Part shown: positions 1 to 64,000 of the stretch, in pieces
How the letters are laid out: each line of letters starts with the position of its first letter
How positions within the stretch are numbered: position 1 is the stretch's first letter
Assembly: GCA_007376445.1 (NCBI GenBank)
Contig: VMGF01000001.1
Coordinates: forward strand, 21,802 to 85,801
Reading direction: 5' to 3'
DNA: 64,000 nt
DNA from: Parcubacteria group bacterium Gr01-1014_3
GTDB taxonomy: Bacteria; Patescibacteriota; Minisyncoccia; UBA6257; WO2-44-18
Program-made: the position numbers and the translations under genes
Notes under the pieces: generated by a model
Database searches by the model: none
What the model saw: only the letters and a program-made list of their open reading frames with translations
Told to the model about the DNA's origin: nothing

Positions 1-102
1 CAAATGATCCACCTTCATCAAAACCACGCGGAACTTACGCAAAATCCTTTCGATCACGCTATTTATCGAAGCGTCGATCTTGGCGAGCGGTAACCGCGAC
101 AT
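1..102 (-). CDS. partial CDS (N-terminal part only; start ATG at 102, continues beyond window start), unknown product
   Basis: rc of 1-102 reads MSRLPLAKIDASINSVIERILRKFRVVLMKVDHL... open to window edge; below 60 aa so absent from ORF track; sits downstream of tsf on same strand. Confidence 0.25.
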   Translation of the reverse strand, partial: MSRLPLAKIDASINSVIERILRKFRVVLMKVDHL

Positions 103-237
103 CGCCTTTTCAAAAGGGTGAAGCGGCTTGTTTGGGATCTCTTCCTCCTTGATCCGGGGCAAAGCCCGCGCGAAAAGATAAAGCACCAAGCCTAAGCTAA
201 GAAAAACTATAGTTTGGAGTATAAATTGAAGCATAGA

Positions 238-310
238 CTAGTCTAAAGTCGAAAGTTCTTAAAGTCTTTAAAGCTTTATGGACTTTATAGACCTTATGGA
301 CTTTTAACTT
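238..310. repeat. AAAGTCCATAAAG/TATGGACTTTA repeat cluster
   Basis: ctaaagtcgaaagttcttaaagtctttaaagctttatggactttatagaccttatggactttt; related copies 23824-23866, 28112-28190, 48408-48444. Confidence 0.6.
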
Positions 311-317
311 ATTGTAA

Positions 318-761
318 TTATACCGCGTATCGGCAGAAGCGCTCAACCCGGATATTCTCTCCAACTTTGGAGATAACACCCTTGATCAGATTCTCAACGG
401 TCAAGCTCGGATCTTTGACATAGGTCTGCTGAAGAAGTTCGGCGGTATCTTTCGGATCCATGGCGGCAATATGCATCACCAAGTCATGCGCTAAGGCCCG
501 GAAAGGATCGGAGCGGACCACGAAATCGGTCTCGCAACGCAAATCCAACAACACGCCCACGCGGCCGTTATGAACATAGGTCTCGAGCAAACCGGCGCCA
601 GTCGCCCTGTCCGCCTTTTTCTCGGCGCGGATCAAACCACGCTCCTGAATAACTTTTTGCGCTAAATCAAAATCGCCTTTCGCTTCTTCCAGCGCTTTTT
701 TGCATTCCATTACACCAGCACCGGTAATCTCGCGAAGTTTTTGTACATCACCTGCCGTCAT
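318..761 (-). CDS. tsf: elongation factor Ts (short form)
   Basis: N-terminal UBA-like segment VQKLREITGAGVMECKKALEE, dimerisation-core motifs; immediately downstream of rpsB as in canonical rpsB-tsf operon. Confidence 0.85.
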   Translation of the reverse strand: MTAGDVQKLREITGAGVMECKKALEEAKGDFDLAQKVIQERGLIRAEKKADRATGAGLLETYVHNGRVGVLLDLRCETDFVVRSDPFRALAHDLVMHIAAMDPKDTAELLQQTYVKDPSLTVENLIKGVISKVGENIRVERFCRYAV

Positions 762-770
762 ATTCTTTAA

Positions 771-813
771 TTCGCAATATTAATGATTTTATTTGTATAT
801 TCGCGACTACTCC
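771..813 (-). promoter_or_regulatory. conserved 43-nt upstream motif, copy A (before tsf ATG)
   Basis: TTCGCAATATTAATgatTTTATTTGTATATTCGCGAcTACTCC; 9 nt from ATG. Confidence 0.6.
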
Positions 814-814
814 G

Positions 815-1612
815 CTATTTGGTCGCGGGCTTGCTCGTCGTGGCGACAACTACCTGCGCCAAGGCAACTATCCTTTCTTTCGCGCCCTCTTCAATTTTAA
901 CGCCTAATTGATTCAATAACCAAGACACGCTGGTCTTCGCGTTGCTGTTAGCCGGGATCGGATAAGCTATTTCTTCCGGATTACTATCGGTATTAATGAT
1001 GCCAACAACCGGGATATTCAGGCGCTGGGCTTCACGAAGAGCGATCTCATGCTCCACGGTATCGATGATCACCATCGCTTGAGGGAGAACACTCATGCTC
1101 TCAAGTCCACTGAAAAAACCGGACAAGCGCGCGATCTCCTTATCGAAATCTGACTGCTCTTTTTTGGTATACTTTTCCAGCTTTCCGGCCGCTTTGTCAG
1201 TCTTGAGGTTGATGTAGTACTGAATACGCTGATTGATGGTTTTAAAGTTGGTCAATGTTCCACCCAACCAACGCTTGATCACAAATAAAAGCCCATTCTT
1301 TTTCGCGAACTCTTCAACGACAACCTGAGAAGCCGGCATCGTGCCGATTACTAAAATACCGCCGCCCTTCTTGGCAACTTCTTTTAAAAATTCACCAGCC
1401 TTGATCAAGCAAGCCAAGGTTTTAGCCAGATCCAAAACCTCCATCCCGCTTCGGGTGGCATAGATCATAGACTTCATCCGGGGATGAGTCTTGGACTTTT
1501 TACGTCCATACAAAATACCGGCTTTCGCCATTTCTTCAATCGTGGCGCTCTCTGCCGGGCTCAACTCTTTTTCTTTTTGTTCTGCTTCCAGAACCTTTAC
1601 TTCATCAGACAT
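815..1612 (-). CDS. rpsB: 30S ribosomal protein S2
   Basis: MAKAGILYGRKKSKTHPRMKSMIY..., NIPVVGIINTDSNPEEIAYPIPANSNAKTS typical S2; start moved to ATG at 1612 (MSDEVK...). Confidence 0.9.
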   Translation of the reverse strand: MSDEVKVLEAEQKEKELSPAESATIEEMAKAGILYGRKKSKTHPRMKSMIYATRSGMEVLDLAKTLACLIKAGEFLKEVAKKGGGILVIGTMPASQVVVEEFAKKNGLLFVIKRWLGGTLTNFKTINQRIQYYINLKTDKAAGKLEKYTKKEQSDFDKEIARLSGFFSGLESMSVLPQAMVIIDTVEHEIALREAQRLNIPVVGIINTDSNPEEIAYPIPANSNAKTSVSWLLNQLGVKIEEGAKERIVALAQVVVATTSKPATK

Positions 1613-1656
1613 GTAAGAAAGAGTATATAAAAAAACCGCCAACTTGTAAACCCCCA

Positions 1657-2766
1657 CTATAACGTCCCTACCAGCGACAAGATCTGCTTCTTAAAATTAA
1701 CCTTGGAGAACTTCTTAGCCGCCATACTCACCGACTTCCGGTTAAATCGCATCTGCTCAAAACGCTGAACCGCCTCCATTAAACCCTCGGGGGTCTGCAC
1801 ATTGAATAAAGCTCCAGTTTTACCGTCTTGGACAATCTCAAGCGCCCCGCCCGCCGCGTAAGCGATCACCGGCGCTCCACAAGCCTGCGCCTCGGCCGCC
1901 ACCAGGCCAAAGTCCTCAACCTGAGGGAATATCAATGCTTTCGCGCCGCCATAAAGCTGGCGAAGTTCATCGTCGGTCTTAGAGGCCGGGATCAGTTCGA
2001 TATTTGAGGATTTTAAATTTTCAATTTTAAGTTTTAAATTTTCAGATTCCGGCCCGCTCCCCACGATCTTCAACGGAAAGCCTAATTTCGCGAACGCATC
2101 CACCACCAAATCAAAACGCTTGTAGTGAAGCAAGCGGCCTATAGCCAAATAGTAAGTATTATCTTTGTCGTAGCTTTTTGGGACATAATAAAACCGCTCA
2201 CTATCCACCGGCGGATAAACTACCTCCGAATCGCGGCCGTAATAATCTTTGACCTTACCGGCAATAAAGCTGGAATTAGATATTAAAATATTCGGCTTCT
2301 GTCCGGCCTCAAAATCCCAATTTTTTAGATAGTTTATAACTGGTTTTAGAAATGGCTTCCAAAATTGTAAATTGATAATTGAAAATTGAAAATTTAAATA
2401 GTCCGTCTCCCAGGCATAGCGGAGCGGTGTGTGTATATAAGAAATGTGCTTTGTTTTCGCGCCATGCTTTATCCCCTTCGCGTATCCGGCGGTATCCGAG
2501 ATGACGAGATCATACTCATCGCCCAGATCCAGCATCCCCGCCGCGATGGGCATCAGCGGAATGAACCAGCGGTGATTATCGCGGGCGAATTGGAAGTCTA
2601 AAACGCTGGTTTTTTTCACCCGATCGGTGAATTTACCGAAAGTTTTGGCCGGGTCGTGTAATAATGTATAGACAGGAGCCTCCGGGAACATCTCCATCAG
2701 CGTTTCCAGTACCCGTTCGGCGCCACCGTATTGATTTAAGTAATCGTGAACAAGAGCGATGCGCAT
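1657..2766 (-). CDS. glycosyltransferase family 1 (GT4-like)
   Basis: MRIALVHDYLNQYGGAERVLE N-terminus and C-terminal EDFGLVAAEAQACGAPVIAY motif of GT-B retaining GTs. Confidence 0.8.
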   Translation of the reverse strand: MRIALVHDYLNQYGGAERVLETLMEMFPEAPVYTLLHDPAKTFGKFTDRVKKTSVLDFQFARDNHRWFIPLMPIAAGMLDLGDEYDLVISDTAGYAKGIKHGAKTKHISYIHTPLRYAWETDYLNFQFSIINLQFWKPFLKPVINYLKNWDFEAGQKPNILISNSSFIAGKVKDYYGRDSEVVYPPVDSERFYYVPKSYDKDNTYYLAIGRLLHYKRFDLVVDAFAKLGFPLKIVGSGPESENLKLKIENLKSSNIELIPASKTDDELRQLYGGAKALIFPQVEDFGLVAAEAQACGAPVIAYAAGGALEIVQDGKTGALFNVQTPEGLMEAVQRFEQMRFNRKSVSMAAKKFSKVNFKKQILSLVGTL

Positions 2767-2829
2767 ATTGTAAAATATACCACACCGTCATCGTCATTGG
2801 TCATAGTTATGGTTTATAATTCTATTATC

Positions 2830-3432
2830 ATGCTTTACCGCATAGCAAAACGCACCATCGATATTCTGGGATCGCTTGTCGGCCTCGCCCTCCTGGCGCC
2901 TTTATATCCCTTGATCGCCGCCGGGATAAAACTGGAAACCCGCGGACCGGTTTTAGCTAAAATAGACCGAGTCAGCGCCGGTAAAAAATTTCAGGTTTAT
3001 AAATTCCGCTCGATGATCGATGGCGCGCATGCTCTCCGTCCCACTCTCAAAGAATTCAACGAGCGGAAGGACGGTCCGTTCTTCAAAATGTCCCGCGACC
3101 CACGAGTTACCTTAGTTGGCCGGCTGCTCCGCAAATTCCGGATAGATGAATTCCCTCAGCTGATCAATGTGTTAAAAGGCGAGATGTCTCTCGTCGGCCC
3201 GCGTCCTCATGAACCGGGAGAAGTTATTCATTACCCGCCTGAATACCGCCACCTGATGCTCGCCAAGGCTGGCGTCACCGGCCTCTCGCAAGTAAACGGC
3301 GCTTCGGCTTTGCCATTTTTAAAAGAACTGGAGCTGGATAGTCATTATGTAAAAAATCCGTCCCTTTGGAGGGATGCGAAAATCATCGGCAAAACTGCTT
3401 CGATTATATTTTTTGACCCGACAGCGGTTTAA
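2830..3432 (+). CDS. bacterial sugar transferase (polyprenyl-phosphate hexose-1-phosphate transferase, WbaP/WcaJ C-terminal type)
   Basis: hallmark EFPQLINVLKGEMSLVGPRPHEP motif, single N-terminal TM; divergent from glycosyltransferase gene; start set at ATG 2830 (MLYRIAKRTID). Confidence 0.8.
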   Translation: MLYRIAKRTIDILGSLVGLALLAPLYPLIAAGIKLETRGPVLAKIDRVSAGKKFQVYKFRSMIDGAHALRPTLKEFNERKDGPFFKMSRDPRVTLVGRLLRKFRIDEFPQLINVLKGEMSLVGPRPHEPGEVIHYPPEYRHLMLAKAGVTGLSQVNGASALPFLKELELDSHYVKNPSLWRDAKIIGKTASIIFFDPTAV

Positions 3433-3896
3433 ACCAAACTTCCGACTTCTTTTATTTCCATCTCGAGAATCTTATCGGCTTCGCCGAATAAAATTTTACC
3501 CTGAAATTTCTTTCCTGCTAAAAATAACGGGAACCAGTGAATGTCGTCGGGCCACATTTTGTCGTAAGGCATTTCATTTACGTGATACCATGCCGGTTTC
3601 ATCTCCTCGCTTTCGCTAGGCTGGCCAGCAAAATCTTCGGCGCGAAAAATATGAACTTCCAAAATCTCCGGATTTCCTTGAAACTCAAAATCCATCAAGC
3701 CAACTTTTTCCATTTTATTAACCGTGATCCCCGCTTCCTCAAGTAATTCTCGTTTAGCTCCATCTTCGATCGTTTCGCCAGCCTGAACCTTACCGCCAAA
3801 GCCGTTCCACCGGCCAGCGCCAAATCCCCGCTTCTTCATTCCAAGAAGTACTCGCGGATGCTGATGCACGACACAAAGAGTTAAAATTTTTCGCAT
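3429..3896 (-). CDS. NUDIX hydrolase (MutT-like)
   Basis: Nudix box GGKVQAGETIEDGAKRELLEEAGI. Confidence 0.8.
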   Translation of the reverse strand: MRKILTLCVVHQHPRVLLGMKKRGFGAGRWNGFGGKVQAGETIEDGAKRELLEEAGITVNKMEKVGLMDFEFQGNPEILEVHIFRAEDFAGQPSESEEMKPAWYHVNEMPYDKMWPDDIHWFPLFLAGKKFQGKILFGEADKILEMEIKEVGSLV

Positions 3897-3925
3897 AGTT
3901 TGTTTTTGGTCTGTATAATAAGTTT

Positions 3926-5011
3926 ATGTCTAAAATCCTGATTGTTGTCGATGCTCCCGGACCGGCTGAGTTTATTTTACCAGTCATACCTAGACTTACA
4001 ACTTATAACTTGAAACTTATAACTGTCGGCAACTCCCCCACTAAAATCCTAGCCGCGTATAAGCCACTGCGCATAGATAGCGAGGCCGAAGCCACGAAAA
4101 TTTACACCGAAATCAATCCTGACATTTTATTGGTCGCGATGAGTTCGCTAGTACTCGGCCCATATGTAAACCAAAAAATCACCGAACTCGCCCACGCTGA
4201 CAAAAAGAAAATAATCTGTTTCCAGGATTATTGGGCTAATCATCGGCACGCGATGAACTTCAAAATGCTGAATTTCTGGGATGTGGTTTTGGTGCCAGAT
4301 GAGCTCGCGAAAAATTATTTATTGGAAGATGGCTACTCCGGCCAAATCGTCATCACTGGCAATCCGGGCTTTGATCGCTTCCGCGATCTAGATGTCGCGG
4401 CGGAAAGAAAAAGGCTTCGCGCCAAGTTCGGGATTGCCGAGGGTTCATTCGTCATTCTCCACTCCGGCACCGGAACACCACAAAGCTACAAAGAAGACGA
4501 AATAACCTTTAATTTTCTCGCTAAGGCCGTCCGTGAACTTTCCGCAAACTTAAAACTTGAAACTAATAACTTAAAACTTATTTTTATCTCGCGCCCGCAC
4601 CCTCGCGATGAAGAGCCCGGTCGTTATCAAAGACTTGCGCCGGACTTGAACTTGTTGGATACCTCTACAATTCCACTAACCGAAGATATTCTGCCGATCG
4701 CGGATCTTTCGGTGGCGATGTACTCCACCAACCTGATCCATGCCTGCTATATGCGAATACCCGGCATCAGTATTCTTCTTCCGAATGCCGGATTAAAGAG
4801 GTTAGAAAAAACCTCGCTTCAAGATTTCCCACCGAATAATCTCGGCGCCACGATCGGGATTTACGAGGAATCCGTGCCAAAACTCAAAAATGAAATTGAA
4901 AAAATAATATCGGATTCAAGTTATCGGAATAAAATCATTGAAACGCAGAAAAAGTATTTTAAGCTTGAGGGTGAACTGGCTTCCGTTAAAGTCGCGGATG
5001 TGATAAGTTAG
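3926..5011 (+). CDS. hypothetical protein, possibly GT-B fold sugar-transferase-like (uncertain)
   Basis: long ORF with TGTATAAT extended -10 6 nt upstream of ATG (leaderless-type); two in-frame copies of the AT-rich repeat encode NLKLIT/ANLKLETNNLKLIF. Confidence 0.6.
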   Translation: MSKILIVVDAPGPAEFILPVIPRLTTYNLKLITVGNSPTKILAAYKPLRIDSEAEATKIYTEINPDILLVAMSSLVLGPYVNQKITELAHADKKKIICFQDYWANHRHAMNFKMLNFWDVVLVPDELAKNYLLEDGYSGQIVITGNPGFDRFRDLDVAAERKRLRAKFGIAEGSFVILHSGTGTPQSYKEDEITFNFLAKAVRELSANLKLETNNLKLIFISRPHPRDEEPGRYQRLAPDLNLLDTSTIPLTEDILPIADLSVAMYSTNLIHACYMRIPGISILLPNAGLKRLEKTSLQDFPPNNLGATIGIYEESVPKLKNEIEKIISDSSYRNKIIETQKKYFKLEGELASVKVADVIS

Positions 5012-5029
5012 TCTCGAAGGAGGTGGCTA

Positions 5030-5248
5030 ATGCCCCGACCTGAAGCTCCAAAGATTGTGATTGTTAACGGAGATGATTGGCATGGACTTTATGTGAACGG
5101 AAAGCTGTATTACGAAGGCCATGAGATTCCCACCGACATCATATTTAAGGCTCTGAAAGTCCCCTACAAGGCCATTGACTGTGATCTTCCTTGGTTAATT
5201 AAAAACGGAAGATTTCCGGCCGATCTCAAGCAGGTCAAGAAAGGATAG
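5030..5248 (+). CDS. hypothetical small protein
   Basis: GGAGGTG SD 6 nt upstream of ATG; tandem with next gene. Confidence 0.55.
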   Translation: MPRPEAPKIVIVNGDDWHGLYVNGKLYYEGHEIPTDIIFKALKVPYKAIDCDLPWLIKNGRFPADLKQVKKG

Positions 5249-5256
5249 GAGGATCA

Positions 5257-5445
5257 ATGGATCTCGCGCAATTCAAACTGGCCGTGCTGAGCCATAATGA
5301 ATTTACCGATGACCAAGTTGAAGAGATGCTCTATGAAGTAACCGTCAACGACGTCAACGATATCGTTGATCTAATCAATATTCTGAAGCGTAACCGCCCG
5401 AAACTCATTAAAAAGCTGAACGAGATGATTAAGAAAAATCAATAA
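5257..5445 (+). CDS. hypothetical small protein
   Basis: GGAGGA SD; followed by hairpin terminator 5443-5467. Confidence 0.5.
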   Translation: MDLAQFKLAVLSHNEFTDDQVEEMLYEVTVNDVNDIVDLINILKRNRPKLIKKLNEMIKKNQ

Positions 5446-5467
5446 CCGCTTAGGCGGTTATTTTTAT
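5443..5467 (+). terminator. rho-independent terminator
   Basis: aaccgcttaggcggtt + T-run. Confidence 0.6.
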
Positions 5468-5470
5468 AAT

Positions 5471-5499
5471 TTGACAAATTAAATTATTTATGCTAGAAT
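5471..5499 (+). promoter_or_regulatory. sigma70-type promoter TTGACA-N17-TAGAAT
   Basis: aatTTGACAaattaaattatttatgcTAGAATacc directly after upstream terminator. Confidence 0.6.
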
Positions 5500-5536
5500 A
5501 CCGATAGTTCAATTAACTCAATTTAGGAGACTGTGC

Positions 5537-5824
5537 ATGGATCTGAGCAAGGTCGTCGATTTCATCTACTGGCATGCCCTCTCGATGATAGAGCCGTGGG
5601 ATGACGCGGTTCTCAAGGCGATGACCGTGCCCGAGCTGACGGAAAAAGGATTTCAGGTCAGCTCATCCTTGGACCCGGAATGTCGTGTCGGAATGATCGA
5701 ATCTCGGGGCATGATCTTCGTTGCGGTTTCTGGTCCCATGTGTGGCTACTCGTCCATGGCCATTGACCAGAAAAAGGCGAAGGCTTTCTACGAAGAAGTC
5801 GTGGACGCCCTATTGGTCGCCTAG
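5537..5824 (+). CDS. hypothetical small protein (GC-richer than neighbours)
   Basis: own TTGACA-N17-TAGAAT promoter at 5471-5499, AGGAG SD. Confidence 0.55.
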   Translation: MDLSKVVDFIYWHALSMIEPWDDAVLKAMTVPELTEKGFQVSSSLDPECRVGMIESRGMIFVAVSGPMCGYSSMAIDQKKAKAFYEEVVDALLVA

Positions 5825-5878
5825 GAATCAAAGTGCTGAGCAACACTTAAAACTGCTCTTTTTTTATTCTTAAAATAT

Positions 5879-6082
5879 CTAAGATTTGCGGCGGCGGATA
5901 AACCAACGAACGATCTCCGCCAATATCGCTACCGGTAAACTTAATAGAAAAATATAACCAAGCACATTACTTAATTCCCGAAAATGGCCAAGAGTGATCA
6001 CATTTATCACGATCGAAAACACCCAGCCCATCGCGCTAAGCGCGAATACTATTATTCCGATGAAGATTGGGCGCTTTAACAT
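5879..6082 (-). CDS. small membrane protein, hypothetical
   Basis: two predicted TM helices, immediately upstream of radC-like gene. Confidence 0.4.
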   Translation of the reverse strand: MLKRPIFIGIIVFALSAMGWVFSIVINVITLGHFRELSNVLGYIFLLSLPVAILAEIVRWFIRRRKS

Positions 6083-6090
6083 TAAAGAGA

Positions 6091-6837
6091 TTACTCGTAC
6101 TTAGCCGGTACGCTGGCAAAACCGTTTTTCGTGATAATGATATGGTCGATCAGATGAATTCCTAAAATTTTTCCGGCCTCGATCAGCTGCTTGGTAATTT
6201 GAACATCGTCTTCGCTTGGCGTGGTGATACCTGAAGGATGATTGTGGGCTAAAATTACCGCGGAAGCGGAATATTCCAGCGCGGGTTTAAAAACTTCGCG
6301 CGGGTGGATAATGCTGGAGTTTAAACTTCCGATAGAAATAACCTCATCGCGCACTAGGTGGTGATGGCTATTTAGATATAAACCGCGCAGATGCTCCTTC
6401 GGCAATTCGCGCATATCTTTTAAATATTCATAAACTTGCTTGGCCGTGCGAATGAAATCCAACTGACCATCTTTATTGGTGTCTTTGAAAAACCGGCGGC
6501 CTAATTCAAAGCAGGCTACAACCTGACAAGCTTTGATCAAAGGAATCCTCAGCATTTTCTGAATCCTAGCCGGACTTTTCTGATCCACGATGGCGCTCTG
6601 GCCATATTCCCTCAAAAGCCGCTTCGACATCGCGAGCACGCCTTCTCTGGTGGTGCCGACATTAAGCACGACTGCCAAAAGTTCACTGACCGAGAGTTCG
6701 CCCGGACCATATTTCATCAATCTTTCTCGCGGCTTTTCTTCCGGTGGAAGATCGCGAATTCTTAAATCATAAGATTGTTCGAGATTATCCAGCACCAACT
6801 CCGTGTTCGCAATTTTATATATTGTATTTAATTTCAT
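6091..6837 (-). CDS. radC: RadC-like JAB-domain protein (UPF0758)
   Basis: JAMM motif ILAHNHPSGITTPSEDDVQITKQLIEAGKILGIHLIDHIIIT, N-terminal HhH-like segment. Confidence 0.8.
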   Translation of the reverse strand: MKLNTIYKIANTELVLDNLEQSYDLRIRDLPPEEKPRERLMKYGPGELSVSELLAVVLNVGTTREGVLAMSKRLLREYGQSAIVDQKSPARIQKMLRIPLIKACQVVACFELGRRFFKDTNKDGQLDFIRTAKQVYEYLKDMRELPKEHLRGLYLNSHHHLVRDEVISIGSLNSSIIHPREVFKPALEYSASAVILAHNHPSGITTPSEDDVQITKQLIEAGKILGIHLIDHIIITKNGFASVPAKYE

Positions 6838-6967
6838 CTTTTTATCTTAACATTTTTTAGCTTGTCCCATACATAACTAGCTTATGTGTGGGATTGACGC
6901 GTCCGCATAATTATACTAAATTTCTTCTAGTTCTTAAATAGTCACGGAACAATCAAGGAGGCGCAGA

Positions 6968-7198
6968 ATGTATTACATCATTGAATTTCACGCGGATGGC
7001 GGCCAGATGTGTATACCAGGCCGACGCGCATTCTCTGATCCTGAAGCGGCAAAGAAATTCGCGGAAAGAATGAGATCAGAACCTGATCATACCTGCGGAC
7101 TCGAATCCGTAAAAGAATTTGTCTCAGAAACCGATCTTGGAAACGAAGGCGAGATATATCCAATACTGGCTAACGCCGGACGCGAAAGGAGGGTTTAA
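6968..7198 (+). CDS. hypothetical small protein
   Basis: GGAGG SD; first of three tandem small ORFs. Confidence 0.5.
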   Translation: MYYIIEFHADGGQMCIPGRRAFSDPEAAKKFAERMRSEPDHTCGLESVKEFVSETDLGNEGEIYPILANAGRERRV

Positions 7199-7396
7199 AT
7201 GATTAAGGTATTCGTGGATGTTGATGGAACTATGCATTCCACTGAAGTCTCGGCTGACACGCATGAGTGGTTGCGGAATGGCGCGTATTTGAGAAATCGC
7301 CCGATTGGCCTCTATCTCGAAAGAGTTGTTCGTGAATACGGAGCTCTCACGGAAGAAAACATCCTGAAATTCATGGATGAAAAGTGGGTATTATGA
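7199..7396 (+). CDS. hypothetical small protein
   Basis: GGAGGG SD, start abuts previous stop. Confidence 0.5.
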   Translation: MIKVFVDVDGTMHSTEVSADTHEWLRNGAYLRNRPIGLYLERVVREYGALTEENILKFMDEKWVL

Positions 7397-7599
7397 AGCA
7401 GCTGCCAGAAGCCAAGATGGTTATGCATCATGATGATCCGCCCTGCAAAGCTCGTTTACATAATGGCGTTTGTCCTGAATGCGAATTCGTTCCGGATATG
7501 CAGAGCCTGCAATTGTGGCCATATTGCCCGTCGTGCGACGTGCCTCTCAAAAATCTGCAGTGCCCGAAATGCCAACAGACTTTCCAAGCCCCCAGCTAA
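7384..7599 (+). CDS. zinc-ribbon protein, hypothetical
   Basis: CPECEF...CPSCDV...CPKC three CxxC pairs; overlapping start; hairpin terminator follows. Confidence 0.5.
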   Translation: MGIMKQLPEAKMVMHHDDPPCKARLHNGVCPECEFVPDMQSLQLWPYCPSCDVPLKNLQCPKCQQTFQAPS

Positions 7600-7616
7600 T
7601 TAGCTGGGTTTTTTAT
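7590..7616. terminator. bidirectional hairpin terminator
   Basis: cccagctaattagctggg + tttttt. Confidence 0.6.
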
Positions 7617-8040
7617 TGCACGCCATAGATATAATCAATTTAGAATATTCAGAAATTTCAGGAAGATGATCTATGCTAAACCACTTTGCTTCTAAAATTT
7701 CCCGTGTATCAATATTTAATTCTTTATTTTGGGTTATTCCTGTAAAAACTATTACCGTATCTTTTTTGAATTCTTGATTAGAGGTATATTCTCCAATCTT
7801 TCTTAAATTTTCAACTGCGATTCCTACTTCTTCTAATAACTCCCTTTTTATCGCCTGATCGGGTGTTTCATTATTATTTATGCCACCGCCCGGAAACATC
7901 CACTGTTTATAACCACCATAGCTATTTTTGATCATCAAAACTTCTCCGTCATTTTCAACCACGCATTTTACGCCGAATGTTTTTGGCCTGAATATAAACC
8001 AATAAATTAATCCTAAAAAATGTTTAATCTTACTTACCAT
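7600..8040 (-). CDS. NUDIX hydrolase
   Basis: Nudix box [24 protein letters not shown]; start trimmed to MVSKIKHF to avoid overlap with secA stop. Confidence 0.75.
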
Positions 8041-10384
8041 GACACTTCTTATATTTCTTTCCGCTGCCGCAAGAGCAGGGCTCATTCCTACCAACCTTCG
8101 GTTGGTCACCATTGACCGATGACATATGACTGATGACGGAAGATGATGGCATGGTCATTTTGTCATTGTTATTGGTCATAGTCTGCAAACGCTCCGCGTT
8201 TGCGGCCATCCATTCCTCAAAATCCGCCAGCATCTGCCGATATAAGCGGAAGCCTTCGCTACGGTATTCAACCAGCGGATCGTGCTGGCCGTAGGCGCGC
8301 AAACGAACCGATTCCGTGAGCGCTTCCATATTTTCCAAATGCGTCATCCAGAACATGTCCAGCGCGCCCAAAATTTGCGGATGGCCCCCGCTGAATAAAA
8401 GTTCGTTGCGCTTTTTATAGATTGCTTGGCGCTGTTTATTCAAAACATCGTCATAATCCAATAAATGTTTGCGGGCATCGAAGTTCGCGCCCTCAACTCT
8501 CCCCTGCGCTTGCGCCACCACGCGCGAAACTACTTTCGATTCGATCGGCATATCATCCGGCACTTTCAACATCTGCATCATGCCTTTTAAACGATCGCCT
8601 CCGAAGATCCGCATCAGGTCATCCTCAACTGACAAAAAGAATTGCGAAGAACCCGGATCACCCTGACGGGCGCAGCGGCCACGGAGCTGGTTATCAATGC
8701 GGCGGGATTCGTGGCGTTCGGTGCCGATCACGTGCAAACCGCCCAGCTCCTTCACCTTTGTGGCATCCAGAATATCGGGTGGATTGCCGCCCAAAATAAT
8801 ATCCACGCCACGGCCGGCCATGTTGGTGGCTACAGTCACACCGCCCAGCTTTCCAGCCTGCGCGATGATCGCGCCTTCGCGTTCGTTGTTTTTGGCGTTC
8901 AACATCTCGTGCGGAATACCGCCATCCCGGAGCGCGCGGGAAAGTTCTTCATTTTTCTCAATGGAAACCGTGCCGATCAAAACCGGCTGGCCCTTTTTAT
9001 TGCGTTCTTTTACATCCGCCACGATCGCCGCGTATTTTCCAGCCATATTCTTAAATATCAGATCGGACTGATCTTTACGCACATTTTCCCGATTCGGCGG
9101 AATCGAAACCACCCCAAGTTTATAAACTTTATCGAACTCTTCGGCGGAGGTCTGCGCCGTACCAGTCATGCCGCCAAGTTTTTTATACAAACGGAAATAA
9201 TTTTGAATGGAGATCTGCGCGTAGGTTTTAGATTCATTCTGCACGCTCAAGCCCTCTTTAGCTTCGATGGCCTGATGTAAACCACCAGAATACCGGCGAC
9301 CAGGAAGCAAACGACCGGTGAACTGGTCAACGAGAATTATCTCACCTCCGCCCGTTCCGGCGGATTTTACAACATAATCCTTATCCAGTTTAAAAAGCGC
9401 CTTGGCTTTCAAACTTTCCTGAAGATAATGCGTCAGTCGCAAATTTTCCGGGCCATAAAGTTCTTTGATATTTAACTGCTTCTCAACTTTATCAATGCCG
9501 GCATCGGTCATCTCCACCGCCTTCAGTTTTTCGTCTTTGGTGTAATCAACTCCATCTTCGAGGCGCTCCACCAGCCGCGCGAAAGTTTTGTAATATTCGC
9601 TGGAAGCCGTATCCGGCGCGGAAATGATCAAAGGCGTGCGGGCCTCATCAATTAAAATACTGTCCACCTCGTCGATGATCGCGTAGTTGTGATCACGTTG
9701 AACTTTTTGCTCCAAGCGATAGATTAAATTATCGCGGAGATAATCAAAACCGAACTCGTGGTTAGTTCCATATGTAATATCCGCCCAGTAGGCATCGCGC
9801 CTGGAAACCGGGCGCAAGAATTCTTGCTGGACTAAAAAGGCGCCAGTCGTGTCCCGCTCGCGATCGATCAGGGCCTGATCATCCGCCGGTACGCGATAAG
9901 TTGGGTCGTACATCAGCGCACCGTCGTGGATCAAGCAAGCCACCTTCAAACCGAGCGCGTGATAGATCTGGCCCATCCAGACAGTGTCGCGTTTGGCGAG
10001 ATATTCGTTGACCGTCACCACGTGCACGCCATTTCCGGTAAGCGCGTTCAGATATACCGGCGCGGTAGCCGAAAGAGTCTTACCTTCACCGGTACCCATC
10101 TCGGCGATCTTGCCCTGATGTAGAGCCACACCGCCCATCAACTGAACATCGAAATGCCGTTGGCCAAGATTGCGTTTGGCAACTTCACGAACTAAGGCAA
10201 AAGCTCGCGGTAAGACCCGGTCCAAATCCGGCGAAACTTTTATTTCATCCCGAAGCCGCTCACTTTCCATCTTCAAACCGGCATCGCTTAAAACCTTAAT
10301 CTCACCCTCCAGGGCGTTTATCTCAACTACGGCTTTTCGTAGAGCCGCGTCCGACTTAAAAAGTTTTGAAAGCCATTTGAACAT
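8030..10384 (-). CDS. secA: preprotein translocase ATPase SecA
   Basis: DEAD motor motifs ([26 protein letters not shown]), C-terminal zinc-binding tail [15 protein letters not shown]. Confidence 0.95.
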
Positions 10385-10496
10385 GCCAGATTTGTATAAA
10401 TTTTTAGCTCAATTTGTAGCGACAAAATTTATCTACAAATTTGAGCACCCCGCCGTATGGCGTGGGTCATTAGCGTAGTATAGTCTAAAATACCGA

Positions 10497-10527
10497 TTTG
10501 ACAAAGTAGGCATTTTTATGCTATAAT
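10497..10527 (+). promoter_or_regulatory. promoter TTGACA-N19-TGCTATAAT (extended -10)
   Basis: gatTTGACAaagtaggcatttttaTGcTATAATcc. Confidence 0.55.
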
Positions 10528-10569
10528 CCAGCCAGTTACTTAAACGTGTTTCTTTTAAGGAGAATCGTG

Positions 10570-10908
10570 ATGGCTGACGAGGTCGAGATCTTCGAATACT
10601 TCAAGACTCCGTTGGGACGAAATCCGAAGTTGCCGCCATTCATCGTTGAGCAGAGCGACAGCCATTACCGGGTGACGGGCACCTTCAGAAGCGGAGTTGT
10701 CTCCCCGATGGCCGTGCCGCAGATGAACTTCCGTGGATCCAAGAGGTACGCCCCCTGGAGCCAGCGGTTGTCGAAAGAAGATGCCGTTCGTTGGACGGGG
10801 TATCTGAACAAGCTCCACGCCGATGGTCACATCGACTGGAGCGGCGGCACTCCGGCGATCATCCCGGCAATCGACAGGCTTCCCAAGGAAGCAACCAAGG
10901 CCAGCTAG
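10570..10908 (+). CDS. hypothetical protein (GC-rich stand-alone gene)
   Basis: own TTGACA/TGCTATAAT promoter and hairpin terminator; start chosen at MADEVEIF. Confidence 0.55.
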   Translation: MADEVEIFEYFKTPLGRNPKLPPFIVEQSDSHYRVTGTFRSGVVSPMAVPQMNFRGSKRYAPWSQRLSKEDAVRWTGYLNKLHADGHIDWSGGTPAIIPAIDRLPKEATKAS

Positions 10909-10922
10909 CAGTAGGCGGCAGT

Positions 10923-10964
10923 GATCCCCCTGAATCCAATGCGGTTCAGGGGGATTTTTTATTT
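10923..10964 (+). terminator. rho-independent terminator
   Basis: gatccccctgaatccaatgcggttcagggggat + tttttatttt. Confidence 0.7.
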
Positions 10965-10991
10965 TGACAAATTAAATTTATTTGGTATAAT
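10964..10991 (+). promoter_or_regulatory. promoter TTGACA-N16-TGGTATAAT
   Basis: terminator T-run runs into ttTTGACAaattaaatttattTGgTATAAT. Confidence 0.6.
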
Positions 10992-11069
10992 TATCCGGAT
11001 CTTTGAAAATGGTTCGGCCCGTTCGACGGACTCAGGGCAGGCAAGCTCACCACGAGCAACGGAGGAGAT

Positions 11070-11507
11070 ATGAGCAACGGAGCATTTATTTTTACACTAT
11101 TGATGATCCCGGGCTTATTCTTTCTGCCTATGATTTGGGATGTTTTAGTGTGGCTTTGTAAATGGATACGCCAACGAGAATTGCGCCGAGATCGAGAAAT
11201 ACAAGCGCAGATGGACGATGTGTATAGTAGAATTGTTGCCATACAAACTCCAAAAGACATTTGGTGCAATCCCCAACCGCCAGAACCTGAAATCCCGATG
11301 GAATTTTCTATCGCCGAAGCGGGCTTCAAGTGTCCGATCTGCAACCAAGAGGTTAGCAAAGATGCTGAGGTAGTCAGGTGTTCAAAGTGCCAAACACCGG
11401 CACATAAAGATTGCTTCGAGTTCAATGGTAAATGCGGAGTATTCGCGTGTAGCTGCGTGTCTTACACAAATACGATCTGCCGTATTTGCAAAGCGGTTTT
11501 GAGGTGA
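11070..11507 (+). CDS. membrane-anchored Cys-rich (zinc-finger-like) protein, hypothetical
   Basis: N-terminal TM, C-terminal CPICNQ...CSKCQTPAHKDC...CGVFACSC; own promoter and terminator. Confidence 0.55.
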   Translation: MSNGAFIFTLLMIPGLFFLPMIWDVLVWLCKWIRQRELRRDREIQAQMDDVYSRIVAIQTPKDIWCNPQPPEPEIPMEFSIAEAGFKCPICNQEVSKDAEVVRCSKCQTPAHKDCFEFNGKCGVFACSCVSYTNTICRICKAVLR

Positions 11508-11550
11508 GAGAACGGAAGAGTGTATTGTGAAGATAAGAATTGTGGAAATT

Positions 11551-11586
11551 AAAATCCCCATCGAGATGATGGGGATTTTTTTATTC
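11551..11586. terminator. hairpin terminator (shared by plus gene and hpf)
   Basis: aaatccccatcgagatgatggggattttttt. Confidence 0.65.
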
Positions 11587-11946
11587 TTTGCCTCTTAGTT
11601 TTCGCAGCTCTTTCTGCCCGCCGCTATCCTGCGGCCGCACTCGCCCCATATACTTTTTAATCTCCAGATCCATAGTCGCTTTAACTTCATCAATTCCAAC
11701 GCGCACATCCGAAACCTCCGTCTCGCCTCGCAATAATTTTCCTGGCATCTGTAAATTGCACTCAACATGATACACATCCCCTTTCTGGTGATGCTTGGTA
11801 GTCCTGGCAACTTCTACCCGGGCCTCGGCTACGCCTTTTTCAACTAACTTCGAAATATATTTTTCTAAGGCGCCTATCTTATCCTCAATATACTGATCGA
11901 GCGCCGGAGTGCTAGTGAAGTTGGTGTATTTGGTAATTATTTTCAT
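11581..11946 (-). CDS. hpf: ribosome hibernation promoting factor (RaiA/YfiA family)
   Basis: MKIITKYTNFTSTPALDQYIEDKIGALEKY...VYHVECNLQMPGKLL typical sigma-54 modulation/HPF fold. Confidence 0.8.
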   Translation of the reverse strand: MKIITKYTNFTSTPALDQYIEDKIGALEKYISKLVEKGVAEARVEVARTTKHHQKGDVYHVECNLQMPGKLLRGETEVSDVRVGIDEVKATMDLEIKKYMGRVRPQDSGGQKELRKLRGKE

Positions 11947-11993
11947 AGGGTTTTCTCTTTTATAACTTCCGATTTTGAATGTTGGTTTTATTA

Positions 11994-12036
11994 TTCGCAA
12001 TATTAAATCTCTGATTTGTATATTCGCGATTACTCC
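11994..12036 (-). promoter_or_regulatory. conserved 43-nt upstream motif, copy B (before hpf)
   Basis: TTCGCAATATTAAatctctgATTTGTATATTCGCGATTACTCC. Confidence 0.6.
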
Positions 12037-13007
12037 ACATATATCACTTCCTCCTCTAACTTTATGCCGTATTTCTTATCCACGCCAGACTTCACCAGTT
12101 TAATTAACTGCTTCACATCCTCCGCTTTGGCGCCGAGCGCGTTGACGATAAAGTTTGGATGCTTTGGCGAAATCATCGCGCCGCCGAAGCTGACTCCTTT
12201 CAATCCAGCCTGCGAAATAAGGTACGCCGTCGGCACGACCGGGAATGGGTCTTTTTTGATAACTTCCTTGAACTCTGAGTGGAGTTTTTTCGGGACCAGT
12301 CGCAAATCCACATTCTTAAAAATACTGCCGATATTCGGATACTCCAGCGGCTGGCGCGCTTTCCGGTAGGCGATCTTTTCCTCGATCGCCGCGCGGATGG
12401 CTTTCTTGTCGCCTTTTTTCATTTTGAAAACTGCTTCGATAATAATCTCCTTTGGCCCTAAGCCGACTTGCCCTGAGCTTGCCGAAGGGTCGTCGATCTT
12501 GAAAATGCTATTTCGATAACCAAATTTACATTCTGCATTATTGCGCTTCACTATCTTCGGGATCTTGGCAGAAATATCTAGGCTGACAACTTCATTTATA
12601 TTGTCTTTCGTTTCACCACCAAAAGCTCCGGCGTTACCGCGGATTGCGCCACCAACCGTCCCAGGCAGACCGCCAGCCCATTCGAATCCTGAAAGTGATT
12701 TAGTAATTGAGTAATTGAGTAATTCAGAAATCTGCACACCGGCTCCAACCCGGATCAGATTACCTTCCGCTTTTAATAAACCGATCTCCGGCTTTAAAAC
12801 CAGCCCGCCAAAACCCGCGTCGCTGATCAGAAGGTTGGTACCGCCGCCCAGCGTGAAGATCGGGAGTTTTTCCGCGCGCGCTTTTTCCACGGCGCAAACT
12901 ATGTCCTCAACAGTTTTCGCGGCAAAAAAATAGCGGGCAGCGCCGCCAATTTTGTAGTTGCTGTATTTGGCTAATTCGATTTTATTCTCAAACATGCATT
13001 TATTCAT
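12030..13007 (-). CDS. murB: UDP-N-acetylenolpyruvoylglucosamine reductase
   Basis: FAD-binding N-terminus KIGGAARYF...LGGGTNLL, C-terminal MurB domain; contains in-frame GC 20-mer encoding PSASSGQ. Confidence 0.85.
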   Translation of the reverse strand: MNKCMFENKIELAKYSNYKIGGAARYFFAAKTVEDIVCAVEKARAEKLPIFTLGGGTNLLISDAGFGGLVLKPEIGLLKAEGNLIRVGAGVQISELLNYSITKSLSGFEWAGGLPGTVGGAIRGNAGAFGGETKDNINEVVSLDISAKIPKIVKRNNAECKFGYRNSIFKIDDPSASSGQVGLGPKEIIIEAVFKMKKGDKKAIRAAIEEKIAYRKARQPLEYPNIGSIFKNVDLRLVPKKLHSEFKEVIKKDPFPVVPTAYLISQAGLKGVSFGGAMISPKHPNFIVNALGAKAEDVKQLIKLVKSGVDKKYGIKLEEEVIYVE

Positions 13008-13068
13008 CTATCACTCCTTTAATTTAAATCATCTTGGCTAATTTTCCAAATATTATATACTGAACTAA

Positions 13069-13165
13069 AGTCGGCCTTTTGAAGGGCTGTATGGACGCGC
13101 ACTCAATTAACACAAATTGTATTGGAGGTCACCACATACAGCCCTTTAAGGGGCTGACTTTTTTT
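13069..13165 (+). ncRNA. large hairpin element (25-bp arms, 40-nt loop) followed by T7 run; candidate small RNA or terminator-like structure
   Basis: AGTCGGCCTTTTGAAGGGCTGTATG ... CATACAGCCCTTTAAGGGGCTGACT tttttttaat; both flanking genes are on the minus strand. Confidence 0.35.
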
Positions 13166-13211
13166 AATAAAAAGGACCAGGTAATCCTGGCCGGTTTGAA
13201 TCATCTTAAGC

Positions 13212-13475
13212 TTACTTCACGCGAATGGTAGTTTTTTGTTTTTCGCCACAGACGATGCACGCGAGAAAGCTGATTACTCCTTTAACATAACCGAAACCGT
13301 GCATCACCTTTTCGCAATGCAGATGAGAATCGACTCTGCCATAGTAGTACAATTGATTGTCTGGGATTCCCTCTTTTGGATTCAAGATTTTTTCCAAAAT
13401 CTCAGAAGGAATTTCCTTCAAGTCCTTACCGCCACCGCAGTCACACTTTTCCTCGTCGCCTTCCTGATCAGCCAT
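13212..13475 (-). CDS. Cys-rich small protein, hypothetical
   Basis: GGAGG SD; preceded by conserved 60-nt double-hairpin leader and TTGACA-N17-TAATCT promoter. Confidence 0.55.
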   Translation of the reverse strand: MADQEGDEEKCDCGGGKDLKEIPSEILEKILNPKEGIPDNQLYYYGRVDSHLHCEKVMHGFGYVKGVISFLACIVCGEKQKTTIRVK

Positions 13476-13493
13476 CTATGTCCTCCTTCAAAG

Positions 13494-13552
13494 CCAGCGC
13501 ACATACTTTATGTACGCGGTCGAGCATATAAAAGGAATTTCTTATGTGCTCG
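13494..13552 (-). ncRNA. conserved 60-nt double-hairpin leader element, copy 1
   Basis: near-identical to 41551-41611; hairpins CGAGCACATAAGAA-TTCCTTTTATATGCTCG and GCGCACATAA-N-TTATGTGCGC when read on minus strand. Confidence 0.45.
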
Positions 13553-13563
13553 ATTCCGCCGAT

Positions 13564-13592
13564 AGATTAGCAATTTAGGATGGATTTGTCAA
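13564..13592 (-). promoter_or_regulatory. promoter TTGACA-N17-TAATCT (minus strand)
   Basis: rc: TTGACAaatccatcctaaattgcTAATCT; identical copy at 14003-14031. Confidence 0.6.
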
Positions 13593-13593
13593 A

Positions 13594-13620
13594 TAAAAAA
13601 ACCGCTATCCAGTAGCGGCT
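13594..13620 (-). terminator. rho-independent terminator
   Basis: rc aagccgctactggatagcgg + ttttttt. Confidence 0.6.
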
Positions 13621-13976
13621 TCGTAGAATTTCACGGTCATTTTGTATATTTTATTTTTAGATGCTTCCATCGTGTAACCAACTACGTAGTCAAAAAAATT
13701 CCTACGGTTAACACTTTGATCTAGCCCCCGCCAGCCCAGATAAATACAGTGAGCAAAATCTTGACCGCTAACCGTGATCAGAAGCTTGTTCTTCTCGACC
13801 TCTTTCTTAGTTAATTCGTAGATCTTTGTTTCGAGAATGTCCCGATCTTTTCCAGAGAACTTTTCGGTAACCTTAGATCCGAGCGGATGACTACCCTTCA
13901 CAATCAGCGTGATGCCTCTTAAAATTCGGTAATTTCTGCCATCCTGATCAGTCTGAATCGGAAAACTTTCGCTCAT
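13605..13976 (-). CDS. hypothetical protein
   Basis: GGAGG SD before MSESFPIQ; own promoter (14003-14031) and terminator (13594-13620). Confidence 0.55.
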   Translation of the reverse strand: MSESFPIQTDQDGRNYRILRGITLIVKGSHPLGSKVTEKFSGKDRDILETKIYELTKKEVEKNKLLITVSGQDFAHCIYLGWRGLDQSVNRRNFFDYVVGYTMEASKNKIYKMTVKFYEAATG

Positions 13977-14002
13977 CCAGCCTCCTTCAAAGTACCGCCG
14001 AT

Positions 14003-14031
14003 AGATTAGCAATTTAGGATGGATTTGTCAA
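14003..14031 (-). promoter_or_regulatory. promoter TTGACA-N17-TAATCT (minus strand), exact duplicate
   Basis: 46-nt identity with 13553-13600. Confidence 0.6.
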
Positions 14032-14032
14032 A

Positions 14033-14057
14033 TAAAAAACCGCCGTTATAACGGCGG
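14033..14057 (-). terminator. rho-independent terminator
   Basis: rc ccgccgttataacggcgg + tttttt. Confidence 0.6.
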
Positions 14058-14281
14058 TGCCTGGTTCGGATTTTTCACGAAATCAACGGAGGTTAGGCCT
14101 GTAGAAAGCTCTTTTTTAACATCGTAGTCAGTGCCTTCCCAGGCAACGAATACATCGCAAGCCGAGCCGATCGCCGTATCCCAGCACTTCGCTAGTAATG
14201 GAATCCGAGGATCATCAGGACCAATACCTCCCTGCTTTAAAAATTCCGCAAAGGTAACCGTGTCAGAATCGATCACGCCAA
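14046..14281 (-). CDS. hypothetical small protein (GTG start)
   Basis: GGAGG then GTG start (VIDSDTV); hairpin terminator 14033-14057. Confidence 0.45.
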
Positions 14282-14577
14282 ACCTCCATTCAAAAGACCG
14301 CCAGTAGACTATCAAGATTTCAACTTTTTGTCAATCTAGACCCCTCCCTTATCGCTCCAGCCAGAGGCGGACAAGTTCGCGCAAAAAGGAGGGGTGCTCG
14401 ATTTTGTAGATGTTCGGCCACCGCCATGGCGGGGCAGGCAAGCTCACATACAAAATCGGCAAACAAAAGACTCCCCGAAGGGAGTCTTTTGCCACAAATT
14501 GCTAGGGCATTTCTTAGATCGGCTTGCGCTGAACTAAGAACTACTCATCACTCAATCTACCTACAAGTATACACGAA

Positions 14578-14606
14578 TTGACTTAAAAAGTCAACGGCGC
14601 TACAAT
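14578..14606 (+). promoter_or_regulatory. promoter TTGACT-N17-TACAAT for rny, -35 embedded in perfect palindrome TTGACTTAAAAAGTCAA
   Basis: sequence 14578-14606. Confidence 0.5.
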
Positions 14607-14653
14607 GTGGGTAATGTCGCAAACATTATTAACTAAATTTTCGAAATTAACAT

Positions 14654-16147
14654 ATGACACCAATTTTTCTCCTCGGTGGAGGGGCGGTTTTGTTTTTAGG
14701 TATCGCGCTTGGGTACTTCGTTCGTCAGGTTCTATCAACTAAGCAGTCGAACTCGCTTGAGCAGAGGGCAAAGCAGATCATTCTTGATGCCCAGGATAAG
14801 GCAGTCAGCTTATTAAACGACGCCAAGAAGGAAGAGCGTGAAAGAAAACTCCAGGTTGATAAGACCGAGGAGCGTTTGTTTAAAAAGGAAGAAAACCTCG
14901 ACCGCCAATCAAAAGCGGTCATTGACCAGGAAAATAAATTCCGGGGCGAAGTCAGCAAGCTTGAAGAGTCTAAAAAAACCGTCGCCGAACTTCATCAAAA
15001 AGCCGTTTTGGATCTGGAAAAAGTGGCCGGTCTAACCGCCGAGGAAGCCAAGGCGAAGCTGATGAAAGCCGTGCAAGAAGATCACCGCGCCAGTCTTATT
15101 AAGACCATTCAGGCGATGGAACATGAGAAAAAAGAAGAAATCGAGAAGAAGAGTTTGGAGATCATTACTGGCGCGATCCAGCGTTATGCCCGTTCTCATG
15201 TAGCCGACCTGACCACTACCGTATTCACCCTGCCAAACGAGGAGATCAAGGGTAAGATCATCGGCCGCGAGGGCCGGAATATCCGCACCCTAGAGCGTTT
15301 AACCGGCGCGGAATTGATCCTCGATGAATCCCCGGAAAGCTTGGTAATCTCTTCCTTTGATCCCCTTCGCCGCGAAGTGGCCCGTCTGACCCTGGAAAAG
15401 CTCATTAAAGACGGCCGCATCCAACCAGCCAAGATCGAGGAAAAAGTGGAGGAAGCAAAAAACGAAATGAACCGCCGCATGACCGAAGTTGGCGAACAGG
15501 CTTGCATGGAAGTCGGCGTAATCGGTTTACCAAAAGAATTAGTTCAGCTCTTGGGCCGGCTCTTTTTCCGAACCAGCTACGGCCAGAATGTTTTGATCCA
15601 TTCAATTGAAATGGCGCATATTGCCGGTATTATCGCTGCCGAACTTGGCGCTAACGTGGAAACCGCCAAAGCCGGAGCGCTCTTGCATGACATCGGAAAA
15701 GCCATCAGTCATGAGGTTGAAGGCACGCACGTGAACCTCGGCCGGAAGATCTTGCAGAAATATAATATCGACGAAAAAATTGTCCTGGCTATGGAAGCTC
15801 ATCATGAAGAATATCCGTTCGCCACTCCGGAATCGTTTATCGTGGCGGCTTGCGATGTTATCTCCGCCGCCCGTCCAGGCGCCCGCCGCGACACCGCGGA
15901 AAACTACCTGAAGCGTCTCGAAGACCTGGAAAAGATCGCTTCCAGCTATGAAGGCGTCAAAACCGTTTATGCTCTTTCCGCCGGCCGCGAGATCCGTGTC
16001 TTCGTGGTACCGGAAAAGATCGACGACTTCGGCGCTTTGCAGATGGCTAAAGACATCGCCGGCAAGATCTCTTCCCAGATGAAATATCCTGGCGAGATCA
16101 AGGTGAATGTCATCCGCGAGACCCGGGCTGTTGAGTACGCCAAATAG
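14654..16147 (+). CDS. rny: ribonuclease Y
   Basis: N-terminal TM, coiled coil, KH domain, HD domain (LLHDIGKA...HH). Confidence 0.9.
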   Translation: MTPIFLLGGGAVLFLGIALGYFVRQVLSTKQSNSLEQRAKQIILDAQDKAVSLLNDAKKEERERKLQVDKTEERLFKKEENLDRQSKAVIDQENKFRGEVSKLEESKKTVAELHQKAVLDLEKVAGLTAEEAKAKLMKAVQEDHRASLIKTIQAMEHEKKEEIEKKSLEIITGAIQRYARSHVADLTTTVFTLPNEEIKGKIIGREGRNIRTLERLTGAELILDESPESLVISSFDPLRREVARLTLEKLIKDGRIQPAKIEEKVEEAKNEMNRRMTEVGEQACMEVGVIGLPKELVQLLGRLFFRTSYGQNVLIHSIEMAHIAGIIAAELGANVETAKAGALLHDIGKAISHEVEGTHVNLGRKILQKYNIDEKIVLAMEAHHEEYPFATPESFIVAACDVISAARPGARRDTAENYLKRLEDLEKIASSYEGVKTVYALSAGREIRVFVVPEKIDDFGALQMAKDIAGKISSQMKYPGEIKVNVIRETRAVEYAK

Positions 16148-16281
16148 TTTGGTATAATGATTTCACATTAAATAAAAAGGTCGCAACAAACAAAACACAA
16201 ATCCACAAATGCGCACTAATGCCACAAATATTCGTGTCATTCGTATAAAATTCGTGGATTGGTGTTATATAACGTAAACGC

Positions 16282-16557
16282 ATGAAGAAAGAAGGATTAG
16301 TCGAAGGAGTAATGAAGGTAGCTAAAATGGAAACGAAGAAGTCTGCTCAGATGGCGGTGGATGCCGTGTTTGAAACCATCACCAAGGCCTTGAGCCGTGG
16401 CGAAGAGGTTGGCGTAACCGGCTTTGGCACCTTTCGGGTGGTAAAGACCAAAGCGCGCATGGGTATCAATCCGAAGACCGGAGAGAAACTTCAAATCAAA
16501 GCTGGCATTAAGCCGAAGTTCAAGGCTGGCGCTACTTTGAAGGATGCTGTAAAATAA
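16282..16557 (+). CDS. hup: DNA-binding protein HU
   Basis: GFGTFRVVKTKARMGINPKTGEKLQIKAGIKPKFKAG arm motif. Confidence 0.85.
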   Translation: MKKEGLVEGVMKVAKMETKKSAQMAVDAVFETITKALSRGEEVGVTGFGTFRVVKTKARMGINPKTGEKLQIKAGIKPKFKAGATLKDAVK

Positions 16558-16582
16558 ATAGGCAGGTTAAGTAAACTGGCAA

Positions 16583-16620
16583 AAACAAAAACACCCCGCA
16601 TGGGGTGTTTTTGTTTTATT
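16583..16620. terminator. bidirectional terminator after hup
   Basis: aaaaacaccccgcatggggtgtttttgtttt. Confidence 0.7.
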
Positions 16621-17407
16621 TATTAATAGCCGCTCTTACTACCCCGCTGATCTCTAAAAAGTTCTTATAAGCCGATTTAACTTTGATTAGTGACGATGAA
16701 ACTATGGTTCGGATGGTCGGAGACTGGATAACCTGGGCCGGTTCCGGATCAGCTTGGGCCAGCAGAACCTCTTCGGCTAAAAGCTGTAGCCGGTCGGCGG
16801 ACTTCAACAGCTCGGCGGCATCGTTGAGCAGCGCGCGCACGCGGGCAATATTAAACTCCTTAACTTCCTGTAAATACTGCACATCGTCTTCAATTAGTCT
16901 GAGGCGATTGTTAGCGGTGTTTAAAATACTCCGGCCCTGGAATACGAGCAGAAATTCCACGATCTTTTCCATCTCCGGAGTAACTATAGAATCCCGCCAG
17001 TCCTTCAATTCGGCGGCCAACGCCTTGATAGAATCCACATCCTCCAACTCACCAAGCTTGCTTAAGACAGCGTTATAATGCTGAACAAAGCTCCGGAGTG
17101 AAGCTGCGTGGGCATCCCTCAACTCTTCGTATCCAGGCGCTAAACCACGCAGTAAGGTCAAGCGGCCGATAAATTCGTTAGTCCGAATAATAGAACTATC
17201 GATGATCTTTTGCAGAGCCTGCTTGTGCGCCAGCGGATCCTCGGCCTCCTTAGCCTTATTCACGCTATCAGTCGCATTTTGAATAGCCGACTTTAGGGCG
17301 TCGGTTTGGGCTTTAACCACGCCAGCCGGCAATAAAAAAAGGGTCGCAATTAACAGCGCCACCACCCAGAAAGTGCCGTTAGATTTTTGAGAAATAATTT
17401 GAGTCAT
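16616..17407 (-). CDS. secreted/membrane-anchored coiled-coil protein, hypothetical
   Basis: N-terminal hydrophobic segment then helical repeats; downstream of sigma/anti-sigma pair. Confidence 0.55.
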   Translation of the reverse strand: MTQIISQKSNGTFWVVALLIATLFLLPAGVVKAQTDALKSAIQNATDSVNKAKEAEDPLAHKQALQKIIDSSIIRTNEFIGRLTLLRGLAPGYEELRDAHAASLRSFVQHYNAVLSKLGELEDVDSIKALAAELKDWRDSIVTPEMEKIVEFLLVFQGRSILNTANNRLRLIEDDVQYLQEVKEFNIARVRALLNDAAELLKSADRLQLLAEEVLLAQADPEPAQVIQSPTIRTIVSSSLIKVKSAYKNFLEISGVVRAAINK

Positions 17408-17408
17408 T

Positions 17409-17795
17409 TTATAAAGTTAACTCGTCGAGCAACTTATCAATTTCAGCGCCAATGGCTTCATCGGACTCGAGATAATACTTAACTTCGCCAAGCTGGATCT
17501 GAAAATCCAGATTGCTAGCTTCACTGCGAAGTTTGGCTTCGTTGATCAAAGAAACCGCGCCAGGCGAAACTTTCTGAAGATTCAGATAAGAGAAGCCGCC
17601 GATAACCACGAAAAGCAAAAGGCTGGCCAGAGATAAGGCCATGCTCAACTTCAGACTGTCCAAAACTCCCCGGACTAGACCTGGAAACTGCTTCTGCGGA
17701 GCGGAGATGATTAAATTCTTGGAACGTTCAAGAAAGCCTTTTTCCGGCTGTAGAATCTTCAGTGATTTTAAAAGTTGTAAGATCTTTTCCTCCAT
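17409..17795 (-). CDS. putative anti-sigma factor (single TM)
   Basis: position immediately downstream of ECF sigma gene, central TM helix; inference from context only. Confidence 0.4.
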   Translation of the reverse strand: MEEKILQLLKSLKILQPEKGFLERSKNLIISAPQKQFPGLVRGVLDSLKLSMALSLASLLLFVVIGGFSYLNLQKVSPGAVSLINEAKLRSEASNLDFQIQLGEVKYYLESDEAIGAEIDKLLDELTL

Positions 17796-17804
17796 TTAAT
17801 TTAA

Positions 17805-17847
17805 TTCGCAATATTAATTCTTTTATTTGTACATTCGCGATTACTCC
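17805..17847 (-). promoter_or_regulatory. conserved 43-nt upstream motif, copy C (between ECF sigma and anti-sigma-like gene)
   Basis: TTCGCAATATTAATtcTTTTATTTGTAcATTCGCGATTACTCC; 9 nt from ATG 17795. Confidence 0.6.
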
Positions 17848-18401
17848 GATTCACCATCGGCGGACCGATCTCCCAGTTGTTCCCTGAGAGCATTGAGAGC
17901 GCGGTGCTGGATGAGCCTTACTGCCCCCTCACTTTTACCCAGCGTCGCGGCAATATCGCGATGCGGCAGGTCTTCGATGAATTTCATTATCAAAACGTCT
18001 TGCTGTTCAGGACCCAAGTTCCGCATAGCCTTCTGGATGACTTCCAGACTCAAGATTTTCTCCAGATTGTTTTCCGTCATGTCCACCAGCTTGACCGCGC
18101 TTTCATCCAACTCATCAACGTTGGCATGAAACTTTTTAGTCCGGTAGTGGTCAATGACCTTGTTTCGGGCGATCTGGTAAAGCCAGCTCGAGAATGGAAA
18201 GCCTTGCGACTTATATCCCCGAAGGTTCTGCCAGGCGCTTAAAAACACATCGTGGGTCAAATCTTCGGCCTCATACCGATTAGTGACCTTGAGAAGGATG
18301 AAGCGATAAATTTGAGGCGTGTAGTGGTCGTAAATTTGGCCAAAACACTCCTTTTCGCCCTTCTTAGCCCTATTAATTAATTTATCCTCACCTTCTAGCA
18401 T
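17841..18401 (-). CDS. RNA polymerase ECF-type sigma-70 family factor
   Basis: region 2 (FGQIYDHYTPQIYRFILLKV...DLTHDVFLSAWQNL) and region 4 HTH (DIAATLGKSEGAVRLIQHRALNALR). Confidence 0.85.
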   Translation of the reverse strand: MLEGEDKLINRAKKGEKECFGQIYDHYTPQIYRFILLKVTNRYEAEDLTHDVFLSAWQNLRGYKSQGFPFSSWLYQIARNKVIDHYRTKKFHANVDELDESAVKLVDMTENNLEKILSLEVIQKAMRNLGPEQQDVLIMKFIEDLPHRDIAATLGKSEGAVRLIQHRALNALREQLGDRSADGESE

Positions 18402-18463
18402 ATATAACGAATGAGCAGGGTATTTGTTCCCCGCCCTATACCATGATATAATACTATAAAGTT

Positions 18464-19231
18464 ATGCTTTTGCCTATCCTGATTGGAAGCTTTCTTGTCT
18501 CCTTAATCGCCTTCTCGGGCGTACTTTTTTTGGTTTTTAAGCCACAGCTGGTCCAAAAACTGGCCTTTTACCTGATTAGCTTCTCGGCCGGCACACTTCT
18601 AGCGGTTGTCTTCTTTGACCTGTTGCCGGAAGGTATTGAGTTGGCGGAAGAGATGTCCATAGAACCACATAGCGTAATGCTTTTTGGTCTGGTTGGTTTC
18701 TTAATTTTCTTTTTGATGGAAAGGCTGCTGATCTGGTATCACTGCCACGATCAGGACGTCTGCCAAGTTCACCGGTCCCAATCCACTCCCCTGATCCTGA
18801 TCGGCGACGCGGTACATAACGCTATCGATGGCGTGATCATCGCTCTCGCTTTCATCGCCGACTACAAACTGGGCATTCTTACCACGATTTCTGTGGCGCT
18901 CCATGAGATCCCTCAGGAGATCGGAGACTTCAGCGTGCTAATCCATAACGGCATGAGCCGAGGACGAGCGATCTTTTTTAATGTCATGGTCGCCTTCACC
19001 ACGGTGATCTCCGCGGTGTCATTCTATTACCTAGGCGATTTAGTTAATATCGAATCCTTCCTCCCGGCGGCCTTAGCGCTGGTAGCTGGCGGCTTCATCT
19101 ACATCGCTTCGGTGGATCTCATTCCGGAAATTCACCACGATACACGCCCACGAACCATGCTGATCACCACCATCCTCTTCGTCTTCGGTATTCTAGCGAT
19201 TTATTCAGCGGGTCAACTCTTGCCTCATTAG
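18464..19231 (+). CDS. zupT: ZIP family metal (zinc) transporter
   Basis: 8 TM; ZIP signature HEIPQEIGDFSVL and H-rich loop. Confidence 0.8.
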   Translation: MLLPILIGSFLVSLIAFSGVLFLVFKPQLVQKLAFYLISFSAGTLLAVVFFDLLPEGIELAEEMSIEPHSVMLFGLVGFLIFFLMERLLIWYHCHDQDVCQVHRSQSTPLILIGDAVHNAIDGVIIALAFIADYKLGILTTISVALHEIPQEIGDFSVLIHNGMSRGRAIFFNVMVAFTTVISAVSFYYLGDLVNIESFLPAALALVAGGFIYIASVDLIPEIHHDTRPRTMLITTILFVFGILAIYSAGQLLPH

Positions 19232-19236
19232 TAATT

Positions 19237-19275
19237 AAAAAGCCCCTTGTGGTTGTTACCACAAGGGGCTTTGAT
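19237..19275. terminator. bidirectional terminator after zupT
   Basis: aaaaagccccttgtggttgttaccacaaggggcttt. Confidence 0.7.
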
Positions 19276-19757
19276 TACTGGCCTCTCCAGAACCGCTTGG
19301 TCCAGGCCCAGAGCGCCTTCGCGATCTGGGCGATAGTTCGCATCTGCTGCTGTTCTCGCCACTGGGCCACGCCAACAAGATCCGCGACGATCCGTGGGCT
19401 GTTCTTGATCTGAACCGAGATCACTTCGGGGGTCATGAACTGTCGGCCACGAATTGTGAAAACCGGACGCATTCCGATGACCAGCAATCCCAGCTTGACC
19501 ATCGGACTTCCCCAGCTCGAACCGTAGAAAAGAGCCTCGGTCGGTTCGAGCTGAACGTCGCCGGTCACCCCCAGAACCACTCTCAGATTCTGCGGATCCA
19601 CCATCGTGAGATAAATGGTCATGTTGCCCTGAGTCCGGATCGTCAGCATTTGATCCGCCTGAAGCTCTTCGAGACGAACACTCGGTAGATCCTGGGATTC
19701 GTCGATGAGCTGGGCCAAAACCGGATCCCAACCTTCACGTCCCGTGTTTTCTTTCAT
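19275..19757 (-). CDS. hypothetical protein (GC-rich)
   Basis: GGAGGAG SD before ATG 19757; tandem with next. Confidence 0.5.
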   Translation of the reverse strand: MKENTGREGWDPVLAQLIDESQDLPSVRLEELQADQMLTIRTQGNMTIYLTMVDPQNLRVVLGVTGDVQLEPTEALFYGSSWGSPMVKLGLLVIGMRPVFTIRGRQFMTPEVISVQIKNSPRIVADLVGVAQWREQQQMRTIAQIAKALWAWTKRFWRGQ

Positions 19758-19759
19758 GG

Positions 19760-20035
19760 CTACTCCTCCATCTTGATCCGAAACTCGGTCACGCGCTCGA
19801 CCTCTTTGGGGATCAGCTCCTTCGCTAGGATTCTGCCAACCTCCGGCAAGTTCTCAAGCCGATCCCAGTCCATGATGCACAGCTGCCTGGCGTCCTCGAT
19901 GTTGCCGATGATGACCAGACCCGCGATCACAGTGATCGCGTCCAATTTCTGGTCATCCTTCAGCCTGTCGTACGCCTCTCGTAGACGCAGAGAAAAACTT
20001 TCTCTGTGCTTTTCGCTGGCCAAATAGTGAAGCAT
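19760..20035 (-). CDS. hypothetical protein (GC-rich)
   Basis: GGAGG SD before ATG 20035. Confidence 0.5.
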   Translation of the reverse strand: MLHYLASEKHRESFSLRLREAYDRLKDDQKLDAITVIAGLVIIGNIEDARQLCIMDWDRLENLPEVGRILAKELIPKEVERVTEFRIKMEE

Positions 20036-20158
20036 ATGGTCGCCTCCTTAATGTTCTGGGTTGGATTATATCACTAAATAGCCTGAAAGTCAATAGTTGT
20101 CGAGAGTCGAAATTTAAGCTAAAATAAGCCTGTTCCTTGAATAAAAAGGAGGTGTCGC

Positions 20159-20500
20159 TTGAATGCTGTCTATATCGCGCTTGAAGCCTTGCGTTTCTCC
20201 AAGAAGGCTGGACATGGTGTCTGCCCGCGCCGGGTCGAGGAGCTCCGGATCGAAATCGAGAACGGAGCCGAAATCCATCCGATCCGGGTGAACGCTCTCG
20301 GCGACGGCACCTACACGATCAAGGACGGTCGCCATCGCGTGAAGGCGCACATCCTCGCCGGTTTCTCGGAGATTCTGGCAGTCATCGAGAATACAGCTAG
20401 CCGAATTAAACGTTTACTAAGAAAGGTTTTTGGTTTCCTCAGCCGCTCGAAAGAGCGGTTTTTTATTGTCGCTACTATCACATGTGATAGTACTATCTAG
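20159..20500 (+). CDS. ParB/sulfiredoxin-like nuclease-domain small protein (TTG start)
   Basis: IKDGRHRVKAHILAG matches ParB N-terminal DGxHR signature; GGAGG SD 6 nt before TTG; 3' end overlaps hairpin terminator and palindrome cluster. Confidence 0.5.
   Translation: MNAVYIALEALRFSKKAGHGVCPRRVEELRIEIENGAEIHPIRVNALGDGTYTIKDGRHRVKAHILAGFSEILAVIENTASRIKRLLRKVFGFLSRSKERFFIVATITCDSTI
20441..20466 (+). terminator. rho-independent terminator at 3' end of ParB-like gene
   Basis: ccgctcgaaagagcgg + ttttttatt. Confidence 0.55.
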
Positions 20501-20532
20501 CTGGATAGTACCGCTTTCCTATTGGAAAGCGG
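20475..20532. promoter_or_regulatory. palindromic operator cluster P1
   Basis: CTATCACATGTGATAG, CTATCTAGCTGGATAG, CCGCTTTCCTATTGGAAAGCGG. Confidence 0.5.
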
Positions 20533-20587
20533 TTGCGGGCGAGCTTGTTGTCTTGTAATATATGGTCGTACTTTGAAAGGATAATAA

Positions 20588-20995
20588 ATGGCTGAATGGA
20601 GCGATCGCTCGATCCTTCGGGCGCTTCCCAATCCCAGTACCGCGGGTTATGAGATTAAGATCAAGAATCCGGAGCTCACCTTCTTAGGAGTTAAGAACCA
20701 GCCGGATTTCGCTAATGTTTTTCTGACCGTTTATCCCGACAAACACATCATCGAGCTTAGGTCGCTGAAGTTGTATTTCCAGCAATTCCGCGACAAGGTG
20801 GTGTCCTACGAACGCTTAGTCAATGTCATCTATGATGATCTCGTGGAAGTTTATAAACCAACGCGCTTAAGGATCGTGATGGTTCTCCGACCCCGAGGCG
20901 GAATCAGCTCACGCCTTACGATAGATTCGGATTGGTCGGCGAGAGGAGGCAAGGAACAATTTAAAGACTGGGTCGGCCAGGCCGATGAATGGTAA
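20588..20995 (+). CDS. queF: NADPH-dependent 7-cyano-7-deazaguanine reductase (unimodular type)
   Basis: QueF motif ELRSLKLYFQQFRD (E-x-K-S-L-K-L-Y), size about 135 aa. Confidence 0.7.
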   Translation: MAEWSDRSILRALPNPSTAGYEIKIKNPELTFLGVKNQPDFANVFLTVYPDKHIIELRSLKLYFQQFRDKVVSYERLVNVIYDDLVEVYKPTRLRIVMVLRPRGGISSRLTIDSDWSARGGKEQFKDWVGQADEW

Positions 20996-21027
20996 TTCAA
21001 AGACTCCTCGCGCTAAGCGGGGATTTT

Positions 21028-21345
21028 TTATTTCAAAATCACGATTGCCGCGATTAAAACCAGAAACATCGCCAGCCCGCCTATAGTGATGAAAAGCATA
21101 GCTAACGCCTCCTTTTTAAGGCCAGCCAGATACAGCTGGAGCGGCTTGCCCAAAACTAAAAATCCAGTTATCGATGCCGAGATGACGAATGCGAGAAGAA
21201 AGAGCGTAGGCGCTAAAAAAGTGTCCGGCTCCTTATTGTCAAAAATCGTCTTGGCATTAAACATCAACCAAGCCAGGCCCGACACATACGCCACTACCCC
21301 CACCGCGTCCAACAAACCCCGCAAAACATATTTTTTTAAATTCAT
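21028..21345 (-). CDS. small membrane protein, hypothetical
   Basis: 3 TM; start trimmed to MNLKKYV (ATG 21345) so as not to overlap tRNA. Confidence 0.45.
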   Translation of the reverse strand: MNLKKYVLRGLLDAVGVVAYVSGLAWLMFNAKTIFDNKEPDTFLAPTLFLLAFVISASITGFLVLGKPLQLYLAGLKKEALAMLFITIGGLAMFLVLIAAIVILK

Positions 21346-21390
21346 ATATATTACTAACCCGAGGTTTCGGATAATTTGTTTCGATATTCG

Positions 21391-21461
21391 TGGACCTGAG
21401 GAGAATCGAACTCCTGCCTCGGCAATGCGAATGCCGCGTAATACCACTTTACTACAGGCCC
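21391..21461 (-). tRNA. tRNA-Ala (anticodon CGC)
   Basis: rc folds as cloverleaf: acceptor GGGCCTG/CAGGTCC with G3:U70 Ala identity pair, anticodon loop TTCGCAT, T-arm AGGAG-TTCGATT-CTCCT; CCA not encoded; TTGAAT-N17-TAAAAT promoter upstream. Confidence 0.8.
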
Positions 21462-21471
21462 TAATTTCCCA

Positions 21472-21500
21472 ATTTTAACGCGTAAAATGGATAAATTCAA
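21472..21500 (-). promoter_or_regulatory. tRNA-Ala promoter TTGAAT-N17-TAAAAT
   Basis: rc of 21472-21500; -10 ends about 10 nt before tRNA 5' end. Confidence 0.5.
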
Positions 21501-21520
21501 GAACAGTGTCGAATCTTTAT

Positions 21521-21549
21521 TTGACAAAATCGAGTTTTTCATTTATTCT
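21521..21549 (+). promoter_or_regulatory. promoter TTGACA-N17-TATTCT, divergent from tRNA promoter
   Basis: ttatTTGACAaaatcgagtttttcattTATTCT. Confidence 0.5.
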
Positions 21550-21587
21550 ATTCTCGTTACTTTGACAACTTTTTTTGGAGGTATCTG

Positions 21588-22610
21588 ATGCACAAAGGCA
21601 CAGTGCTAAAAGCGAGGTCGCTTAATAAAAAGGGATTTGGGGAAATTCGTCTATGTACGGGCGAAAAGATCACGGTTAAGAAAGGCGAGAAAAAATTAAT
21701 TTTTTCTTACCACGACAGCTGTGTTGAAGTACCAATCATAAGCCCTCTTTCTAAAACACCGTATACCTACATTACTGCTACAGATTTACCAAATACCATT
21801 GTGGTTTATTATCGCTCATCCTGGAAGGGATTTGGGAATTTACCATGCGCTGCCGGAGTAATTCTTGTTAATGGATCGAAGTTACAGGCCTTGCCTGGTG
21901 TTCGCTCGGAAAGTTTTGTTTGGCCTGATCCAGGCACTTCAAGGCTGGTTATCAGTCGAGTAGAAAAATCGCCATTTGATTCACCGTGCTCGGCATTGCT
22001 AGATACCGAACAACTTCCGCAAAATAATATCGAATCTCTCTATCACTTCCCTGCTCGTGAACCGATAATCGTAGAATCAATAGCGCTAACTAGTTTTGCC
22101 GGGGAGGTTCACTCTTCAGATAATCCAGGAACCGGTGGATCGGGTGGTTCCGTTTCTCATCTGTATCCATGGATTAGCCCTGATGGCAAAAGGCATGGTT
22201 GGGCTTTCGCTTTTCAGGATTGGCATGTCATTGGCAAGAAACGGCCAGCTGGCATCACGCAAAAAACCGGAGAAACGAGCTTTCTTCGCTATGACGGGCA
22301 TCAATTTATTCACAAAGAAACGACCGATGTTCCCCGTTGGCTAGCAGACCGACATATATTTTATGACGGCATTGATTGGGACCAGCCGGAATACTTTGAT
22401 ATTTCACTTGGTGGTGAACAGGCGAATTTCTCAAGACTCAATAAATGGCGGTCTGGGATTTTCCAATTCAATGAGGTCAATTTAGCATTAGCTGCATATC
22501 ATTCTCGCAAAAAATATCTTAAAGATAATAAAATTATACCGCGTTGCGAATGCTGGGAAAAAGCTGATTGGCCCAAACAACGACGAGTTTGTGTTGGTGT
22601 AACTATATAA
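21588..22610 (+). CDS. hypothetical protein
   Basis: TTGACA-N17-TATTCT promoter 21521-21549, GGAGG SD, hairpin terminator 22617-22644; no recognisable domain. Confidence 0.6.
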   Translation: MHKGTVLKARSLNKKGFGEIRLCTGEKITVKKGEKKLIFSYHDSCVEVPIISPLSKTPYTYITATDLPNTIVVYYRSSWKGFGNLPCAAGVILVNGSKLQALPGVRSESFVWPDPGTSRLVISRVEKSPFDSPCSALLDTEQLPQNNIESLYHFPAREPIIVESIALTSFAGEVHSSDNPGTGGSGGSVSHLYPWISPDGKRHGWAFAFQDWHVIGKKRPAGITQKTGETSFLRYDGHQFIHKETTDVPRWLADRHIFYDGIDWDQPEYFDISLGGEQANFSRLNKWRSGIFQFNEVNLALAAYHSRKKYLKDNKIIPRCECWEKADWPKQRRVCVGVTI

Positions 22611-22616
22611 AAACGT

Positions 22617-22644
22617 AAAACCGGCTTGTAGCCGGTTTTTTTTA
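22617..22644. terminator. bidirectional terminator
   Basis: aaaaccggcttgtagccggtttttttt. Confidence 0.7.
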
Positions 22645-22671
22645 ATTCCTTGTAAATTATGAACCTCTTGT

Positions 22672-23688
22672 CTACTTCGTGTAATAAATGAACTCCAATA
22701 TAATAAGCGCAAACCAACCGGCTTGCAAGATGAAGAACAGGACGATCTGAACCAGTTCCAGGAAGTGAGTTCGGGAAACGCTGAAGTTTTCCGAGATGAT
22801 GTGGTAGATATCTTCGAGTGATCCAAGCTTGGTTTCGATGGTTTTCCGCCATTCCTCCATCTTGAATTTTTTTGATACTAGGTCATACAAACGAGCCGAG
22901 AACCAGTCACCGATCAGCTTAATATCCCGGTCGATCGCCTCAAAGTCCGCGATAGCTTTTGATCGCACCTCGATCACTTCCTTAAAAGCGCGAGCAAGCT
23001 CTTTGCGGTTAGCCAGCAAGCGGGTATCCGGTTTCTGAGCAAACTGCGTCACTTTTCGCAAACGGTCGTCCAATTCAAAATCCAAAGCCCGGTATCTCAG
23101 GAGCTGAAGATTCGCGGTCTGGAAAAGATCGATGATCTCGTCTACATCGCCCTTAGTATCAAAAACGAAGGCGCCATCCCAGTCGACGATCACCAGGTCG
23201 TCTTTGGCGTACTTGATCTGCCTGGAAAGCGTGTATTCAATTTCGTTGTCATCCAGCGGCTCTTTTTCGGATTTCAGGAAAGCCGCGATCTCGTTTTTCT
23301 TATTGAAAAACTGATCCGGGTCGCCCTTGTATCCAGAAACCAAAGCCACGGAATATTCTTCGCTTAAGTGTTGTTTGGCGCCGCGTTTTTGGGAAATTTT
23401 ATGGCAAGTGTCGATAAGAGCCTCGCGCAAAGCGAAGGTTTCCGGGGAAAAAATATCGTCCACCACCACCGTGGCTTCAACCACCATGTTGCCAGGCGGA
23501 TAGCTGCGGATCAGGAACTTCACTTTCCTGCCATCCACGGTAATCTGCTCCTCGCCCATGGCGAACTGCTTGGGGATAGTTTCCTCATAATACTGCGGGG
23601 CGCTTTCCAGTGGCTTAGCCGACAATTCAGCCCCTTTTTTGACCTTAGGGGTCTCGGAAACGACGAATGAGATGAGTTTGAACTCCAT
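22672..23688 (-). CDS. hypothetical protein with C-terminal TM helices (DUF155/RMD1-like, uncertain)
   Basis: long soluble domain plus C-terminal hydrophobic pair; 115-nt leader with long-range inverted repeat. Confidence 0.55.
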   Translation of the reverse strand: MEFKLISFVVSETPKVKKGAELSAKPLESAPQYYEETIPKQFAMGEEQITVDGRKVKFLIRSYPPGNMVVEATVVVDDIFSPETFALREALIDTCHKISQKRGAKQHLSEEYSVALVSGYKGDPDQFFNKKNEIAAFLKSEKEPLDDNEIEYTLSRQIKYAKDDLVIVDWDGAFVFDTKGDVDEIIDLFQTANLQLLRYRALDFELDDRLRKVTQFAQKPDTRLLANRKELARAFKEVIEVRSKAIADFEAIDRDIKLIGDWFSARLYDLVSKKFKMEEWRKTIETKLGSLEDIYHIISENFSVSRTHFLELVQIVLFFILQAGWFALIILEFIYYTK

Positions 23689-23958
23689 CCCGTTAGAAGC
23701 AGGTCGTCGAAGACGACCGCGGATTTGCCGTCCGACAACGGTTCAGTAAAAGCTTTAATTTATTGTTTAAGCTGTGTGTCATAGATTAGTTGCTTCTAAC
23801 GGGATCTATGTTTTTATCATAGCACTTTATGGACTTTAGAGACTTTAAGGACTTTCGGCTTATAAAGTTATCCACATAAGCCAAAATAGGCCAGAATTTC
23901 AATGGTATAATTAAAAACATAGTGAAAGGTCGGCTTTAAACATAAACAAACAATACTT

Positions 23959-24645
23959 ATGCTTATTGAAAGCTGGGTAAACGTATTAAGAGCTTCTTTG
24001 CAAAACCTCTGGCTCACTGTAGCCGGTTTTTTGCCGTCCCTAATGGGCGCCATCCTGGTCTTCATCGTCGGCTTAATTGTCGCCGCTGTCTTGGACCGGG
24101 TAGTTGAGAGACTTATTTACTACCTTAAAGTTGACGCGGTTCTCCGCAAACTTGGAGTAGAACAATACCTGCACCGCGCGAATTTGACCCTTGATTCGGG
24201 CCATTTCGTCGGTAAGATCGTTTACTGGTTCTTTGTATTGGCTTTCTTGCTTGCCGCATCCGACATTTTGGGATTTTTCACCCTTTCCGGATTCATTCGC
24301 GACGTACTTAGCTACGTCCCGGATATCTTGGTGGCGATTATGATCCTCTTGTCGGCGCTGATGATCGCGACTTTCTTGCGACGATTGGTAATGGCGAGCG
24401 TGATGAGCGCGCAAATCCACGGCGCCAAGGGGCTAGCAATGGTTACTTGGTGGGTGGTTATGATTTTCGGCCTTTTGACTGCTTTAGTGCAATTGGGAGT
24501 CGCCGTTAACATTATCAATACCGTTATCACCGGATTGATCGCTATGATGGCCATCGCTGGCGGTCTGGCGTTCGGTTTGGGAGGTAAAGAGTACGCGTCA
24601 AAGCTCTTGCAAAGAGTCGAAGACGAGATCGAACACAAGAGGTAA
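23959..24645 (+). CDS. integral membrane protein, hypothetical
   Basis: about 6 TM helices; bidirectional terminator 24663-24703. Confidence 0.6.
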   Translation: MLIESWVNVLRASLQNLWLTVAGFLPSLMGAILVFIVGLIVAAVLDRVVERLIYYLKVDAVLRKLGVEQYLHRANLTLDSGHFVGKIVYWFFVLAFLLAASDILGFFTLSGFIRDVLSYVPDILVAIMILLSALMIATFLRRLVMASVMSAQIHGAKGLAMVTWWVVMIFGLLTALVQLGVAVNIINTVITGLIAMMAIAGGLAFGLGGKEYASKLLQRVEDEIEHKR

Positions 24646-24662
24646 ACCTCTTAGTTCATCAA

Positions 24663-24703
24663 AACAAAAACCTCCGCAAACTGGCGCGGAGGTTTTTGTT
24701 TTG
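24663..24703. terminator. bidirectional terminator between membrane protein gene and ftsZ
   Basis: aaaaacctccgcaaactggcgcggaggtttttgtttt. Confidence 0.7.
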
Positions 24704-24706
24704 GGT

Positions 24707-25921
24707 CTATCTTTTTTTTCTTAAGAATGTCGGAATGTCCCAGATATCAGATTTTTCCTTTTTTTCTTCTTTGGCTTTATCTTTAGACTTATCTTTGCCG
24801 AAATCCAATAATTCGTCTTTAGTGGAAGCCAAAACTACTTTTTCTTTGCCGTTAGCCGGAGGAAACGTCGAGTCTTTTTTATCGGTAAAAGGAGTAATTC
24901 TTGGTGTAAATAAGCCAGAGCCCGTCTCTTCAATGCCTTTCAGGGTCGTACTTCCATTGAAGCCAGTAGCGATCAAAATAACCTTGATCTGACCCTTCTT
25001 GAGTTTACGGTCATGATAAGCGCCAAAGATGATCTTTGCCGAAGTATCGATAGACTCCCCGATGACCTTGGCAATGTCGTGAATTTCGTTCATTTTAAGG
25101 TCCTTTCCACCGGAGACGGCAAAGAGCACACCCTTAGCGCCATCGATGGCAATTTCGAGTAATGGTGAATTAATAGCCTGATCCACCGCGCTCATGGCGC
25201 GATCACTGCCACCACTCAAACCGATACCCACGAGAGCCGGGCCGGCTTCTTTCATAATGGCTTTCACATCGGCGAAGTCCACGTTGATGATGCCCGGCAT
25301 CGCGATCAACTCGGAAATACCCTGCACGCTGTAGCGAAGCACGTCATCAATATATTCAAACGCCTTGATGATCGGAGTATCTTTTTGGATCACGCTAAAA
25401 ATCCGGTCATTCGGAATAACGATCAGGGTATCCACTTTTTCTTTTATTTTTAATAAAGCTTCCGCGGCAATTTTTGAACGCTGAACGCCTTCGAAAGCGA
25501 ACGGTTTAGTGACAATAGCGATCGTAAGCGCGCCGGATTCTTTAGCTACTTCGGCAACCACGGCAGACGCGCCGGAACCGGTGCCGCCACCCAAACCGGC
25601 AGTAATAAAGACCAAGTCAGCGCCCTTCAAGGCTTCGGCGATCTCCGAGCGATTCTCTTCAGCCGCCTGACGGCCTAATTCCGGATTCATACCAGTGCCA
25701 AGACCGCGGGTTAAGTTCTTACCGATATAAATGCGTGATTTAGCGTTGCAGTAATCCAAATCCTGCGCGTCGGTGTTGATAGCGATGTAATCGAGACCCT
25801 TGATCGTCAAGCTGTCTCTCATGCGAGAAATGGCATTACCGCCACCGCCGCCCACGCCGACGACTTTGATCTTGGCGCTATAATCGCTTAATTTTTTTTG
25901 TGGTTTATTATTGCCTGCCAT
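24707..25921 (-). CDS. ftsZ: cell division GTPase FtsZ
   Basis: tubulin signature GGGTGSG, NTDAQ, C-terminal disordered basic tail. Confidence 0.95.
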   Translation of the reverse strand: MAGNNKPQKKLSDYSAKIKVVGVGGGGGNAISRMRDSLTIKGLDYIAINTDAQDLDYCNAKSRIYIGKNLTRGLGTGMNPELGRQAAEENRSEIAEALKGADLVFITAGLGGGTGSGASAVVAEVAKESGALTIAIVTKPFAFEGVQRSKIAAEALLKIKEKVDTLIVIPNDRIFSVIQKDTPIIKAFEYIDDVLRYSVQGISELIAMPGIINVDFADVKAIMKEAGPALVGIGLSGGSDRAMSAVDQAINSPLLEIAIDGAKGVLFAVSGGKDLKMNEIHDIAKVIGESIDTSAKIIFGAYHDRKLKKGQIKVILIATGFNGSTTLKGIEETGSGLFTPRITPFTDKKDSTFPPANGKEKVVLASTKDELLDFGKDKSKDKAKEEKKEKSDIWDIPTFLRKKR

Positions 25922-25936
25922 GTTCTTAAAATAAAC

Positions 25937-27166
25937 TTAAGGTATAAACACTTTAAAAATCTTCTTCAGCCAGTCGAACTTCATGCCGCCGCTGGAATCC
26001 TCGCCGGTCATTTTGTCTTTTCCCCAAAGCACGAGGCCGAAAGCGCAGGCCATCTCCGGATCTTCCGATCGGGAAATTAATTCCGCGTTTTGAACTTCGA
26101 ACTCGGAGGTATTAGGGAAACCGACCTGCACACTCAAGCGCAGTTCCTGTTTCGCTAAGTCTACGATGCCGGGGAGCTTCGAACCGCCACCAAGCAGGAT
26201 CGCTCCTGCCGGAAGACGGGCTGATTTGCCAATGTGTTTCAATTCATTATTAACGAATTCCATTATTTCCGCAAATCGGGCCTCCAATATCTCGGAAATG
26301 AACCTCCGAGTCACCGCGTTCTTTGCCACCGGGTCATATTTTGTGAGATCCACCTGCTCCCTGGCCGGCACATCTTTGGCGGTCGCGGAACCGAGCGTGA
26401 GCTTGATATTCTCCGCGGCTGGGATCGAAGTCTTTAAGCCGATCGCGAGGTCGTTGGTGGCATGGCCGGAACCAACCGGCGAGACCGCGGTATGTAAAAG
26501 TTTATTTTCTTCGTAGATACTGACACCTGTTTTTCCAAAACCGATATCGATGGTTACCACGCCTAGATCCCGCTGATTACGCGAAAGCACCGAGCGGCTG
26601 ACCGCCAACGGATTGAATATCAAGCTGGAGATACTACCGCCCGCGCCTTCCACGCAACGCATTAAGTTTTTAATGCCGGGAGCGAGCGCGTCGATGATCA
26701 AACTGCTGACCTCCAAGCGGCTGCCGATCATACCCAGCGGATCAGCGACGTCCACAATATCATCCACCACGAAAGCGCGGGTGACGGAGTGCACAATCAT
26801 CCGGTTGGCGGGAAGTTTGATGGCTTGCGAGGCATCTATCGCGCGATCGATGTCGTCTTTATGGATTTCCGAATCAGCGCGGGAAACGGCAACGATGCCC
26901 TTGGATAACTGTGAACGAAAATCCGTGCTGGCCACGCCAAGATAAATGTTTTTGTGAGCGCTCTTGGAAACTTGTTTCACTTCGGCAAACACCTGATTCA
27001 AAGCGCGCGTGGCTTCCGCCATATCTTCAACCACGCCACGCCGAAGACCGGCCGAAGGCATCTTCAGAATTTTCAAAAGAGATAACTGACCGTTTTTTTT
27101 GAGTTCGGCAACCACCGCCTTGATGCTGTGGGAGCCAACATCTAAACCAAGGATATGATTCTGCAT
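25937..27166 (-). CDS. ftsA: cell division protein FtsA
   Basis: actin-fold motifs ILGLDVGSHSIKAVV..., adjacent upstream of ftsZ. Confidence 0.9.
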   Translation of the reverse strand: MQNHILGLDVGSHSIKAVVAELKKNGQLSLLKILKMPSAGLRRGVVEDMAEATRALNQVFAEVKQVSKSAHKNIYLGVASTDFRSQLSKGIVAVSRADSEIHKDDIDRAIDASQAIKLPANRMIVHSVTRAFVVDDIVDVADPLGMIGSRLEVSSLIIDALAPGIKNLMRCVEGAGGSISSLIFNPLAVSRSVLSRNQRDLGVVTIDIGFGKTGVSIYEENKLLHTAVSPVGSGHATNDLAIGLKTSIPAAENIKLTLGSATAKDVPAREQVDLTKYDPVAKNAVTRRFISEILEARFAEIMEFVNNELKHIGKSARLPAGAILLGGGSKLPGIVDLAKQELRLSVQVGFPNTSEFEVQNAELISRSEDPEMACAFGLVLWGKDKMTGEDSSGGMKFDWLKKIFKVFIP

Positions 27167-27182
27167 CTATGTGTAAGAAAAA

Positions 27183-27650
27183 TTACTTCTGGATTCGCGC
27201 CAGCCGTGAAAGAATCTTTGCTTCTTCTTTCTCCATATTTATTCTATCATTTTTTTTATCGTGTAAATAGCCTAATAAATGCAAGAAGCCGTGGATCAGC
27301 AGGTACTGGAATGCCGTCGTAAAACTTAGGCATTTTTCCCGTTTAATTTGAGCCTGAAGACCAGGCAAATTGACCATATTCTCGAGATCACGCTCGATGA
27401 AGCTGGGATTAATATAAATCTCGCCTAATGGCGTAGCTTTGGACTTTCCGATCAGCGGAAAACCGGTCGGCGCTGGATATGACCAGACATTTTTCTTCAG
27501 GATCCTATCCGGCACCAAAACAATTTCTACCTGACCATTTTTCACTTTCTTATTGGAATTAAAAAAACGCGCCAAACCGGTGGCCGTTTTTTTAACCAGA
27601 CTGCGGAGTCTGGATGCCTTCGGATCTAATATCTCGACAACGACTTTCAT
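27183..27650 (-). CDS. ybeY: rRNA maturation endoribonuclease YbeY
   Basis: HGFLHLLGYLHD metal-binding H3xH5xH motif. Confidence 0.85.
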   Translation of the reverse strand: MKVVVEILDPKASRLRSLVKKTATGLARFFNSNKKVKNGQVEIVLVPDRILKKNVWSYPAPTGFPLIGKSKATPLGEIYINPSFIERDLENMVNLPGLQAQIKREKCLSFTTAFQYLLIHGFLHLLGYLHDKKNDRINMEKEEAKILSRLARIQK

Positions 27651-27653
27651 CCC

Positions 27654-28103
27654 CTACTTCATCAATTCTTTTACGACCTCACCGATTATCGCGCCGTCCG
27701 CTTTTCCTTTCAGCTCTTTCATCACTTCACGCATAACCAAACCAAAATCCTTCCCCGCGTTTTTCGCGATCAGGTCTTTTACAATCGGAACAATTTCTTC
27801 TTTGCCCATCTGCTTCGGTAAATATTTTTGCAAGACTTCCAACTCGGCTTTTTCTTTCGCCGCCAGATCCGCCCGGCCACCGGCTTCAAAACTCAGAGCA
27901 GATTCCTTGCGCTTTTTTGCCTCGCTCATCAGAACTTCGGTAACAACTTCATCGGTCATCGTAAAATCAGGCTTCTTAGCCTTGAGATCGATTTCTTTAT
28001 TCCTTAAAGCAGAAATAATCATCCGGATAACGCCAAGAACATCCGCGTTACCGGCTTTCATCGCGGCTTTCATATCTTCCATCAACTGATCTTTTAGTGC
28101 CAT
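27654..28103 (-). CDS. GatB/YqeY domain protein
   Basis: MALKDQLMEDMKAAMKAGN...LQKYLP typical YqeY. Confidence 0.8.
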   Translation of the reverse strand: MALKDQLMEDMKAAMKAGNADVLGVIRMIISALRNKEIDLKAKKPDFTMTDEVVTEVLMSEAKKRKESALSFEAGGRADLAAKEKAELEVLQKYLPKQMGKEEIVPIVKDLIAKNAGKDFGLVMREVMKELKGKADGAIIGEVVKELMK

Positions 28104-28111
28104 GTAATTAG

Positions 28112-28190
28112 TTTATAAAGTTAAAAGTCGAAAGTCCATAAAGCGAGATGCCTTACGGACTTTATAGACTTTACGAACTTGCGACTTAGA
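28112..28190. repeat. AAAGTCCATAAAG repeat cluster (spacer yqeY / rpsU)
   Basis: aaagtcgaaagtccataaagcgagatgccttacggactttatagactttacgaacttgcgactt. Confidence 0.6.
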
Positions 28191-28401
28191 GTGTTCCCAT
28201 CTTTCGAGCTCGCTCGACTTCTTTCTTTTTAACTTCGCGATGGATCGCGGAAACACGCCGCTTGTTGCGGTTAATCGTTCTTCCGGAAAATCGGCGCTTT
28301 TTTGCTTCGCGCAAAACTCCGCTTTGCTGCATTTTCTTGGTAAAGCGGAACATCAAAGCTCCGATGGATTCGCCGTCTTTTTTGCGTACTTCAATAGACA
28401 T
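28186..28401 (-). CDS. rpsU: 30S ribosomal protein S21
   Basis: basic 71 aa protein, RKMQQSGVLREAKKRRF...KRR pattern. Confidence 0.85.
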   Translation of the reverse strand: MSIEVRKKDGESIGALMFRFTKKMQQSGVLREAKKRRFSGRTINRNKRRVSAIHREVKKKEVERARKMGTL

Positions 28402-28464
28402 AGTGGTTATACTACATCAAAATGAATTCATTGGCAATAGCCGAACTCGGAATCCGAACACAAA

Positions 28465-28600
28465 TGTTAATTTCCAATTTTAAATTTTTAATTTTAAATT
28501 AAATCAAAATGAGAAAATGTTAAAAAATTTATTCATTAATTCATTCAATTAAAACTTAAAATTTATAATTTAAAATTATTCCATTTTAGCTTAGAATTTG
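28465..28600. repeat. AT-rich AATTTTAAATT repeat island (operon spacer rpsU / HIT)
   Basis: tandem degenerate units ttccaattttaaatttttaattttaaatt...; same family at 28931-29026, 30340-30456, 38170-38265, 50692-50806, 51670-51755, 37255-37300. Confidence 0.7.
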
Positions 28601-28605
28601 TGTAT

Positions 28606-28929
28606 TTAAGGTTGTGGCCAGCCACCCAAAAGATGCAGATGTAAGTGGTCGATTACCTGACCACCCTCCCGTCCTACATTAAAAACGAGCTTATAACCCT
28701 TTAAATCGAACTTTGCCGCCAGATCTTTCGCCGCGTAGATCAGACCGGCCAAGAGCTCCTTATGATTGCCCTCCAGGTGAGCGATAGATTGAATGTGCTC
28801 TTTTGGGATAACTAGATAATGAACCGGTGCGGATGGCCGGATGTCTTTAAAAGCCATTAAACTCTCGGTCTCCATTGCCAGTTCAGCGGGAATTTCTTTT
28901 TTCGCAATTTTACAGAAGACACAGTCCAT
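28606..28929 (-). CDS. HIT family (histidine triad) hydrolase
   Basis: GGQVIDHLHLHLLGG HIT motif. Confidence 0.85.
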   Translation of the reverse strand: MDCVFCKIAKKEIPAELAMETESLMAFKDIRPSAPVHYLVIPKEHIQSIAHLEGNHKELLAGLIYAAKDLAAKFDLKGYKLVFNVGREGGQVIDHLHLHLLGGWPQP

Positions 28930-28930
28930 G

Positions 28931-29026
28931 AAAATTTTAAATTTCCAATTTTAAATTTTAATTTAATTTTTTAATTTATGAATTTTATAATTCATTTAAA
29001 ATTAAAAATTTAGAATTTAAAATTAC
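28931..29026. repeat. AT-rich AATTTTAAATT repeat island (spacer HIT / hisS)
   Basis: aaattttaaatttccaattttaaattttaatttaatttttt... Confidence 0.7.
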
Positions 29027-30319
29027 TTAGTGCATCTTCCGTTTAATGGCCGCGACTATTTTCTTAAGTGGCACGGTCTCTTGGGCGCCAGTTTTCATAT
29101 CGCGAATAATGATGGACTGCTCAAACGCTTCTTTCTGACCAAAGATCAGCGAAAGCGGCGCCTCGAACTTATTGGCCGTGCGAAGTTGCGCGTTCAAAGA
29201 ATCCTTGCCGAGCTGTTCCATGACATCAATCCCCGCTTCCCTTAATTCTTCGATCAAAACTAAACTTCGTTTTTTAGCGGTGTCCCCGATGTGAATTAAA
29301 AAGATCTTCGGACGAACACGATTACCCAGCGAAATCTCTTTCGTCTTCATCACCTCGATAATCCGTTCAAGACCCATGGCCCCACCGACACCCGGCGACT
29401 GCCGTCCTCCCATTAACTCAATAAGATAGTCATAACGTCCGCCGGCGCCAAGCGCGAAATCAAATCCCTCGGCAAAGATCTCAAAAACCGTTTTGGTGTA
29501 ATAATCGAAGCCGCGCACCAGAAGTGGATTGAGCATATATGGTAATTTCAACTCTTCCAGATACTCCAAAACTTTCTTGAAGTGCTTACGGCAATCACTG
29601 CAAAGATTATCGATAGTCTGCGGCGCTTCTTTTTTCAGCTCAACACATCCCGAAACCTTGCAATCCAAAAGCCGCATCGGATTGGTGTGAATGCGCCGCT
29701 TGCAGTCACCGCACAAAGATTTTTCTTTATTCTTATAATATTCCAGTAAATTTTTCCGGTAGATCGGGCGGCATTTGTTGCAACCAATACTGTTGATCTG
29801 TAAATTGATATTCTTGATCTTTAAATCATCCAGCGTGCGGTAGCAGGCCAGCATAGTCTGTACATCATAGACCGGATCGTTGTCAGAGCTGATTATCTCA
29901 AAGCCCGCCTGGTGAAACTGCCTGGTACGCCCAGCTTGCGGTTGCTCGTAGCGGAACATCGGACCTTCATACCAAAGCTTTAGTGGCTGACCAAGATGGC
30001 TCAGACCATGCTCGATGTACGATCGGACTATAGAAGCTGTTCCTTCAGGGCGAAGCACTACTTCATCCCCGCCCTTGGTTTTGAATGAAAACATCTGCTT
30101 TTCTACCACATCGGAAGTATCGCCCAGCGGCCGTTTAAATAATTCCAATTTTTCCATAACCGGAGTTTCGATCTTTAAAAAATTATAAAAGCCGGCGATT
30201 TCTTTGACGGCTTTCCGGATTCGGTCCCACCATGGCTGATCAGCCGGCAAAATATCGTTCATCCCTTTCAGGCTGGAGACCGGCTGTCTCTTCACTTTTT
30301 TCTGATCCTTTTTGGACAT
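29027..30319 (-). CDS. hisS: histidyl-tRNA synthetase
   Basis: LKGMNDILP N-terminus, class II motifs, RPEGTASIVR, anticodon-binding C-term; insertion domain unusually Cys-rich (4 CxxC-like pairs). Confidence 0.85.
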   Translation of the reverse strand: MSKKDQKKVKRQPVSSLKGMNDILPADQPWWDRIRKAVKEIAGFYNFLKIETPVMEKLELFKRPLGDTSDVVEKQMFSFKTKGGDEVVLRPEGTASIVRSYIEHGLSHLGQPLKLWYEGPMFRYEQPQAGRTRQFHQAGFEIISSDNDPVYDVQTMLACYRTLDDLKIKNINLQINSIGCNKCRPIYRKNLLEYYKNKEKSLCGDCKRRIHTNPMRLLDCKVSGCVELKKEAPQTIDNLCSDCRKHFKKVLEYLEELKLPYMLNPLLVRGFDYYTKTVFEIFAEGFDFALGAGGRYDYLIELMGGRQSPGVGGAMGLERIIEVMKTKEISLGNRVRPKIFLIHIGDTAKKRSLVLIEELREAGIDVMEQLGKDSLNAQLRTANKFEAPLSLIFGQKEAFEQSIIIRDMKTGAQETVPLKKIVAAIKRKMH

Positions 30320-30339
30320 ACAACTTTACTATTCTGATA

Positions 30340-30456
30340 GATTAAGAATTTATAAGCAAGTTTTTTGGAATTTTAAATTATAAATTTTTAATTTTAAATG
30401 AATTTTAAATTTTGAAATTAGTAATTAATTTAAAATTTATAATTTAAACTTTAAAA
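30340..30456. repeat. AT-rich repeat island (spacer hisS / lepB)
   Basis: ggaattttaaattataaatttttaattttaaatgaattttaaattttgaaatt... Confidence 0.7.
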
Positions 30457-31011
30457 TTATTCAACGCCTGGTCGGGAAATAATGCCAAGCTCTTTAACCG
30501 GTAAGAGGCGGGCCCTGACAATACCAACGATATATCTCCTCTCCAGCGGTCCCCAACTTCTTGAATCCAGGCTGTTCAAACGATTATCCCCCATCACGAA
30601 ATACTGATCCGGCCCGAGCACCGCTTCCACGCCACCGGTCGTAAAAGTATTCTCCGGAAGATATTTTTCGTTGAGGAAAATCTCCACGCCTTTGTTGAAA
30701 ACTTTAACTTCATTTTTTCTGACGGTTACTTTATCTCCCGGAATGCCGATAATTCTTTTAATAAAAAAAGTTTTAGGATCTTTAGGATACCGGTGCACGA
30801 TCACGTCGCCGCGCTCCGGCTCACCGAATCGATAAGTCAGTTCATCTACTATTAAATAATTGCCGTCGTAAAAGTTCGGCTCCATACTGGCGCCGCTCAC
30901 TAAAAATGGCTGGGCGATGAACTGGCGAATCAAAAACACCACGGCCGCCGAAACGATGACCACCTCCAGCACTTCCCAGACAGAAGATAAGAATTTCTTG
31001 AAGCCAACCAT
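30457..31011 (-). CDS. lepB: signal peptidase I
   Basis: GASMEPNF (Ser box), RIIGIPGDKV, YFVMGDNRLNSLDSR boxes. Confidence 0.85.
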   Translation of the reverse strand: MVGFKKFLSSVWEVLEVVIVSAAVVFLIRQFIAQPFLVSGASMEPNFYDGNYLIVDELTYRFGEPERGDVIVHRYPKDPKTFFIKRIIGIPGDKVTVRKNEVKVFNKGVEIFLNEKYLPENTFTTGGVEAVLGPDQYFVMGDNRLNSLDSRSWGPLERRYIVGIVRARLLPVKELGIISRPGVE

Positions 31012-31023
31012 TATATGGATATT

Positions 31024-31374
31024 TTACAATAAAATGAGCGTAAAAACTACTCCGCCGAAGGTGTCCAAAACTAGATCCAGTATGGTGTCAGGCAAAGTGA
31101 TCGTGCCCATCTTAAAGACTTTTTTGCGTAAACTCGGAACATTCCAAGCGATCCATTCCCAGATTTCCCACAAGAGACCTATCGCGAAAGTCGCCGCCAC
31201 GATCTCCCTTGGCTCTGAGAAAAAATTGCTGAAAAACATCGCCACGAAGAATCCTGCCGTGAAATGAGCGGCTTCAAATAACCAATAAACTTTCTCGTAG
31301 GGATACTTGGTACTGCCTATGGCGTAGGCAATGAAATAGACTGCCACGAGAGCGATAATGGAAATTACCAGCAT
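31024..31374 (-). CDS. small membrane protein (VanZ-like, uncertain)
   Basis: 4 TM, aromatic-rich. Confidence 0.45.
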   Translation of the reverse strand: MLVISIIALVAVYFIAYAIGSTKYPYEKVYWLFEAAHFTAGFFVAMFFSNFFSEPREIVAATFAIGLLWEIWEWIAWNVPSLRKKVFKMGTITLPDTILDLVLDTFGGVVFTLILL

Positions 31375-31390
31375 ATGCTAAAATAATACC

Positions 31391-31891
31391 ATGAATTCTG
31401 ACATCAAATTAATCATTGGCCTCGGGAATCCTGGAAGGAAATATGAAAACACCTACCACAGCGTTGGTTTTCTTTTTGTTGACTACTTGAAAGAAAACCA
31501 ACAAATTTTCAATTTTAAATTTTCAATTTTAAAATCTACCGAGTATATGAATAAGTCCGGAAAATTCGTCGCCGAAGCAGTAAAAAAAGAAGGTATTGAA
31601 TCGGAGGAATTATTGGTCGCTCACGACGACAGCGACTTAGAACTTGGAACTTATAAACTTCAGATAGGGCGTGGCGCGGGCGGTCATCATGGAGTGGAAA
31701 GCATTCAGCAACACCTTAAGACCAACGAATTTTGGCGATTGCGTATCGGCATCCGACCCTCGCCCTCCGAAGCTTCAACGAAGGATGGGCGCCACCTAAA
31801 AGCCGGGGAATTTGTGCTGAAAAAAATCTCTCCCGTAAATAAAAAAATCCTCGAAAAAGTTTTCGAGAAAATTGCGGAAGAATTGAAATAA
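31391..31891 (+). CDS. pth: peptidyl-tRNA hydrolase
   Basis: IIGLGNPGRKYENTYHSVGF, HDDSDLELGTYKLQIGRGAGGHHGVESI; segment QQIFNFKFSIL is encoded by the AT-rich repeat. Confidence 0.85.
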   Translation: MNSDIKLIIGLGNPGRKYENTYHSVGFLFVDYLKENQQIFNFKFSILKSTEYMNKSGKFVAEAVKKEGIESEELLVAHDDSDLELGTYKLQIGRGAGGHHGVESIQQHLKTNEFWRLRIGIRPSPSEASTKDGRHLKAGEFVLKKISPVNKKILEKVFEKIAEELK

Positions 31892-31920
31892 AAAAACCGG
31901 CTTAATGCCGGTTAAGAAAA
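31890..31920 (-). terminator. terminator of minus-strand gene 31921-32277
   Basis: rc ttaaccggcattaagccggttttttt. Confidence 0.55.
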
Positions 31921-32277
31921 TTAGATTCCGTGGTGGTCCAAAACGATGTGCGGGCCAACCGGTTTTACGGTTACCTTGGCGTTATTGAGAAGCGTCAGCC
32001 CCTCGCTCGGCGGAACCTTAGGCCATTTCTTGGCGAAGCGCTTGAGAAACAACGCGTCCGCGAGCTCCCGAGTCTCCTCGATGATCACCACCGGACCATG
32101 GCCGTCCTTGGGAACTTTCTGCTCATAAATAAAGACTTTGAGCCTGAGGATCATAACAGCAGCGCGAAGGAGAGTAGTCGAACGTTGCGCTCTCTTGTTT
32201 TCTTTGTCCACCCAATTAAGAAAAGACTTAGCCCTTTCAAGCTCTTCAAGCGTCATCTTTTTTAGTGGATCGCCCAC
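31921..32277 (-). CDS. hypothetical protein
   Basis: ORF with hairpin terminator 31890-31920 directly after stop. Confidence 0.5.
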   Translation of the reverse strand: MGDPLKKMTLEELERAKSFLNWVDKENKRAQRSTTLLRAAVMILRLKVFIYEQKVPKDGHGPVVIIEETRELADALFLKRFAKKWPKVPPSEGLTLLNNAKVTVKPVGPHIVLDHHGI

Positions 32278-32323
32278 AAAACCTCCTATAAATGATCTGG
32301 CCAGATTGTACGATAATTTTTCC

Positions 32324-33808
32324 TTATTGTCCAGTTACTTTAAAGCTCAAAGAAAAACTGAATCCTATGTCAGAATTCGGCTGAATATCGGAAAGCGGCA
32401 GGGCAACTTCGGAAAAGGCAGTGTCTTTGGAAAGCGCGTCTTTAAAGGCCACGATATTTTTTTCACTAGCCGCCTGCCCGTCGAATTTAGCGGTATCATT
32501 GGTCAGATTCAATTTTTCTATCGTAATACCATTGGCACGGGTTAAGCTCCGAATCTTATTGATCACCGGAGAAACCGGCCCCGCTTCACTTTCCGCCAAC
32601 GACACCAAGTTAACTAAGTTATTAAAACTCTCCGCCTCGGATCGTAGCCGCGAAATTTCTTCAATAGAAACTAGCGCGCTGCCGGTCAACGCCTGATCCG
32701 CCGTGCGCGCCTGAATGATAAAAGCGATATCGGTCGCGCCAAATGAAAGAGATAAAAATGCCAGAACACTCGCGAAAACCTTCCGCCAGCTTCTGATGAA
32801 GTTGATCCAGGTATGAATATAATAATTATTTCCAGTCTTTTTGGGATTCAAAGAAATCCCCTCGTCTTTATTGGGCGCAATATTTCCCCGCAAAGCCGCG
32901 CCAACGGACTGATACCATTTCGGCGAAAGATATGGAAAATCGTTAATTAGAATACTCTGCATCGGAATGCCTAGACCCAAAAGAAGATCAGTCAGCTTCT
33001 CGCTCGCGAATTCGCTGATCAGGATCAGCGCGGCCGGATTGCGCCCAAGGCTAGCTCCGCTTTCGGCGAAAAATGTGGAAATTTCTTTGAGTAAGCTGTC
33101 ATTCACCGCTTTTTCCATCAAAGTCTTACCGCCGACTTCCTGATAGATCCTCAGCCAGGAAAAATATTTCTGGCCGAAGAGATTGCCATCTCGTGTCAAA
33201 AGCATATCCAAGCCGTCATTCTTAACTAGAGCGATCGCGTACGCCTCGCCGGGCAGAAAACCGCCGCCATAATTACCCAAGAATCTGGAAATTGAAAGCC
33301 CGGCGAACTCTACCGCGCGGACGGTGAATCCGGCTTTATCCGCCACGTTCGCGAAGGAATCAATGATCTCTTTTCGCGCGTAAACGCCCAAAAAATCCAA
33401 GCGATGCTGGTCATCCGCTTTATCCAATATCTGATAATCGTGATAAGCCACGTCTATCGGCATTGGAGCGGCCATGTGCAAATTCAGCTTCGCCACCTCG
33501 TCCGGCTTGGATTTTTGCGTAACCGGTACGGCAAAATTCTTTGTCTGGATATAGTTCTGCGGAATCGTAAGAACGACATGCGAATCCCGATCGAAGTCCG
33601 GAATAAACGCCTGAAGTTTTTTCAAAGCGGCAATCAGCTGGTCCGGCTCTGCCACCGCTCCGCCAACCACCGTGCCAGGCAGAAGCGGCACCGCTTCATT
33701 GACCAGATAACTGCCAGACAGCTTGGAATACCGGATTTCATCTTCGGCGATCTCCAATCCCCCGGTCTCCGGAAACGGAGCAAAAAGTTTTTTTAAAATA
33801 CGTAGCAT
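32324..33808 (-). CDS. type IV pilus assembly protein, PilM-like N-terminal region fused to TM-containing C-terminal (PilN/O-like) region (tentative)
   Basis: actin-like ATPase-fold segments, central TM helix, genomic context next to prepilin gene; start at ATG 33808 with 43-nt upstream motif. Confidence 0.45.
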   Translation of the reverse strand: MLRILKKLFAPFPETGGLEIAEDEIRYSKLSGSYLVNEAVPLLPGTVVGGAVAEPDQLIAALKKLQAFIPDFDRDSHVVLTIPQNYIQTKNFAVPVTQKSKPDEVAKLNLHMAAPMPIDVAYHDYQILDKADDQHRLDFLGVYARKEIIDSFANVADKAGFTVRAVEFAGLSISRFLGNYGGGFLPGEAYAIALVKNDGLDMLLTRDGNLFGQKYFSWLRIYQEVGGKTLMEKAVNDSLLKEISTFFAESGASLGRNPAALILISEFASEKLTDLLLGLGIPMQSILINDFPYLSPKWYQSVGAALRGNIAPNKDEGISLNPKKTGNNYYIHTWINFIRSWRKVFASVLAFLSLSFGATDIAFIIQARTADQALTGSALVSIEEISRLRSEAESFNNLVNLVSLAESEAGPVSPVINKIRSLTRANGITIEKLNLTNDTAKFDGQAASEKNIVAFKDALSKDTAFSEVALPLSDIQPNSDIGFSFSLSFKVTGQ

Positions 33809-33819
33809 CCCGTTTTTTA

Positions 33820-33860
33820 TTCGCAATATTAATCTTTTATTTGTATATTAGCGATTACTT
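33820..33860 (-). promoter_or_regulatory. conserved 43-nt upstream motif, copy D (before pilM-like gene)
   Basis: TTCGCAATATTAATcTTTTATTTGTATATTaGCGATTACTt; 11 nt from ATG 33808. Confidence 0.55.
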
Positions 33861-34420
33861 TAAAGGTTCTTCGCGCTGGTATTACCAACTTCGTAAACAC
33901 TTTCATTGTCCCCGCCGTCAACGAACTCCACGTCATCGTCGCCATCTTTTTGATAGCGGGCACTTTCCATCTTGGCGTTGAATTCAAAAGAAAGATTGGT
34001 GGTGTTGCACCGGTAAGTATAAGCGTGCTCTGGGCTGTTGATCGGATCAACTGGCAATTCGGTGATCGGCGCGCCGCCGGGAATGTTGGTTAAGTTGATC
34101 GGCAGCCAACCGGTACCATCAACCATCACGCTGGTGCTGTTGAATTGACTGGGAGATCCGGAAAAATTCTCCACCGCGCCTTCCACTGAAGCCCAGAAAT
34201 TATCTTTGCAAATCCCCGCGCCATCGAGGTCCGGTTTTTTTAAAACGGCCAGATAAAGTGAAACCGCTTTTTTTAAAGTAGTCAGATCAGCGACTCTTTG
34301 GGCATCACGGGATTCCCGGAAGCGTTCTGCCGGATTTAACACGGCTAAAACCACCAGCGTAATGACCGCTAATATACCCACAACTACGCCAAACTCAACA
34401 AGCGTGAATCCGCGTCTCAT
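33860..34420 (-). CDS. type IV pilin / pseudopilin with prepilin-type N-terminal methylation motif
   Basis: MRRGFTLVEFGVVVGILAVITLVVL class III signal peptide. Confidence 0.7.
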   Translation of the reverse strand: MRRGFTLVEFGVVVGILAVITLVVLAVLNPAERFRESRDAQRVADLTTLKKAVSLYLAVLKKPDLDGAGICKDNFWASVEGAVENFSGSPSQFNSTSVMVDGTGWLPINLTNIPGGAPITELPVDPINSPEHAYTYRCNTTNLSFEFNAKMESARYQKDGDDDVEFVDGGDNESVYEVGNTSAKNL

Positions 34421-34748
34421 ATATTCAGTATAACAAAAAGCGCCCGGATTAACCGAGGCGCCTTTTGTAAGATCAAGAGTCCAAAACTTTGTAGTTGCCC
34501 CATAATCCGCTGAATTTCTTCAGCTGATAATCGAGACTTAAGGCTCCTCGACTAAAACCTTTTGCCTTATTTGCATAAGGCTACCGACTAACTTACTAAC
34601 AAACCGAAGTTTGAAAGTTTTAATTTAAATGATCCACGCACAGCTTCCGCTACGCGTGCCTTGTTACGACTTAGCCCCTGTTACCGATCCTACCTTGATC
34701 CACCGAAGTGAACTTCAGGTATTACCAGCTTCCTTGACTTGACGGGCG

Positions 34749-35595
34749 AATATTTTCTCTAAAACTAGAGAATTGATGTTCCCACCGCACGGACGGTTTT
34801 CCCGTATACGGCGAGCTCAATGCATTTTTTGCTTTAGCTTATAAAGATCACGCAAACCGCTAGGAATAAGGTGTTCGCCTTTGCGGATCCTACGCATAAT
34901 CTCACAGAAAATTTGGAAATCGTACCTCTTTGAAGGAAATCGTAATCGATTTTCTTTGAAAAACGGTATAATTATTTCTGCCAAATCTGTTCTGTTAGCT
35001 ACTTCGAAACGATAGCAATGCTGATGATTTTCGCGATTGTCTTTTTGAAAGTAGACATTCCCGCATTTAAAGTATTCCTTTAAAGCATCCAGTATTACCT
35101 TATCCTTTTCGATAAGCTTTACGTAAAATCTAGGCTCTATCTTTACTCTTCTAGTTGTTCTGTTGATTTGATCAGGATTACGAACATAAGCAGTAAAACT
35201 GCCTTCGCCATCCACCAAACCAACGATGTAATCTTTAGTTAACATTGAGTGAGTGCCTTCATCCCGCTAATCGAGACTACTATGACTCAGCTGACTTCTG
35301 ACGCTGCGTCAGTTTTATGATACCTCGATATTGCTATCGAGAACAGCATCAGATCTCCACAGGTCACGTAAAATTCTCTTCTTAGCATCCTAGACAAGCC
35401 GTAGATAAAGTCTTCCCCGCCCTCACCACCCACTGGCAGGTCGACTGGCTTTGTTAATGTCTGGCTGTTATTTGCTTTCAGATCCTCCACCGAACACCTC
35501 GCGATGCTCGGCTATCTTTTAGCTACGTTCCGATGACGGACATCGGAAGAATGGATTTTAACCATTTAGAAAATTACGCTGCTGCGCGCTTTTAT
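34749..35595 (-). mobile_element. self-splicing-type intron (847 bp) in 16S rRNA near the helix-44 base (E. coli position about 1400), carrying a LAGLIDADG homing endonuclease ORF
   Basis: conserved CCTGTACTCAC | ... | CGCCCGTCA junction is split by non-rRNA sequence containing ORF 34817-35245. Confidence 0.7.
34817..35245 (-). CDS. LAGLIDADG homing endonuclease (intron-encoded)
   Basis: YIVGLVDGEGSF dodecapeptide motif, size 142 aa, located inside 16S intron. Confidence 0.8.
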   Translation of the reverse strand: MLTKDYIVGLVDGEGSFTAYVRNPDQINRTTRRVKIEPRFYVKLIEKDKVILDALKEYFKCGNVYFQKDNRENHQHCYRFEVANRTDLAEIIIPFFKENRLRFPSKRYDFQIFCEIMRRIRKGEHLIPSGLRDLYKLKQKMH

Positions 35596-35912
35596 TGTGA
35601 GTACAGGACTCGAGAACGTATTCACCGTGGTATAGCTGACCCACGATTACTAGCGATTCCAGCTTCATGAGGGCGAGTTGCAGCCCTCAATCTGAACTGA
35701 GGCCATTTTTGATGGGATTAGCTCCGCCTTGCGGCTTGGCAACCCTTTGTAATGGCCATTGTAGCACGAGTGTGGCCCAGGGCATCAGAGGGCCATGCGG
35801 ATTTGACGTCATCCCCGCCTTCCTCCGTGTTAAACACGGCAGTCTCCCGCGACATATAAAACGCAGGATAGGGGTTGCGCTCGTTAACCCACTTAAGGGA
35901 ACGCTTCAAAGT

Positions 35913-35944
<32 letters not shown>

Positions 35945-36067
35945 TCACGTCCTTGAGAGACGACGCACCTTTCGGCGCGTCTTCGTGACCATTTCAAGCC
36001 CTGGTAAGGTTCTTCGTTTATTGTCGAATTAAACCTCATGCTCCACCGCTTGTGCGAGTCCCCGTCT

Positions 36068-36099
<32 letters not shown>

Positions 36100-36609
36100 T
36101 CCCAGGCGGTCAACTTAACGCGTTAGCTACGCCACTCCGAGGGTCGATACTCGAAACAGCAAGTTGACATAGTTTAGGGCGTGGACTACAAGGGTATCTA
36201 ATCCTTTTTGCTCCCCACGCTTTCGTGCAATGAGAGTCAGGAGTGCTCCAGTTAAATGCCTTCGCCTTTGGTATTCCTCACAATATCAACGGATTTCACC
36301 CCTACACCGTGAGTTCTATTAACCTCTAGCACCCTCTAGTCAGGCCGTATCTTCTGCGAGCTTCCCGTTGAGCGGGAAGATTTTACAAAAGACGCACCCG
36401 ACCTCCTGCGCACGCTTTACGCCCAATAAATCCGGATAACGCTCGTGGCCTTCGTATTACCGCGGCTGCTGGCACGAAGTTTGCAGCCACTTATTCCATG
36501 GGTACAATCAATAACTTTTTCCCCATTAAAAGCAGTTTACGATCCGAAGACCTTCATCCTGCACGCGGCGTCGCTCGATCAGACTTTCGTCCATTGTCGA
36601 ATATTCTCG

Positions 36610-36652
<43 letters not shown>

Positions 36653-37419
36653 CGTTGGGGATCAGCCTCTCAGCCCCCCTACCGGTCATAGCCTTGGTGA
36701 GCCATTACCTCACCAACTAGCTGATCGGACCTAGGCCGCTCCCGAAGTGACTTGCGTCTTTCGTCTTTCGACAATATCGGACATTAGTCTATCTTTCGAT
36801 AGATTATTTCCGTCTTCGGGGTGCGTACCAAGGTGTTACTAACCCGTTCGCCACTATACTTTTATCTCTCTTGACTTGATATAATCTCATCTTAATTAAC
36901 AAAAGTACCGTTCGACTTGCATGCCTTATCCACGCCGCCAGCGTTCATCCTGGACCAGGATCAAATCCTCAAAAAAAATTACCGAACATTGAATTTATTT
37001 TAGTAAATTCACCATTCGCTAACTGTTGGGACAACTACAAAATTCTTGACTAAATTTTGACTCGATCTTGATTTTTAATTCTTGGTTGTGTATACAACAC
37101 ACTGCAATTTTCGAAGTTCAGTCGGCTGCGCTTTTTTAATAACGCATCCGGCCCGCTCTCCCTGAATCCCAGAGGGAACCGGCCGGATGAATTAAAACCT
37201 TTATTCACTTGTCGCCTATCTGTGAAAAGAAGTATATATGAAAGCGCTGTTTCGTGTCAACTGTCACAAAACAGCGAATTTTCAATTCTCAATTTTGCAA
37301 TTTTTGTCCCTTCGGGACATCTCCTGTAGGAAGACAATTAATTTACAATGAATTAATGTCCAAACAGTTTGATAATTTTATTTTAAGCATTGAATGAAAA
37401 TTGGTATTTGGAAATTGAA

Positions 37420-37458
37420 AAATTAAGCCCCGCTTTGCCTTAAGGCAAAGCGGGGCTG
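37420..37458 (-). terminator. terminator after lipoprotein gene
   Basis: agccccgctttgccttaaggcaaagcggggct, T-rich tract on minus strand. Confidence 0.65.
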
Positions 37459-37462
37459 GAAA

Positions 37463-38086
37463 TTACTCCTTCTTGTTCATGTCCCGGATCTTCTCCGCGA
37501 GGTCCTTCACGGTGTCAGCCACTCCGGCGAACTTCTCGAAGAGCTCCAAAAGACCCTGGGCAAAGGCGCCTTCGGACTGCTTGGAGTCGATCTTCACATA
37601 CTCATAATCGCAGTACACGAGCATGTCGTTCTTGAACATGAACAGGATCAAGAGGTCGTCGCCGTTTTGCGCTGTCTCCTTCGTGCTGAAGTAGAAGCGA
37701 TCTACGTATGTGTTCACGTCCTTGTAGGGAATGAAGATCGCGTGATACTGGTTCATGTCCCGGAGCAGGGCATCCACCTTGCTCTTGTCTTCCTCGCCCG
37801 TCTTGGTCACCTCGGCCAGCGCGCCCTGGAAAACGCCTTCTCCAAAGATCCTCCGGAAAGCCGTCCGCCCGGACAAACGCCGCACGTTCGCTGACTTGAA
37901 GTTCCAACCCGCCGACTCGAGATCCTTCGTCGCGACGCTGCCCTTGGGCTTCTTTTCGATCTCCTCGTAGGCCTTGGAGATCTTCTCGAGATCATTCTCG
38001 AAAAGACCGGTCTTCACCACGTCCGTCTTCGTGATCGTGCACCCGATTCCTAGCGGAATTAACATCGCGAAAACCAGTAGCCTCAT
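37463..38086 (-). CDS. lipoprotein, hypothetical (GC-rich gene)
   Basis: signal peptide with lipobox LGIGC; strong hairpin terminator after stop; many spurious overlapping ORFs reflect high GC. Confidence 0.55.
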   Translation of the reverse strand: MRLLVFAMLIPLGIGCTITKTDVVKTGLFENDLEKISKAYEEIEKKPKGSVATKDLESAGWNFKSANVRRLSGRTAFRRIFGEGVFQGALAEVTKTGEEDKSKVDALLRDMNQYHAIFIPYKDVNTYVDRFYFSTKETAQNGDDLLILFMFKNDMLVYCDYEYVKIDSKQSEGAFAQGLLELFEKFAGVADTVKDLAEKIRDMNKKE

Positions 38087-38169
38087 ACGTTTCTCCTATT
38101 ATTTCGTGACAGGAACAGTCAAAGAACTTGACTTACATACTACTCTATTTCAAAGTATTTGTCAAATGG

Positions 38170-38265
38170 GAAATTTTAAGTTTTAAATTATAAATTTTAA
38201 TTTAATTATTTAATTTCAAAATTTAAAATTAATTTATAATTAAAAATTTAGAATTTAAAATTATC
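38170..38265. repeat. AT-rich repeat island (upstream of lipoprotein gene / rpmE)
   Basis: gaaattttaagttttaaattataaattttaatttaatt... Confidence 0.65.
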
Positions 38266-38429
38266 AAATACCTCTTGCTTTTTCGTAATTTCTCGTATAT
38301 AATGTGTATTAAGTTTATGAAGCAAGACATTCACCTCCCGATTTCTTAATTCTTAAAATTAAGAAATCGAGGATCCTCGATTTTGTAGACAAATCAAAGA
38401 TTTGTACAAAATCGGGACAAAATACCTTT

Positions 38430-38696
38430 ATGAAACAAGATATACATCCAAAATACTATCCGGACGCGAAGGTAAAATGCGTCTGCGGCAATTCTTTCAC
38501 GGTTGGTTCCACCAAGCCGGAAATTAACGTTGAAATTTGCTACAACTGCCACCCGTTTTATACCGGCAAAGAAAACCTTATCGATACCGCCGGTAAAGTT
38601 GAGCGCTTCCGCGCCCGCCGCGCGAAGGCCGCCGAAGCCCCGAAGGTAACCAAGAAACCGAGAGCAAAGAAACAGGCAAAAAATAAGATAAAATAG
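38430..38696 (+). CDS. rpmE: 50S ribosomal protein L31
   Basis: [10 protein letters not shown]...CxCG...[11 protein letters not shown] zinc-ribbon L31 signature. Confidence 0.9.
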
Positions 38697-38726
38697 CTCC
38701 GGACAACCACTTTTCGGAAACAGAAT

Positions 38727-38753
38727 AAAACGGCTCCTGCGGCCGTTTTTTCT
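38727..38753 (+). terminator. terminator after rpmE
   Basis: aaaacggctcctgcggccgtttttt. Confidence 0.65.
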
Positions 38754-38883
38754 TCGCCCTCAGCACGCCGCTCCGACTTATGTCGGAGACCGATTTTAGG
38801 AAGACTAGCCGGCGTGCCTCCGGGATGTTCCGAAAAATTAGTTGTCCTCCGCCCTGTTATTTGGTAAATTGATAGCGTTAAAT

Positions 38884-39618
38884 ATGGAAAAAACTTTCGA
38901 CAAAATCTATCTCGAAGTAAGGGCCGGAACCGGTGGCGATGAAGCTTCGATCTTCGCCGGTGATCTGGTCCATATGTATCAAAAATATGCCGTCAAACAA
39001 GGCTGGCGTTTTAGTATTTCCGATTCCTCCCCTGGCACGATCGGCGGCTACAAGACTTTCATCGGCCGCGTGGATGGCAAGGGTTGCTATGAAGCTTATA
39101 AAAATGAATCCGGCACCCATCGCGTTCAGCGAGTCCCTGCCACGGAAAAGTCCGGTCGGGTACACACTTCCACCGCCACGGTAGCGATTCTCCCGGTCGT
39201 CGAACCAAAAGAAGTTAATTTAAATCCGAGCGATCTCGAGGTTACCTTTTCCCGCGCCGGTGGCCCGGGCGGTCAGAACGTGAACAAGATCGAATCCGCA
39301 GTCCGTATTTTACATAAACCAAGCGGAATCGTGGTTTCTTGCCGTGAAGAACGAGATCAGCGCTCCAACCGCGAACGCGCTATGGAAATGCTTTTGGCTA
39401 AACTCTATGAAATGCAACGCGCCAAAGAATTTGGCGACGTCACCGAAGCCCGCCGCGCTCAAGTTGGCACCGCCGACCGCTCTGAAAAGATCCGCACCTA
39501 CAACTTCCCAGATGATCGCATCACCGACCATCGCTTTGGCGTTAAAATCCACAACGTGGAAGAAGTTTTGAATGGCAACTTTGACGCAATTCTTAAAAAG
39601 ATAAATAAGCAGCCATAA
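38884..39618 (+). CDS. prfA: peptide chain release factor 1, lacking N-terminal domain 1
   Basis: GGQ motif (AGGPGGQNVNK), RF1 codon-recognition tripeptide PAT in RVQRVPATEKSGRVHTS; protein begins at position equivalent to E. coli RF1 residue about 110. Confidence 0.8.
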   Translation: MEKTFDKIYLEVRAGTGGDEASIFAGDLVHMYQKYAVKQGWRFSISDSSPGTIGGYKTFIGRVDGKGCYEAYKNESGTHRVQRVPATEKSGRVHTSTATVAILPVVEPKEVNLNPSDLEVTFSRAGGPGGQNVNKIESAVRILHKPSGIVVSCREERDQRSNRERAMEMLLAKLYEMQRAKEFGDVTEARRAQVGTADRSEKIRTYNFPDDRITDHRFGVKIHNVEEVLNGNFDAILKKINKQP

Positions 39619-39624
39619 AGTTTA

Positions 39625-39690
39625 CCCTGAGCCCGCCGAAGGGTCATTGCGAGCCAACATTCCAACATTCTTGAGAATGTTGGAATGTTG
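39625..39690. repeat. compound repeat after prfA: GC 20-mer CCCTGAGCCCGCCGAAGGGT followed by perfect 36-bp palindrome
   Basis: CAACATTCCAACATTC-TTGA-GAATGTTGGAATGTTG at 39655-39690; 20-mer also at 12471-12490, 54811-54830, variant 58633-58653. Confidence 0.6.
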
Positions 39691-39751
39691 TGCGTGGCAA
39701 TCTTACATTTTTGCAAATAAAAAAACCCGAATCTTATGATTAGGGTTTTTG

Positions 39752-39994
39752 TTAGTGAGGTTTACCGCAATTCTCGCATTTTGGAATAAATACGGATTTT
39801 GATTTTGAGATCTTTTTTTCTTTTAGTGTAACCAATCCGTCTCCAATCAATCCCCAAATAATACTTCTCACATTATAAGACTCAAATCTGTTCTGTATCC
39901 GATCAACCAATTCTTGAGCATCTTTTGATCTTTCAGCGCTTTGAAGTTCCGTAAGAATCGTACAAATAACTTGGCAAAGCTTAGTCGGCCTCAT
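39752..39994 (-). CDS. hypothetical small protein (C-terminal CxxC)
   Basis: ORF in island; CENCGKPH tail. Confidence 0.4.
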   Translation of the reverse strand: MRPTKLCQVICTILTELQSAERSKDAQELVDRIQNRFESYNVRSIIWGLIGDGLVTLKEKKISKSKSVFIPKCENCGKPH

Positions 39995-40233
39995 CGCGCG
40001 CCTCCTTTTCTGCTCATACCGAGGTGCTTTCTCAAAACATCGCGCAGTTGTACTTGCTGTTCTTTCGTGAGCCGCAATGAGCCATCACCAGGCAAAATCG
40101 TGAAAACATACCGATCCTTATTCGGAAGCAGGTCAGAAATGGAAAACCCATATTTCTTGAGATCACGATTGATCGCCCGCTCCTTCTTCTTCAGCTGTTT
40201 CCTCAACTCTTTCGTAATCAGAACAATACCCAT
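39991..40233 (-). CDS. hypothetical small basic protein
   Basis: GGAGG SD before ATG 40233. Confidence 0.45.
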   Translation of the reverse strand: MGIVLITKELRKQLKKKERAINRDLKKYGFSISDLLPNKDRYVFTILPGDGSLRLTKEQQVQLRDVLRKHLGMSRKGGAR

Positions 40234-40290
40234 ATTCTTTCCTCCATTCAACGAACCGCCTACAAAGTAACAGTTTCAACACAAAATCAC

Positions 40291-40362
40291 AAGTACTATC
40301 ACGCGTGATAGTGCCCACCGCTTTCCCCATAGGAAAGTACTTTCCTATGGGGAAAGCGGTGG
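40291..40362. promoter_or_regulatory. palindromic operator cluster P2
   Basis: CTATCACGCGTGATAG plus 45-nt palindrome CACCGCTTTCCCCATAGGAAAGTACTTTCCTATGGGGAAAGCGGTG. Confidence 0.5.
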
Positions 40363-40403
40363 TGATAAAAATCGGCAAATAAAAAACGACGATCTTATCG
40401 TCG

Positions 40404-40655
40404 TTATCTCGATATCTCTTCGTAAGCTTTACGCAATGCCACTACTCCTGGGCATTTCTTGGTCGGGCACTTTATATTCCAGACTGACACCTTGCACTCA
40501 TCGTCAGCACGCGGGCCATACTCTATGATTTGTCCGGACTTAACCATTTTTTCGTCCGCTTTATCAAGAATAAAGTAACAGCCACAATCATGACATTTGA
40601 GCTTTTTCCCAATCCAAGATGGCGATCTTACTTTACCCTTCTTAATAATACGCAT
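40404..40655 (-). CDS. zinc-ribbon small protein
   Basis: CHDCGC...CPTKKCPG; start set at MRIIKK downstream of palindromic operator cluster. Confidence 0.45.
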   Translation of the reverse strand: MRIIKKGKVRSPSWIGKKLKCHDCGCYFILDKADEKMVKSGQIIEYGPRADDECKVSVWNIKCPTKKCPGVVALRKAYEEISR

Positions 40656-40708
40656 CTGAAATCCTTTCAAGGTACGACCACACTCTACAATAAAAAGGCT
40701 TATTTCGC

Positions 40709-40789
40709 AAGTACTATCACGCGTGATAGTACTATCCCATGTGATAGTGGCGAATATTCCATTATCCAGCCATGGCTGGATAATGGAAT
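40709..40789. promoter_or_regulatory. palindromic operator cluster P3
   Basis: CTATCACGCGTGATAG, CTATCCCATGTGATAG, TTCCATTATCCAGCCATGGCTGGATAATGGAA. Confidence 0.5.
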
Positions 40790-40801
40790 AAAACAAGCGA
40801 C

Positions 40802-41047
40802 CTATTTGGTCGCTTGGCGTAGTTGCTTGATCAGAGTATCGAACACCGCTTTCCGCATAAAATAATGAGGAGCGTGACTGCCACTCTTCCAGCGATCAAC
40901 GGTTGGCAGAGAACAACCAAATTCGCGAGCTATATCTCTTTGGGTTAAAAATCCATTATCAATAGTCATCGCGATAATCTCCTGAAAATCTTTATCGCTT
41001 TTGGTTGAGGCATTCTCGATCTTGGCGATTAGTTCTTCTCTGGTCAC
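40802..41047 (-). CDS. helix-turn-helix DNA-binding protein
   Basis: LTQRDIAREFGCSLPTVDRWKSG HTH. Confidence 0.55.
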   Translation of the reverse strand: MTREELIAKIENASTKSDKDFQEIIAMTIDNGFLTQRDIAREFGCSLPTVDRWKSGSHAPHYFMRKAVFDTLIKQLRQATK

Positions 41048-41322
41048 TTTTTACCTCGCTTCTTTTCCTGGCAGCACGGAAACTCCTTGCAATGAATATG
41101 AATTGGATTCCCACAGCCAGGACAATGAAGATAGTGTCCGTATGGGGCTCCGCCATAGCGTCCAATCGGATCGGCGATGGTTAACTTCAGCTGACATTCG
41201 CACAGGAGGCACACGACTTTATCGCCTTCCCAGCAACAGCAGGTTGTTTTGTTTTTCTTCTGACGAATCTTCTTTTCCGCTTCTTCGATAATCAGCGGCC
41301 TTCCGACTTTTAGAATCTTCAT
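41044..41322 (-). CDS. Cys-rich small protein (about 15 Cys in 92 aa)
   Basis: AGGAGG SD before ATG 41322; CCCWEGDKVVCLLCEC...CPGCGNPIHIHCKEFPCC. Confidence 0.45.
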   Translation of the reverse strand: MKILKVGRPLIIEEAEKKIRQKKNKTTCCCWEGDKVVCLLCECQLKLTIADPIGRYGGAPYGHYLHCPGCGNPIHIHCKEFPCCQEKKRGKK

Positions 41323-41332
41323 TTGACCTCCT

Positions 41333-41533
41333 TTAGGCAACCCCGAACTCGATTCGATGGCTACATGCTTTGCAGTTGAAGACGTACTTTCTTTTACTGC
41401 CGAGCCATCTTGCGCCCTTACGAACATCGTCTCCAGCTTTCAAGACATGGATTGTTTTACAGTCCTGTCTATCGCACTGAACCTGTAATCCAACCCACGG
41501 CTTCGGACTCTCATTCTTCGCATCCAGTGGCAT
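41333..41533 (-). CDS. zinc-ribbon small protein
   Basis: GGGAGG SD; CDRQDC...CKAC; preceded by conserved 60-nt double-hairpin leader. Confidence 0.5.
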   Translation of the reverse strand: MPLDAKNESPKPWVGLQVQCDRQDCKTIHVLKAGDDVRKGARWLGSKRKYVFNCKACSHRIEFGVA

Positions 41534-41550
41534 AACGCCTCCCTTTCAAA

Positions 41551-41611
41551 CCAGCGCACATAACAATTTATGTGCGCGGCCGAGCATATAAAAGGAATTC
41601 TTATGTGCTCG
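41551..41611 (-). ncRNA. conserved 60-nt double-hairpin leader element, copy 2
   Basis: see copy 1; directly upstream of GGGAGG SD of zinc-ribbon gene 41333-41533. Confidence 0.45.
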
Positions 41612-41648
41612 GGTACCGCCAGAATAGTACAACAAAACTAACTATGCC

Positions 41649-41755
41649 GCAACTGCTTTCCTATAGGAAAGCAGTTGCTATCCAGCTGGATAGCACTATC
41701 GCGCGTGATAGCATCTTCGCTTTCCTGAGGGAAAGTACTTTCCCTCAGGAAAGCG
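41649..41755. promoter_or_regulatory. palindromic operator cluster P4
   Basis: GCAACTGCTTTCCTATAGGAAAGCAGTTGC, CTATCCAGCTGGATAG, CTATCGCGCGTGATAG, CGCTTTCCTGAGGGAAAGTACTTTCCCTCAGGAAAGCG. Confidence 0.5.
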
Positions 41756-41841
41756 AAGAGCCGTGAATAAAAAAATCCCACACATAAATTATGTATGGGA
41801 CACCGGCGCAAGCTTGCCCGCCTAGGGTGGGTTAATGCGCC

Positions 41842-42153
41842 TTATCGAGCCGATCCTTTCAACTTAGAGACTGTCGGCCTCTCGTAGGATTCGGTCAGAA
41901 CGCCGAGATCCCACTTGAAGCCGAGGGCCGTCGCAAGCCGGACCATCATCTTGATGGTGATTGGAAACTCGCCATCCAGCAGTTGGGAAAGATATTCAGA
42001 TGGAATACCAACCCGCTTCGCCAACTCATCCTTGGAAATACCCCGGGCGTCGATCGCGTCATAAACCTTACTCGAGATAGCCACATGAAGTCGACTGGCC
42101 TCGCCCTGAACCTCGCGCTCAATATTCTTCCGCTTTTTCAAGATCTCATTCAT
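41842..42153 (-). CDS. XRE-family HTH transcriptional regulator
   Basis: ISKDELAKRVGIPSEYLSQLLDGE HTH_3 pattern. Confidence 0.7.
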   Translation of the reverse strand: MNEILKKRKNIEREVQGEASRLHVAISSKVYDAIDARGISKDELAKRVGIPSEYLSQLLDGEFPITIKMMVRLATALGFKWDLGVLTESYERPTVSKLKGSAR

Positions 42154-42359
42154 TTGCCCACCTCCTTACGACGCACATGCGTGCTTCGGCCACAGCTCGG
42201 ACACTGCGCCGGATTCCGGCGGAAGATCCTGGTCGTTTCAAGTCCCTCCTGTTCAATCGTAACCGATTCAACGCGCTCAACCTTGAAACTCCGTCCGCAG
42301 TTTTGGCAGTCATATTCCTCTTCGTTCTTCGGTGCCGGCTCAAGCGGTGGAAGGGTCAT
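42150..42359 (-). CDS. zinc-ribbon small protein
   Basis: CQNCG...CPSCG; translationally coupled to XRE gene. Confidence 0.5.
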   Translation of the reverse strand: MTLPPLEPAPKNEEEYDCQNCGRSFKVERVESVTIEQEGLETTRIFRRNPAQCPSCGRSTHVRRKEVGK

Positions 42360-42418
42360 TAGCTGAACTCCTTAAAGTGCTAGCCAGATAGTACAATAAA
42401 AGATTGTACTTGGCAAGC

Positions 42419-42588
42419 TTACCCACGCACTAATTTTGCTTATTCAATATTTAAATTTTCTATCTTTAAGTCTTATCTAAATCAAAACAGCGATACGCTA
42501 GGGATCACGGCTATTCGCCGCCCGCGTATCGCTGTTCATATATCTGCAAAATTAGTGCGGGGTTATCGTTTTGTTGCTAAAATTTCGG
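42419..42588. mobile_element. MITE-like 170-bp element with 17-bp terminal inverted repeats, copy 1
   Basis: TIR CCCACGCACTAATTTTGC ... GCAAAATTAGTGCGGGG; internal palindrome ACAGCGATACGC...GCGTATCGCTGT; about 90% identical to 52441-52611. Confidence 0.55.
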
Positions 42589-42754
42589 TCGAAACCAACT
42601 CCTTCGTCGGAACGTCTCGGAGGCGGTTTTGCTTGGTTCAAAAACCGCCGAGAGAGAAGAAAAGTTTGCCGCTGGAGCAAACTTATTCTGGTTCCGAAAA
42701 GGAGTTGGTTGAGGGTACCGAAATTTTAGACAAAACTGATAAAAAATGGCCCGC

Positions 42755-43294
42755 TTACGCAGGACCATTATCTTCTCCCGAACTCTTATCCTCTTCACTT
42801 TCGTCTTCTGTTTCAACTTCCCGTCGCCAGCCATCATCTCCGCTATAAATCCATTTTCCAAAATCAATCACATTCACGACGGTGTGGGATTTATCTAAGA
42901 TAACCACGCGATGTCCCAGCTTCAACTGATCGATACACATCCTAAAAACGTCCAAAGCCTCGTATAAAAGATCGGCTCGCTCAAGGCGGCACTCCTTTTC
43001 TAGCTGATTCAATTCGGCATCAACCTTTTCATCCATCGAAAAAACAAAGAAAATCCGGCGAGATCCATCTGGCAGCTGACCACAGATTAGAGTCTCGCAT
43101 CGCCAACAATACTGCACTGGAAATCCTTCTTGGTTAATTCCAATCCGGATCTGGGTATTGCAAAGATCACAGGTCAACCAGATATCGACGTATACATTGG
43201 CGTCAGGGTCGAACTCCTTCCATGACACCGTCTTGCCTCTATCTCGCAGGCTGAGTTTTCTCGCGGCGCGGCGCGCTCTGAGCCATTCTAACAT
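42755..43294 (-). CDS. hypothetical protein with CxxC...CxxC and acidic tail
   Basis: ORF, GC-rich, CDLCNTQ...CWRCETLIC. Confidence 0.5.
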   Translation of the reverse strand: MLEWLRARRAARKLSLRDRGKTVSWKEFDPDANVYVDIWLTCDLCNTQIRIGINQEGFPVQYCWRCETLICGQLPDGSRRIFFVFSMDEKVDAELNQLEKECRLERADLLYEALDVFRMCIDQLKLGHRVVILDKSHTVVNVIDFGKWIYSGDDGWRREVETEDESEEDKSSGEDNGPA

Positions 43295-43519
43295 ATGATT
43301 TCTCCTGAGGGTTTGTGAGGTTTAAAAGTACGCCAAAATAATACAAAAGAAAACGCGTTAACACAACCCCTCCTTTATTCCGCCGAGGGCTGACAAAAAG
43401 GAAGAGCGCTCGACTTACTTTCAATGATAGTGATTAAAGAAAAGAGGTGTATTGACGCGTCAGCACAGGAAATAAAAAACCCTCCGACCTAAGCCGGAGG
43501 GCAACTTAATTCTATAGCC

Positions 43520-44011
43520 CTAATGCCTTTCGAGATGCCAAGCCTTGATACATTCCCAAATCTTCCCCGTGTCTATCCACTCGCAGGCCAGCTTGAGGGT
43601 CTCCGGAGCAATCGCTTCTGCAAGTTCCTTTGGTGTCTCTAGCGGACGCGGGTGAGCACCACAACCTGTCGAGATCCACCAAACGGATTTATTATCGAAT
43701 CCAAGACCTCGAAATGGCTTCCCGAAAACATGACCGTTAAAAAAATAAACGCCGCCTAGATATCCTCGATTTCCCAATTGAATTAGCTTTTTCCCGGTTT
43801 CGGTTTTTCTGAAACCATCCACCCACTCAAAAATCCTCTTGGCATGTTCCAAGCCGTTTTTAAGACCCTCTTCCTGACGCTTGAGCTCGTCTTGTTTCGC
43901 TTTATTTCTTTTTGCTCTCTCGCTTGCCTCTTCACGATTCATTCCTGCTAACTTCTCATCGATCAGCTTCTTCATTTCATCCGGCACAAAATCATCTTTC
44001 TCGATACTCAC
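43520..44011 (-). CDS. hypothetical protein (GTG start after AGGAGG)
   Basis: charged coiled-coil N-terminus; no known domain recognised. Confidence 0.5.
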   Translation of the reverse strand: MSIEKDDFVPDEMKKLIDEKLAGMNREEASERAKRNKAKQDELKRQEEGLKNGLEHAKRIFEWVDGFRKTETGKKLIQLGNRGYLGGVYFFNGHVFGKPFRGLGFDNKSVWWISTGCGAHPRPLETPKELAEAIAPETLKLACEWIDTGKIWECIKAWHLERH

Positions 44012-44065
44012 CCTGCCTCCTTTCAATGTGCGAATATACAACACTATATCACAATACTTTGTTTT

Positions 44066-45385
44066 CTAAGAACTGATATCGTTGATGTCGTTTTGGAATT
44101 GCTGGGCGCGGATCACTACCCGTTCGCCATAACCCCAAAGATGCCGGCGCCAATTTCCGCCAGCGTAATATTTCGCCGCCGCGCAACGCTCCACGTCTAA
44201 CTTCTTACTATAAATAGCGTCACATCCCCTAGAGGCATCCTTCAAATATAAAGCCGTCGCCACGAAAGCGTCACCGTTATTCCACGGTGAAGCCGGGCTG
44301 TGTCCGGTAATATCGGCGACTTTGTCCTTGTAAAGATTCCAGGTGGACGGGATAAACTGCGCCGGTCCCATCGCGCCGCCATAAGCCCCATCTGCATTCG
44401 CGCAGGAAACGGTGATCGTATCAGGATTTATGCCCAGCGCGGCAACCAGAGCAAGAAAGGAAGGAATGTCGCGAGTCGGATGCATCGCGGTTTTGTATCC
44501 GCATTTTCCGACATTCTGGCCCAGCGCCGATTCACGATCCAGCACGGCCAGGATCATCGCCGCCCGGATGCCAGTAGCCTGTTCGGCGAACTTGGCGAAG
44601 TCATAAGCTTTTTCGAAAGTCAGCGAACCGCCGCCGAGGAGTTCGAACAAACGGCTGCGGATCTGCGCCGCGGTTTTCTTGGTCTGCTTCACAATGTCCT
44701 GATATTTCGATTCCTGGCCCTTAGTTACCGCGAGGATCGTGGCTTTTTCCTGCTTAGTGCCTTGCAGTGTTTTTTGTTGGGCGTCGTGAGCGGCCTTGAG
44801 ACGCGCGGCATCACTCCGCTTTTCCGCGAGATCCTCTTTTTCTACTATCAATCGCCCGCGAAGATTCGTAACAGTATCCACCGTCAGAGCCAAATTACCC
44901 TGGATCGAAAGACTGTTATTTACGTTATTAAAAAAATCAGAGATGCGCGGATTTTTCAAAAGTACCTCCACCAAACCGGCCCGGTCCTTTTCGTACATAT
45001 CCCTGAGCAGCCGGTAGAGCGCGGTTTTGTTGAGTTCAAGTTTATCTTCAGTAACTTTGATCTGCGATTTATTTTCGACAATCTCTTTATCCAGCCTAGC
45101 CAAGGAAAGACCGATGGCCTTTATCTGTAAATTCAGTTTGTTGATGCGCGCGTTCAACCCACTAATTTCTCCCTGTAAACTTTTCCCTTGTTTCTGATAA
45201 AGCTCGATAGTGGCTTGATCTTTCGCAATTTGCGCCTCCAATTCAGCCAGTTGTTGTTCCAAAGCCGCCCGCTCCTCCTGGCTGGTAGCGGCCAGCGAAA
45301 ATAGGCTAGGCGTGAGACCAGCTAAGAAAATAGCTATTAAAAAACCTGCCAGATACTTTGTCATCCTTATTACTATTATAACCAA
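44066..45385 (-). CDS. lytic murein transglycosylase (MltB/SLT_2-like catalytic domain) with N-terminal TM and long coiled coil
   Basis: GAMGPAQFIPSTW motif characteristic of MltB-family lytic transglycosylases. Confidence 0.7.
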   Translation of the reverse strand: MVIIVIRMTKYLAGFLIAIFLAGLTPSLFSLAATSQEERAALEQQLAELEAQIAKDQATIELYQKQGKSLQGEISGLNARINKLNLQIKAIGLSLARLDKEIVENKSQIKVTEDKLELNKTALYRLLRDMYEKDRAGLVEVLLKNPRISDFFNNVNNSLSIQGNLALTVDTVTNLRGRLIVEKEDLAEKRSDAARLKAAHDAQQKTLQGTKQEKATILAVTKGQESKYQDIVKQTKKTAAQIRSRLFELLGGGSLTFEKAYDFAKFAEQATGIRAAMILAVLDRESALGQNVGKCGYKTAMHPTRDIPSFLALVAALGINPDTITVSCANADGAYGGAMGPAQFIPSTWNLYKDKVADITGHSPASPWNNGDAFVATALYLKDASRGCDAIYSKKLDVERCAAAKYYAGGNWRRHLWGYGERVVIRAQQFQNDINDISS

Positions 45386-45412
45386 AAAGCCCCCAAATGG
45401 GGGCTTTTTGTC
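45384..45412 (-). terminator. terminator after rplY
   Basis: aaaaagcccccaaatgggggcttttt. Confidence 0.65.
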
Positions 45413-46102
45413 TTATTTAGTCTTAGAAGCAGCTTCCGGAGCCTTAGCTACATCAGTGGCGGCTTTGACTGCGTCACGCTCGGCTTTCTTCTCTTCTGTC
45501 TCTACTTTAATGTCCTCGATCTTCACCTCGGCGGCCAATTTAGCCTCTTCCTCTTCGGTCATCGGAGCGGTTACGGTGGCGACTACGGTATCATCATTTA
45601 CCAATAGTTTTACGCCGGTTGGAATATTTAAATCTTTTACATAAACGCTCTCGCCGATCTTAGTGATCTTAGAAAGATCAACTTTAATGTTTTGCGGCAT
45701 TTCGGCCGGCAAGGCTTCTACTTCAACTTCTTGCATCGGTTTCACCAAAATACCCTTTTCACCGGTCACCGCCACGGATTCACCCACGAATTCAAATGGA
45801 ACTTTAACTTTAATCTTCTCATCAAGACGAACCTGATAAAAGTCCACGGTATTGATGGCATCGCTGACCGGATCCAATTCTACGTTTGAAATCATGGCTG
45901 GGCGCTTGTCCTTTCCCAGAACCACGTTGATCATGGAACTTTCGCCGGCCTGCTTTAAAACTTTCCGGAGATCCTTAAGAGCCACGACTAAGTGGAGGTT
46001 CTCGATGCCTTTTCCATAAAGCTCAGCCGGGATCATGCCCGCCTGACGCAAAGTCTTAACGGCTTTGCCGAATTTTTCTCTTGTTTGAACTTGTAGATCC
46101 AT
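45413..46102 (-). CDS. rplY: 50S ribosomal protein L25 / general stress protein Ctc
   Basis: REKFGKAVKTLRQAGMIPAELYGKG N-terminus, beta-barrel domain and acidic/Lys-rich C-terminal extension. Confidence 0.85.
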   Translation of the reverse strand: MDLQVQTREKFGKAVKTLRQAGMIPAELYGKGIENLHLVVALKDLRKVLKQAGESSMINVVLGKDKRPAMISNVELDPVSDAINTVDFYQVRLDEKIKVKVPFEFVGESVAVTGEKGILVKPMQEVEVEALPAEMPQNIKVDLSKITKIGESVYVKDLNIPTGVKLLVNDDTVVATVTAPMTEEEEAKLAAEVKIEDIKVETEEKKAERDAVKAATDVAKAPEAASKTK

Positions 46103-46174
46103 TGCTTGTACTCCGCCAATATAGCTAATCTAGCACCAATATACGAATTAGCATATTCGCGCTTGATTCGTATA

Positions 46175-47044
46175 TTAGTGAAGTTTATTGAACAGTTTCA
46201 ACCTATTGTAGACTACTTTCTTCATCTCATCAAGTGCCGGGCCCATTAGTTTGTAAGGAGCGATCTCCTCGGGTTTTTCTTTGAGGCTCTTCTCCATTCC
46301 TTCACGCCACGCGGCGCGAAGCTCGGTGCTGATATGAATTATCCGCACACCGGCATCGATGGCCAGTAAAAAGTCGGCGTCGGTATTGCCGGAGCCGCCA
46401 TGAAGCACCAATGGCACTTTTGCGGCCATTCGGACGGCCCGAGTGCGATCAATATCTAGCGCCGGTTCCGGAGCATTAGCAAACATGCCATGAATATTCC
46501 CCACGGCCGGGGCTAAAAGATCTATGCTGGTTTCTTCCGCGAACTTTGCCGCCTCTTCGGGTGTGGTCAGATCTTCAGGTTTAATAGCGGCTCCTTTGGG
46601 AATTTCTTTTCTGATAGTAGAGCCACTGCCGATATAACCCAGCTCTCCCTCCACCACGATCTCCTCGGATCTGGATCGGACATACTCCACTACCTCTTTC
46701 GTTTGCCGGAGGTTTTCTTCCATTGGCAGCTTCCCACCGTCAAAAAGCACGGCATCATAACCCGCTTCCACCGCTTCTTTGATTTTATCCAAAGAATGCG
46801 TATGGTCAGCGTTCAAAAAGATTTCCTGATCGTGTTCTTCGCGTAAAGTTTTCACCAGCGCGGCGGCTTCACGTGTATCAATGAATTCCCTCTCGCCTTC
46901 CGAGGTGCCGATAATCACTGGAACCATCAGTTCCCGAGCCACTTCAGCGATCGCATTGAGCATTCCGAGTTCAGAAATATTAAAGTGGCCGATAGCGATA
47001 TTCTTGCGGTCAGCATCTTCTAAAACTTCTCGTAAATTCCTCAT
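46175..47044 (-). CDS. fba: class II fructose-bisphosphate aldolase
   Basis: AIGHFNI, NADHTHS, LVLHGGSG metal-binding motifs. Confidence 0.85.
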   Translation of the reverse strand: MRNLREVLEDADRKNIAIGHFNISELGMLNAIAEVARELMVPVIIGTSEGEREFIDTREAAALVKTLREEHDQEIFLNADHTHSLDKIKEAVEAGYDAVLFDGGKLPMEENLRQTKEVVEYVRSRSEEIVVEGELGYIGSGSTIRKEIPKGAAIKPEDLTTPEEAAKFAEETSIDLLAPAVGNIHGMFANAPEPALDIDRTRAVRMAAKVPLVLHGGSGNTDADFLLAIDAGVRIIHISTELRAAWREGMEKSLKEKPEEIAPYKLMGPALDEMKKVVYNRLKLFNKLH

Positions 47045-47135
47045 GATTACTATTCTAACCCTAAGAGCGACTAGCGACTAGGGCTTAGCGACTAGAATTT
47101 CCTAATGGCTAGTGGCTAATCGCTAACTAACTATT

Positions 47136-48401
47136 TTAAACTTCAAACCATCCTTTGAAAATATTCGCCTTACTCCGTTTCTCCAGCTCTTCCACGTTAA
47201 AATAATTTGAGAATATTTTATTCCAAAGCGCTTCCTGCTGATGATAGAGATATTTATTTTTATATTTACGCATCACCAATGCCATCACGGTATCCACGAT
47301 ATTAAAGCTCACCAGCACCTCCACGCCCGTATCGGTCTTAAAGAAATCGCCGACCGTGCCCAGACTTTCCCAAAAATCCAAACCATTCTTGAATTCCGGC
47401 ATTTTTCCCGGTATGCCGGTCAGCTCTATCTCTGCTTTTTTCCAATGCAATGCTTCCGGGTTCACGCGCGGCTCAAACAACCGCCAATCATTCTCGTCAT
47501 CCTTTGATAAATACCGCTGTACCACTAAAAATCTCGGCCTCCTGAACTCCTGCATCATCTCCGGCAAACGATGCTCTGTCACATCACCCCGCAAAAGTGA
47601 GATTAACTTTTTAGCGAACTCATGGCCATTGCCCATTTTTTGGATTATCCCGGAATAAAACTGCACCTCGTTTAAATAGTGAAGCAATAAGCAAACTAGG
47701 CGCAAAGTTTCTCCGGAGATACCCAAAAAGATTGGAATCACGAATATCACGCCCATCTCTTTGAGGTGGCTGACGTTGTGGTACTTCTTCGCCACGAACT
47801 TCTCGGCGGCTTTGGCCCACTTCGGGCTCAGCGCCTTTAAAACTATTTCACGTTCTTCGAAATCCTCAAGGCGCAAAGATTCGTATTGCTTGAAAAAAAC
47901 TTTATTCAACCAGTCAGCCTCTTCCAGAAAACGAAGCGCGCAAAAAATCTCCAACAGGTCCTCTTTTTGCAGCATCTCATCCACGTATTGATACCCTAGC
48001 GCTTTTAAAATATTTTTTGGCGGTTCGGCGATCAATAACTGCCTGGCTTTTTCATGCTTAAGAAAAAAGCCTTTCTGGCTAGGATGAATTTTTTTTAACA
48101 TATCCACGACTTTACCCGCGTCTTTTACGTGGTCGAAGCCTGTCATTTCAAGCGCTTTAAATAAATTAAGGTCATCCGCCTCAACTTTGCTGATCAAGGC
48201 ATCGAAAAGCTCCTGGGCTGGAACGCTGCGGCTAAGCCCTAGCGTATCGAGGCGCGCGGTCACTATCGCCTCGTTTTCTTCGGCGATCTTTTTGATGACA
48301 TTAATTTTCCCGGTGGCTCTTTCCATTTCGGCGTCAAATTCCGCGAAAACATGCTTATCCATGCGCAACATCCGCGCGATCTTGTCGTGATGAGGGGTCA
48401 T
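47136..48401 (-). CDS. conserved hypothetical protein (421 aa) embedded in sugar-phosphate operon
   Basis: long clean ORF between pfkB-family kinase and fba; no motif recognised. Confidence 0.6.
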   Translation of the reverse strand: MTPHHDKIARMLRMDKHVFAEFDAEMERATGKINVIKKIAEENEAIVTARLDTLGLSRSVPAQELFDALISKVEADDLNLFKALEMTGFDHVKDAGKVVDMLKKIHPSQKGFFLKHEKARQLLIAEPPKNILKALGYQYVDEMLQKEDLLEIFCALRFLEEADWLNKVFFKQYESLRLEDFEEREIVLKALSPKWAKAAEKFVAKKYHNVSHLKEMGVIFVIPIFLGISGETLRLVCLLLHYLNEVQFYSGIIQKMGNGHEFAKKLISLLRGDVTEHRLPEMMQEFRRPRFLVVQRYLSKDDENDWRLFEPRVNPEALHWKKAEIELTGIPGKMPEFKNGLDFWESLGTVGDFFKTDTGVEVLVSFNIVDTVMALVMRKYKNKYLYHQQEALWNKIFSNYFNVEELEKRSKANIFKGWFEV

Positions 48402-48407
48402 ATGGTG

Positions 48408-48444
48408 AGTCTAAAGTTGAAAGTCCTTAAAGTCCATAAAGTAA
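48408..48444. repeat. AAAGTCCATAAAG repeat cluster (spacer pfkB / hyp)
   Basis: tctaaagttgaaagtccttaaagtccataaagtaatt. Confidence 0.6.
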
Positions 48445-49452
48445 TTATGTTAAGCTTTCAATCTTGATTTCTAAATCTTTCCAGCGAGGATCTTTGTCGA
48501 ACTCTTCACGGGTTAAAATACCATCAGTCGCGCCGATGTGCTCGACTACCGAAGTAGAGTTAGCCGCGGCGAATCGAATCGCCTTTTTGATTAAATCAGC
48601 GTCACCGTAATTCCTGAACCTTGCCAGCATCGCCGTAAACCCGCTGCCAAAAGCGTCTCCCGCGCCGGTACGATCCACAATCTCCTTTTCCCGATAAATC
48701 CCGGAACGATAAATGCGTTTACCGTCGGAAACTATGGCGCCGTTCGGCCCATCAGTAATAGCCACGATTCCAGGCATCCGCTTATCCAATTCTTTAAAGA
48801 CTTCTTTTTCTTTTTTATAGGGCATTTTTAATAGATCGGCCGCTTCGCCGGTGTTCAAGACCAGAAACTCAATATCTTTTAACGAATCCAATATCTCATT
48901 CGGCCAATGTTTGATGTGATGACCGCTAGGGTTAAAAGCGACTTTGATTTTATTTTTTTTGGCGAATTGAATAAGCGACGGATACATCGCGTCCGACTCG
49001 CCAGCCAAAGAAATATACCACCATCGGGCTTTGAGTTTTTCGAGATCAAGGTCGCGGATCGAAAGCGTGTCTGAAGCGCCGTGATAACTCAAAATAGTCC
49101 GTTCGCCGTTTCTTAATAGCAAAGCCGAATAAGCGGTTGGCTTTTCATTGGAAATCACTGACAAGCTCGTACTCACTCCCTCCTTTTTTAACTGCTCAAG
49201 AATCTCCGCGCCGGGAAGATCATTACCAACTTTGGCCAAGCAGGCAGTTTTAAAACCATGCCGCGCGAAAGTCACGCTGGCATTAGCGGAATTGCCACCG
49301 ATCTTAAAATAAGCCTCATCCACACCCAACTTCTCGCCCAATGGCAAAACAATCGCCTTTTTAAGAGGCGCGGCGGGCCAGTTAGTAAGCGGATAGTTAG
49401 CTTTCAGGAAATTATCCCTGGTCGCGGAACCGATTGCTACGACATCGTACAT
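48445..49452 (-). CDS. PfkB-family carbohydrate kinase (ribokinase/phosphofructokinase-like)
   Basis: GGNSANASV (motif 1) and TGAGDAFGSGF (motif 2, anion hole). Confidence 0.8.
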   Translation of the reverse strand: MYDVVAIGSATRDNFLKANYPLTNWPAAPLKKAIVLPLGEKLGVDEAYFKIGGNSANASVTFARHGFKTACLAKVGNDLPGAEILEQLKKEGVSTSLSVISNEKPTAYSALLLRNGERTILSYHGASDTLSIRDLDLEKLKARWWYISLAGESDAMYPSLIQFAKKNKIKVAFNPSGHHIKHWPNEILDSLKDIEFLVLNTGEAADLLKMPYKKEKEVFKELDKRMPGIVAITDGPNGAIVSDGKRIYRSGIYREKEIVDRTGAGDAFGSGFTAMLARFRNYGDADLIKKAIRFAAANSTSVVEHIGATDGILTREEFDKDPRWKDLEIKIESLT

Positions 49453-49656
49453 AATCTTAATTTTAGCATAAAAATAAAAAGCCGCCCCGAGCAGGCGGCT
49501 AAAGATCCAAATGAGTGTAAAGTCCGTAGACCATAGCGATCGCGATACAAATTATCGAAAGGGCGCAAATGACTGCCGCGCCGATCATCAAAACGGCTTT
49601 CCATGGGAAATTTTTCACTCGTCACCTCGATGTACTAGTTAAATTTTAACCGATGC

Positions 49657-50688
49657 CTATTTTCTTTTCAATACTTTTTTCACCGCGCCAACGATATCTT
49701 TCACTCCCATTCCATACTTTTCAATAAGTTCCAGCGGAGCGCCGGATTCGCCAAAGACATTTTGAAGACCGATGAACTCCATCGGTACCGGACACTTTTT
49801 TGCTAAAAACTCCGCGACAGCTCCGCCAAGACCGCCAGAAACCTGATGCTCCTCCACCGTGACCACTGCTCCAGCTTTTTGCGCTACTTCCAAAATCGTG
49901 TGTTCATCGAGCGGTTTTACCGTGTGGCTATTTATCACCGTCACGTTTATTTTTTCTTTTTCCAGTTCTTTGGCGGCAAGCAGAGCGTTGTGAAGTAAAA
50001 GCCCGCAACCAATGATCACCACATCCGGCTTGCCAACTTGTCCTGAGCCCGCCTGCCCCGCCGTGGCGGTGGCCGAAGGATTCCACATTATCTCCGCTTT
50101 TCCAGGAGTAAACGGCGTGTCTTCCGTGGTCATCACCGGAGATTTCTCGCGCGCGAAACGGATATAAGTCGGGCCCCAGAGTTTGGCCGCGGCGATGGTG
50201 GCCTTTTTAGCTTCGATCGCGTCGCAGGGTACAAACACTTTCATATTCGCCAGCACGCGCATTGTGGCGATATCCTCTACTGCCTGATGCGTGGCCCCAT
50301 CTGGCCCCACCGAAATGCCGGCGTGATGCCCGGCGATCTTCACGTTGGAATCGTTGTAGGAAATCGTAGTTCGGATCTGCTCCCAGTTTCGGCCAGGAGA
50401 GAAGGCGGCGTAAGAAGAAATAAAAGGAATCTTTCCGGAAACTCCCAGTCCCGCCGCGATGGCCGCCATATTTTGCTCCGCCACGCCAAGCTCAAAAAAT
50501 CGTTCAGGATATTTTTTCGCGAAAGCTTCAGATCGGGTAGACTCGCTCAAATCCGCGCAAAGCACCACCACATTCGGGTCGGCCTCGCCGGCGATCAAAA
50601 GCCCATCGCCGTAACCATTACGAATAGGCTTTTGATCTACGTCCTTATCAAAAACTTTCGGATTTAGTTTTAGTTCTGGGTTTAACAT
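49657..50688 (-). CDS. tkt: transketolase, C-terminal (pyrimidine-binding) subunit
   Basis: FELGVAEQNM, GATHQAVEDIA; split-gene arrangement with N-terminal subunit upstream. Confidence 0.85.
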   Translation of the reverse strand: MLNPELKLNPKVFDKDVDQKPIRNGYGDGLLIAGEADPNVVVLCADLSESTRSEAFAKKYPERFFELGVAEQNMAAIAAGLGVSGKIPFISSYAAFSPGRNWEQIRTTISYNDSNVKIAGHHAGISVGPDGATHQAVEDIATMRVLANMKVFVPCDAIEAKKATIAAAKLWGPTYIRFAREKSPVMTTEDTPFTPGKAEIMWNPSATATAGQAGSGQVGKPDVVIIGCGLLLHNALLAAKELEKEKINVTVINSHTVKPLDEHTILEVAQKAGAVVTVEEHQVSGGLGGAVAEFLAKKCPVPMEFIGLQNVFGESGAPLELIEKYGMGVKDIVGAVKKVLKRK

Positions 50689-50691
50689 GGA

Positions 50692-50806
50692 ATAATTTTA
50701 AATTATAAATTTTAAGTTTTAATTGAATGAATCAATGAACAAATTTTTAAACATTTTATCATTTTGATTTAATTTAAAATTAAAAATTTAAAATTGAAAA
50801 TTAGCG
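50692..50806. repeat. AT-rich repeat island (spacer between split tkt genes)
   Basis: aataattttaaattataaattttaagttttaattgaatg...aaaattaaaaatttaaaattgaaaatt. Confidence 0.7.
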
Positions 50807-51682
50807 CTACTCGTGTTCTGATTTTATTTTCCCTTTTAGCGTCCTTAATTCTGCCAGCGCTTTATTGGCTTCTTCTTTATTCGGCGGTTTGCCGTGCCAG
50901 TTGTAATCATTTTCCATGAAGCTCACTCCCTTCCCCGGAATCGTGTGCGCGATGATCACAGTCGGTTTTTCATAAATCGCCTGCGCTTCAGTGATCGCGT
51001 CCACGAACTGCTCGATATTATGGCCATCAACTTCCAGCACGTGCCAGCCGAAAGATTCATATTTAGATCGGAATGGCTCAAGCGGCATGATATTTTCCGT
51101 AAAGCCATCGATCTGAATATTGTTACGATCCACCACCATCGTGAGATTGCTCAACCGATTTTTTCCGGCAAACATCGCCGCTTCCCAGGTGTTGCCGCAA
51201 TCATGCTCTCCGTCAGAAGTAAGCGCGTAAACCCGGTATTTCTTTTTATCCATTCGCGCCGCGAGCGCCATACCCACTGCTTGTGAAAGTCCGGAGCCAA
51301 GCGGGCCGGAAGTAGTTTCCATACCCGGAAGAGAAGTCCTATGCGGATGCCCCTGAAGCCGGGAATTTATTTTGCGGAGAGTTTTTAATTCGGAAATCGG
51401 AAAATATCCCGCGTGCGCCATGGTTACATACCGCACCGGGCAAATATGACCGTTGGAAAGAACTAGCCGATCTCGCTCCGGCCAATCCGGCCGTTTCGGA
51501 TCATGATTCAAAATATGAAAATAAAAAGCGGTGAAGATATCAGTCATGCCGAGCGGACCGGCTGAATGACCGGAACCGGCCTGAACCAGCGTCTCAATAA
51601 TATCCTCACGGATCTCAGTCGCCTTTTCCTCGAGGAATTTTAATTTTTTATCGTGCAGAGCGGGGAGCATTATAATTTTCAA
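50807..51682 (-). CDS. tkt: transketolase, N-terminal (TPP-binding) subunit
   Basis: GHSAGPLGMTDI, SDGEHDCGNTWEA TPP motifs. Confidence 0.85.
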   Translation of the reverse strand: MKIIMLPALHDKKLKFLEEKATEIREDIIETLVQAGSGHSAGPLGMTDIFTAFYFHILNHDPKRPDWPERDRLVLSNGHICPVRYVTMAHAGYFPISELKTLRKINSRLQGHPHRTSLPGMETTSGPLGSGLSQAVGMALAARMDKKKYRVYALTSDGEHDCGNTWEAAMFAGKNRLSNLTMVVDRNNIQIDGFTENIMPLEPFRSKYESFGWHVLEVDGHNIEQFVDAITEAQAIYEKPTVIIAHTIPGKGVSFMENDYNWHGKPPNKEEANKALAELRTLKGKIKSEHE

Positions 51683-51755
51683 TTTTTAAACTGTTTGTGA
51701 ATTGGGTCATTGTAAATTGATTGAAAATTGCAAAATTGTTAATTGGAAATTTATA
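51670..51755. repeat. AT-rich repeat island (spacer rpe / tktN)
   Basis: ttataattttcaatttttaaactg...gaaaattgcaaaattgttaattggaaatttataat. Confidence 0.6.
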
Positions 51756-52422
51756 ATCTGGAAAGTTCTTCAAACGCCGCTTTCGGGTCAGTGCTACTGA
51801 ATATGTAAGACGCCGAGATTAGTATGTCCGCCCCGGCTTCTCGAGCTAATTGGGCGGTTTCTTGGTTAATACCGCCATCTACTTCAATTATAGCATCCGG
51901 CGCGTTGACTCTAAGGAACTTAATCTTCCCCAGGATCTTTGGATCAAAGGACTGGCCAGCCCAGCCCGGCGGGACGGCCAATAATTGAAGGTATTTAAAG
52001 TCGTCTTTGTGAGCTAAAAGCCGCTCCACATCCGTACCCGGATTGATCGCAAGCATCGCTTCCACTCCATATTTTTTACATTTTTCCAGAAGATAGACAG
52101 AATCCGTCATCGCTTCCAGGTGAAAGATCACCCGCTGAATTTTTCCGGTCCTTAACCAGCTATCAATCACCGCTTCGGGACTGGAAACCATCAGGTGTAA
52201 TTCAACTTTGACCGATGACAAATGACCGATGACATTAACCAGCTCAGCAGGGCTTCCCCAAGTCGTGTTGGGTGAAAAAATCCCGTCTACTATATCCAAG
52301 TGCGCCCACCCATCCTTCGCCAAGGCTTCGGAGGGCAAGTTCGCAAATATATTTTGAACGATTTTAAACTGGCGAGCGGCCTCTTCCGCATTCTGAACAT
52401 TAATCGCGGGAATAACTTGCAT
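51751..52422 (-). CDS. rpe: ribulose-phosphate 3-epimerase
   Basis: HLDIVDGIF, VDGGIN TIM-barrel motifs. Confidence 0.9.
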   Translation of the reverse strand: MQVIPAINVQNAEEAARQFKIVQNIFANLPSEALAKDGWAHLDIVDGIFSPNTTWGSPAELVNVIGHLSSVKVELHLMVSSPEAVIDSWLRTGKIQRVIFHLEAMTDSVYLLEKCKKYGVEAMLAINPGTDVERLLAHKDDFKYLQLLAVPPGWAGQSFDPKILGKIKFLRVNAPDAIIEVDGGINQETAQLAREAGADILISASYIFSSTDPKAAFEELSRL

Positions 52423-52440
52423 GGCTTAAGTATAACAAAA

Positions 52441-52611
52441 TTACCCACGCACTAATTTTGCCTTTTCAATATTTAAATTTTTCTATCTTTAAGTCTTTTT
52501 TAAATTAAAACAGCGATACGCTGGGGATCACGGCTATTCGCCGCCCGCGTATCGCTATTTATATATCTGCAAAATTAGTGCGGGGTTATCGTTTTGTTCC
52601 TAAAATTTCGG
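52441..52611. mobile_element. MITE-like 170-bp element, copy 2 (upstream of rpe)
   Basis: same TIRs and internal palindrome as copy 1. Confidence 0.55.
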
Positions 52612-52652
52612 CTCCTTCGGCAAGCTCAGGATTGAAATTTTAGACAAAGCCG

Positions 52653-52678
52653 ATAAAAAAGACCCCTTATTGGGGTCT
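52653..52678 (-). terminator. terminator after NUDIX gene
   Basis: rc agaccccaataaggggtc + ttttttatc. Confidence 0.6.
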
Positions 52679-53195
52679 AAAGTATTCCCTTCTGCTTCAT
52701 GTGCCAAAGAATCGATCGCCAGGCTGGTTCGAGATCAAAGCCAAGCGCCACGTCTGGATCAGCCCAGGTCAGCGACCCGTGCTTCGTCGGCTCCATGATC
52801 GCGCCAAGTTCCCGGTCGATTTCAATCAGCATGATGTACCAGTGGTGATTCTTGGCCTTACGGCAAGGATTCGAGGCCCAGAGCTCAAGTACGATAGAAG
52901 CACTCTTCAGCGCCTTATTGATCCCCGTCTCTTCCTCAAGCTCACGCAGCCCAGCGTAGAATGGATGCTCATCCTTCTCGATGTGGCCAGCCGGGCAAGC
53001 ATAGCCAAGACCGGGATCGAACTCACAATTGGACGAATCTTTTCCGCCGTAGATGCCCTTCAGGCGATCCAGTAGCAAAATCTTGCCAGTTGGAGCACGG
53101 ACTACCATCCCAACACTCGCGCATTCGGCATCAAACGGGCCAATCTCACGAATCGTAATCGGATACTCGCAACGCGGGATTCTGGGAATTTCCAC
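52677..53195 (-). CDS. NUDIX hydrolase
   Basis: Nudix box AGHIEKDEHPFYAGLRELEEETGI. Confidence 0.7.
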   Translation of the reverse strand: MEIPRIPRCEYPITIREIGPFDAECASVGMVVRAPTGKILLLDRLKGIYGGKDSSNCEFDPGLGYACPAGHIEKDEHPFYAGLRELEEETGINKALKSASIVLELWASNPCRKAKNHHWYIMLIEIDRELGAIMEPTKHGSLTWADPDVALGFDLEPAWRSILWHMKQKGIL

Positions 53196-53515
53196 TAGTT
53201 GCCTCCTTTCAGGCGTTGCAGGTTCAATGAAACATTTTTACCGCTGTGTTTCCGTAAAGCTTCCGCGAACTTTTTCACCAGCTCGACGGCCGCTTTCTCA
53301 CGTTCTTCCGTAATCATCAAGATTTGCGGCTGCCAATGTGGTTCAAGCGAAAATCCATCGATCAAGATAACGTCCATGGTGAAGCAGGGATCGTCTTTGC
53401 CTGCGGGCAAAACTTCAATGACTTTCCCTTCTCTGACCCAGTCATTAAATTCAAAACCGGATTTTCTAGCCGCGTACAAAACATAATTGTACGCCTCCAT
53501 AGGATGCATGCCCAT
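53195..53515 (-). CDS. hypothetical protein
   Basis: ORF between rpiB and NUDIX; start set at MGMHPMEAY. Confidence 0.45.
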   Translation of the reverse strand: MGMHPMEAYNYVLYAARKSGFEFNDWVREGKVIEVLPAGKDDPCFTMDVILIDGFSLEPHWQPQILMITEEREKAAVELVKKFAEALRKHSGKNVSLNLQRLKGGN

Positions 53516-53556
53516 CTCTAGCTCCTCAAAAAACTGACTAAATAGTACTATAAATT

Positions 53557-53991
53557 TTAAAACTTGGCAAGGCGACGAACATGACGCTCCTCGCCAGTAA
53601 ATGGCGTGCCTAGCCAAAGATCGATAGCTTTCAGCGCTTCATCTTCCGCCACAAACCTCGCACCGATTGCAAGCAAATTGGAATTATTGTGTTCACGCGA
53701 CAATCGAACAATCTCTGTGTTACCTCCATAATAAACCGCCGCGCGAACATTCTTTTGACGATTAGCCACCATCGCCTCCCCTTGTCCGGAGCCCCCAATG
53801 AAGATCGCCCGATTTTCCGGATTCTCTGAAAGCGCTTTTGCCGCCGGGATCATAAAGTCCGGATAGTCATCTAGCTCGCTGTATTCCGAAGCGCCAAAAT
53901 CCTGAACCTCGTGGCCCTTCTCCTGCAAAAACTTTTTAACTTTTTCTTTTAGTTCAAAACCCGCGTGATCCGCGGCGAGATAAATTTTCAT
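53557..53991 (-). CDS. rpiB: ribose-5-phosphate isomerase B
   Basis: MKIYLAADHAGFELK, GGSGQGEAMVANR RpiB/LacAB signature. Confidence 0.85.
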   Translation of the reverse strand: MKIYLAADHAGFELKEKVKKFLQEKGHEVQDFGASEYSELDDYPDFMIPAAKALSENPENRAIFIGGSGQGEAMVANRQKNVRAAVYYGGNTEIVRLSREHNNSNLLAIGARFVAEDEALKAIDLWLGTPFTGEERHVRRLAKF

Positions 53992-53994
53992 AAT

Positions 53995-55044
53995 TTAAAG
54001 ATACTCAGCGGCTTTTTCTACGTGTTGCATCAGTGTAGCCACATACCCGAACTCGTTGTCATACCAGGACAAAACTTTTACTAAATCCCCATCCACGACC
54101 CTGGTGTAGGTCAGATCCACCACCGCGCCGTAAGGTTCACCGATCACATCCGAAGACACGATCTGATCCTCGGCAATTTTCAAAATATTTTTCCACTGGG
54201 CGGATTTTGCGGCTTTGCGGAAAATTTCATTTACTTCCTCTACCGTAGTTTTACGGGAAGCCACGAAAGTAATGTCGGCGAGCGAACCAGCTACGATCGG
54301 CACGCGATAAGCCAAGCCATCAAACTTGCCTTCCAGCTCTGGAATTGGCCGGGTCACGGAAATCGCCGCGCCCGTGAATGACGGAGAGATATTCACCGCC
54401 GCCGCTCGGCCACGCCGGTAATCTTTGCCTTTAGTTGGACCGTCCACCAAATTCTGCGTGGCGGTGTAGCCGTGAACTGTCGCGAGCATCGCTTTTTTAA
54501 CTCCAGGATTCTCCGACATGATCGCGATCACCGGATGAGTAGCGTTGGTAGTACAGGAACCGTTAGAAGTGATCTTGCAGAATTTAAAAGCCTCTTCATT
54601 AATTCCCATCAACACGGTCTTGGCATCATCGCGCTCCGCGTCTTTAGCTGGCGCGGTGATCACCACTCGCCTGGCTCCCGCGGTTAAATGACCTGAGGCC
54701 AATCCGAAAGATTCAAAAGCCCCGGTGGATTCCACGACAATGTCTATCTTTAAGTCTCTCCAGGGAAGCATATTTAATTCTTTTTCCTGGATCACTTTAA
54801 TTTTTCTTTGCCCTGAGCTCGCCGAAGGGTTGCCCACAACTAAATAACCCTCTTCTCCATGGCGTTCTACCTTCACCTCTTGATCATAAGTGCGATAAAC
54901 TGAGTCGTATTTTAATAAGTAAGCTAAATTATCAATGTCACCGAGGTCATTTATAGCCACAATTTCAAAGCCTTTCTTGCCGAACATCTGGCGGAAAAAT
55001 AGCCTACCAATCCGCCCAAAGCCGTTAATTGCGATGCGTGTCAT
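53995..55044 (-). CDS. gap: glyceraldehyde-3-phosphate dehydrogenase
   Basis: INGFGRIGR, SNGSCTTN active-site Cys; contains in-frame GC 20-mer encoding PSASSGQ. Confidence 0.9.
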   Translation of the reverse strand: MTRIAINGFGRIGRLFFRQMFGKKGFEIVAINDLGDIDNLAYLLKYDSVYRTYDQEVKVERHGEEGYLVVGNPSASSGQRKIKVIQEKELNMLPWRDLKIDIVVESTGAFESFGLASGHLTAGARRVVITAPAKDAERDDAKTVLMGINEEAFKFCKITSNGSCTTNATHPVIAIMSENPGVKKAMLATVHGYTATQNLVDGPTKGKDYRRGRAAAVNISPSFTGAAISVTRPIPELEGKFDGLAYRVPIVAGSLADITFVASRKTTVEEVNEIFRKAAKSAQWKNILKIAEDQIVSSDVIGEPYGAVVDLTYTRVVDGDLVKVLSWYDNEFGYVATLMQHVEKAAEYL

Positions 55045-55062
55045 TGTTATTTTAATTATACA

Positions 55063-55452
55063 TTATATGTTCAACAAACGGAGGCCGGTCCCTTTATCCA
55101 ATTTCCTAGATAATCCGGCTTCTGGGAGAATCGTAAGCTCTAAAGTACCGCCAACCGTGGCGCTCAAGAGATGGCCGCCAAAGGCCTGGAAATTCTTTTT
55201 ACCCAGCACGGCATGAATATGCATAAAATCTTTTCCTTCAGCTTGCGCTAGATTGCCAACTAGACTCGGCACTTCAAATGGCCCGTCAAATTTCTTTTCG
55301 TTATACTTCCTGGTCTTAAGATCATAAAAAGCCAGCTCGGCTTTCAAGAATCCACCAAGCCCAAAAAATGAAGCGCTTTTAATTTTGTGTTTTTGGAAAT
55401 ACCGCTTAAGCGCGGGAATAAAATCCTCTCCCTTTTTGAAAACAATCATCAT
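55063..55452 (-). CDS. PPC-domain (DUF296) protein
   Basis: size and beta-rich pattern consistent with DUF296; weak. Confidence 0.45.
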   Translation of the reverse strand: MMIVFKKGEDFIPALKRYFQKHKIKSASFFGLGGFLKAELAFYDLKTRKYNEKKFDGPFEVPSLVGNLAQAEGKDFMHIHAVLGKKNFQAFGGHLLSATVGGTLELTILPEAGLSRKLDKGTGLRLLNI

Positions 55453-55517
55453 TACTCTAGTTTACCAAGAGATAAGCCTCATCACCAACTTTTAGGTTAA
55501 GGATATTGGTCGACTAA

Positions 55518-56930
55518 TCAGTATACCCTTACCAAAACTCCAAGAGAGCCATGATAAATAACTTCTGATTTATCAATTTTAAATGCCTTAAAAATCGGCG
55601 CCGGAATCAAAATAAAAGATGGCCGTTGAATCTTGGTATCATTTTCAAAATTCCATATTTCTCTGCCGCCACTATAATAAACAAGCGTGTCGCGGTAGGG
55701 CCAAGCATATGCATAGACAGGCATCGCTTCTCCCGTAATCTTTTTTCCAATGACCCGCTCCTCCTCCGCGAGAAAATACTTACTTATAACGCCTTTCGGA
55801 TAAATTACTTTATCAAAATATATTGGGAAAAATATTTGCACCGAAGTCAGAACAAGTGCGATCAAGGATAACCCCACAACCCCTAGGCCAAAACCCGGGC
55901 TACCTAGCCTAGATTTTATGCGATCAAGACTGATGGCTATAAAAATTGAGGCAAGCGGATAAATCGGAACTAGGTAATAAACTAGCTTGGTTTTCGAGAG
56001 TGAGAATAATATAAAAACGAAAGCCGCGCTTAAAAATATGGCTACCTCGGGTCGTGATCTAGTAATATTTTTCCTATCAAAAATTGCCATATATACTGCT
56101 AATAATATAAGAACTAGAAACCATGGTTCGCTCTGATAGAATAGATTTTTAAAATAAAACCAAACCCCTGGATCATTTCCCAGGATAGCCTCCGTAAACC
56201 TATTTAAAATATGATAACCAAAATAATTATTCCAAAACGCGAAACCAAACTTAACCGACTGATAGATATGCCATGGTAATATAAGCACTATGGCTATAAT
56301 TCCGGATAGCCAAAAATATTTATTTTTCACACACGCCCAATCCTTATTTAAAGCACAAAATATTAAAATTATTGGTATGGCCAAAAATCCGATAACGCTT
56401 TTAAACAAAACTCCGGTCGCGACACCAACGCCAACGCCTAAAAACCATTTGGGATTACCGCGAGCCTGCAAAAAGGAAAATATGCCAAACAAGATCGACG
56501 CAACGACAGGAACGTCCATGCGCACCTGACGGCTGGCGTCCAAAAAGGCGCCGGTTGTTAATAAAATCACCGCCGCTAACAATGCAGCTTTTTTACTATT
56601 CGATAAACGAAGGGTGATGAGATAGGTTAAATAAATTGCCAAGATCGCCAATAGCGCTGTCGGCAATCTCATAGCAAATTCATTTTCGCCGAATATAGCG
56701 ACACTGCCGGCCATCAGCCAAAAATATAGAGGCGGCTTTTCAAACCAACTCTGGCCAAGCCGTGTAAAATTCAAAAAATCCCCTCGCTGCCAACTTTCAT
56801 GAAAAACCTGCGCATAGTGCGCCTCGTCAGAATCAATCAATGGGCCACTGCCCAGACTGATTAATACAAAGACTAATGCGAAAATAATAAGTATCGCTAA
56901 AGAATATTTGCGTAAAAACTCAGATGGCAT
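55518..56930 (-). CDS. ArnT/PMT-family (GT39/GT83-like) membrane glycosyltransferase
   Basis: N-terminal DEAHYAQVFHESWQRGDFLNFTRLGQSWFEKPPLYFWLMA motif, more than 10 TM. Confidence 0.75.
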   Translation of the reverse strand: MPSEFLRKYSLAILIIFALVFVLISLGSGPLIDSDEAHYAQVFHESWQRGDFLNFTRLGQSWFEKPPLYFWLMAGSVAIFGENEFAMRLPTALLAILAIYLTYLITLRLSNSKKAALLAAVILLTTGAFLDASRQVRMDVPVVASILFGIFSFLQARGNPKWFLGVGVGVATGVLFKSVIGFLAIPIILIFCALNKDWACVKNKYFWLSGIIAIVLILPWHIYQSVKFGFAFWNNYFGYHILNRFTEAILGNDPGVWFYFKNLFYQSEPWFLVLILLAVYMAIFDRKNITRSRPEVAIFLSAAFVFILFSLSKTKLVYYLVPIYPLASIFIAISLDRIKSRLGSPGFGLGVVGLSLIALVLTSVQIFFPIYFDKVIYPKGVISKYFLAEEERVIGKKITGEAMPVYAYAWPYRDTLVYYSGGREIWNFENDTKIQRPSFILIPAPIFKAFKIDKSEVIYHGSLGVLVRVY

Positions 56931-57853
56931 TACTTAACAATTCTCACCAAATCTTCGCCCCGAATTGCATTATTAGAATTTGTTTTGCCTTTTAGGACCC
57001 CAACAGTATCGCCAACCTGGAAGCCAGCTCTGGCAGTATAAAAGTGGCAAATCAAATCCAACCTGTTATCCATATTAACGTCTTCCGAGCCACTACACTT
57101 TTTCAAGCTAAGCTCATTGCCAATCTTCCCAAACGTTAAGGAAGATATGTCTACACTGCCTGGAGCATCAAAGTCTTGACTAGACAAAATCGCGACCGGG
57201 ATATTTCCGTTGCTTCCGGTATTAACCGAGTTTGGATAGCTTCCGGGCTTTATATCAATAGCTACATTTAAAACAGTTGAACCAAGGAGTCTAAAAGTGA
57301 GATCATTGCCGGGGAAGTAATCCCAACCATAACTACGCCGCAACATCAAACGGCCGGCTGGATAGGCATCTATAGAGTCGCTGGCTCTTATGTCAAAAAC
57401 ACCGCCCTGAACATTGGGAACTTCTATGACAAGCGCATAGGGTTGGTTCGCTCTCAACTGCAATGGAGACGCGGAAGTTTCTACAACTGTCGGGAAATTA
57501 TCCAAATCACCAGGTTCGGTTGTTGGATAACTACCAATTAAAACGGCCGCTGGGTCGTCAGGAAATGCAGACATTGATGGTAATTCGTAAAAATCAATTC
57601 TCGCGGGACCTCCATTGATACGCGCTGGCATCTGAACTTCCGTTAATGACCCAGCGACCGCCAAAATAAAGTTTTGTGCAAAGGCATCATTACTTCGCGG
57701 AGCTGGATGATTAGGGTATATCGAATATGTCCTTGTGCTAATAAGCTGCTCAAACAATACATCCTGTTGCTGCTGGGCGGACGCCATTCCTGCCAAAAAC
57801 GTTATAGCGACAAGCGCTAAGCCTTGTGCCGTTAATATTATGTGTTTTTTCAT
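56930..57853 (-). CDS. secreted protein, hypothetical
   Basis: signal peptide ending AGMASAQQ; start overlaps upstream stop. Confidence 0.55.
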   Translation of the reverse strand: MKKHIILTAQGLALVAITFLAGMASAQQQQDVLFEQLISTRTYSIYPNHPAPRSNDAFAQNFILAVAGSLTEVQMPARINGGPARIDFYELPSMSAFPDDPAAVLIGSYPTTEPGDLDNFPTVVETSASPLQLRANQPYALVIEVPNVQGGVFDIRASDSIDAYPAGRLMLRRSYGWDYFPGNDLTFRLLGSTVLNVAIDIKPGSYPNSVNTGSNGNIPVAILSSQDFDAPGSVDISSLTFGKIGNELSLKKCSGSEDVNMDNRLDLICHFYTARAGFQVGDTVGVLKGKTNSNNAIRGEDLVRIVK

Positions 57854-57889
57854 TATTTGATTATACCAAAATTAATCTTATTAAGTGGC

Positions 57890-58357
57890 CTAGTTTACCA
57901 AGAGATAGACTTCATCACCAGCTTTAATATTGGATATCTTCGCCATGCCAGCGTTGATCTCAAGAACATTATCAATCGGCTCGGGCGGGAAATAGGCCCT
58001 GGGATCGGAAGAACTATCCGGTGGAGCGTCGCGTTCTATGCCGACCACTCGTCCATCCGTAATCCAAATAAAGTCTAAAGGGAACTCCATCCCCCGCATC
58101 CAGAAGCTGTGAAAGCCCTGGTCTTCAAACACAAAAAGCATTCCCTCGTCGCTTCCCAGCTCTTTCCGGCCCGACAGACCTTGGGCGCGGGAACGCTGAT
58201 CATCCACGATCTGTACCCGGAATTTCGCTGGGCCGATACCAAGAATTCCAATCCGCGGCTCTGGCTTTAAAAATCCGCCAGCGATCGTCAGCGTGGCGAT
58301 CAAAGCAACCAGAGTGATCACGAAAGCGAGACCTGAATATTTAAAAAGTTTGGGCAT
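57890..58357 (-). CDS. DUF192-family protein
   Basis: N-terminal TM, PLDFIWITDGRVVG motif. Confidence 0.6.
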   Translation of the reverse strand: MPKLFKYSGLAFVITLVALIATLTIAGGFLKPEPRIGILGIGPAKFRVQIVDDQRSRAQGLSGRKELGSDEGMLFVFEDQGFHSFWMRGMEFPLDFIWITDGRVVGIERDAPPDSSSDPRAYFPPEPIDNVLEINAGMAKISNIKAGDEVYLLVN

Positions 58358-58840
58358 TTATTTATGTATTAATCTAAAAACGACAATACCAAAAGCCACG
58401 GCGACATTCAGCGATTCTTTTTTTCCATGCATCGGAATTTCCAAGATTTTATCGGCTTTTTTGAGAATTGCTGGCGATAAACCTCGCACCTCGTTGCCTA
58501 CGACGAGGGCAATTTTCAATTTTAAATTATCAATTTTCAATTTATGATACGGAATAGATTTTTTGGACTGTTCGATCGCGAAAATTTTATATCCCTCTTT
58601 TTTTAATCTATCAATCAGCCTTGAAGTTCCTTGCGCTGAGCGCGCCGAAGCGTCCCACGGCACGCTCTTTTCTCCGCCGAGCGCCACCTTGGTCAACTGC
58701 GGGCGCGGACGGCCAAAAATATCCACCGGCTCAGGCGTGATTCCGCCAAGATAGACTTTTTCTATCCCCGCGGCATCAGCCGTGCGGAAGATTGAGCCGA
58801 CATTATGCAGGCTGCGGATGTTATGAAGAATTGCGATCAT
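58358..58840 (-). CDS. SpoU/TrmH-family RNA 2'-O-methyltransferase
   Basis: LVVGNEVRGLS, NVAVAFGIVVFRL SPOUT motifs; start set at ATG 58840 (MIAILHNIRS) after upstream terminator; contains GC 20-mer variant and AT-rich repeat in frame. Confidence 0.75.
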   Translation of the reverse strand: MIAILHNIRSLHNVGSIFRTADAAGIEKVYLGGITPEPVDIFGRPRPQLTKVALGGEKSVPWDASARSAQGTSRLIDRLKKEGYKIFAIEQSKKSIPYHKLKIDNLKLKIALVVGNEVRGLSPAILKKADKILEIPMHGKKESLNVAVAFGIVVFRLIHK

Positions 58841-58901
58841 CTTATTAATTGTAGCAATAAAAGACCCCGTCCTTTCCTTAGAAAGAGCGGGGTTAACTAT
58901 T

Positions 58902-59174
58902 TTAGCCGCCGGTGAACCGCGTGTTCTCGTAACGAATGACATAGCGCATCTTAGTGCTGGGTGGCATCGCCACGTCAACCTTGGTCGGAGATGTAATACT
59001 GAACTTCCGATGTCTCCGCGCGATCATGCGGGCTGTTTTAGTGTTCAGTGGAATATCATAACCATTGGTTACATTCCGCAAACCAACCAGCTTGTCATCT
59101 TCAAAGGTCGCGAGATACTCGATCCATATTCCTAGCCGCGAATGCTTTCGCCAAAGCTTCCACTCTATTTGCAT
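58902..59174 (-). CDS. hypothetical small protein
   Basis: ORF followed by hairpin terminator 58855-58895. Confidence 0.45.
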   Translation of the reverse strand: MQIEWKLWRKHSRLGIWIEYLATFEDDKLVGLRNVTNGYDIPLNTKTARMIARRHRKFSITSPTKVDVAMPPSTKMRYVIRYENTRFTGG

Positions 59175-59267
59175 GTGCCACCTCGGGAAAATGTAAGGAA
59201 ACTATATCAGTATATTGAGATTGCGTCAACAATGTAAAACCCCCACTTTTTAAGTGGGGGTCCTTGC

Positions 59268-59600
59268 TTACTTCAGATTCCGTTTCACGAGTATATCGAT
59301 CTGTTCCTCGCTCAAGTCATCCGCGCCGTGTTTTTGAACAGCTTCCAGCGAATTCTGGAAATCATCGATCTCATGAGTATCCTTCTGATACTTCCGGTCT
59401 CGATACTTGGAAACCGCGAGATTGAATAAGGATACCGACAGAAACCCAGCGGCTAGAAATCCGGCCAGATACATGAAAACCATAATGCCATGGAAGGACA
59501 TCAGGAAAATGGCCATTCCGACCGAACCGGCCAGGAAAGTCCACGGAGCGATCGCGTCCGCGTGCTTGTCCAGCACTAGACTGATCATTCTCTTGATCAT
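59268..59600 (-). CDS. small membrane protein, hypothetical
   Basis: 2 TM; terminator after stop. Confidence 0.5.
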   Translation of the reverse strand: MIKRMISLVLDKHADAIAPWTFLAGSVGMAIFLMSFHGIMVFMYLAGFLAAGFLSVSLFNLAVSKYRDRKYQKDTHEIDDFQNSLEAVQKHGADDLSEEQIDILVKRNLK

Positions 59601-59641
59601 GACTACCTCCGAGTTATGTGTTCAGAACTGACAGTATTATA

Positions 59642-59890
59642 TCAATAAACTCGGTTTTTGTCCACACAGGAACACGCCCCACCGCGATAAGTCATCACCG
59701 TCGCCTGCTCCATGTATTCCGGATTCTTTTTCTTGAATCCTGCCACACAGATAAGCTGATCGCGACCCGTATCACCAGCGCAACAAAAAACTTTCCGGGA
59801 AGTCTCGCCCACGAACACCAACTCATCTTCCTTAAACTTCCGATGGCAAAACTCGCATTCCAGCGCCGCGCCCATGTAAAAGTTCTTCAC
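59642..59890 (-). CDS. Cys-rich small protein
   Basis: GGAGG SD; CEFCHRKF...CCAGDT...CSC. Confidence 0.5.
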   Translation of the reverse strand: MKNFYMGAALECEFCHRKFKEDELVFVGETSRKVFCCAGDTGRDQLICVAGFKKKNPEYMEQATVMTYRGGACSCVDKNRVY

Positions 59891-59968
59891 TTAGCACCTC
59901 CTTAAGTTCTGGTTAGACTGTAAATAAAAATGACCCCTTCGTAAAGGGGTCATCTGAACCTTTTGGGT

Positions 59969-60253
59969 TCAGTTCCGATTGAACCAGTCCGGCGACTCGT
60001 GGGCCAGATCGGCGTCGACCTTGGACTTGAACGCCCGCGCTCGCCGATTGCGGGCAGCCGCATACCGGGATCGGATCACGCGGATCGTGATGCCGATATG
60101 CGCCGCGCCGATCAATATCAGGGTCACGGCGCCTCCGAAGAACAACGGCCAGAGGTCCTGCAGCTTCAGGACCTCCACCGCGAAGACGACCGATCCGCTG
60201 AACACCAGCGCGAACATCGCGAGAACGAAGATCTCGATCCGGTTCATAGTCAA
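59969..60253 (-). CDS. small membrane protein, hypothetical (GC-rich)
   Basis: 2 TM; terminator 59927-59953; overlapping plus-strand ORFs judged spurious. Confidence 0.5.
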   Translation of the reverse strand: MTMNRIEIFVLAMFALVFSGSVVFAVEVLKLQDLWPLFFGGAVTLILIGAAHIGITIRVIRSRYAAARNRRARAFKSKVDADLAHESPDWFNRN

Positions 60254-60330
60254 TCCTTTCTTAAATGTCCTGTTAGCATTATACCAAAATATAGCCTATT
60301 TGTCAAGCCCTCTCAATTTCCCCTATTTAC

Positions 60331-60948
60331 CTACTCAATCGTCACCTTTTGCATCACCACTGGCTGAACCGGGCGGTCGCCGGAGCCGGTCTGTACCTTG
60401 CCGATCTTATCTACCACCTCCTGGCCCTCGATCACCTTGCCGAAGATCGTGTAATTATACGGGAGCGGATAATCCGCTAACATCACGAAGAACTGACTGC
60501 CGTTGGTGTTGGGACCGGAGTTCGCCATCGCCACGATACCCTTTTTATATCCTTGCTTCGCCAGCGCCTGGGAGTTCAATTCATCCTCGAATTTATAACC
60601 CGGACCGCCAGTGCCGGTGCCATTCGGATCTCCGCCCTGGATCATAAAACCGCCGATGATCCTGTGAAAGATCAAGCCGTCATAAAAGTTATTCAAAGCC
60701 AGCTTTTTGAAGTTCTCGCTGGTCTTCGGCGCCTCGGCTCCGTAAAACTGGAATTTGAAAGTTCCGTAATTCGTCTCTACTACCGCCACCTTTCCTTCCG
60801 CTACTTTTTTATTGATTTCTTCTTGTGTCATGGTTGGTTGATTATTATTTTCCGCCGACTGCGGATTGGTATTATTGTCGTTCAATATAAACATCGCCCC
60901 GATTCCGATAATGCCTAACACTAAAACCGCTCCTAAAATTTTATACAT
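60331..60948 (-). CDS. peptidyl-prolyl cis-trans isomerase, cyclophilin type, membrane-anchored/secreted
   Basis: HRIIGGFMIQGGDP, GPGYKFEDE cyclophilin motifs; N-terminal TM. Confidence 0.85.
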   Translation of the reverse strand: MYKILGAVLVLGIIGIGAMFILNDNNTNPQSAENNNQPTMTQEEINKKVAEGKVAVVETNYGTFKFQFYGAEAPKTSENFKKLALNNFYDGLIFHRIIGGFMIQGGDPNGTGTGGPGYKFEDELNSQALAKQGYKKGIVAMANSGPNTNGSQFFVMLADYPLPYNYTIFGKVIEGQEVVDKIGKVQTGSGDRPVQPVVMQKVTIE

Positions 60949-61026
60949 ATGAAAGATTCTACCACTGGTTGACCGGAAATTCAAAATCTGCGAAGATGAC
61001 TCTGTTCTTTTATAGGAGGCGGCGAA

Positions 61027-61457
61027 TGAGTAATCGACTGAACATTTGGTTGGGCGGAGGAAGCGTTAATTATCCGAAATCCGCGCATCCGTGGGTCAAG
61101 AATTGGCGCGCGACCTTTCGACGGTTCGTCAGAGAAAAGGGCCTGGATGTCAGCGAGGTTTTGGTGAAAGATTCCGCGGCATATTCCTTTGATACGCATC
61201 CGCTGGCCATGCAAGACTGTCATGTCGTCGTCGTGAATCTTCGCAAACTGCCAAAGTCAGAGGCCTACAAGACGATGCTTGAACTCGGCTGCGCCTACGG
61301 ACTTCTCAAGATGATCCTGGTCATTACCGACAAACAGACCCTAGAAAAATACTACCCGACCGTTAAGCTATTGAAGGCTCTCGTTGCCGAAGACATGGAC
61401 TCAGCCTTGAAATACATATTAGCCATGCCCGACTTGGTCTTCGCCAGAAAATCCTAA
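61027..61457 (+). CDS. hypothetical protein
   Basis: AGGAGG SD before ATG 61027, hairpin terminator 61458-61481. Confidence 0.55.
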
Positions 61458-61481
61458 CTGCCCATAATGGGCAGTTTTTTA
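61458..61481. terminator. bidirectional terminator
   Basis: ctgcccataatgggcag + ttttttattt. Confidence 0.65.
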
Positions 61482-63968
61482 TTTGAAATAATGCCTAGTT
61501 TTGTCGGTGGCTAACAACCGAAGACCGTAGTTGTTGGGTTCATAACCAGGCTGATAGGCGTAATAAGCGAAAGTAAGATAGTCAGTTCCCGCGACCGGAG
61601 CAGTAATGAAATTCTCCGGCACTACCTTGAAGCTATGCAATCCTGGACCGACATTCGCCCAGTTCATTCCATAAGACGCGTGATTCCCGGCCATTCCATT
61701 ACAAGCCCCAGAATTATCCGGCAAAATTAAAGACGCGCCCTTAGTTATTGAGCCGCGACAGTTATCATATTCTATTTTTAATCCATTAGGCGCGTGCAAG
61801 CCCCATGTGCGGTATGGAACTTCGGTGCCGGTAAGGTCTAACCAAAAAATATCATCCGTAACCGGCGCTTCCTGGTTGTAATAAATAATCACCGCGTGCC
61901 AGTTGTTCGGCGCGATCTGGCCAGAGGTTATACTTGGCAGTTGTTTCAAGATAAATGGGTACGCGTCCCAGGTCAGATTAAGTAAATACGGCGAACCGGT
62001 CGCGGTGGCATCTTGGAAAAAATCTACGGCGCTAAAAAATCCGCCTGGATTTTTATTTGCCTGCGTTGTTGGTGAAATTAAGCCATCTTTATCTTTAGTA
62101 ATAATTTCAAAAGAATAATCCCGGCCAAGCTCAGCGATAATTCTCTTATACTGCCCCACCGAAGTGGTGGCAAGAGGCGTTGAACTGCCCGACAATATTT
62201 CTGCTAACGAATAAGTTAAATCGGGCAAGACATCCCAGTTTAAAATCAGCTCCATAGCCTGGGAGCTGAAGGTAGCATTGAAGTTGTTAACCGCGGCGGG
62301 CGCGGATCTCGGCTCCGGTAAACTGGTTTTATTTTGAGGTGCTGGCAGATCACGAACTTCCCAATCGGCTTGTGGTGAGCTTGCCGAACCATCCGTATCG
62401 CATCCGTTTCCTAAGAATTCGCCGCTACCGCTAGCGGTAACACAATCGTTCTGCCAAGCCTTCCTTTCCAGGCTGTAACCCGGAGAAAAACCGGTCAGCG
62501 CGCTAGTATCATAGTGAGCTGCGTCCACTCCGCTCGGGCTGGAAGTTGAAATATAATCAGTTGAATTAACCAGATAAATTGTTGCCGAAGTGTTGCTCAA
62601 GCTTCCGCTCGACCACAAGAGATCGCCAGCGCTATTCCCTCCCAACCAGATCAGGAAAAAACTTTTGGCCGCGACTGAATTTCCGGCTTCAAAGTTCTTC
62701 TTAGTTAAACTACCGGTTGAAGAAAGGTGTTGAATTGACCAGCTCGATAAATCCACGGCCTGATCGGTCGGGTTATATAGTTCGATCCATTCCTGATTTG
62801 TGTCCGCGCCTACAGCATCAAATAGAATTTCGCTGATAACTAAATGGCTGGCTTGCCCCGCCGTGACGATGGCCGGTTGTTGGGTTTGAGGGGGCTGTGG
62901 TTCGTTGTTTGTCGTTGGTTGTGAAGTTACTTGCGGTGCTGGCGGTGGCGTACTCGTGGTACTTGCGCCTGTCGGATTAAATGGCATCGTCCCAGCGCTG
63001 TTTTGAGCTTTAGGCGTACCATAAATGCCGTTCGTGGCGTTACCATCATAATTCCGCCAGGATAAATCCGCCTGGCGCTCCATCGTGCGCTTGCTGGAAT
63101 TATCCCCAGCTGACCAATCTGGCGCAGCCATTGCCTCATCAGCCAAATCACAATTTGAATTAAATAGCCTTAAGCCCTCACCGACATTGGATAGCGCGCC
63201 GGTATACTTTTGGTCCATGGTAACTCCTGGCACAGAATTATCATCAGTTCTTTCTAATAAATAAAATCCGCCGGGAACAAGTTTCCCGGTTAGTTTGGCC
63301 TTGATGTCATCGCCCATATCCAAAACCTGCCAACCGGAAAGATCAATTTCTTGGCCGGAGATATTTTTCAGCTCAATCCACTCGTCGCTGGTGCTGTTCA
63401 CCGAGCCCATCCAGGCAACCTCATTGATAACTAACTTTTTGTCATTCTGAGGAAGTTTGACGACCGAAGAATCTCCAAAAGAACACAGGTTAAGCGCGAC
63501 TATCTCTACCGGTATCGGCTCTATGATTTTTGGTGTTGGGACGATTTTTGGTTCAGTCGCCTGGACCACTGGCTCGATGACGTTGACCACGCTTGCGACG
63601 GGTTTTGGCGGTGCTGTGGGCGCAGGCTTGCCCACCGTAGCTTTAGCGGAGGTGGGCACCGGAACCTCCGGCACATTAGTCGTGGTATGAATCTCTGCTA
63701 GTACATCATATGGGCTCGTCGACTCCGCTCCACCAAAAATCTGATTAAAACCATCAACTAAAGTTCCCAGAAACGGCCGCCTCTGCTTTTCCAGCGTTAA
63801 CGCCTTTTTAGCCTTTTCGGCTTCTTGGAAAAATAAATTTATCGCGCCAGCCACATGCTGGGCGGCTTTGGTCGAGAGACGGAACCAGTAGTCTTGTAAT
63901 ACTGATTTTTCCTTTGCGTCATCTAATATCAGACTCTCCGATTTCCACAAGTTTTCACCGTCATCCAA
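61479..63968 (-). CDS. large lamin-tail-domain (LTD) containing protein with Pro/Thr-rich linkers
   Basis: two LTD-like segments (NEVAWMGSVNSTSDEWIELKNISGQEIDLSGWQV; NQEWIELYNPTDQAVDLSSWSI). Confidence 0.7.
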   Translation of the reverse strand: MDDGENLWKSESLILDDAKEKSVLQDYWFRLSTKAAQHVAGAINLFFQEAEKAKKALTLEKQRRPFLGTLVDGFNQIFGGAESTSPYDVLAEIHTTTNVPEVPVPTSAKATVGKPAPTAPPKPVASVVNVIEPVVQATEPKIVPTPKIIEPIPVEIVALNLCSFGDSSVVKLPQNDKKLVINEVAWMGSVNSTSDEWIELKNISGQEIDLSGWQVLDMGDDIKAKLTGKLVPGGFYLLERTDDNSVPGVTMDQKYTGALSNVGEGLRLFNSNCDLADEAMAAPDWSAGDNSSKRTMERQADLSWRNYDGNATNGIYGTPKAQNSAGTMPFNPTGASTTSTPPPAPQVTSQPTTNNEPQPPQTQQPAIVTAGQASHLVISEILFDAVGADTNQEWIELYNPTDQAVDLSSWSIQHLSSTGSLTKKNFEAGNSVAAKSFFLIWLGGNSAGDLLWSSGSLSNTSATIYLVNSTDYISTSSPSGVDAAHYDTSALTGFSPGYSLERKAWQNDCVTASGSGEFLGNGCDTDGSASSPQADWEVRDLPAPQNKTSLPEPRSAPAAVNNFNATFSSQAMELILNWDVLPDLTYSLAEILSGSSTPLATTSVGQYKRIIAELGRDYSFEIITKDKDGLISPTTQANKNPGGFFSAVDFFQDATATGSPYLLNLTWDAYPFILKQLPSITSGQIAPNNWHAVIIYYNQEAPVTDDIFWLDLTGTEVPYRTWGLHAPNGLKIEYDNCRGSITKGASLILPDNSGACNGMAGNHASYGMNWANVGPGLHSFKVVPENFITAPVAGTDYLTFAYYAYQPGYEPNNYGLRLLATDKTRHYFK

Positions 63969-64000
63969 AGAAATAGCAACTCGATAATCTCCGAATTCCT

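Follow-up and report, generated by a model that had tools for sequence, protein, structure and literature searches.

Paired hairpins ahead of two unrelated small-protein genes belong to a dispersed repeat family of Patescibacteria

Patescibacteria have tiny genomes with few recognisable regulators and have become genetically tractable only recently. In the 64,000-nt stretch of a Parcubacteria group genome analysed here (the window), a double hairpin of about 60 nt stands ahead of two genes for small Cys-rich proteins that lie far apart. The preliminary description of this locus took the unit to be a conserved structured cis-element and suggested a metal- or stress-responsive riboregulator of zinc-binding proteins or a site for an RNA-binding protein. 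The locus raises the question of whether the unit is a leader dedicated to these two genes or part of something more widespread.

Both copies are on the minus strand and could be read directly from the sequence. Copy A (41551–41611) consists of hairpin 1 (H1), a GGCC linker, hairpin 2 (H2) and TGG, and reads through as CGAGCACATAAGAATTCCTTTTATATGCTCG-GCC-GCGCACATAAATTGTTATGTGCGC-TGG. Its H1 (41581–41611; CGAGCACATAAGAATTCCTTTTATATGCTCG) joins the arms GAGCACATAA and TTATATGCTC around the loop GAATTCCTT, with a C.A opposition at stem position 6 on the minus strand and a stem extended by one C-G pair, while H2 (41554–41577; GCGCACATAAATTGTTATGTGCGC) is a perfect 10-bp stem, GCGCACATAA-ATTG-TTATGTGCGC. 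Copy B (13494–13552) follows the same plan with a GACC linker, in which one base is changed relative to copy A. The loop of its H1 (13521–13552), GAAATTCCTT, is one base longer than in copy A, and its H2 (13497–13517; GCGTACATAAAGTATGTGCGC) has a loop 3 nt shorter and a C-to-T change in the stem that leaves a U.G at one position on the minus strand. Of 62 aligned columns, 55 agree between the two copies (89%, close to the roughly 90% first reported), and indels are confined to the two loops. The likeness runs for about 95 nt, from the -10 region to the Shine–Dalgarno (SD) sequence, with none past the start codons. Both units end 22–23 nt before the ATG, directly ahead of the SD sequences GGGAGG (41538–41543, minus strand) and AAGGAGG (13482–13488, minus strand), as had been noted from their shared placement. 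The two stem-loops proposed for the mRNA strand were recovered by folding: the 90-nt leaders each form two hairpins, at -35.0 kcal/mol (z -3.8) and -28.2 kcal/mol (z -3.2), and shuffled sequences gave an expectation of 0.00 chance occurrences for the H1 pattern.

The two genes are unrelated. Gene A (41333–41533, minus strand) encodes a 66-aa, four-Cys zinc-ribbon-like orphan, for which all Zn_ribbon matches in the domain search were sub-threshold. Gene B (13212–13475, minus strand) encodes an orphan of 87 aa, listed under Parcubacteria group bacterium Gr01-1014_3 as a hypothetical protein; the gene has a terminator of its own and lies in a neighbourhood with murB, hpf, RNase Y and secA. The proteins contain four or five Cys each, and the CxxC pairs attributed to both were roughly right: there is one CxxC in each, but the other Cys are spaced differently (Cx4C...CxxC in A and CxC...C...CxxC in B). 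Direct comparison of the two gave no similarity, in line with the earlier impression that they are not obviously homologous. Upstream of gene B, reading of the sequence suggests a promoter at 13564–13592 (minus strand) made of TTGACA (13587–13592), 17 nt and TAATCT (13564–13569), which ends 11–12 nt ahead of hairpin 1. A consensus promoter scanner left this site unflagged, its -10 matching at only three of six positions; the related locus L097 has the same layout, TTGACA-17-TAATAT-13 nt-H1. For gene A, the putative -10 element TACTAT (41624–41629, minus strand) aligns with the TATGAT of a hairpin-less locus, L005. Both genes that lie upstream of the window copies have canonical terminators of their own, and the promoter-like sites fall between these terminators and the hairpins.

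Gene A is the first gene of an island of short genes at 39650–41800, which was noted for several further features. Besides gene A, an HTH_3 gene (41842–42153) and a DUF3853-type HTH gene (40802–41047) are found here. Perfect palindromes have arms of 22 bp (40315–40362), 21 bp (41714–41759), 16 bp (39655–39690 and 40755–40790) and 13 bp (41649–41678), and three operator-like copies of ACTATCACGCGTGATAGT start at 40287, 40705 and 41687. No integrase was seen in the island, which may be a small mobile or phage-derived module.

The preliminary description had proposed a covariance-model scan for further copies and for covariation, and both were found. Model R1, built from 36 doublets of relatives and matching both strands, recovered exactly copies A and B from the 64-kb window (E 7e-18 and 1e-11), with the next-best match at E 0.17. 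Copy A was matched at 41550–41614 with 73.9/62.3 bits on the two strands and copy B at 13493–13555 with 50.9/41.2 bits. A one-genome-per-species scan with a pattern for the shared stem core returned 29 loci, four of them from CPR-labelled genomes (three Saccharibacteria and one Nealsonbacteria) and built as a hairpin, a 4-nt linker, a second hairpin and TGRG; a more specific pattern gave 75 metagenome contigs. The family thus occurs in 4 CPR genomes (L010, L017, L024 and L027) and 75 metagenome contigs. Allowing two substitutions per arm, 212 hairpins (160 non-redundant) were counted in 82 arrays of 1–5, most commonly doublets, many copies being related by descent so that the counts are not independent events. 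The density varies from two doublets in the 64-kb window to as many as 19 hairpins in 14.6 kb at L049, and L100 is packed with arrays around TyrRS. Proteins common to the window and the family loci are 36–68% identical. Copies A and B belong to a hairpin-repeat family that is dispersed in Patescibacteria and shows no link to gene function.

Each unit is 21–34 nt long and forms a hairpin with a stem of 10–13 bp, of which 10 bp are conserved in sequence (GAGCACATAA/TTATGTGCTC). Loops of 0–12 nt, with modes at 4, 7, 5 and 1, are free in both sequence and length. The consensus doublet, CA-GAGCACATAA-loop-TTATGTGCTC-GRYC-GAGCACATAA-loop-TTATGTGCTC-TG, is palindromic as a whole. A literature search on CPR palindromic repeats and REPs found no description of this hairpin family, and a full-text search with the arm 10-mers returned only a primer coincidence (PMC5449607); as far as these searches reach, the family is undescribed. 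IMG/VR viral contigs contained zero doublets and one single hairpin, and a phage origin was rejected.

Hairpins with related cores were also encountered. In the window, single hairpins of the form CCCAYACATAA-loop-TTATGTRTGGG occur at 6865–6893 and 41776–41800; they share the family core CACATAA/TTATGTG with other outer stems and score weakly with R1 (E 0.5–0.8). One lies in the 5' region of radC; the other, which is T-tailed, forms the terminator of the HTH gene that precedes copy A. Other families with a GCACATAA...TTATGTGC hairpin core were seen at L008, L011, L012, L013, L015, L021 and L022 and at L006, L007, L014, L026, L028 and L034; one of them is a double-hairpin repeat of Acidimicrobiia MAGs, present five times in a single MAG. 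The other is a cross-domain element, GGCTTTGCACATAAAGT...GGTTTATGTGCAGAAT...TTTGCACATAAAC, which is found in Thermoplasmatales, Ignavibacteriaceae and a Euryarchaeota MAG and looks like a mobile-element end.

The genes next to the repeats bear directly on the proposal of a gene-specific leader RNA that senses metal or oxidative stress on behalf of small zinc-binding proteins. Two stable stem-loops directly ahead of the SD of two Cys-rich genes would suit such a leader, as would the minimum-energy fold of copy A, in which the 5' flank pairs with the SD, but this pairing is not reproduced in copy B. Across the family, the units adjoin genes for tRNA synthetases (aaRS) of the Leu/Ile/Val, Ala and Tyr types, P-type ATPases, ribosomal proteins L2, L6, S19 and L25, enolase, a PBP, MraZ, SSB, glutamine synthetase (glnA), PspC and glycosyltransferases, and the downstream genes fall into 56 Pfam families with no functional theme. 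There is no conserved unpaired pocket. Rfam gave no family match for the window at the gathering score, and even at permissive thresholds (E <= 1–10) the hairpins drew only chance miRNA-type matches; with neither a covariance-model match nor a functionally related gene set, a cis-regulatory RNA or riboswitch of an Rfam class was rejected.

Further evidence came from the single homologue of gene A (61% identity), on contig L005, which lacks the hairpins. There, the -10 element (GTTG-TATGAT) is followed by 4 nt and then TTTGAAAAGGAGG-ATG, whereas in the window GTTG-TACTAT is followed by about 75 nt including the hairpins and then TTTGAAAGGGAGG-ATG. Because this homologue has no hairpins, the block is an insertion or deletion relative to gene A and no fixed part of its control region. 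Homologues of the orphan gene B were sought for an equivalent comparison of leaders, and none were found. A dedicated zinc or stress riboregulator is accordingly extremely improbable: the feature is real, the functional guess was wrong, and the shared leader carries no information on zinc biology. As separate observations, the 687-nt contig L005 repeats its first 52 nt at its end, so that it is either a small circular molecule, tandemly repeated DNA or an artefact of assembly, and gene A occurs in the protein collection only on contigs of <1 kb.

The constraint on the hairpins themselves was assessed across the 36 doublets. Pairing is kept in 96.5% of cells, and double-sided changes occur at 10 pairs (28 cells), a level reached by none of 500 shuffles and nowhere near approached by slid controls. 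What stood of the earlier cis-element claim is thus the conserved structure, now seen in many more copies with compensatory changes that keep both stems, and what fell is the dedicated regulator. A selected RNA helix is expected to show a strong preference for G.U. At half-compensated positions on the sense strand, A.C (21) is as frequent as G.U (20), which is not the pattern that selection on an RNA fold would leave. Relative to the downstream gene, the linker is found in either orientation (GGTC or GACC), and so are the loops. Solo arm 8-mers are at chance frequency (18 observed versus 18.5 expected in 605 kb), with 313 of 331 occurrences lying within hairpins, from which it follows that the hairpin or palindrome arrangement is essential; the same chance frequency excluded a DNA uptake sequence (DUS/USS). 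These patterns favour a palindrome maintained at the level of DNA or of the hairpin, which could mean ssDNA or RNA from one or the other strand, in the manner of REP/REPIN-type elements.

At orthologous loci the constraint on the stems is strict. Three ortholog groups were compared, with four species upstream of aaRS genes, three upstream of ATPase genes and three in a further group. Their stems are 100% identical in spite of divergence in the coding flanks, loops and spacers; in one case the loop is inverted from one orthologue to another, and a locus-specific stem variant, GCGCATATAA/TTATATGCGC, is kept in all four aaRS orthologues.

Symmetric changes in both arms, together with orientation independent of the gene, would also be expected if the inverted repeats were operator DNA binding a dimeric transcription factor, with two adjacent operators placed at +1 here or at -35 in other lineages. 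The hairpins are spaced about 28–31 bp centre to centre, the unit lies directly downstream of the -10 element in loci of the window type, and the aaRS and ATPase groups have it about 11 nt ahead of a -10-like box, with 6–10 nt between that box and the ATG. NrdR-box-like tandem sites and CIRCE-like sites are known operators of palindromic or tandem layout. The half-sites of the family, however, are 0–12 bp apart, a variation that argues against a dimeric protein on duplex DNA with its fixed geometry; units also sit inside ribosomal-protein operons and overlap stop codons, the upstream ORF ending within the first arm in 8 of 35 co-directional cases so that the hairpin supplies the stop codon. 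With variable spacing and an unrelated gene set, NrdR-box-like and CIRCE-like sites were rejected, and we regard dimeric operators in general as quite improbable.

Hairpins between genes could alternatively be intrinsic terminators or attenuators that separate transcription units, and several arrays do begin 13–29 nt past a stop codon. The ATPase-group copies are followed by UGAUUUUUUGUU, the only group with a clear T-tract, and those at L061 and L083 by UGGUUUUUGA. In general, however, no T-tract follows the arrays: the 12 nt after them contain a mean of 4.2 T on the sense strand and the same number on the other side. In the window, the hairpins are followed only by UGGUUUGAAA or UGGCUUUGAA, and the upstream genes already have terminators, with a promoter between terminator and hairpins. 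Intrinsic termination was thus rejected as a general role and is very improbable as an account of the family.

Arrays lie close to both neighbouring genes, and some are found inside ribosomal-protein clusters. At L049, arrays of 4–5 hairpins occupy the L23/L2, S8/L6 and SecY/Adk junctions inside such a cluster, as part of a cassette that, at about 190 nt, takes up all of the intergenic DNA as far as the ATG and is reused before at least eight genes. Copies of this cassette lie at 1805–2065, 7431–7669 and 11021–11228 of L049 and also at L069, L073 and L084. The cassette is made up of AGGGCTTGGTC..., three hairpins that are conserved, TGACTCGTAAATTC, a small stem with covariation between genes, and TTAACGATTTCTAACATG; it has no SD, the starts being preceded by CTAACATG, and it recurs ahead of many genes of one organism. 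L024, whose L2 is 67% identical to that of L049, has a doublet between L2 and S19, whereas the L049 arrays are at other junctions of the same operon.

Such sites could be punctuation selected by the host, in which a conserved Patescibacteria hairpin-RNA- or ssDNA-binding protein or RNase would process, stabilise or co-ordinate housekeeping transcripts. The sequence of the stem, beyond its pairing, is nearly invariant among organisms whose proteins are 36–68% identical, stems at orthologous loci are perfectly kept between diverging flanks, and the retention of the GCGCATATAA variant in four orthologues speaks against simple homogenisation. Arrays in ribosomal-protein operons, within cassettes reaching the start codon, and the many units that end 18–30 nt ahead of a start codon point the same way. 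Near-invariant stems across divergent organisms and perfect orthologous conservation are explained by a host-selected function at least as well as by selfish DNA. Against this, the hairpins do not favour either strand relative to transcription, the sense strand has G.U and A.C equally often, both orientations occur and loops can invert. Positions differ between related genomes, and the homologue of gene A does without the unit. The contexts (35 co-directional, 7 divergent and 3 convergent, from crude ORF calls) do not differ from the same-contig background (p 0.73), and an excess of divergent over convergent sites, which at first suggested a bias to the 5' side of genes, was not significant against that background. 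To our knowledge, no partner protein for the hairpin is known. We consider a host-selected punctuation signal unlikely, though it is the main rival reading. The more specific form, in which the GAGCACATAA/TTATGTGCTC hairpin would be the recognition element of a Patescibacteria-wide candidate factor and the arrays would cut, protect or co-ordinate core-gene transcripts, is likewise improbable, at about one chance in a handful. The element may be a protein-binding site, one of the roles first suggested. Host selection of a recognition signal would be the more interesting outcome; if true, the punctuation system would amount to lineage-wide control of core genes, including ribosomal-protein operons, in minimal-genome symbionts.

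The account we consider probable is that the hairpins form an undescribed REP/REPIN-like palindromic repeat family, whose window copies are embedded in a reused cassette running from promoter to SD. The defining features of REPs have been set out (PMC3733652 and PMC3116915), and the family resembles REP, BIME and REPIN elements in consisting of short extragenic palindromes that are repeated, form arrays and are paired into a larger palindrome. Sites within operons, presence or absence between relatives and persistence at orthologous sites are further points of likeness. The unit of 21–34 nt falls within the 20–40 bp given for a REP palindrome (Di Nocera 2013), and two inverted units forming a larger hairpin, as in a REPIN, are seen in the palindromic doublet, although the linker is only 3–4 nt here and the spacer of REPINs is longer. 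Other features differ. The REP tag GTAG/CGTC is present in 0 of 320 six-nt hairpin flanks, which instead have C(C/A) 5' and (T/G)G 3' of the hairpin. REP superfamilies lie mainly downstream of ORFs in unidirectional or convergent contexts; with crude ORF calls, no 3'-side or convergent preference was seen for this family. REPs also reach high copy numbers within a genome; the hairpins are dense at L049, but their number in the window is modest. REP families are species-specific in some cases and common to several species in others (PMC3733652); a stem sequence common to organisms with 36–68% protein identity is broader than expected for a typical REP family. REPINs are mobilised by RAYT tyrosine transposases (Y1/HUH), with a cognate RAYT gene in the genome that the repeats flank. 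No transposase or other mobilising enzyme was found for the hairpins: a tblastn search with E. coli RayT against the window and all loci gave nothing below E 1, a weak test, as the fragments total 0.79 Mb and a single-copy gene is easily missed in them.

The family behaves in a REP/REPIN-like way: copies come and go in intergenic DNA beside unrelated genes, lie in either orientation and can persist at orthologous sites. By analogy with REPINs, copying through hairpin intermediates is the most likely origin of the dispersed copies.

How the window copies fit this picture is indicated by a subgroup of five (copies A and B, L097, L061 and L083) with a shared layout: a -10-like box, 10–13 nt (with GGCGG in 3/5), a long-loop hairpin, GGCC, a short-loop hairpin, UGGUUU(G/U)... 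and an SD. L083 has no SD and has its two hairpins in opposite order. L097, ahead of glnA, is the closest architectural match to the window copies. The downstream genes of the subgroup are gene A, gene B, glnA, a DUF444 gene and pspC. The subgroup exemplifies promoter or leader reuse ahead of non-homologous genes, a phenomenon surveyed in 'Promoter reuse in prokaryotes' (PMC3575422), which deals with reused or mobile promoters. The common feature is a highly similar region of about 95 nt, from -10 to SD, before non-homologous genes of one genome; the cassette also precedes other genes in other organisms, and further reused upstream modules occur in the window. Unlike the cases there, the core of the cassette belongs to a larger hairpin family that is also found without a promoter-like context. 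The window doublets each belong to such a cassette, which is about 95 nt long, consists of a -10 box, GGCGG, the two hairpins, UGGUUUGAAA and an SD, and stands before two unrelated small genes.

Transcription from the adjacent promoter-like sites would yield mRNAs that begin about 4–6 nt before a stable stem-loop pair, and for both genes the unit is very probably part of the 5' UTR. Where an organism has RNase Y (and probably RNase J), 5' structures of this kind usually shield the message or mark a processing point, and the window contains an RNase Y gene. The pair may offer generic protection against RNase J or RNase Y-type decay, or serve as a processing point, with no ligand sensing; a generic 5'-structure effect on the mRNA is the most likely consequence. 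The ompA, aprE and ermC leaders are 5'-terminal stabiliser stem-loops, and ERIC/IRU, Correia elements and RPEs are MITE-like repeats that become part of mRNAs. The family is like both in that palindromes in transcribed intergenic DNA are predicted to alter mRNA ends or stability without sensing, and like the MITE-like repeats it can donate stop codons or promoter parts. It differs from these repeats in its much smaller unit of about 55 nt and the lack of a detectable terminal-inverted-repeat or target-duplication structure. A further parallel is with T7 RNase III and RNase Y processing hairpins, which likewise recur between the cistrons of operons, directly 5' of the next coding region. The RNase III substrates known to us have stems longer than the 10–13 bp of the family. 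RNase Y cleavage is guided by downstream structure (PMC5449607).

Two further repeat classes were considered. TIGR arrays have two spacers of 8–12 nt per unit, box C/D and an adjoining Tas (Nop-domain) gene (PMC12045711); they were rejected, as the variable parts here are loops of mostly 4–7 nt without a regular period, in at most five units and among housekeeping neighbours. For Xer recombination, a dif-like site has two 11-bp arms and a centre of 6–8 bp and occurs once per replicon. The inner ...CATAA/TTATG... of the family resembles dif arms, but a 6–8-nt spacer is found in a minority and the copies are multiple and tandem, and a dif/Xer site was rejected as well.

The family is thus either long-lived miniature mobile DNA without a known transposase or a shared expression signal. 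It provides a sequence marker for CPR intergenic architecture. Model R1 can be used on complete genomes, and the hairpin offers a testable handle on the organisation of CPR gene expression.

Other sequences recur upstream of genes in the window. A module of about 50 nt, AGTAATCGCGAATATACAAAT-N8-TTAATATTGCGAAT on the minus strand, was found at 759–814, 11982–12037, 17793–17848 and 33815–33859, directly upstream of four unrelated genes, among them hpf and one resembling PilM/PilN. One copy follows closely after the gene for an ECF-like sigma factor (17841–18401), and the module could be a shared promoter or regulon signal. A direct repeat of 139 nt (42450–42588 and 52473–52611), with copies 94% identical and 10 kb apart and containing an internal hairpin, CAGCGATACGC...GCGTATCGCTG, has no Rfam match; it may encode a small RNA or represent a further upstream module that is reused. 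AT-rich phased repeats (AATTTTAAATTTTCAATTTTAAAT) occupy many intergenic regions of the window, for example 28460–28580, 28930–29025, 30365–30460, 38165–38290 and 50690–50800, and may be curved DNA or UP-element-like.

Among the remaining genes of the window, the 16S rRNA gene (35550–36976, minus strand) has downstream of it a match to group II intron D1-D4 (35254–35345) and a LAGLIDADG endonuclease ORF (34817–35245); no 23S rRNA gene was detected in the 64-kb window. A release-factor ORF with PCRF and RF-1 domains (38842–39618) is only 258 aa long and matches the PCRF model from position 100; it may represent RF2 with the usual programmed frameshift or a mis-called start.

Follow-up and report, generated by a model that had tools for sequence, protein, structure and literature searches.

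Two closely similar stretches of non-coding DNA, 10 kb apart on one contig of Parcubacteria group bacterium Gr01-1014_3, raise the question of what this repeat is and how it came to lie at both places. We analyzed 64,000 nt of contig VMGF01000001.1 (positions 21,802-85,801 of the forward strand). This whole stretch is referred to as the window, and coordinates are positions within it. A preliminary description, made from the sequence of the window alone, had taken the repeat to be a MITE-like element of 170 bp with 17-bp terminal inverted repeats, one copy of which carried a nested insertion of about 130 bp.

We found that the two copies are present where they had been placed, and that their identity is somewhat higher than the earlier estimate of about 90%. 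Positions 42419-42588 are 94.2% identical to positions 52441-52611 over 171 nt, and positions 42720-42746 are 92.6% identical to positions 52634-52660 over 27 nt. The homology begins with TTACCC and finishes with GATAAAAAA. Copy 1 (W1) extends from 42419 to 42747 on the plus strand and contains two hairpins, D1 and D2, with a nested element in the apex of D2. In copy 2 (W2), the homology to W1 extends from 52441 to 52656. The outer flanks of the two copies are unrelated, and homology is lost a few bases beyond the hairpins on both sides. A search of the window with the arm CCCACGCACTAATTTTGC, allowing up to 3 mismatches, gave four matches (both arms of each copy), compared to a chance expectation of 0.14. 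A covariance model of the module inside D1 (model R1) matched only W1 and W2 within the 64-kb window.

The repeat is built differently from what had been proposed. Folding placed two adjacent hairpins, D1 and D2, in each copy (z = -9 to -14, on either strand). In W2, D1 occupies 52444-52585 (plus strand), with the stem CCCACG-CACTAATTTTGC / GCAAAATTAGTG-CGGGG, and D2 occupies 52586-52656 (plus strand), with TTATCGTTTTGTTCCTAAAATTTCGG and TGAAATTTTAGACAAAGCCGATAA on the two sides of a short apex. In W1, D1 occupies 42422-42562 (plus strand). The 5' strand of W1 D2 (TTATCGTTTTGTTGCTAAAATTTCGG) is at 42563-42588 and its 3' strand (CCGAAATTTTAGACAAAACTGATAA) is at 42718-42742, both on the plus strand. 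The D2 apex is ~20 nt in copy 2 and ~130 nt in copy 1. The arms of D1 are 17-18 bp, as in the preliminary description, but these inverted repeats form the stem of an internal hairpin and are not the ends of the inserted unit. Nor does the unit end at 42588 or 52611; it comprises D1 and D2 and measures ~214-220 bp rather than 170 bp. D2 opens directly after D1 (TTATCGTTTTGTTSCTAAAATTTCGG). The final 26 nt of the 170 bp described earlier form its 5' strand, and it closes with GAAATTTTAGACAAARCYGATAA, where homology had been said to resume after the element. The homology does resume there, not as a stray patch but as the 3' strand of D2. The final 3-4 bp of D2 in W2 (TTAT:ATAA) are formed with host bases.

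The D1 loop of W2 consists of an AT-rich stretch followed by a GC-rich module that forms a three-way junction. The module is at 52509-52559 (plus strand) in W2 (R1 match of 42.2 bits, E=2e-7) and at 42486-42536 in W1 (R1 match of 42.4 bits). In W2, helix P1 is formed by ACAGCGATACGC and GCGTATCGCTAT, and the inner hairpin is GGC-TATTC-GCC. The internal 12-bp palindrome noted previously lies within this module and was found in both copies, with one mismatch in copy 2.

These features recur across a family of related copies (see below). The D1 stem is 18-20 bp across the family, with the conserved core AATTTTGC/GCAAAATT. The stems of D1 and D2 are alike (UUUUGC/GCAAAA and UUUUGU/ACAAAA) and share UUUUGY/RCAAAA. 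The shape of D2 is constant: a 3-bp closing stem, a bulged U, a 9-bp stem ending in UUGU/ACAA, a 2-nt bulge, and a variable top. The order of parts in the module is the GC-rich P1 strand, UUCG, CCC-N5-GGG, AU, a hairpin with a UAUUC loop, AC, and the closing strand of P1. The polarity of the module relative to D2 is fixed across the family, and the loop sequences are otherwise highly diverged. Of the unique copies, 37 have the module in the 5' slot of the D1 loop, and 13, W1 and W2 among them, have it in the 3' slot; the remaining slot is AT-rich and variable.

We found that W2 is an insertion, because the orthologous sites in two relatives are empty. In these relatives (L225 and L227, with rpe 83% and 77% identical to that of the window), GGGGTCTTTTTTAT is joined directly to TTGTTATACTTAAGCCATG, and the window has ~214 nt at this point. 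The terminator followed by TTTTTTAT is fused straight to TTGTTATACTTAAGCC and the ATG of rpe. In a third relative, there is no room for the element. The inserted segment of W2, which contains D1 and D2 and is missing from the empty sites, corresponds to 52439-52652 (plus strand), with a boundary that is uncertain by ~2 nt. Target-site duplications had been suggested as a feature to look for in further copies. At the one junction that could be reconstructed, that of W2, there is none longer than ~2 nt (at most 1-2 T's are duplicated), and no consistent target duplication was found across the family. The 5' flank is weakly similar to the D2 end (3.33 versus 2.84 of 7 positions, p about 0.001), a similarity that alternative pairing could explain equally well. 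The two ends of the unit (…TTACCCACG / …ACAAAGCCGA) do not form an inverted repeat.

All genes neighboring W1 and W2 are on the minus strand, on which each copy directly follows an intrinsic terminator and precedes the next gene. W2 is located between the NUDIX gene (52677-53195, minus strand) and rpe (51751-52422, minus strand). The NUDIX-gene terminator (52660-52678, minus strand) is host sequence; its U-tract abuts the element, and it is also found beside the empty sites of L225 and L227. As at W2, a terminator-like hairpin and U-tract (42750-42763, minus strand) abuts W1. It belongs to the gene encoding a 179-aa protein at 42755-43294 (minus strand), and the Zn-ribbon/XRE pair (41842-42359, minus strand) lies on the other side of W1. 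The minus-strand flank is TTTTTTAT at both W1 and W2. Other copies are flanked by a T-run plus (C)AT or by TTTTGCCAT, with one junction verified.

It had been proposed that the two copies could donate promoter or operator sequences to the genes beside them. Our results do not support promoter donation for either copy. The rpe gene has an extended -10-like box (TGTTATACT; 52428-52438, minus strand) that is not donated by the element, because it belongs to the native flank and is the same in the empty sites. The ATG of rpe (52420-52422) is likewise native. The promoter-like site of the Zn-ribbon/XRE pair (TTGCCA-17-TACTAT) is outside W1, and in a promoter scan of the D1 loop neither window copy scored above shuffled sequence. 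As both copies occupy the gap from a terminator to the promoter that follows, the most likely reading is that W1 and W2 are neutral and transcriptionally quiet. Some relatives have promoter-like sequence in the D1 loop. Among type-1 copies, the scan found strong sites in 6/37 in one orientation versus 1/37, a slight excess.

Three ORFs called at 42555-42867 had no Pfam match (E<=1). They overlie the repeat, the nested element and the terminator and are most likely not genes, in agreement with the earlier suspicion that the overlapping ORFs in this region are spurious. In the annotation, 42419-42747 and 52441-52656 should be entered as repeat elements and the ORFs at 42555-42867 dropped.

We found that W1 and W2 belong to a family with many further copies, for which a search had been recommended. 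Public metagenome and species-representative genome collections were searched for two 12-nt arm cores separated by 92-122 nt. This arm-pair pattern matched 73 metagenome loci, mostly from groundwater, and 30 loci in species-representative genomes. Approximately 90 of the loci recovered are plausible family copies. About a dozen metagenome loci (e.g., L006, L014, L050, L059, L063, L033, L062, L022/L028 and L039/L061) were excluded as unrelated long inverted repeats that share the 12-mers by chance. All of the genome loci are in Patescibacteria MAGs except for one in an 886-kb MAG labeled Gammaproteobacteria. The hosts include Harrison-, Lipton-, Jorgensen-, Niyogi- and Sungiibacteria and Minisyncoccia. 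A single MAG contains up to 3 copies with exact arms, with variant-arm copies in addition.

Model R1 gave 115 matches in 615 kb of element-bearing loci and 0 matches in 700 kb of viral control sequence. It recovered copies with compensated differences in the arms (CACCAATTTTGC/GCAAAATTGGTG, CTCTAATTTTGC/GCAAAATTAGAG and CACCTACTTTGC/GCAAAGTAGGTG). Viral contigs contained no exact-arm copy, and a shortened arm pattern gave only chance matches there, none with the module. A strict 47-nt pattern for the module had no match in the genomes. Both window copies and the copy in L040 had no match in Rfam 15 at the gathering threshold; the best permissive hits had E >= 0.17, far below the cut-offs. A full-text literature search found no description of MITE-like elements in CPR/Patescibacteria. 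These small mobile repeats, widespread in Parcubacteria-type CPR bacteria, therefore appear to be a new and undescribed family. The preliminary description was right that the repeat is a discrete, non-coding element present in multiple copies. One MAG has three near-identical copies at unrelated loci, and in assembly ORMF01, D1 is 95% identical to that of W2 and D2 cannot be aligned. Judged from such sequence comparisons, these cases point to mobility and to modular exchange.

Copies of the family are found in several genomic settings, among them rRNA genes. Three lie in the 23S gene of L002 (504-3869). In the 16S gene of L060, one copy replaces the 5-nt loop of helix 17 (with the window's own 16S as the reference), and at least one additional copy is located further upstream. 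The rRNA-gene copies are at helix tips; in them the module is usually a palindromic dimer and D2 is absent.

Elsewhere, many copies are next to the start of a gene. Approximately half of the copies outside rRNA genes have an ORF start near the 3' end of D2, including starts 3 nt inside it or just at it. In at least 15 distinct copies, the ATG of a recognizable gene is at -3 to +4 from the D2 3' end. These genes encode L11 (rplK), L27 (rpmA), L33, DnaJ, SerS, YebC and an HMA (heavy-metal) ATPase. In the start-codon copies, D1 is preceded by an SD-like motif at a distance of 3-8 nt or by a TATAAT-like box at ~8 nt. The arrangement -10/D1/D2/ATG occurs at each of two successive ribosomal protein genes in L031. 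Other copies, including those in the window and in L001, L005, L026, L083, L084, L095 and L100, are located after the terminator of a gene on the opposite strand. Still others lie where a same-strand gene ends, with an arm supplying its stop codon (…ACC CCG CAC TAA). A 445-aa ORF that abuts D1 in L070 was considered as a candidate TnpB; inspected by eye, it was unlike TnpB, and it just ends in an arm-supplied stop codon. The orientation of copies to their neighboring genes is about even (11 '++' versus 10 '--').

The same genes can carry the element in distant lineages and lack it in close ones. The genes for L11 (rplK), L27 (rpmA) and the heavy-metal ATPase carry it in lineages in which the proteins are 48-77% identical. 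Between loci with adjoining proteins at 65-77% identity, D2 itself is 97-100% identical. Between nusG and rplK, the site is filled in L040 and L231 (89% identity in L11) and empty in L229 and L230, in which L11 is 96% and 88% identical, respectively, to that of L040. In the filled sites the native promoter-like intergenic sequence is replaced, and the D1 loop contains TTTACA-16/17-TA(C/T)AAT facing rplK. We considered that the copies upstream of rplK and rpmA might be anciently orthologous and rejected this as a sufficient account, because with empty sites in close relatives repeated gain or loss is at least as likely. Gain or loss over short periods thus affects leader-type copies as well. 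Repeated arrival at the same type of site (ATGGCA starts, or a T-run plus YAT) is as likely as inheritance. A selected leader RNA fits the presence of the element at the same genes in diverged lineages as well as a target preference does.

We found that the stems of the element covary. The module had 118 cells with double changes versus 34 in shuffles, with slid controls far lower, and the D1 arms also covary. In the lower stem of D2 (19 copies), 98.7% of cells were paired, a percentage that is somewhat inflated because the 3' strands were picked for best pairing, and 10/12 pairs were compensatory. G-U pairs made up only ~10 of the ~616 paired cells in the module and 1/225 in D2. With both strands about equal in folding and both poor in G-U pairs, neither G-U counts nor folding energy discriminates the strand. 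The near-absence of G-U pairs would be unusual if selection acted on an RNA from one strand, and fits pairing on both strands or at the level of DNA. Template-switch correction of quasi-palindromes can also yield covariation in inverted repeats, and could likewise account for the scarcity of G-U pairs. Because of this alternative, the covariation does not tell which molecule folds. That the element has a defined sense is clear from its conserved bulges, junction nucleotides and polarity, but these features do not demonstrate a function of its RNA. Conserved unpaired nucleotides in the module and a fixed polarity would meet no obvious need in a purely selfish DNA palindrome.

Based on these results, we suggest that W1 and W2 are probably recent copies of a non-autonomous mobile DNA element, a two-hairpin unit from an undescribed CPR family. 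The element inserts in one piece into very short intergenic spacers; W2 landed between the terminator U-tract and the -10 box of rpe, and the same locus carries the element in some relatives and is empty in others. The D1 loop would carry exchangeable cargo, consisting of the three-way-junction module and the variable AT-rich slot. The start-codon copies could also be read as a functional cis-acting RNA, either a 5' leader or a processing cassette, of which the window copies would be displaced or decayed members. D1 would then be a 5'-terminal stabilizer, a terminator or an RNase III site, and the D2 stem would hold the start codon and control or organize translation initiation. We consider this reading unlikely. 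It would account for the positions of the 15 or more ATG codons, the SD-like motifs (3-8 nt) or TATAAT-like boxes (~8 nt) upstream of D1, the two consecutive ribosomal protein genes in L031, the conserved bulges and junction nucleotides with their fixed polarity, and the identity of D2 (97-100%) at loci where the adjoining proteins have diverged to 65-77%. However, the genes flanking the window copies are on the opposite strand, with the copies after a terminator and before the next -10 box, and orientation to neighboring genes is about even across the family (11 versus 10). Close relatives (96% identity in L11) lack the element upstream of rplK, and other copies lie within rRNA genes or supply the stop codon at gene 3' ends. 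G-U pairs are almost absent, and no Rfam family matches.

It is distinctly improbable that W1 and W2 are instead two copies of a small RNA gene in its own right, with plus-strand transcription driven by a -10-like box immediately before D1. The very stable folding (z = -9 to -14), the conserved structured module and a TATAAC-like box 8 nt upstream of W2 are what such a gene might have. There is no plus-strand terminator after D2, though, as the U-tract of the downstream hairpin is on the other strand. Promoter-like scores in the window are no better than those of shuffled sequence, the two strands fold equally well, and the copy is missing in relatives with otherwise identical flanks. We attach almost no weight to a segmental duplication, or to attachment-site repeats bounding a 10-kb island. 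W1 and W2 are direct repeats at that distance, but the intervening DNA carries genes for GAPDH-side sugar-phosphate enzymes, transketolase, aldolase and ribosomal protein L25. This is core sugar-phosphate metabolism plus L25, in the same gene order as in relatives, and therefore not an att-bounded island. Furthermore, homology stops within a few bases of the hairpins. The preliminary description had named a larger duplicated region with only these two copies as the case against a discrete element; ~90 further copies are present in unrelated contexts, and the empty sites indicate that W2 is an insertion of the repeat alone.

The mobile element was probably moved in trans as single-stranded hairpin DNA. 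We infer this because it is a pair of hairpins that lacks both terminal inverted repeats and any clear target duplication, because its stems are Watson-Crick paired with almost no G-U, and because the foot of D2 pairs with neighboring host bases. The mobilizing enzyme would be a hairpin-recognizing HUH/Y1-type transposase or a comparable recombinase, rather than a DDE transposase. No transposase or autonomous partner was found among the 25 most frequent Pfam families listed (42 window ORFs). When transcribed, the element would fold compactly, and this could explain why insertions are tolerated at the tips of rRNA helices and in the space from upstream signals to a start codon.

Comparison with known systems places the repeat in a MITE-like family without the classical anatomy of terminal inverted repeats and target-site duplications. 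Like a classical MITE (a deletion derivative of a DDE IS), the element is short (~214 nt), non-coding and multi-copy, with presence/absence polymorphism (empty sites in L225, L227, L229 and L230). Unlike a classical MITE, its inverted repeats close D1 only and are not at the ends of the unit. Correia/NEMIS elements of Neisseria and ERIC/IRU elements of enterobacteria are bacterial MITE-like palindromic repeats of 100-200 bp. They are single long palindromes with terminal inverted repeats as their ends, and Correia makes a TA duplication. Co-transcription yields long hairpins from them, and in some cases they supply promoters. Our element resembles them in being non-coding, multi-copy, variably present among strains, and located in short spacers beside start and stop codons. 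It differs in consisting of two different tandem hairpins with internal inverted repeats, in having no clear duplication, and in its conserved three-way-junction cargo, and no sequence similarity to them was found.

The element appears to resemble HUH/Y1 single-stranded-DNA transposition more than DDE-type MITEs. Like IS200/IS605-derived PATEs and REPINs, which are mobilized by Y1/HUH enzymes, it has hairpins with similar stems at or near both ends, lacks unit-wide terminal inverted repeats and an evident duplication, and seems to insert beside a short T-rich/YAT motif. At W2, bases beside its hairpin foot are paired with flanking target sequence (TTAT:ATAA), as in those systems. In contrast to IS608, in which the guide is 5' of the hairpin foot, its pairing topology is different. 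Its arms (CCCCGCACTAATTTTGC) lack the GTAG/CGTC head of REP/REPIN sequences, its D1 loop is far larger than that of any IS200/IS605 end hairpin, and no Y1 transposase, TnpB or RAYT was found among the 25 Pfam families listed for ORFs of the 64-kb window, which is part of a 265-400-kb contig. Like an integron attC site, the element conserves its structure more strongly than its sequence, has an imperfect hairpin with bulges at fixed positions, and draws part of the base of its stem from the target. However, it has no R''/R' core (RYYYAAC/GTTRRRY), cassette array or linked integrase. The ends of its stem read ACCCCG…CGGGGT followed by TATCG or GCTC, with no GTTRRRY.

Rickettsia palindromic elements (RPEs) are also palindromic repeats in a reduced genome that are tolerated inside functional genes, including RNA genes. 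RPEs are mostly in-frame in protein genes, whereas the coding overlap of our element is limited to supplying a stop codon or adjoining a start. In the rRNA genes of CPR bacteria, Tsurumaki et al. (2024, PMC11270868) list uncharacterized ORF-less insertions of <200 bp and suggest that these are probably intervening sequences (IVS) that RNase III cuts. The family members in the L002 23S gene and in helix 17 of the L060 16S gene are similar to these: they are stem-loops of 130-160 nt at variable helix tips, without ORF or intron features. The window copies differ from rRNA IVS in being intergenic, and the family is dispersed in intergenic DNA. A link between the rRNA insertions and a dispersed intergenic repeat is not made in PMC11270868.

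The family joins these two things, which have been treated separately. ORF-less insertions inflate CPR rRNA genes and disturb 16S surveys; if the link is true, a mobile element accounts for part of the unusual structure of these genes. CPR/Patescibacteria genomes are small and dense, and reports of small mobile repeats from this group are few. Because it is placed so precisely at start codons, terminators and stop codons, the element is a ready marker of strain-level variation, and the family is a candidate system for studying the tolerance or use of such elements in gene expression.

A more specific proposal, which we regard as doubtful, combines target choice by base pairing with a source of rRNA insertions and a portable cassette of promoter and RNA module. 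The few bases between D1 and D2 would be a guide, complementary to the host bases that close D2. The target bases would be ATGGCA at start codons, ATGAA, or ATAA after terminator U-tracts. If true, this would explain repeated insertion before the same genes in different lineages and the source of short, unexplained insertions in CPR 16S/23S rRNA genes, and the element would be a portable cassette that brings promoters and a structured RNA module to new loci.

We found that the element accepts further nested elements at the D2 apex, as in W1. The nested element in W1, E2 (42589-42717, minus strand), is ~130 nt and branched, with an outer stem (UCGGAAC/GUUCCGA) and two hairpins, and has no Rfam match. 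The nested insertion inferred previously is thus a separate structured element that also occurs alone elsewhere. In the Harrisonbacteria genome (L040), an E2-like sequence is located downstream of rplK. E2 is 85% identical over 62 nt to L040:12292-12352 (L032 and L103 contain the same sequence). Its fold matches that of L040:12215-12375 (minus strand), with compensatory differences, and no D1 or D2 adjoins it in L040. By sequence and fold, E2 appears to be a second element family that was inserted at the D2 apex of W1. The other part of the earlier claim, an insertion in copy 1, has an alternative: CTCCTTCG and GCAAGCT are found both at the ends of E2 and in the short apex of copy 2, so that a deletion in copy 2 is possible instead. 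Different inserts are present at the D2 apex in L044 and L047. In L078, an insert is located between D1 and D2, with a GGCTTG direct repeat on both sides.

Genes upstream of the hairpin element (a mobile repeat of ~214 nt made of two hairpins, D1 and D2) run into the 5' arm of D1 at several loci (L001, L009, L020, L036, L070 and L100) and terminate at a TAA within this conserved arm. The gene end reads …ACC CCG CAC TAA, giving a C-terminal T-P-H. Because the upstream genes end at the TAA of the D1 arm, their original stop codons have been replaced by the hairpin element. The element is also carried by L097 (OZ246416.1), a chromosome of 886 kb labelled 'uncultured Gammaproteobacteria'. A genome this small that also carries the element suggests that L097 is a mislabelled CPR genome.

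We found a second structured repeat, E2, of ~130-150 nt. It lies at 42589-42717 in the window, nested in the D2 apex of a hairpin element copy, and at 12215-12375 in the Harrisonbacteria genome L040, on the minus strand in both. Its fold consists of two hairpins, in which compensatory changes occur, and an outer stem (UCGGAAC/GUUCCGA). E2 had no match in Rfam. In L040, E2 has rplK on one side and a NUDIX gene on the other; this NUDIX gene is missing in the close relative L229.

Genomes that carry the hairpin element contain further small elements that are palindromic (CCCCGTTA…TAACGGGG). These were near D1 copies in L015, L031, L044 and L069. In L078 (4395-4460), the palindromic element is between D1 and D2, with a GGCTTG direct repeat on its flanks. 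This suggests that several MITE-like families are present in these CPR genomes.

Two other sequences recur in front of genes. A motif of ~55 nt (…ATTCGCAATATTAA…TTTGTATATTCGCGATTACTCC) is repeated immediately 5' of genes in the window (759-814, 11982-12037, 17793-17848 and 33833-33859). In relatives without the hairpin element, a motif of this kind is found in front of rplK (L229:1150-1200 and L230:1150-1185). The motif looks like a lineage-specific promoter or operator. The palindrome TACTATCACGCGTGATAGTA occurs three times 5' of small genes adjoining the XRE/Zn-ribbon pair (40287-40312, 40705-40736 and 41687-41712) and once more at 20.5 kb (20473-20497). These sites look like operators of a helix-turn-helix regulator.

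The 16S rRNA gene of the window (35550-36976, minus strand; 1427 nt matched) contained no insertion of the hairpin element. A match to group II intron D1-D4 was found ~200 nt downstream of 16S (35254-35345, minus strand). The 64-kb window contains 16S and no 23S gene, and the two rRNA genes therefore appear to be unlinked.

An exact direct repeat of 45 nt (CCGCCGATAGATTAGCAATTTAGGATGGATTTGTCAAATAAAAAA) is present at 13556-13600 and 13995-14039, a copy spacing of 439 nt. Many intergenic regions of the window contain AT-only periodic repeats (AATTTTAAATTTT…), including 28460-29030, 30369-30461, 38165-38282 and 50694-50812. These are apparently phased A/T tracts; in one pair (28928 and 38166), identity is 72% over 117 nt.

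Follow-up and report, generated by a model that had tools for sequence, protein, structure and literature searches.

The 20-mer that recurs in unrelated genes of Parcubacteria group bacterium Gr01-1014_3 is, with a probability that we put at about 0.7, the core of a 21-23-nt interspersed, DNA-level hairpin repeat, a Parcubacteria variant of a cross-phylum family that would be non-autonomous and copied in trans by an HUH-type enzyme. Judged by its sequence, it qualifies as a DNA element and not as a protein motif, nor is it specific to the Gr01-1014_3 genome, which carries a local form of the wider family. New copies are insertions of the unit, at times of 1.5 units or of a nested 21-nt piece, and the genic copies that survive are multiples of three, stop-free, hydrophilic and located in exposed turns.

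Seven copies of the repeat in a 64-kb window

The window, that is, the whole 64-kb stretch of DNA analysed (46.5% GC), contains seven copies of the hairpin repeat, five of them genic and in frame (murB, gap, spoU, the C-half of transketolase and the gene of an LTD-domain protein) and two intergenic. Alignment of these copies defines the unit TTG-NNNT-GAGCYYGCCGA-ANNN, 23 nt including a final T, in which an 11-13-nt centre, TGAGCYYGYCGAA, is fixed and the short flanking stem varies and covaries. Searching the window for CCCTGAGCTCGCCGAAGGGT with up to three mismatches returned positions 12471-12490 (one mismatch), 39625-39644 (one), 54811-54830 (none) and 58634-58653 (three). The chance expectation for this pattern is 0.01 matches, and none of 100 shuffles reached four, in agreement with the preliminary description, which had held that the 20-mer cannot be a coincidence. 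The murB and gap copies, both translating to PSASSGQ on the minus strand, lie where they had been placed; the spoU variant does encode ASARSAQ, as proposed, but starts at 58634 rather than at 58633. The four copies then counted are all genuine, and three more had been missed, at 62373-62391 (plus strand), 52613-52631 (minus strand) and 50041-50080 (plus strand).

A second search, for the centre GAGC..G.CGA between any two complementary 4-mers, yielded six copies with the stems CCCT/AGGG (three times), CGCT/AGCG, TGGT/ACCA and TCCT/AGGA. With four stem types among six window copies, the stem thus varies with retention of pairing while the centre stays fixed. A separate repeat search of the window recovered a 23-nt family with five copies, and a covariance model built solely from unrelated viral-contig units ranked the six simple copies as its top six window matches, with E-values from 1e-4 to 0.25. 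The internal GAGCTC palindrome that had been put forward as a family feature is peculiar to the gap copy, the others having GAGCTT, GAGCCC or GAGCGC; the palindrome that matters is the outer covarying 4-bp stem. Nor is the element more than moderately GC-rich against the 46.5% GC of its surroundings, which tempers its earlier depiction as a GC-rich repeat.

Both intergenic copies have neighbouring hairpins or repeats. The unit TTT-ACCCT-GAGCCCGCCGA-AGGGT (39622..39644, plus strand) lies, as had been noted, just past prfA, 5 nt after the stop codon at 39616-39618. Immediately downstream of it come an unrelated second hairpin element (~39643-39700) and then a terminator-like hairpin (~39715-39750). 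The other intergenic unit, TCCT-GAGCTTGCCGA-AGGA (52613-52631, minus strand), occupies the tip of a longer AT-rich hairpin, CTAAAATTTC...GAAATTTTAG, which spans 52600..52645 with a folding z of -2.5 to -3.1, downstream of a NUDIX gene and adjoining a ~175-nt repeat.

Genic copies are in-frame insertions

The four simple genic window copies share one orientation, with the GAGC strand antisense to the mRNA, and one frame, which reads a small hydrophilic peptide of the form xSA[S/R]SxQ. This uniformity suggests that genic copies are read through and tolerated. In the compact Gr01-1014_3 genome many copies fall in coding DNA (5/7 in the window), and alignment to solved structures sets the genic copies opposite gaps, as insertions.

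The gap unit, TTG-CCCT-GAGCTCGCCGA-AGGG-T (54808..54830, plus strand), lies in the minus-strand ORF 53995-55044, encodes PSASSGQ and amounts to a net 21-nt insertion. Its translation appears as a clean 7-residue gap in the alignment of this GAPDH to the solved structures 2ep7 and 1hdg, and it is missing from 116 of the 120 closest homologues, including the closest of all (P0002, 89% identity). Within this set the element occurs at the same site only in the query, P0003 and P0007 (74-75% identity), while P0071 carries DPSASSGQVG in another loop. The empty allele reads GTG GGT GGC AAA AAA and the filled one GTG GGC AAC CCT TCG GCG AGC TCA GGG CAA AGA AAA; substitutions at the junctions separate the two, so that the exact boundaries of the insertion are ambiguous. 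In the AlphaFold2 model of the protein (mean pLDDT 86.8; 86 over residues 71-80) the inserted residues 73-79 fall in a loop (72-78) that joins two predicted strands, 65-71 and 79-85, and overlap the beginning of the latter; the model shows the insertion as a beta-hairpin loop.

In murB, the insertion at 12453..12490 comprises a degenerate half unit, TGG-CCCT-AAGC-CGAC, followed by the full unit TTG-CCCT-GAGCTTGCCGA-AGGG (12468-12490, plus strand; ORF 12030-13007, minus strand). It encodes PSASSGQVGLGP, 36 nt that replace one Gly codon (net +33 nt, an 11-residue insertion). The two closest MurB homologues (90% and 81% identity) lack it, reading FKI-ND-GK-EVI where the window protein has FKI-DD-PSASSGQVGLGP-K-EII, and P0124 (76%) has the same architecture as the window MurB. 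Other homologues bear the element differently at this place: P0125 and P0128 have NPSASSG[RQ] in a shifted position, P0202 and P0218 have QPFGKLRA[GS], which is element DNA in another frame, and P0127 has a related VPERSRG type. One MurB beta-turn has hence received the element in at least three offsets or frames, and these differences among homologues point to several independent gains at a single turn.

The GAPDH and MurB copies both sit in solvent-exposed Gly-Lys beta-turns, and the majority of close orthologues of either protein are without them. That both segments are insertions bears out the earlier proposal of a family of small inserted repeats able to lie in frame within essential enzymes. 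The proposal had been staked on the absence of the same heptapeptide from orthologues of distant taxa; among these it was indeed not found at that position, and the few proteins with the element at the same site come from other Parcubacteria with 74-76% identity. For GAPDH and MurB the data fit repeated gain as well as one insertion in a common ancestor that was later lost precisely, and do not separate the two.

The transketolase copy, TCCT-GAGCCC[GCCTGCCCCGCCGTGGCGGTG]GCCGA-AGGA (50041..50080, plus strand; C-half gene 49657-50688, minus strand), is more elaborate. A nested 21-nt in-frame insertion (50051-50071) interrupts the loop of the unit, the whole segment encodes NPSA-TATAGQA-GSGQ, and it corresponds to a 15-residue gap relative to the split transketolase 6yaj. 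The SpoU homologue P0258, from another organism, has the same nested ATATAGQ at the same position of the unit. The remaining simple genic copy, TTG-TGGT-GAGCTTGCCGA-ACCA-T (62370..62392, core 62373-62391, plus strand), encodes GSASSPQ within an 829-aa LTD-domain ORF (61479-63968, minus strand).

A compensatory stem change in an old SpoU insertion

The spoU unit, TTG-CGCT-GAGCGCGCCGA-AGCG-T (58631..58653, plus strand), encodes ASARSAQ in the SpoU/TrmH methyltransferase ORF 58358-58978 (minus strand). Of the 120 closest homologues, 72 carry its pattern D[AG]SARS[AP][QR], which makes this an old and not a recent insertion; the closest homologue (86% identity) is without it. Residues 1 and 6 of the insertion covary: A/A occurs in 43 and G/P in 15 of the 72 homologues, while A/P and G/A were never seen against ~13 and ~10 expected if the positions were independent, a covariation read from the amino acids of phylogenetically related homologues. 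In the DNA of three spoU genes the unusual loop GAGCGCGCCGA is kept over the stems CGCT/AGCG, TGGT/ACCA and GCT/AGC. The stem at this orthologous coding site has thus undergone a compensatory C:G to G:C swap. Such a change points to selection at the locus and is not predicted by purely selfish mobility.

Stem covariation supports a hairpin

We assessed pairing across the family with 142 distinct units from unrelated IMG/VR viral contigs, taken from among the matches listed. At the two stem pairs that the search pattern did not fix, 86% and 80% of these units were paired, with CG, GC, AU and UA all present. The covariation score was 0.38, compared with 0.10-0.18 for slid controls, and none of 500 shuffles attained it. 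Likewise, among the listed matches of the metagenome and viral scans, the free outer stem positions were Watson-Crick in 66-87% of cases, with four pair types. Units measure 19-23 nt and the covarying stem 4-7 bp. The folding energy of single units was no better than that of shuffled sequence, so it is covariation that carries the structural argument. On the GAGC strand, G.T wobbles outnumber A.C mismatches among the matches listed, which suggests that this strand is the folding one; tandem sheared G.A pairs are predicted for the loop.

The family spans many phyla

A scan of genomes, one per species, with CCCTTCGNCNNGCTCAGGG gave at least 141 matches. Those listed include Bacteroidota, Cyanobacteria, Chloroflexota, Acidobacteriota, Actinomycetota, Planctomycetota, Nitrospirota, NC10, Verrucomicrobiota, Alpha-, Beta- and Gammaproteobacteria, Deltaproteobacteria-type lineages (Syntrophaceae, Anaeromyxobacter), several CPR lineages and others, in hosts with GC contents from 31% to 75%. 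The three positions left free by the pattern are far from random in the 141 genome matches listed (A in 120/141, 85%; AA or AG in 120/141, 85%), which argues that these matches are not due to chance. At least 15 loci among them hold more than one copy. The centre is also found in metagenome contigs, IMG/VR viral contigs and plasmids.

The element takes the form of single units, tandem arrays and inverted doublets, the last built as CCGTTCG-stem-GAGCYTGTCGA-stem ... complement-CGAACGG. Inverted doublets account for 117 of 526 units among the matches listed and are absent from the window. The doublet occurs in up to 14 places per Sphingobium megaplasmid record and in plasmid records of Polaromonas, Comamonas, Variovorax and Moraxella, always in unannotated intergenic DNA; in the two clearest of three plasmid regions inspected, the genes on either side run in the same direction (those of an RND efflux pair and of a siderophore-uptake cluster). 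None of 5,426 E. coli genomes and none of 50,697 cultured-phage records matched the doublet query, and the element is therefore not universal.

In low-GC contigs, between 1/3 and 1/2 of the listed units fall in ORFs of >=150 aa. Coding copies in these contigs use every frame except the one containing TGA, and the frames give PSASSGQ, PE[LP][AV]EG, LRQAQ and FDKL. Intergenic units lie nearer to the 3' than to the 5' ends of genes, and show no preference with respect to transcription (24 sense, 23 antisense).

A candidate route of mobility

The proposed explanation is that the unit, non-autonomous in itself, would be exposed as a single-stranded DNA hairpin and copied in trans by a nuclease or transposase of the HUH type (RAYT, IS200-IS605-like or IS91-like). 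The pairing of old copies may then have been kept because the hairpin also has a role at the level of the host, as with REP elements. The HUH assignment draws on the lack of a target-site duplication, a conserved 5' edge, a tetranucleotide match to IS91 and a strand bias. Comparison of filled and empty alleles of gap and murB showed no recognisable target-site duplication. A GGCAA...GGCAA repeat in gap was considered as one and rejected, since its period of 22 nt does not keep register with a 21-nt insertion. Of the seven window copies, four have CTTG at the 5' edge of the unit and one has TTTG. In CPR-like units elsewhere this edge reads GCYTG, and in other phyla CCGTTCG; the 3' flank shows no conservation. 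IS91-family elements target 5'-CTTG and 5'-GTTC, have subterminal palindromes and make no duplication (PMC13181058). Both tetranucleotides occur at the 5' edge of units.

As to strand, 132 of 202 loci have GAGC on their C-rich strand (p = 1.5e-5). The loci behind this GC-skew signal are short, and gene orientation confounds it in part; the bias relative to gene orientation itself is weaker (115/202, p = 0.057). The GC skew of the window is negative throughout, and the GAGC strand is on the plus strand in six of its seven units. We found no transposase or other gene recurring beside the units in ~360 loci, nor was one identified in the window. This comparison consisted of an all-against-all BLASTP of the 3,837 ORFs located up to 2 kb from a unit, in which recurrence was limited to phage structural genes in a few viral contigs. 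Further points against trans-mobility are the weak predicted folding energy of single units and the cross-phylum near-identity of the centre, which is unusual for REPs, these being species-specific. We entertain, at somewhat longer than even odds, a more specific idea: a single enzyme acting on single-stranded nucleic acid, either conserved or widely transferred, could recognise the motif, with its highly conserved 13-nt centre TGAGCYYGYCGAA and variable stem, as its site, with pairing selected even in ORFs.

Alternative readings

Rather unlikely as the main account, although it overlaps with mobility in trans and is compatible with it, is a host cis-element with a loop that some widely conserved protein or RNA would recognise in single-stranded nucleic acid, be it DNA or RNA. 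Its roles would be REP-like, for instance protection of transcript ends, attenuation, or a site for replication or topology, and genic copies would be kept as useful. Such a function would agree with a loop nearly invariant across listed host genomes of 31% to 75% GC and, in SpoU, retained as GAGCGCGCCGA when the stem changed from CGCT/AGCG to TGGT/ACCA. The SpoU residue pairs (A/A and G/P, never A/P or G/A) speak for it too, even if they are drawn from the amino acids of related homologues, as do the excess of G.T wobbles over A.C mismatches on the GAGC strand, the proximity of intergenic units to gene 3' ends and the want of a linked transposase in ~360 loci. A regulatory signal would not be expected, however, to be so patchy, with none in E. 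coli or cultured phages and no copy in GAPDH, MurB or SpoU of the closest relatives, or to be as unbiased in intergenic orientation as 24 sense to 23 antisense. Tandem arrays and nested insertions, moreover, resemble proliferation, not regulation.

Much less credible is that the mRNA loses genic units as mini-introns, or that translation bypasses them, leaving the enzymes unaltered. Introns of an unusual kind do occur in the rRNA genes of CPR genomes, the window has a fragment of a group II intron next to its 16S gene, and the unit is structured, none of which is direct support. If units were excised, there would be no need for all genic copies to be multiples of 3 nt, stop-free and in a tolerated frame, nor for the TGA-containing frame never to be used; the AlphaFold model, besides, accommodates the GAPDH insertion as a loop between two predicted strands (residues 71-80).

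We give still less credence to PSASSGQ as a protein-level motif, a flexible linker or modification site convergently selected in several enzymes. That the four simple genic copies put a Ser/Ala/Gly-rich peptide, in one frame, into exposed loops would suit it, yet unrelated genes share identical codons for the segment (CCT TCG GCN AGC TCA GGG CAA), synonymous positions being the same between unrelated genes and lineages. The same DNA also stands in intergenic regions and in other frames (PFGKLRA, PE[LP][AV]EG, LRQAQ), and the closest orthologues function without the segment. An assembly, chimera or contamination artefact, conceivable for a window taken from a metagenome-assembled genome, can be set aside, since independent assemblies on record at ENA, Logan and NCBI contain the identical GAPDH protein and locus and units stand between differing flanks in isolate genomes and complete plasmids.

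Implications

If the family is truly undescribed, it is among the bacterial short repeats with the widest distribution. Its translations (PFDKLRA.., SLSKG.., LRQAQ.., PE[LP]VEG and PSASSGQ) contaminate many predicted metagenome proteins, and we take PFDKLRANG, SLSKG and similar strings to be common junk peptides of metagenome ORFs; the covariance model R1 could flag such element-derived peptides. A loop conserved across phyla over a free stem implies one recognising machine, identification of which could explain how REP-like elements move without a RAYT gene. The element is also a source of in-frame loop insertions in the CPR core enzymes GAPDH, MurB, transketolase and TrmH, and, close lineages differing in its presence, its copies offer useful strain markers and natural tests of loop tolerance. 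Should recognition by a single enzyme prove true, the motif would represent a novel class of REP-like element or cis-signal, with the added effect of remodelling protein loops in streamlined CPR genomes.

Comparison with known systems

Database and literature searches returned no match to the element. Rfam 15 at gathering score gave no family for it in the window and 18 loci, the matches in this DNA being restricted to rRNA, tRNA, a group II intron fragment and SRP RNA; in E-value mode, two elements gave generic hairpin (miRNA model) matches only. Six element translations had no family in Pfam or NCBIfam. Full-text searches of the literature with DNA and peptide strings brought up nothing or chance primer matches, and searches by concept surfaced REP papers in which the element is not described. 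The hairpin-repeat family is thus apparently undescribed, and we know of no paper that describes the element. It is absent from the main text and supplement of PMC3733652 and from PMC6006769, and the peptides DKLR, SLSK, SSGQ and RQAQ are not in the PMC3733652 table of intragenic REPs.

Several known classes were considered and rejected. A MITE would have terminal inverted repeats, a target-site duplication and a length of 50-500 bp, against the 21-nt unit, which has no in-phase duplication. Nor is the element an intrinsic terminator, which has a stable GC-rich stem before a run of T: the 3' flank is not T-rich, and single units fold no better than shuffled sequence. From the sequence, we also weighed resemblances to the hammerhead core, tRNA T-arm or D-arm, integron attC, DNA uptake sequences, group II intron domain V, parS and dif, and none of them fits.

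Other systems share part of the picture. HUH substrates (of IS200/IS605 TnpA, RAYT and IS91) likewise combine a hairpin with an adjacent conserved tetranucleotide, no duplication and a strand bias, but the present unit is far smaller than any insertion sequence and has no linked transposase; by analogy, the resemblance may serve as a lead, not as membership. The Rickettsia palindromic elements, reportedly described by Ogata et al. in 2000, are also palindromic repeats in frame in genes, including essential ones, at fold-compatible sites and translated as surface segments. RPE-1-type elements, however, are ~100-150 bp long and restricted to Rickettsia, whereas ours has 21 nt (7 codons), a different sequence and a cross-phylum range. 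The mobile GC clusters of yeast mitochondria are short GC-rich palindromes that spread within a genome less rich in GC and can sit in frame in var1; they differ in domain of life, sequence and size, and no homology is implied.

The closest likeness is to REP, BIME and REPIN sequences: short imperfect palindromes (REP ~20-40 nt), interspersed and often arranged as head-to-head doublets that form long hairpins. The 19-23-nt unit is a short stem-loop palindrome of this kind, and its copies in plasmids and other phyla are intergenic and multi-copy. REP superfamilies are GTAG- or CGTC-tagged, no dedicated transposase is known for CGTC repeats, and intragenic REPs are documented, occasionally in frame (Di Nocera et al. 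2013, PMC3733652). Our element has neither tag, its 5' flanks being YTTG or CCGTTCG; its conservation resides in the 11-13-nt centre and not in a tag or in the 4-7-bp stem; and this centre is common to many phyla, while REPs are species- or genus-specific. REPs are, in addition, mostly intergenic, within operons or at gene ends, as opposed to the 5/7 genic copies in the window. In the REPIN/REPtron system, an inverted doublet is moved by a cognate RAYT flanked by REPs; here, doublets are common outside the window and absent from it, and no neighbouring gene recurs in ~360 loci. The element is, in these terms, a REP-like hairpin repeat whose cross-phylum conservation centres on the loop and whose in-frame insertions span seven codons.

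Occurrence of the hairpin element among homologous proteins

For gap, murB and spoU alike, the nearest homologues available are 86-90% identical to the window proteins at the amino-acid level and lack the hairpin element. Two of them are found in NCBI under different records (GCA_040960175.1 and GCA_040960315.1), and the third belongs to a groundwater assembly in ENA. The SpoU copy, which is widespread elsewhere, is also missing from the closest spoU relative. The three relatives may belong to a single sister lineage from which all copies were lost. In the alignment of GAPDH homologues, many Parcubacteria proteins (P0004 and P0005, among others) were seen to carry an extra loop, xRDPSGVGGEL. 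This loop occupies exactly the position of DRDPSASSGQVGSL in P0071, a GAPDH homologue with the element in a different loop from that of the window protein. xRDPSGVGGEL could be a decayed and fixed copy of the hairpin element.

The loop of the transketolase unit (50041-50080) itself hosts a nested 21-nt piece, GCCTGCCCCGCCGTGGCGGTG, at 50051-50071, which is translated as TATAGQA. An identical ATATAGQ is nested in P0258, a SpoU homologue from another organism, at the same position of the unit as in transketolase, and a related piece, TAGQA, occurs in the LTD-domain protein (62854-62864). The nested piece may be a second tiny element; alternatively, the loop of the unit may be a hot spot for insertion.

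Other repeats and structured elements in the window

The repeat search of the window further uncovered an intergenic repeat of ~175 nt, for which no Rfam match was found, in two copies placed 10 kb apart with ~94% identity (A, 42415-42590; B, 52437-52612). Within this repeat lies the hairpin AGCGATACGC...GCGTATCGCT. The hairpin unit at 52613 directly adjoins copy B, while copy A has in that place CTCCTTCGTCGGAACGTCTCGGAGG, which is possibly a diverged unit.

A motif of the form TTCGCAATATTAA-N-TTTGTATATTCGCGATTACT (families D7, D10 and D11 of the repeat search) recurs at 766-814, 11989-12037, 17800-17848 and 33815-33859 with pairwise identities of 75-93% among the four copies, and by its sequence looks like a promoter or operator. 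The search also yielded the palindrome TACTATCACGCGTGATAGTA, repeated at 20473, 40287, 40705 and 41687 (D14 and D17), and a 45-nt sequence that occurs identically at 13556 and at 13995 (D16). Intergenic regions hold numerous arrays of AT-rich AATTTTAAATTTT (D1-D3). Rfam placed a bacterial 16S rRNA gene, short at 1,427 nt, on the minus strand at 35550-36976. A hit to a group-II-D1D4-1 intron fragment lies ~200 nt downstream of it on the same strand (35254-35345) and scores 37.9 bits, where the gathering score is 35.

The prfA-proximal unit (39622-39644) is immediately followed by a second hairpin element at 39643-39700, GTCATTGCGAGC-(CAACATTCCAACATTC TTGA GAATGTTGGAATGTTG)-TGCGTGGCAATC, and then by a bidirectional terminator-like hairpin at about 39715-39750. 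This second hairpin element resembles the (C/T)GTC-tagged type of REP.
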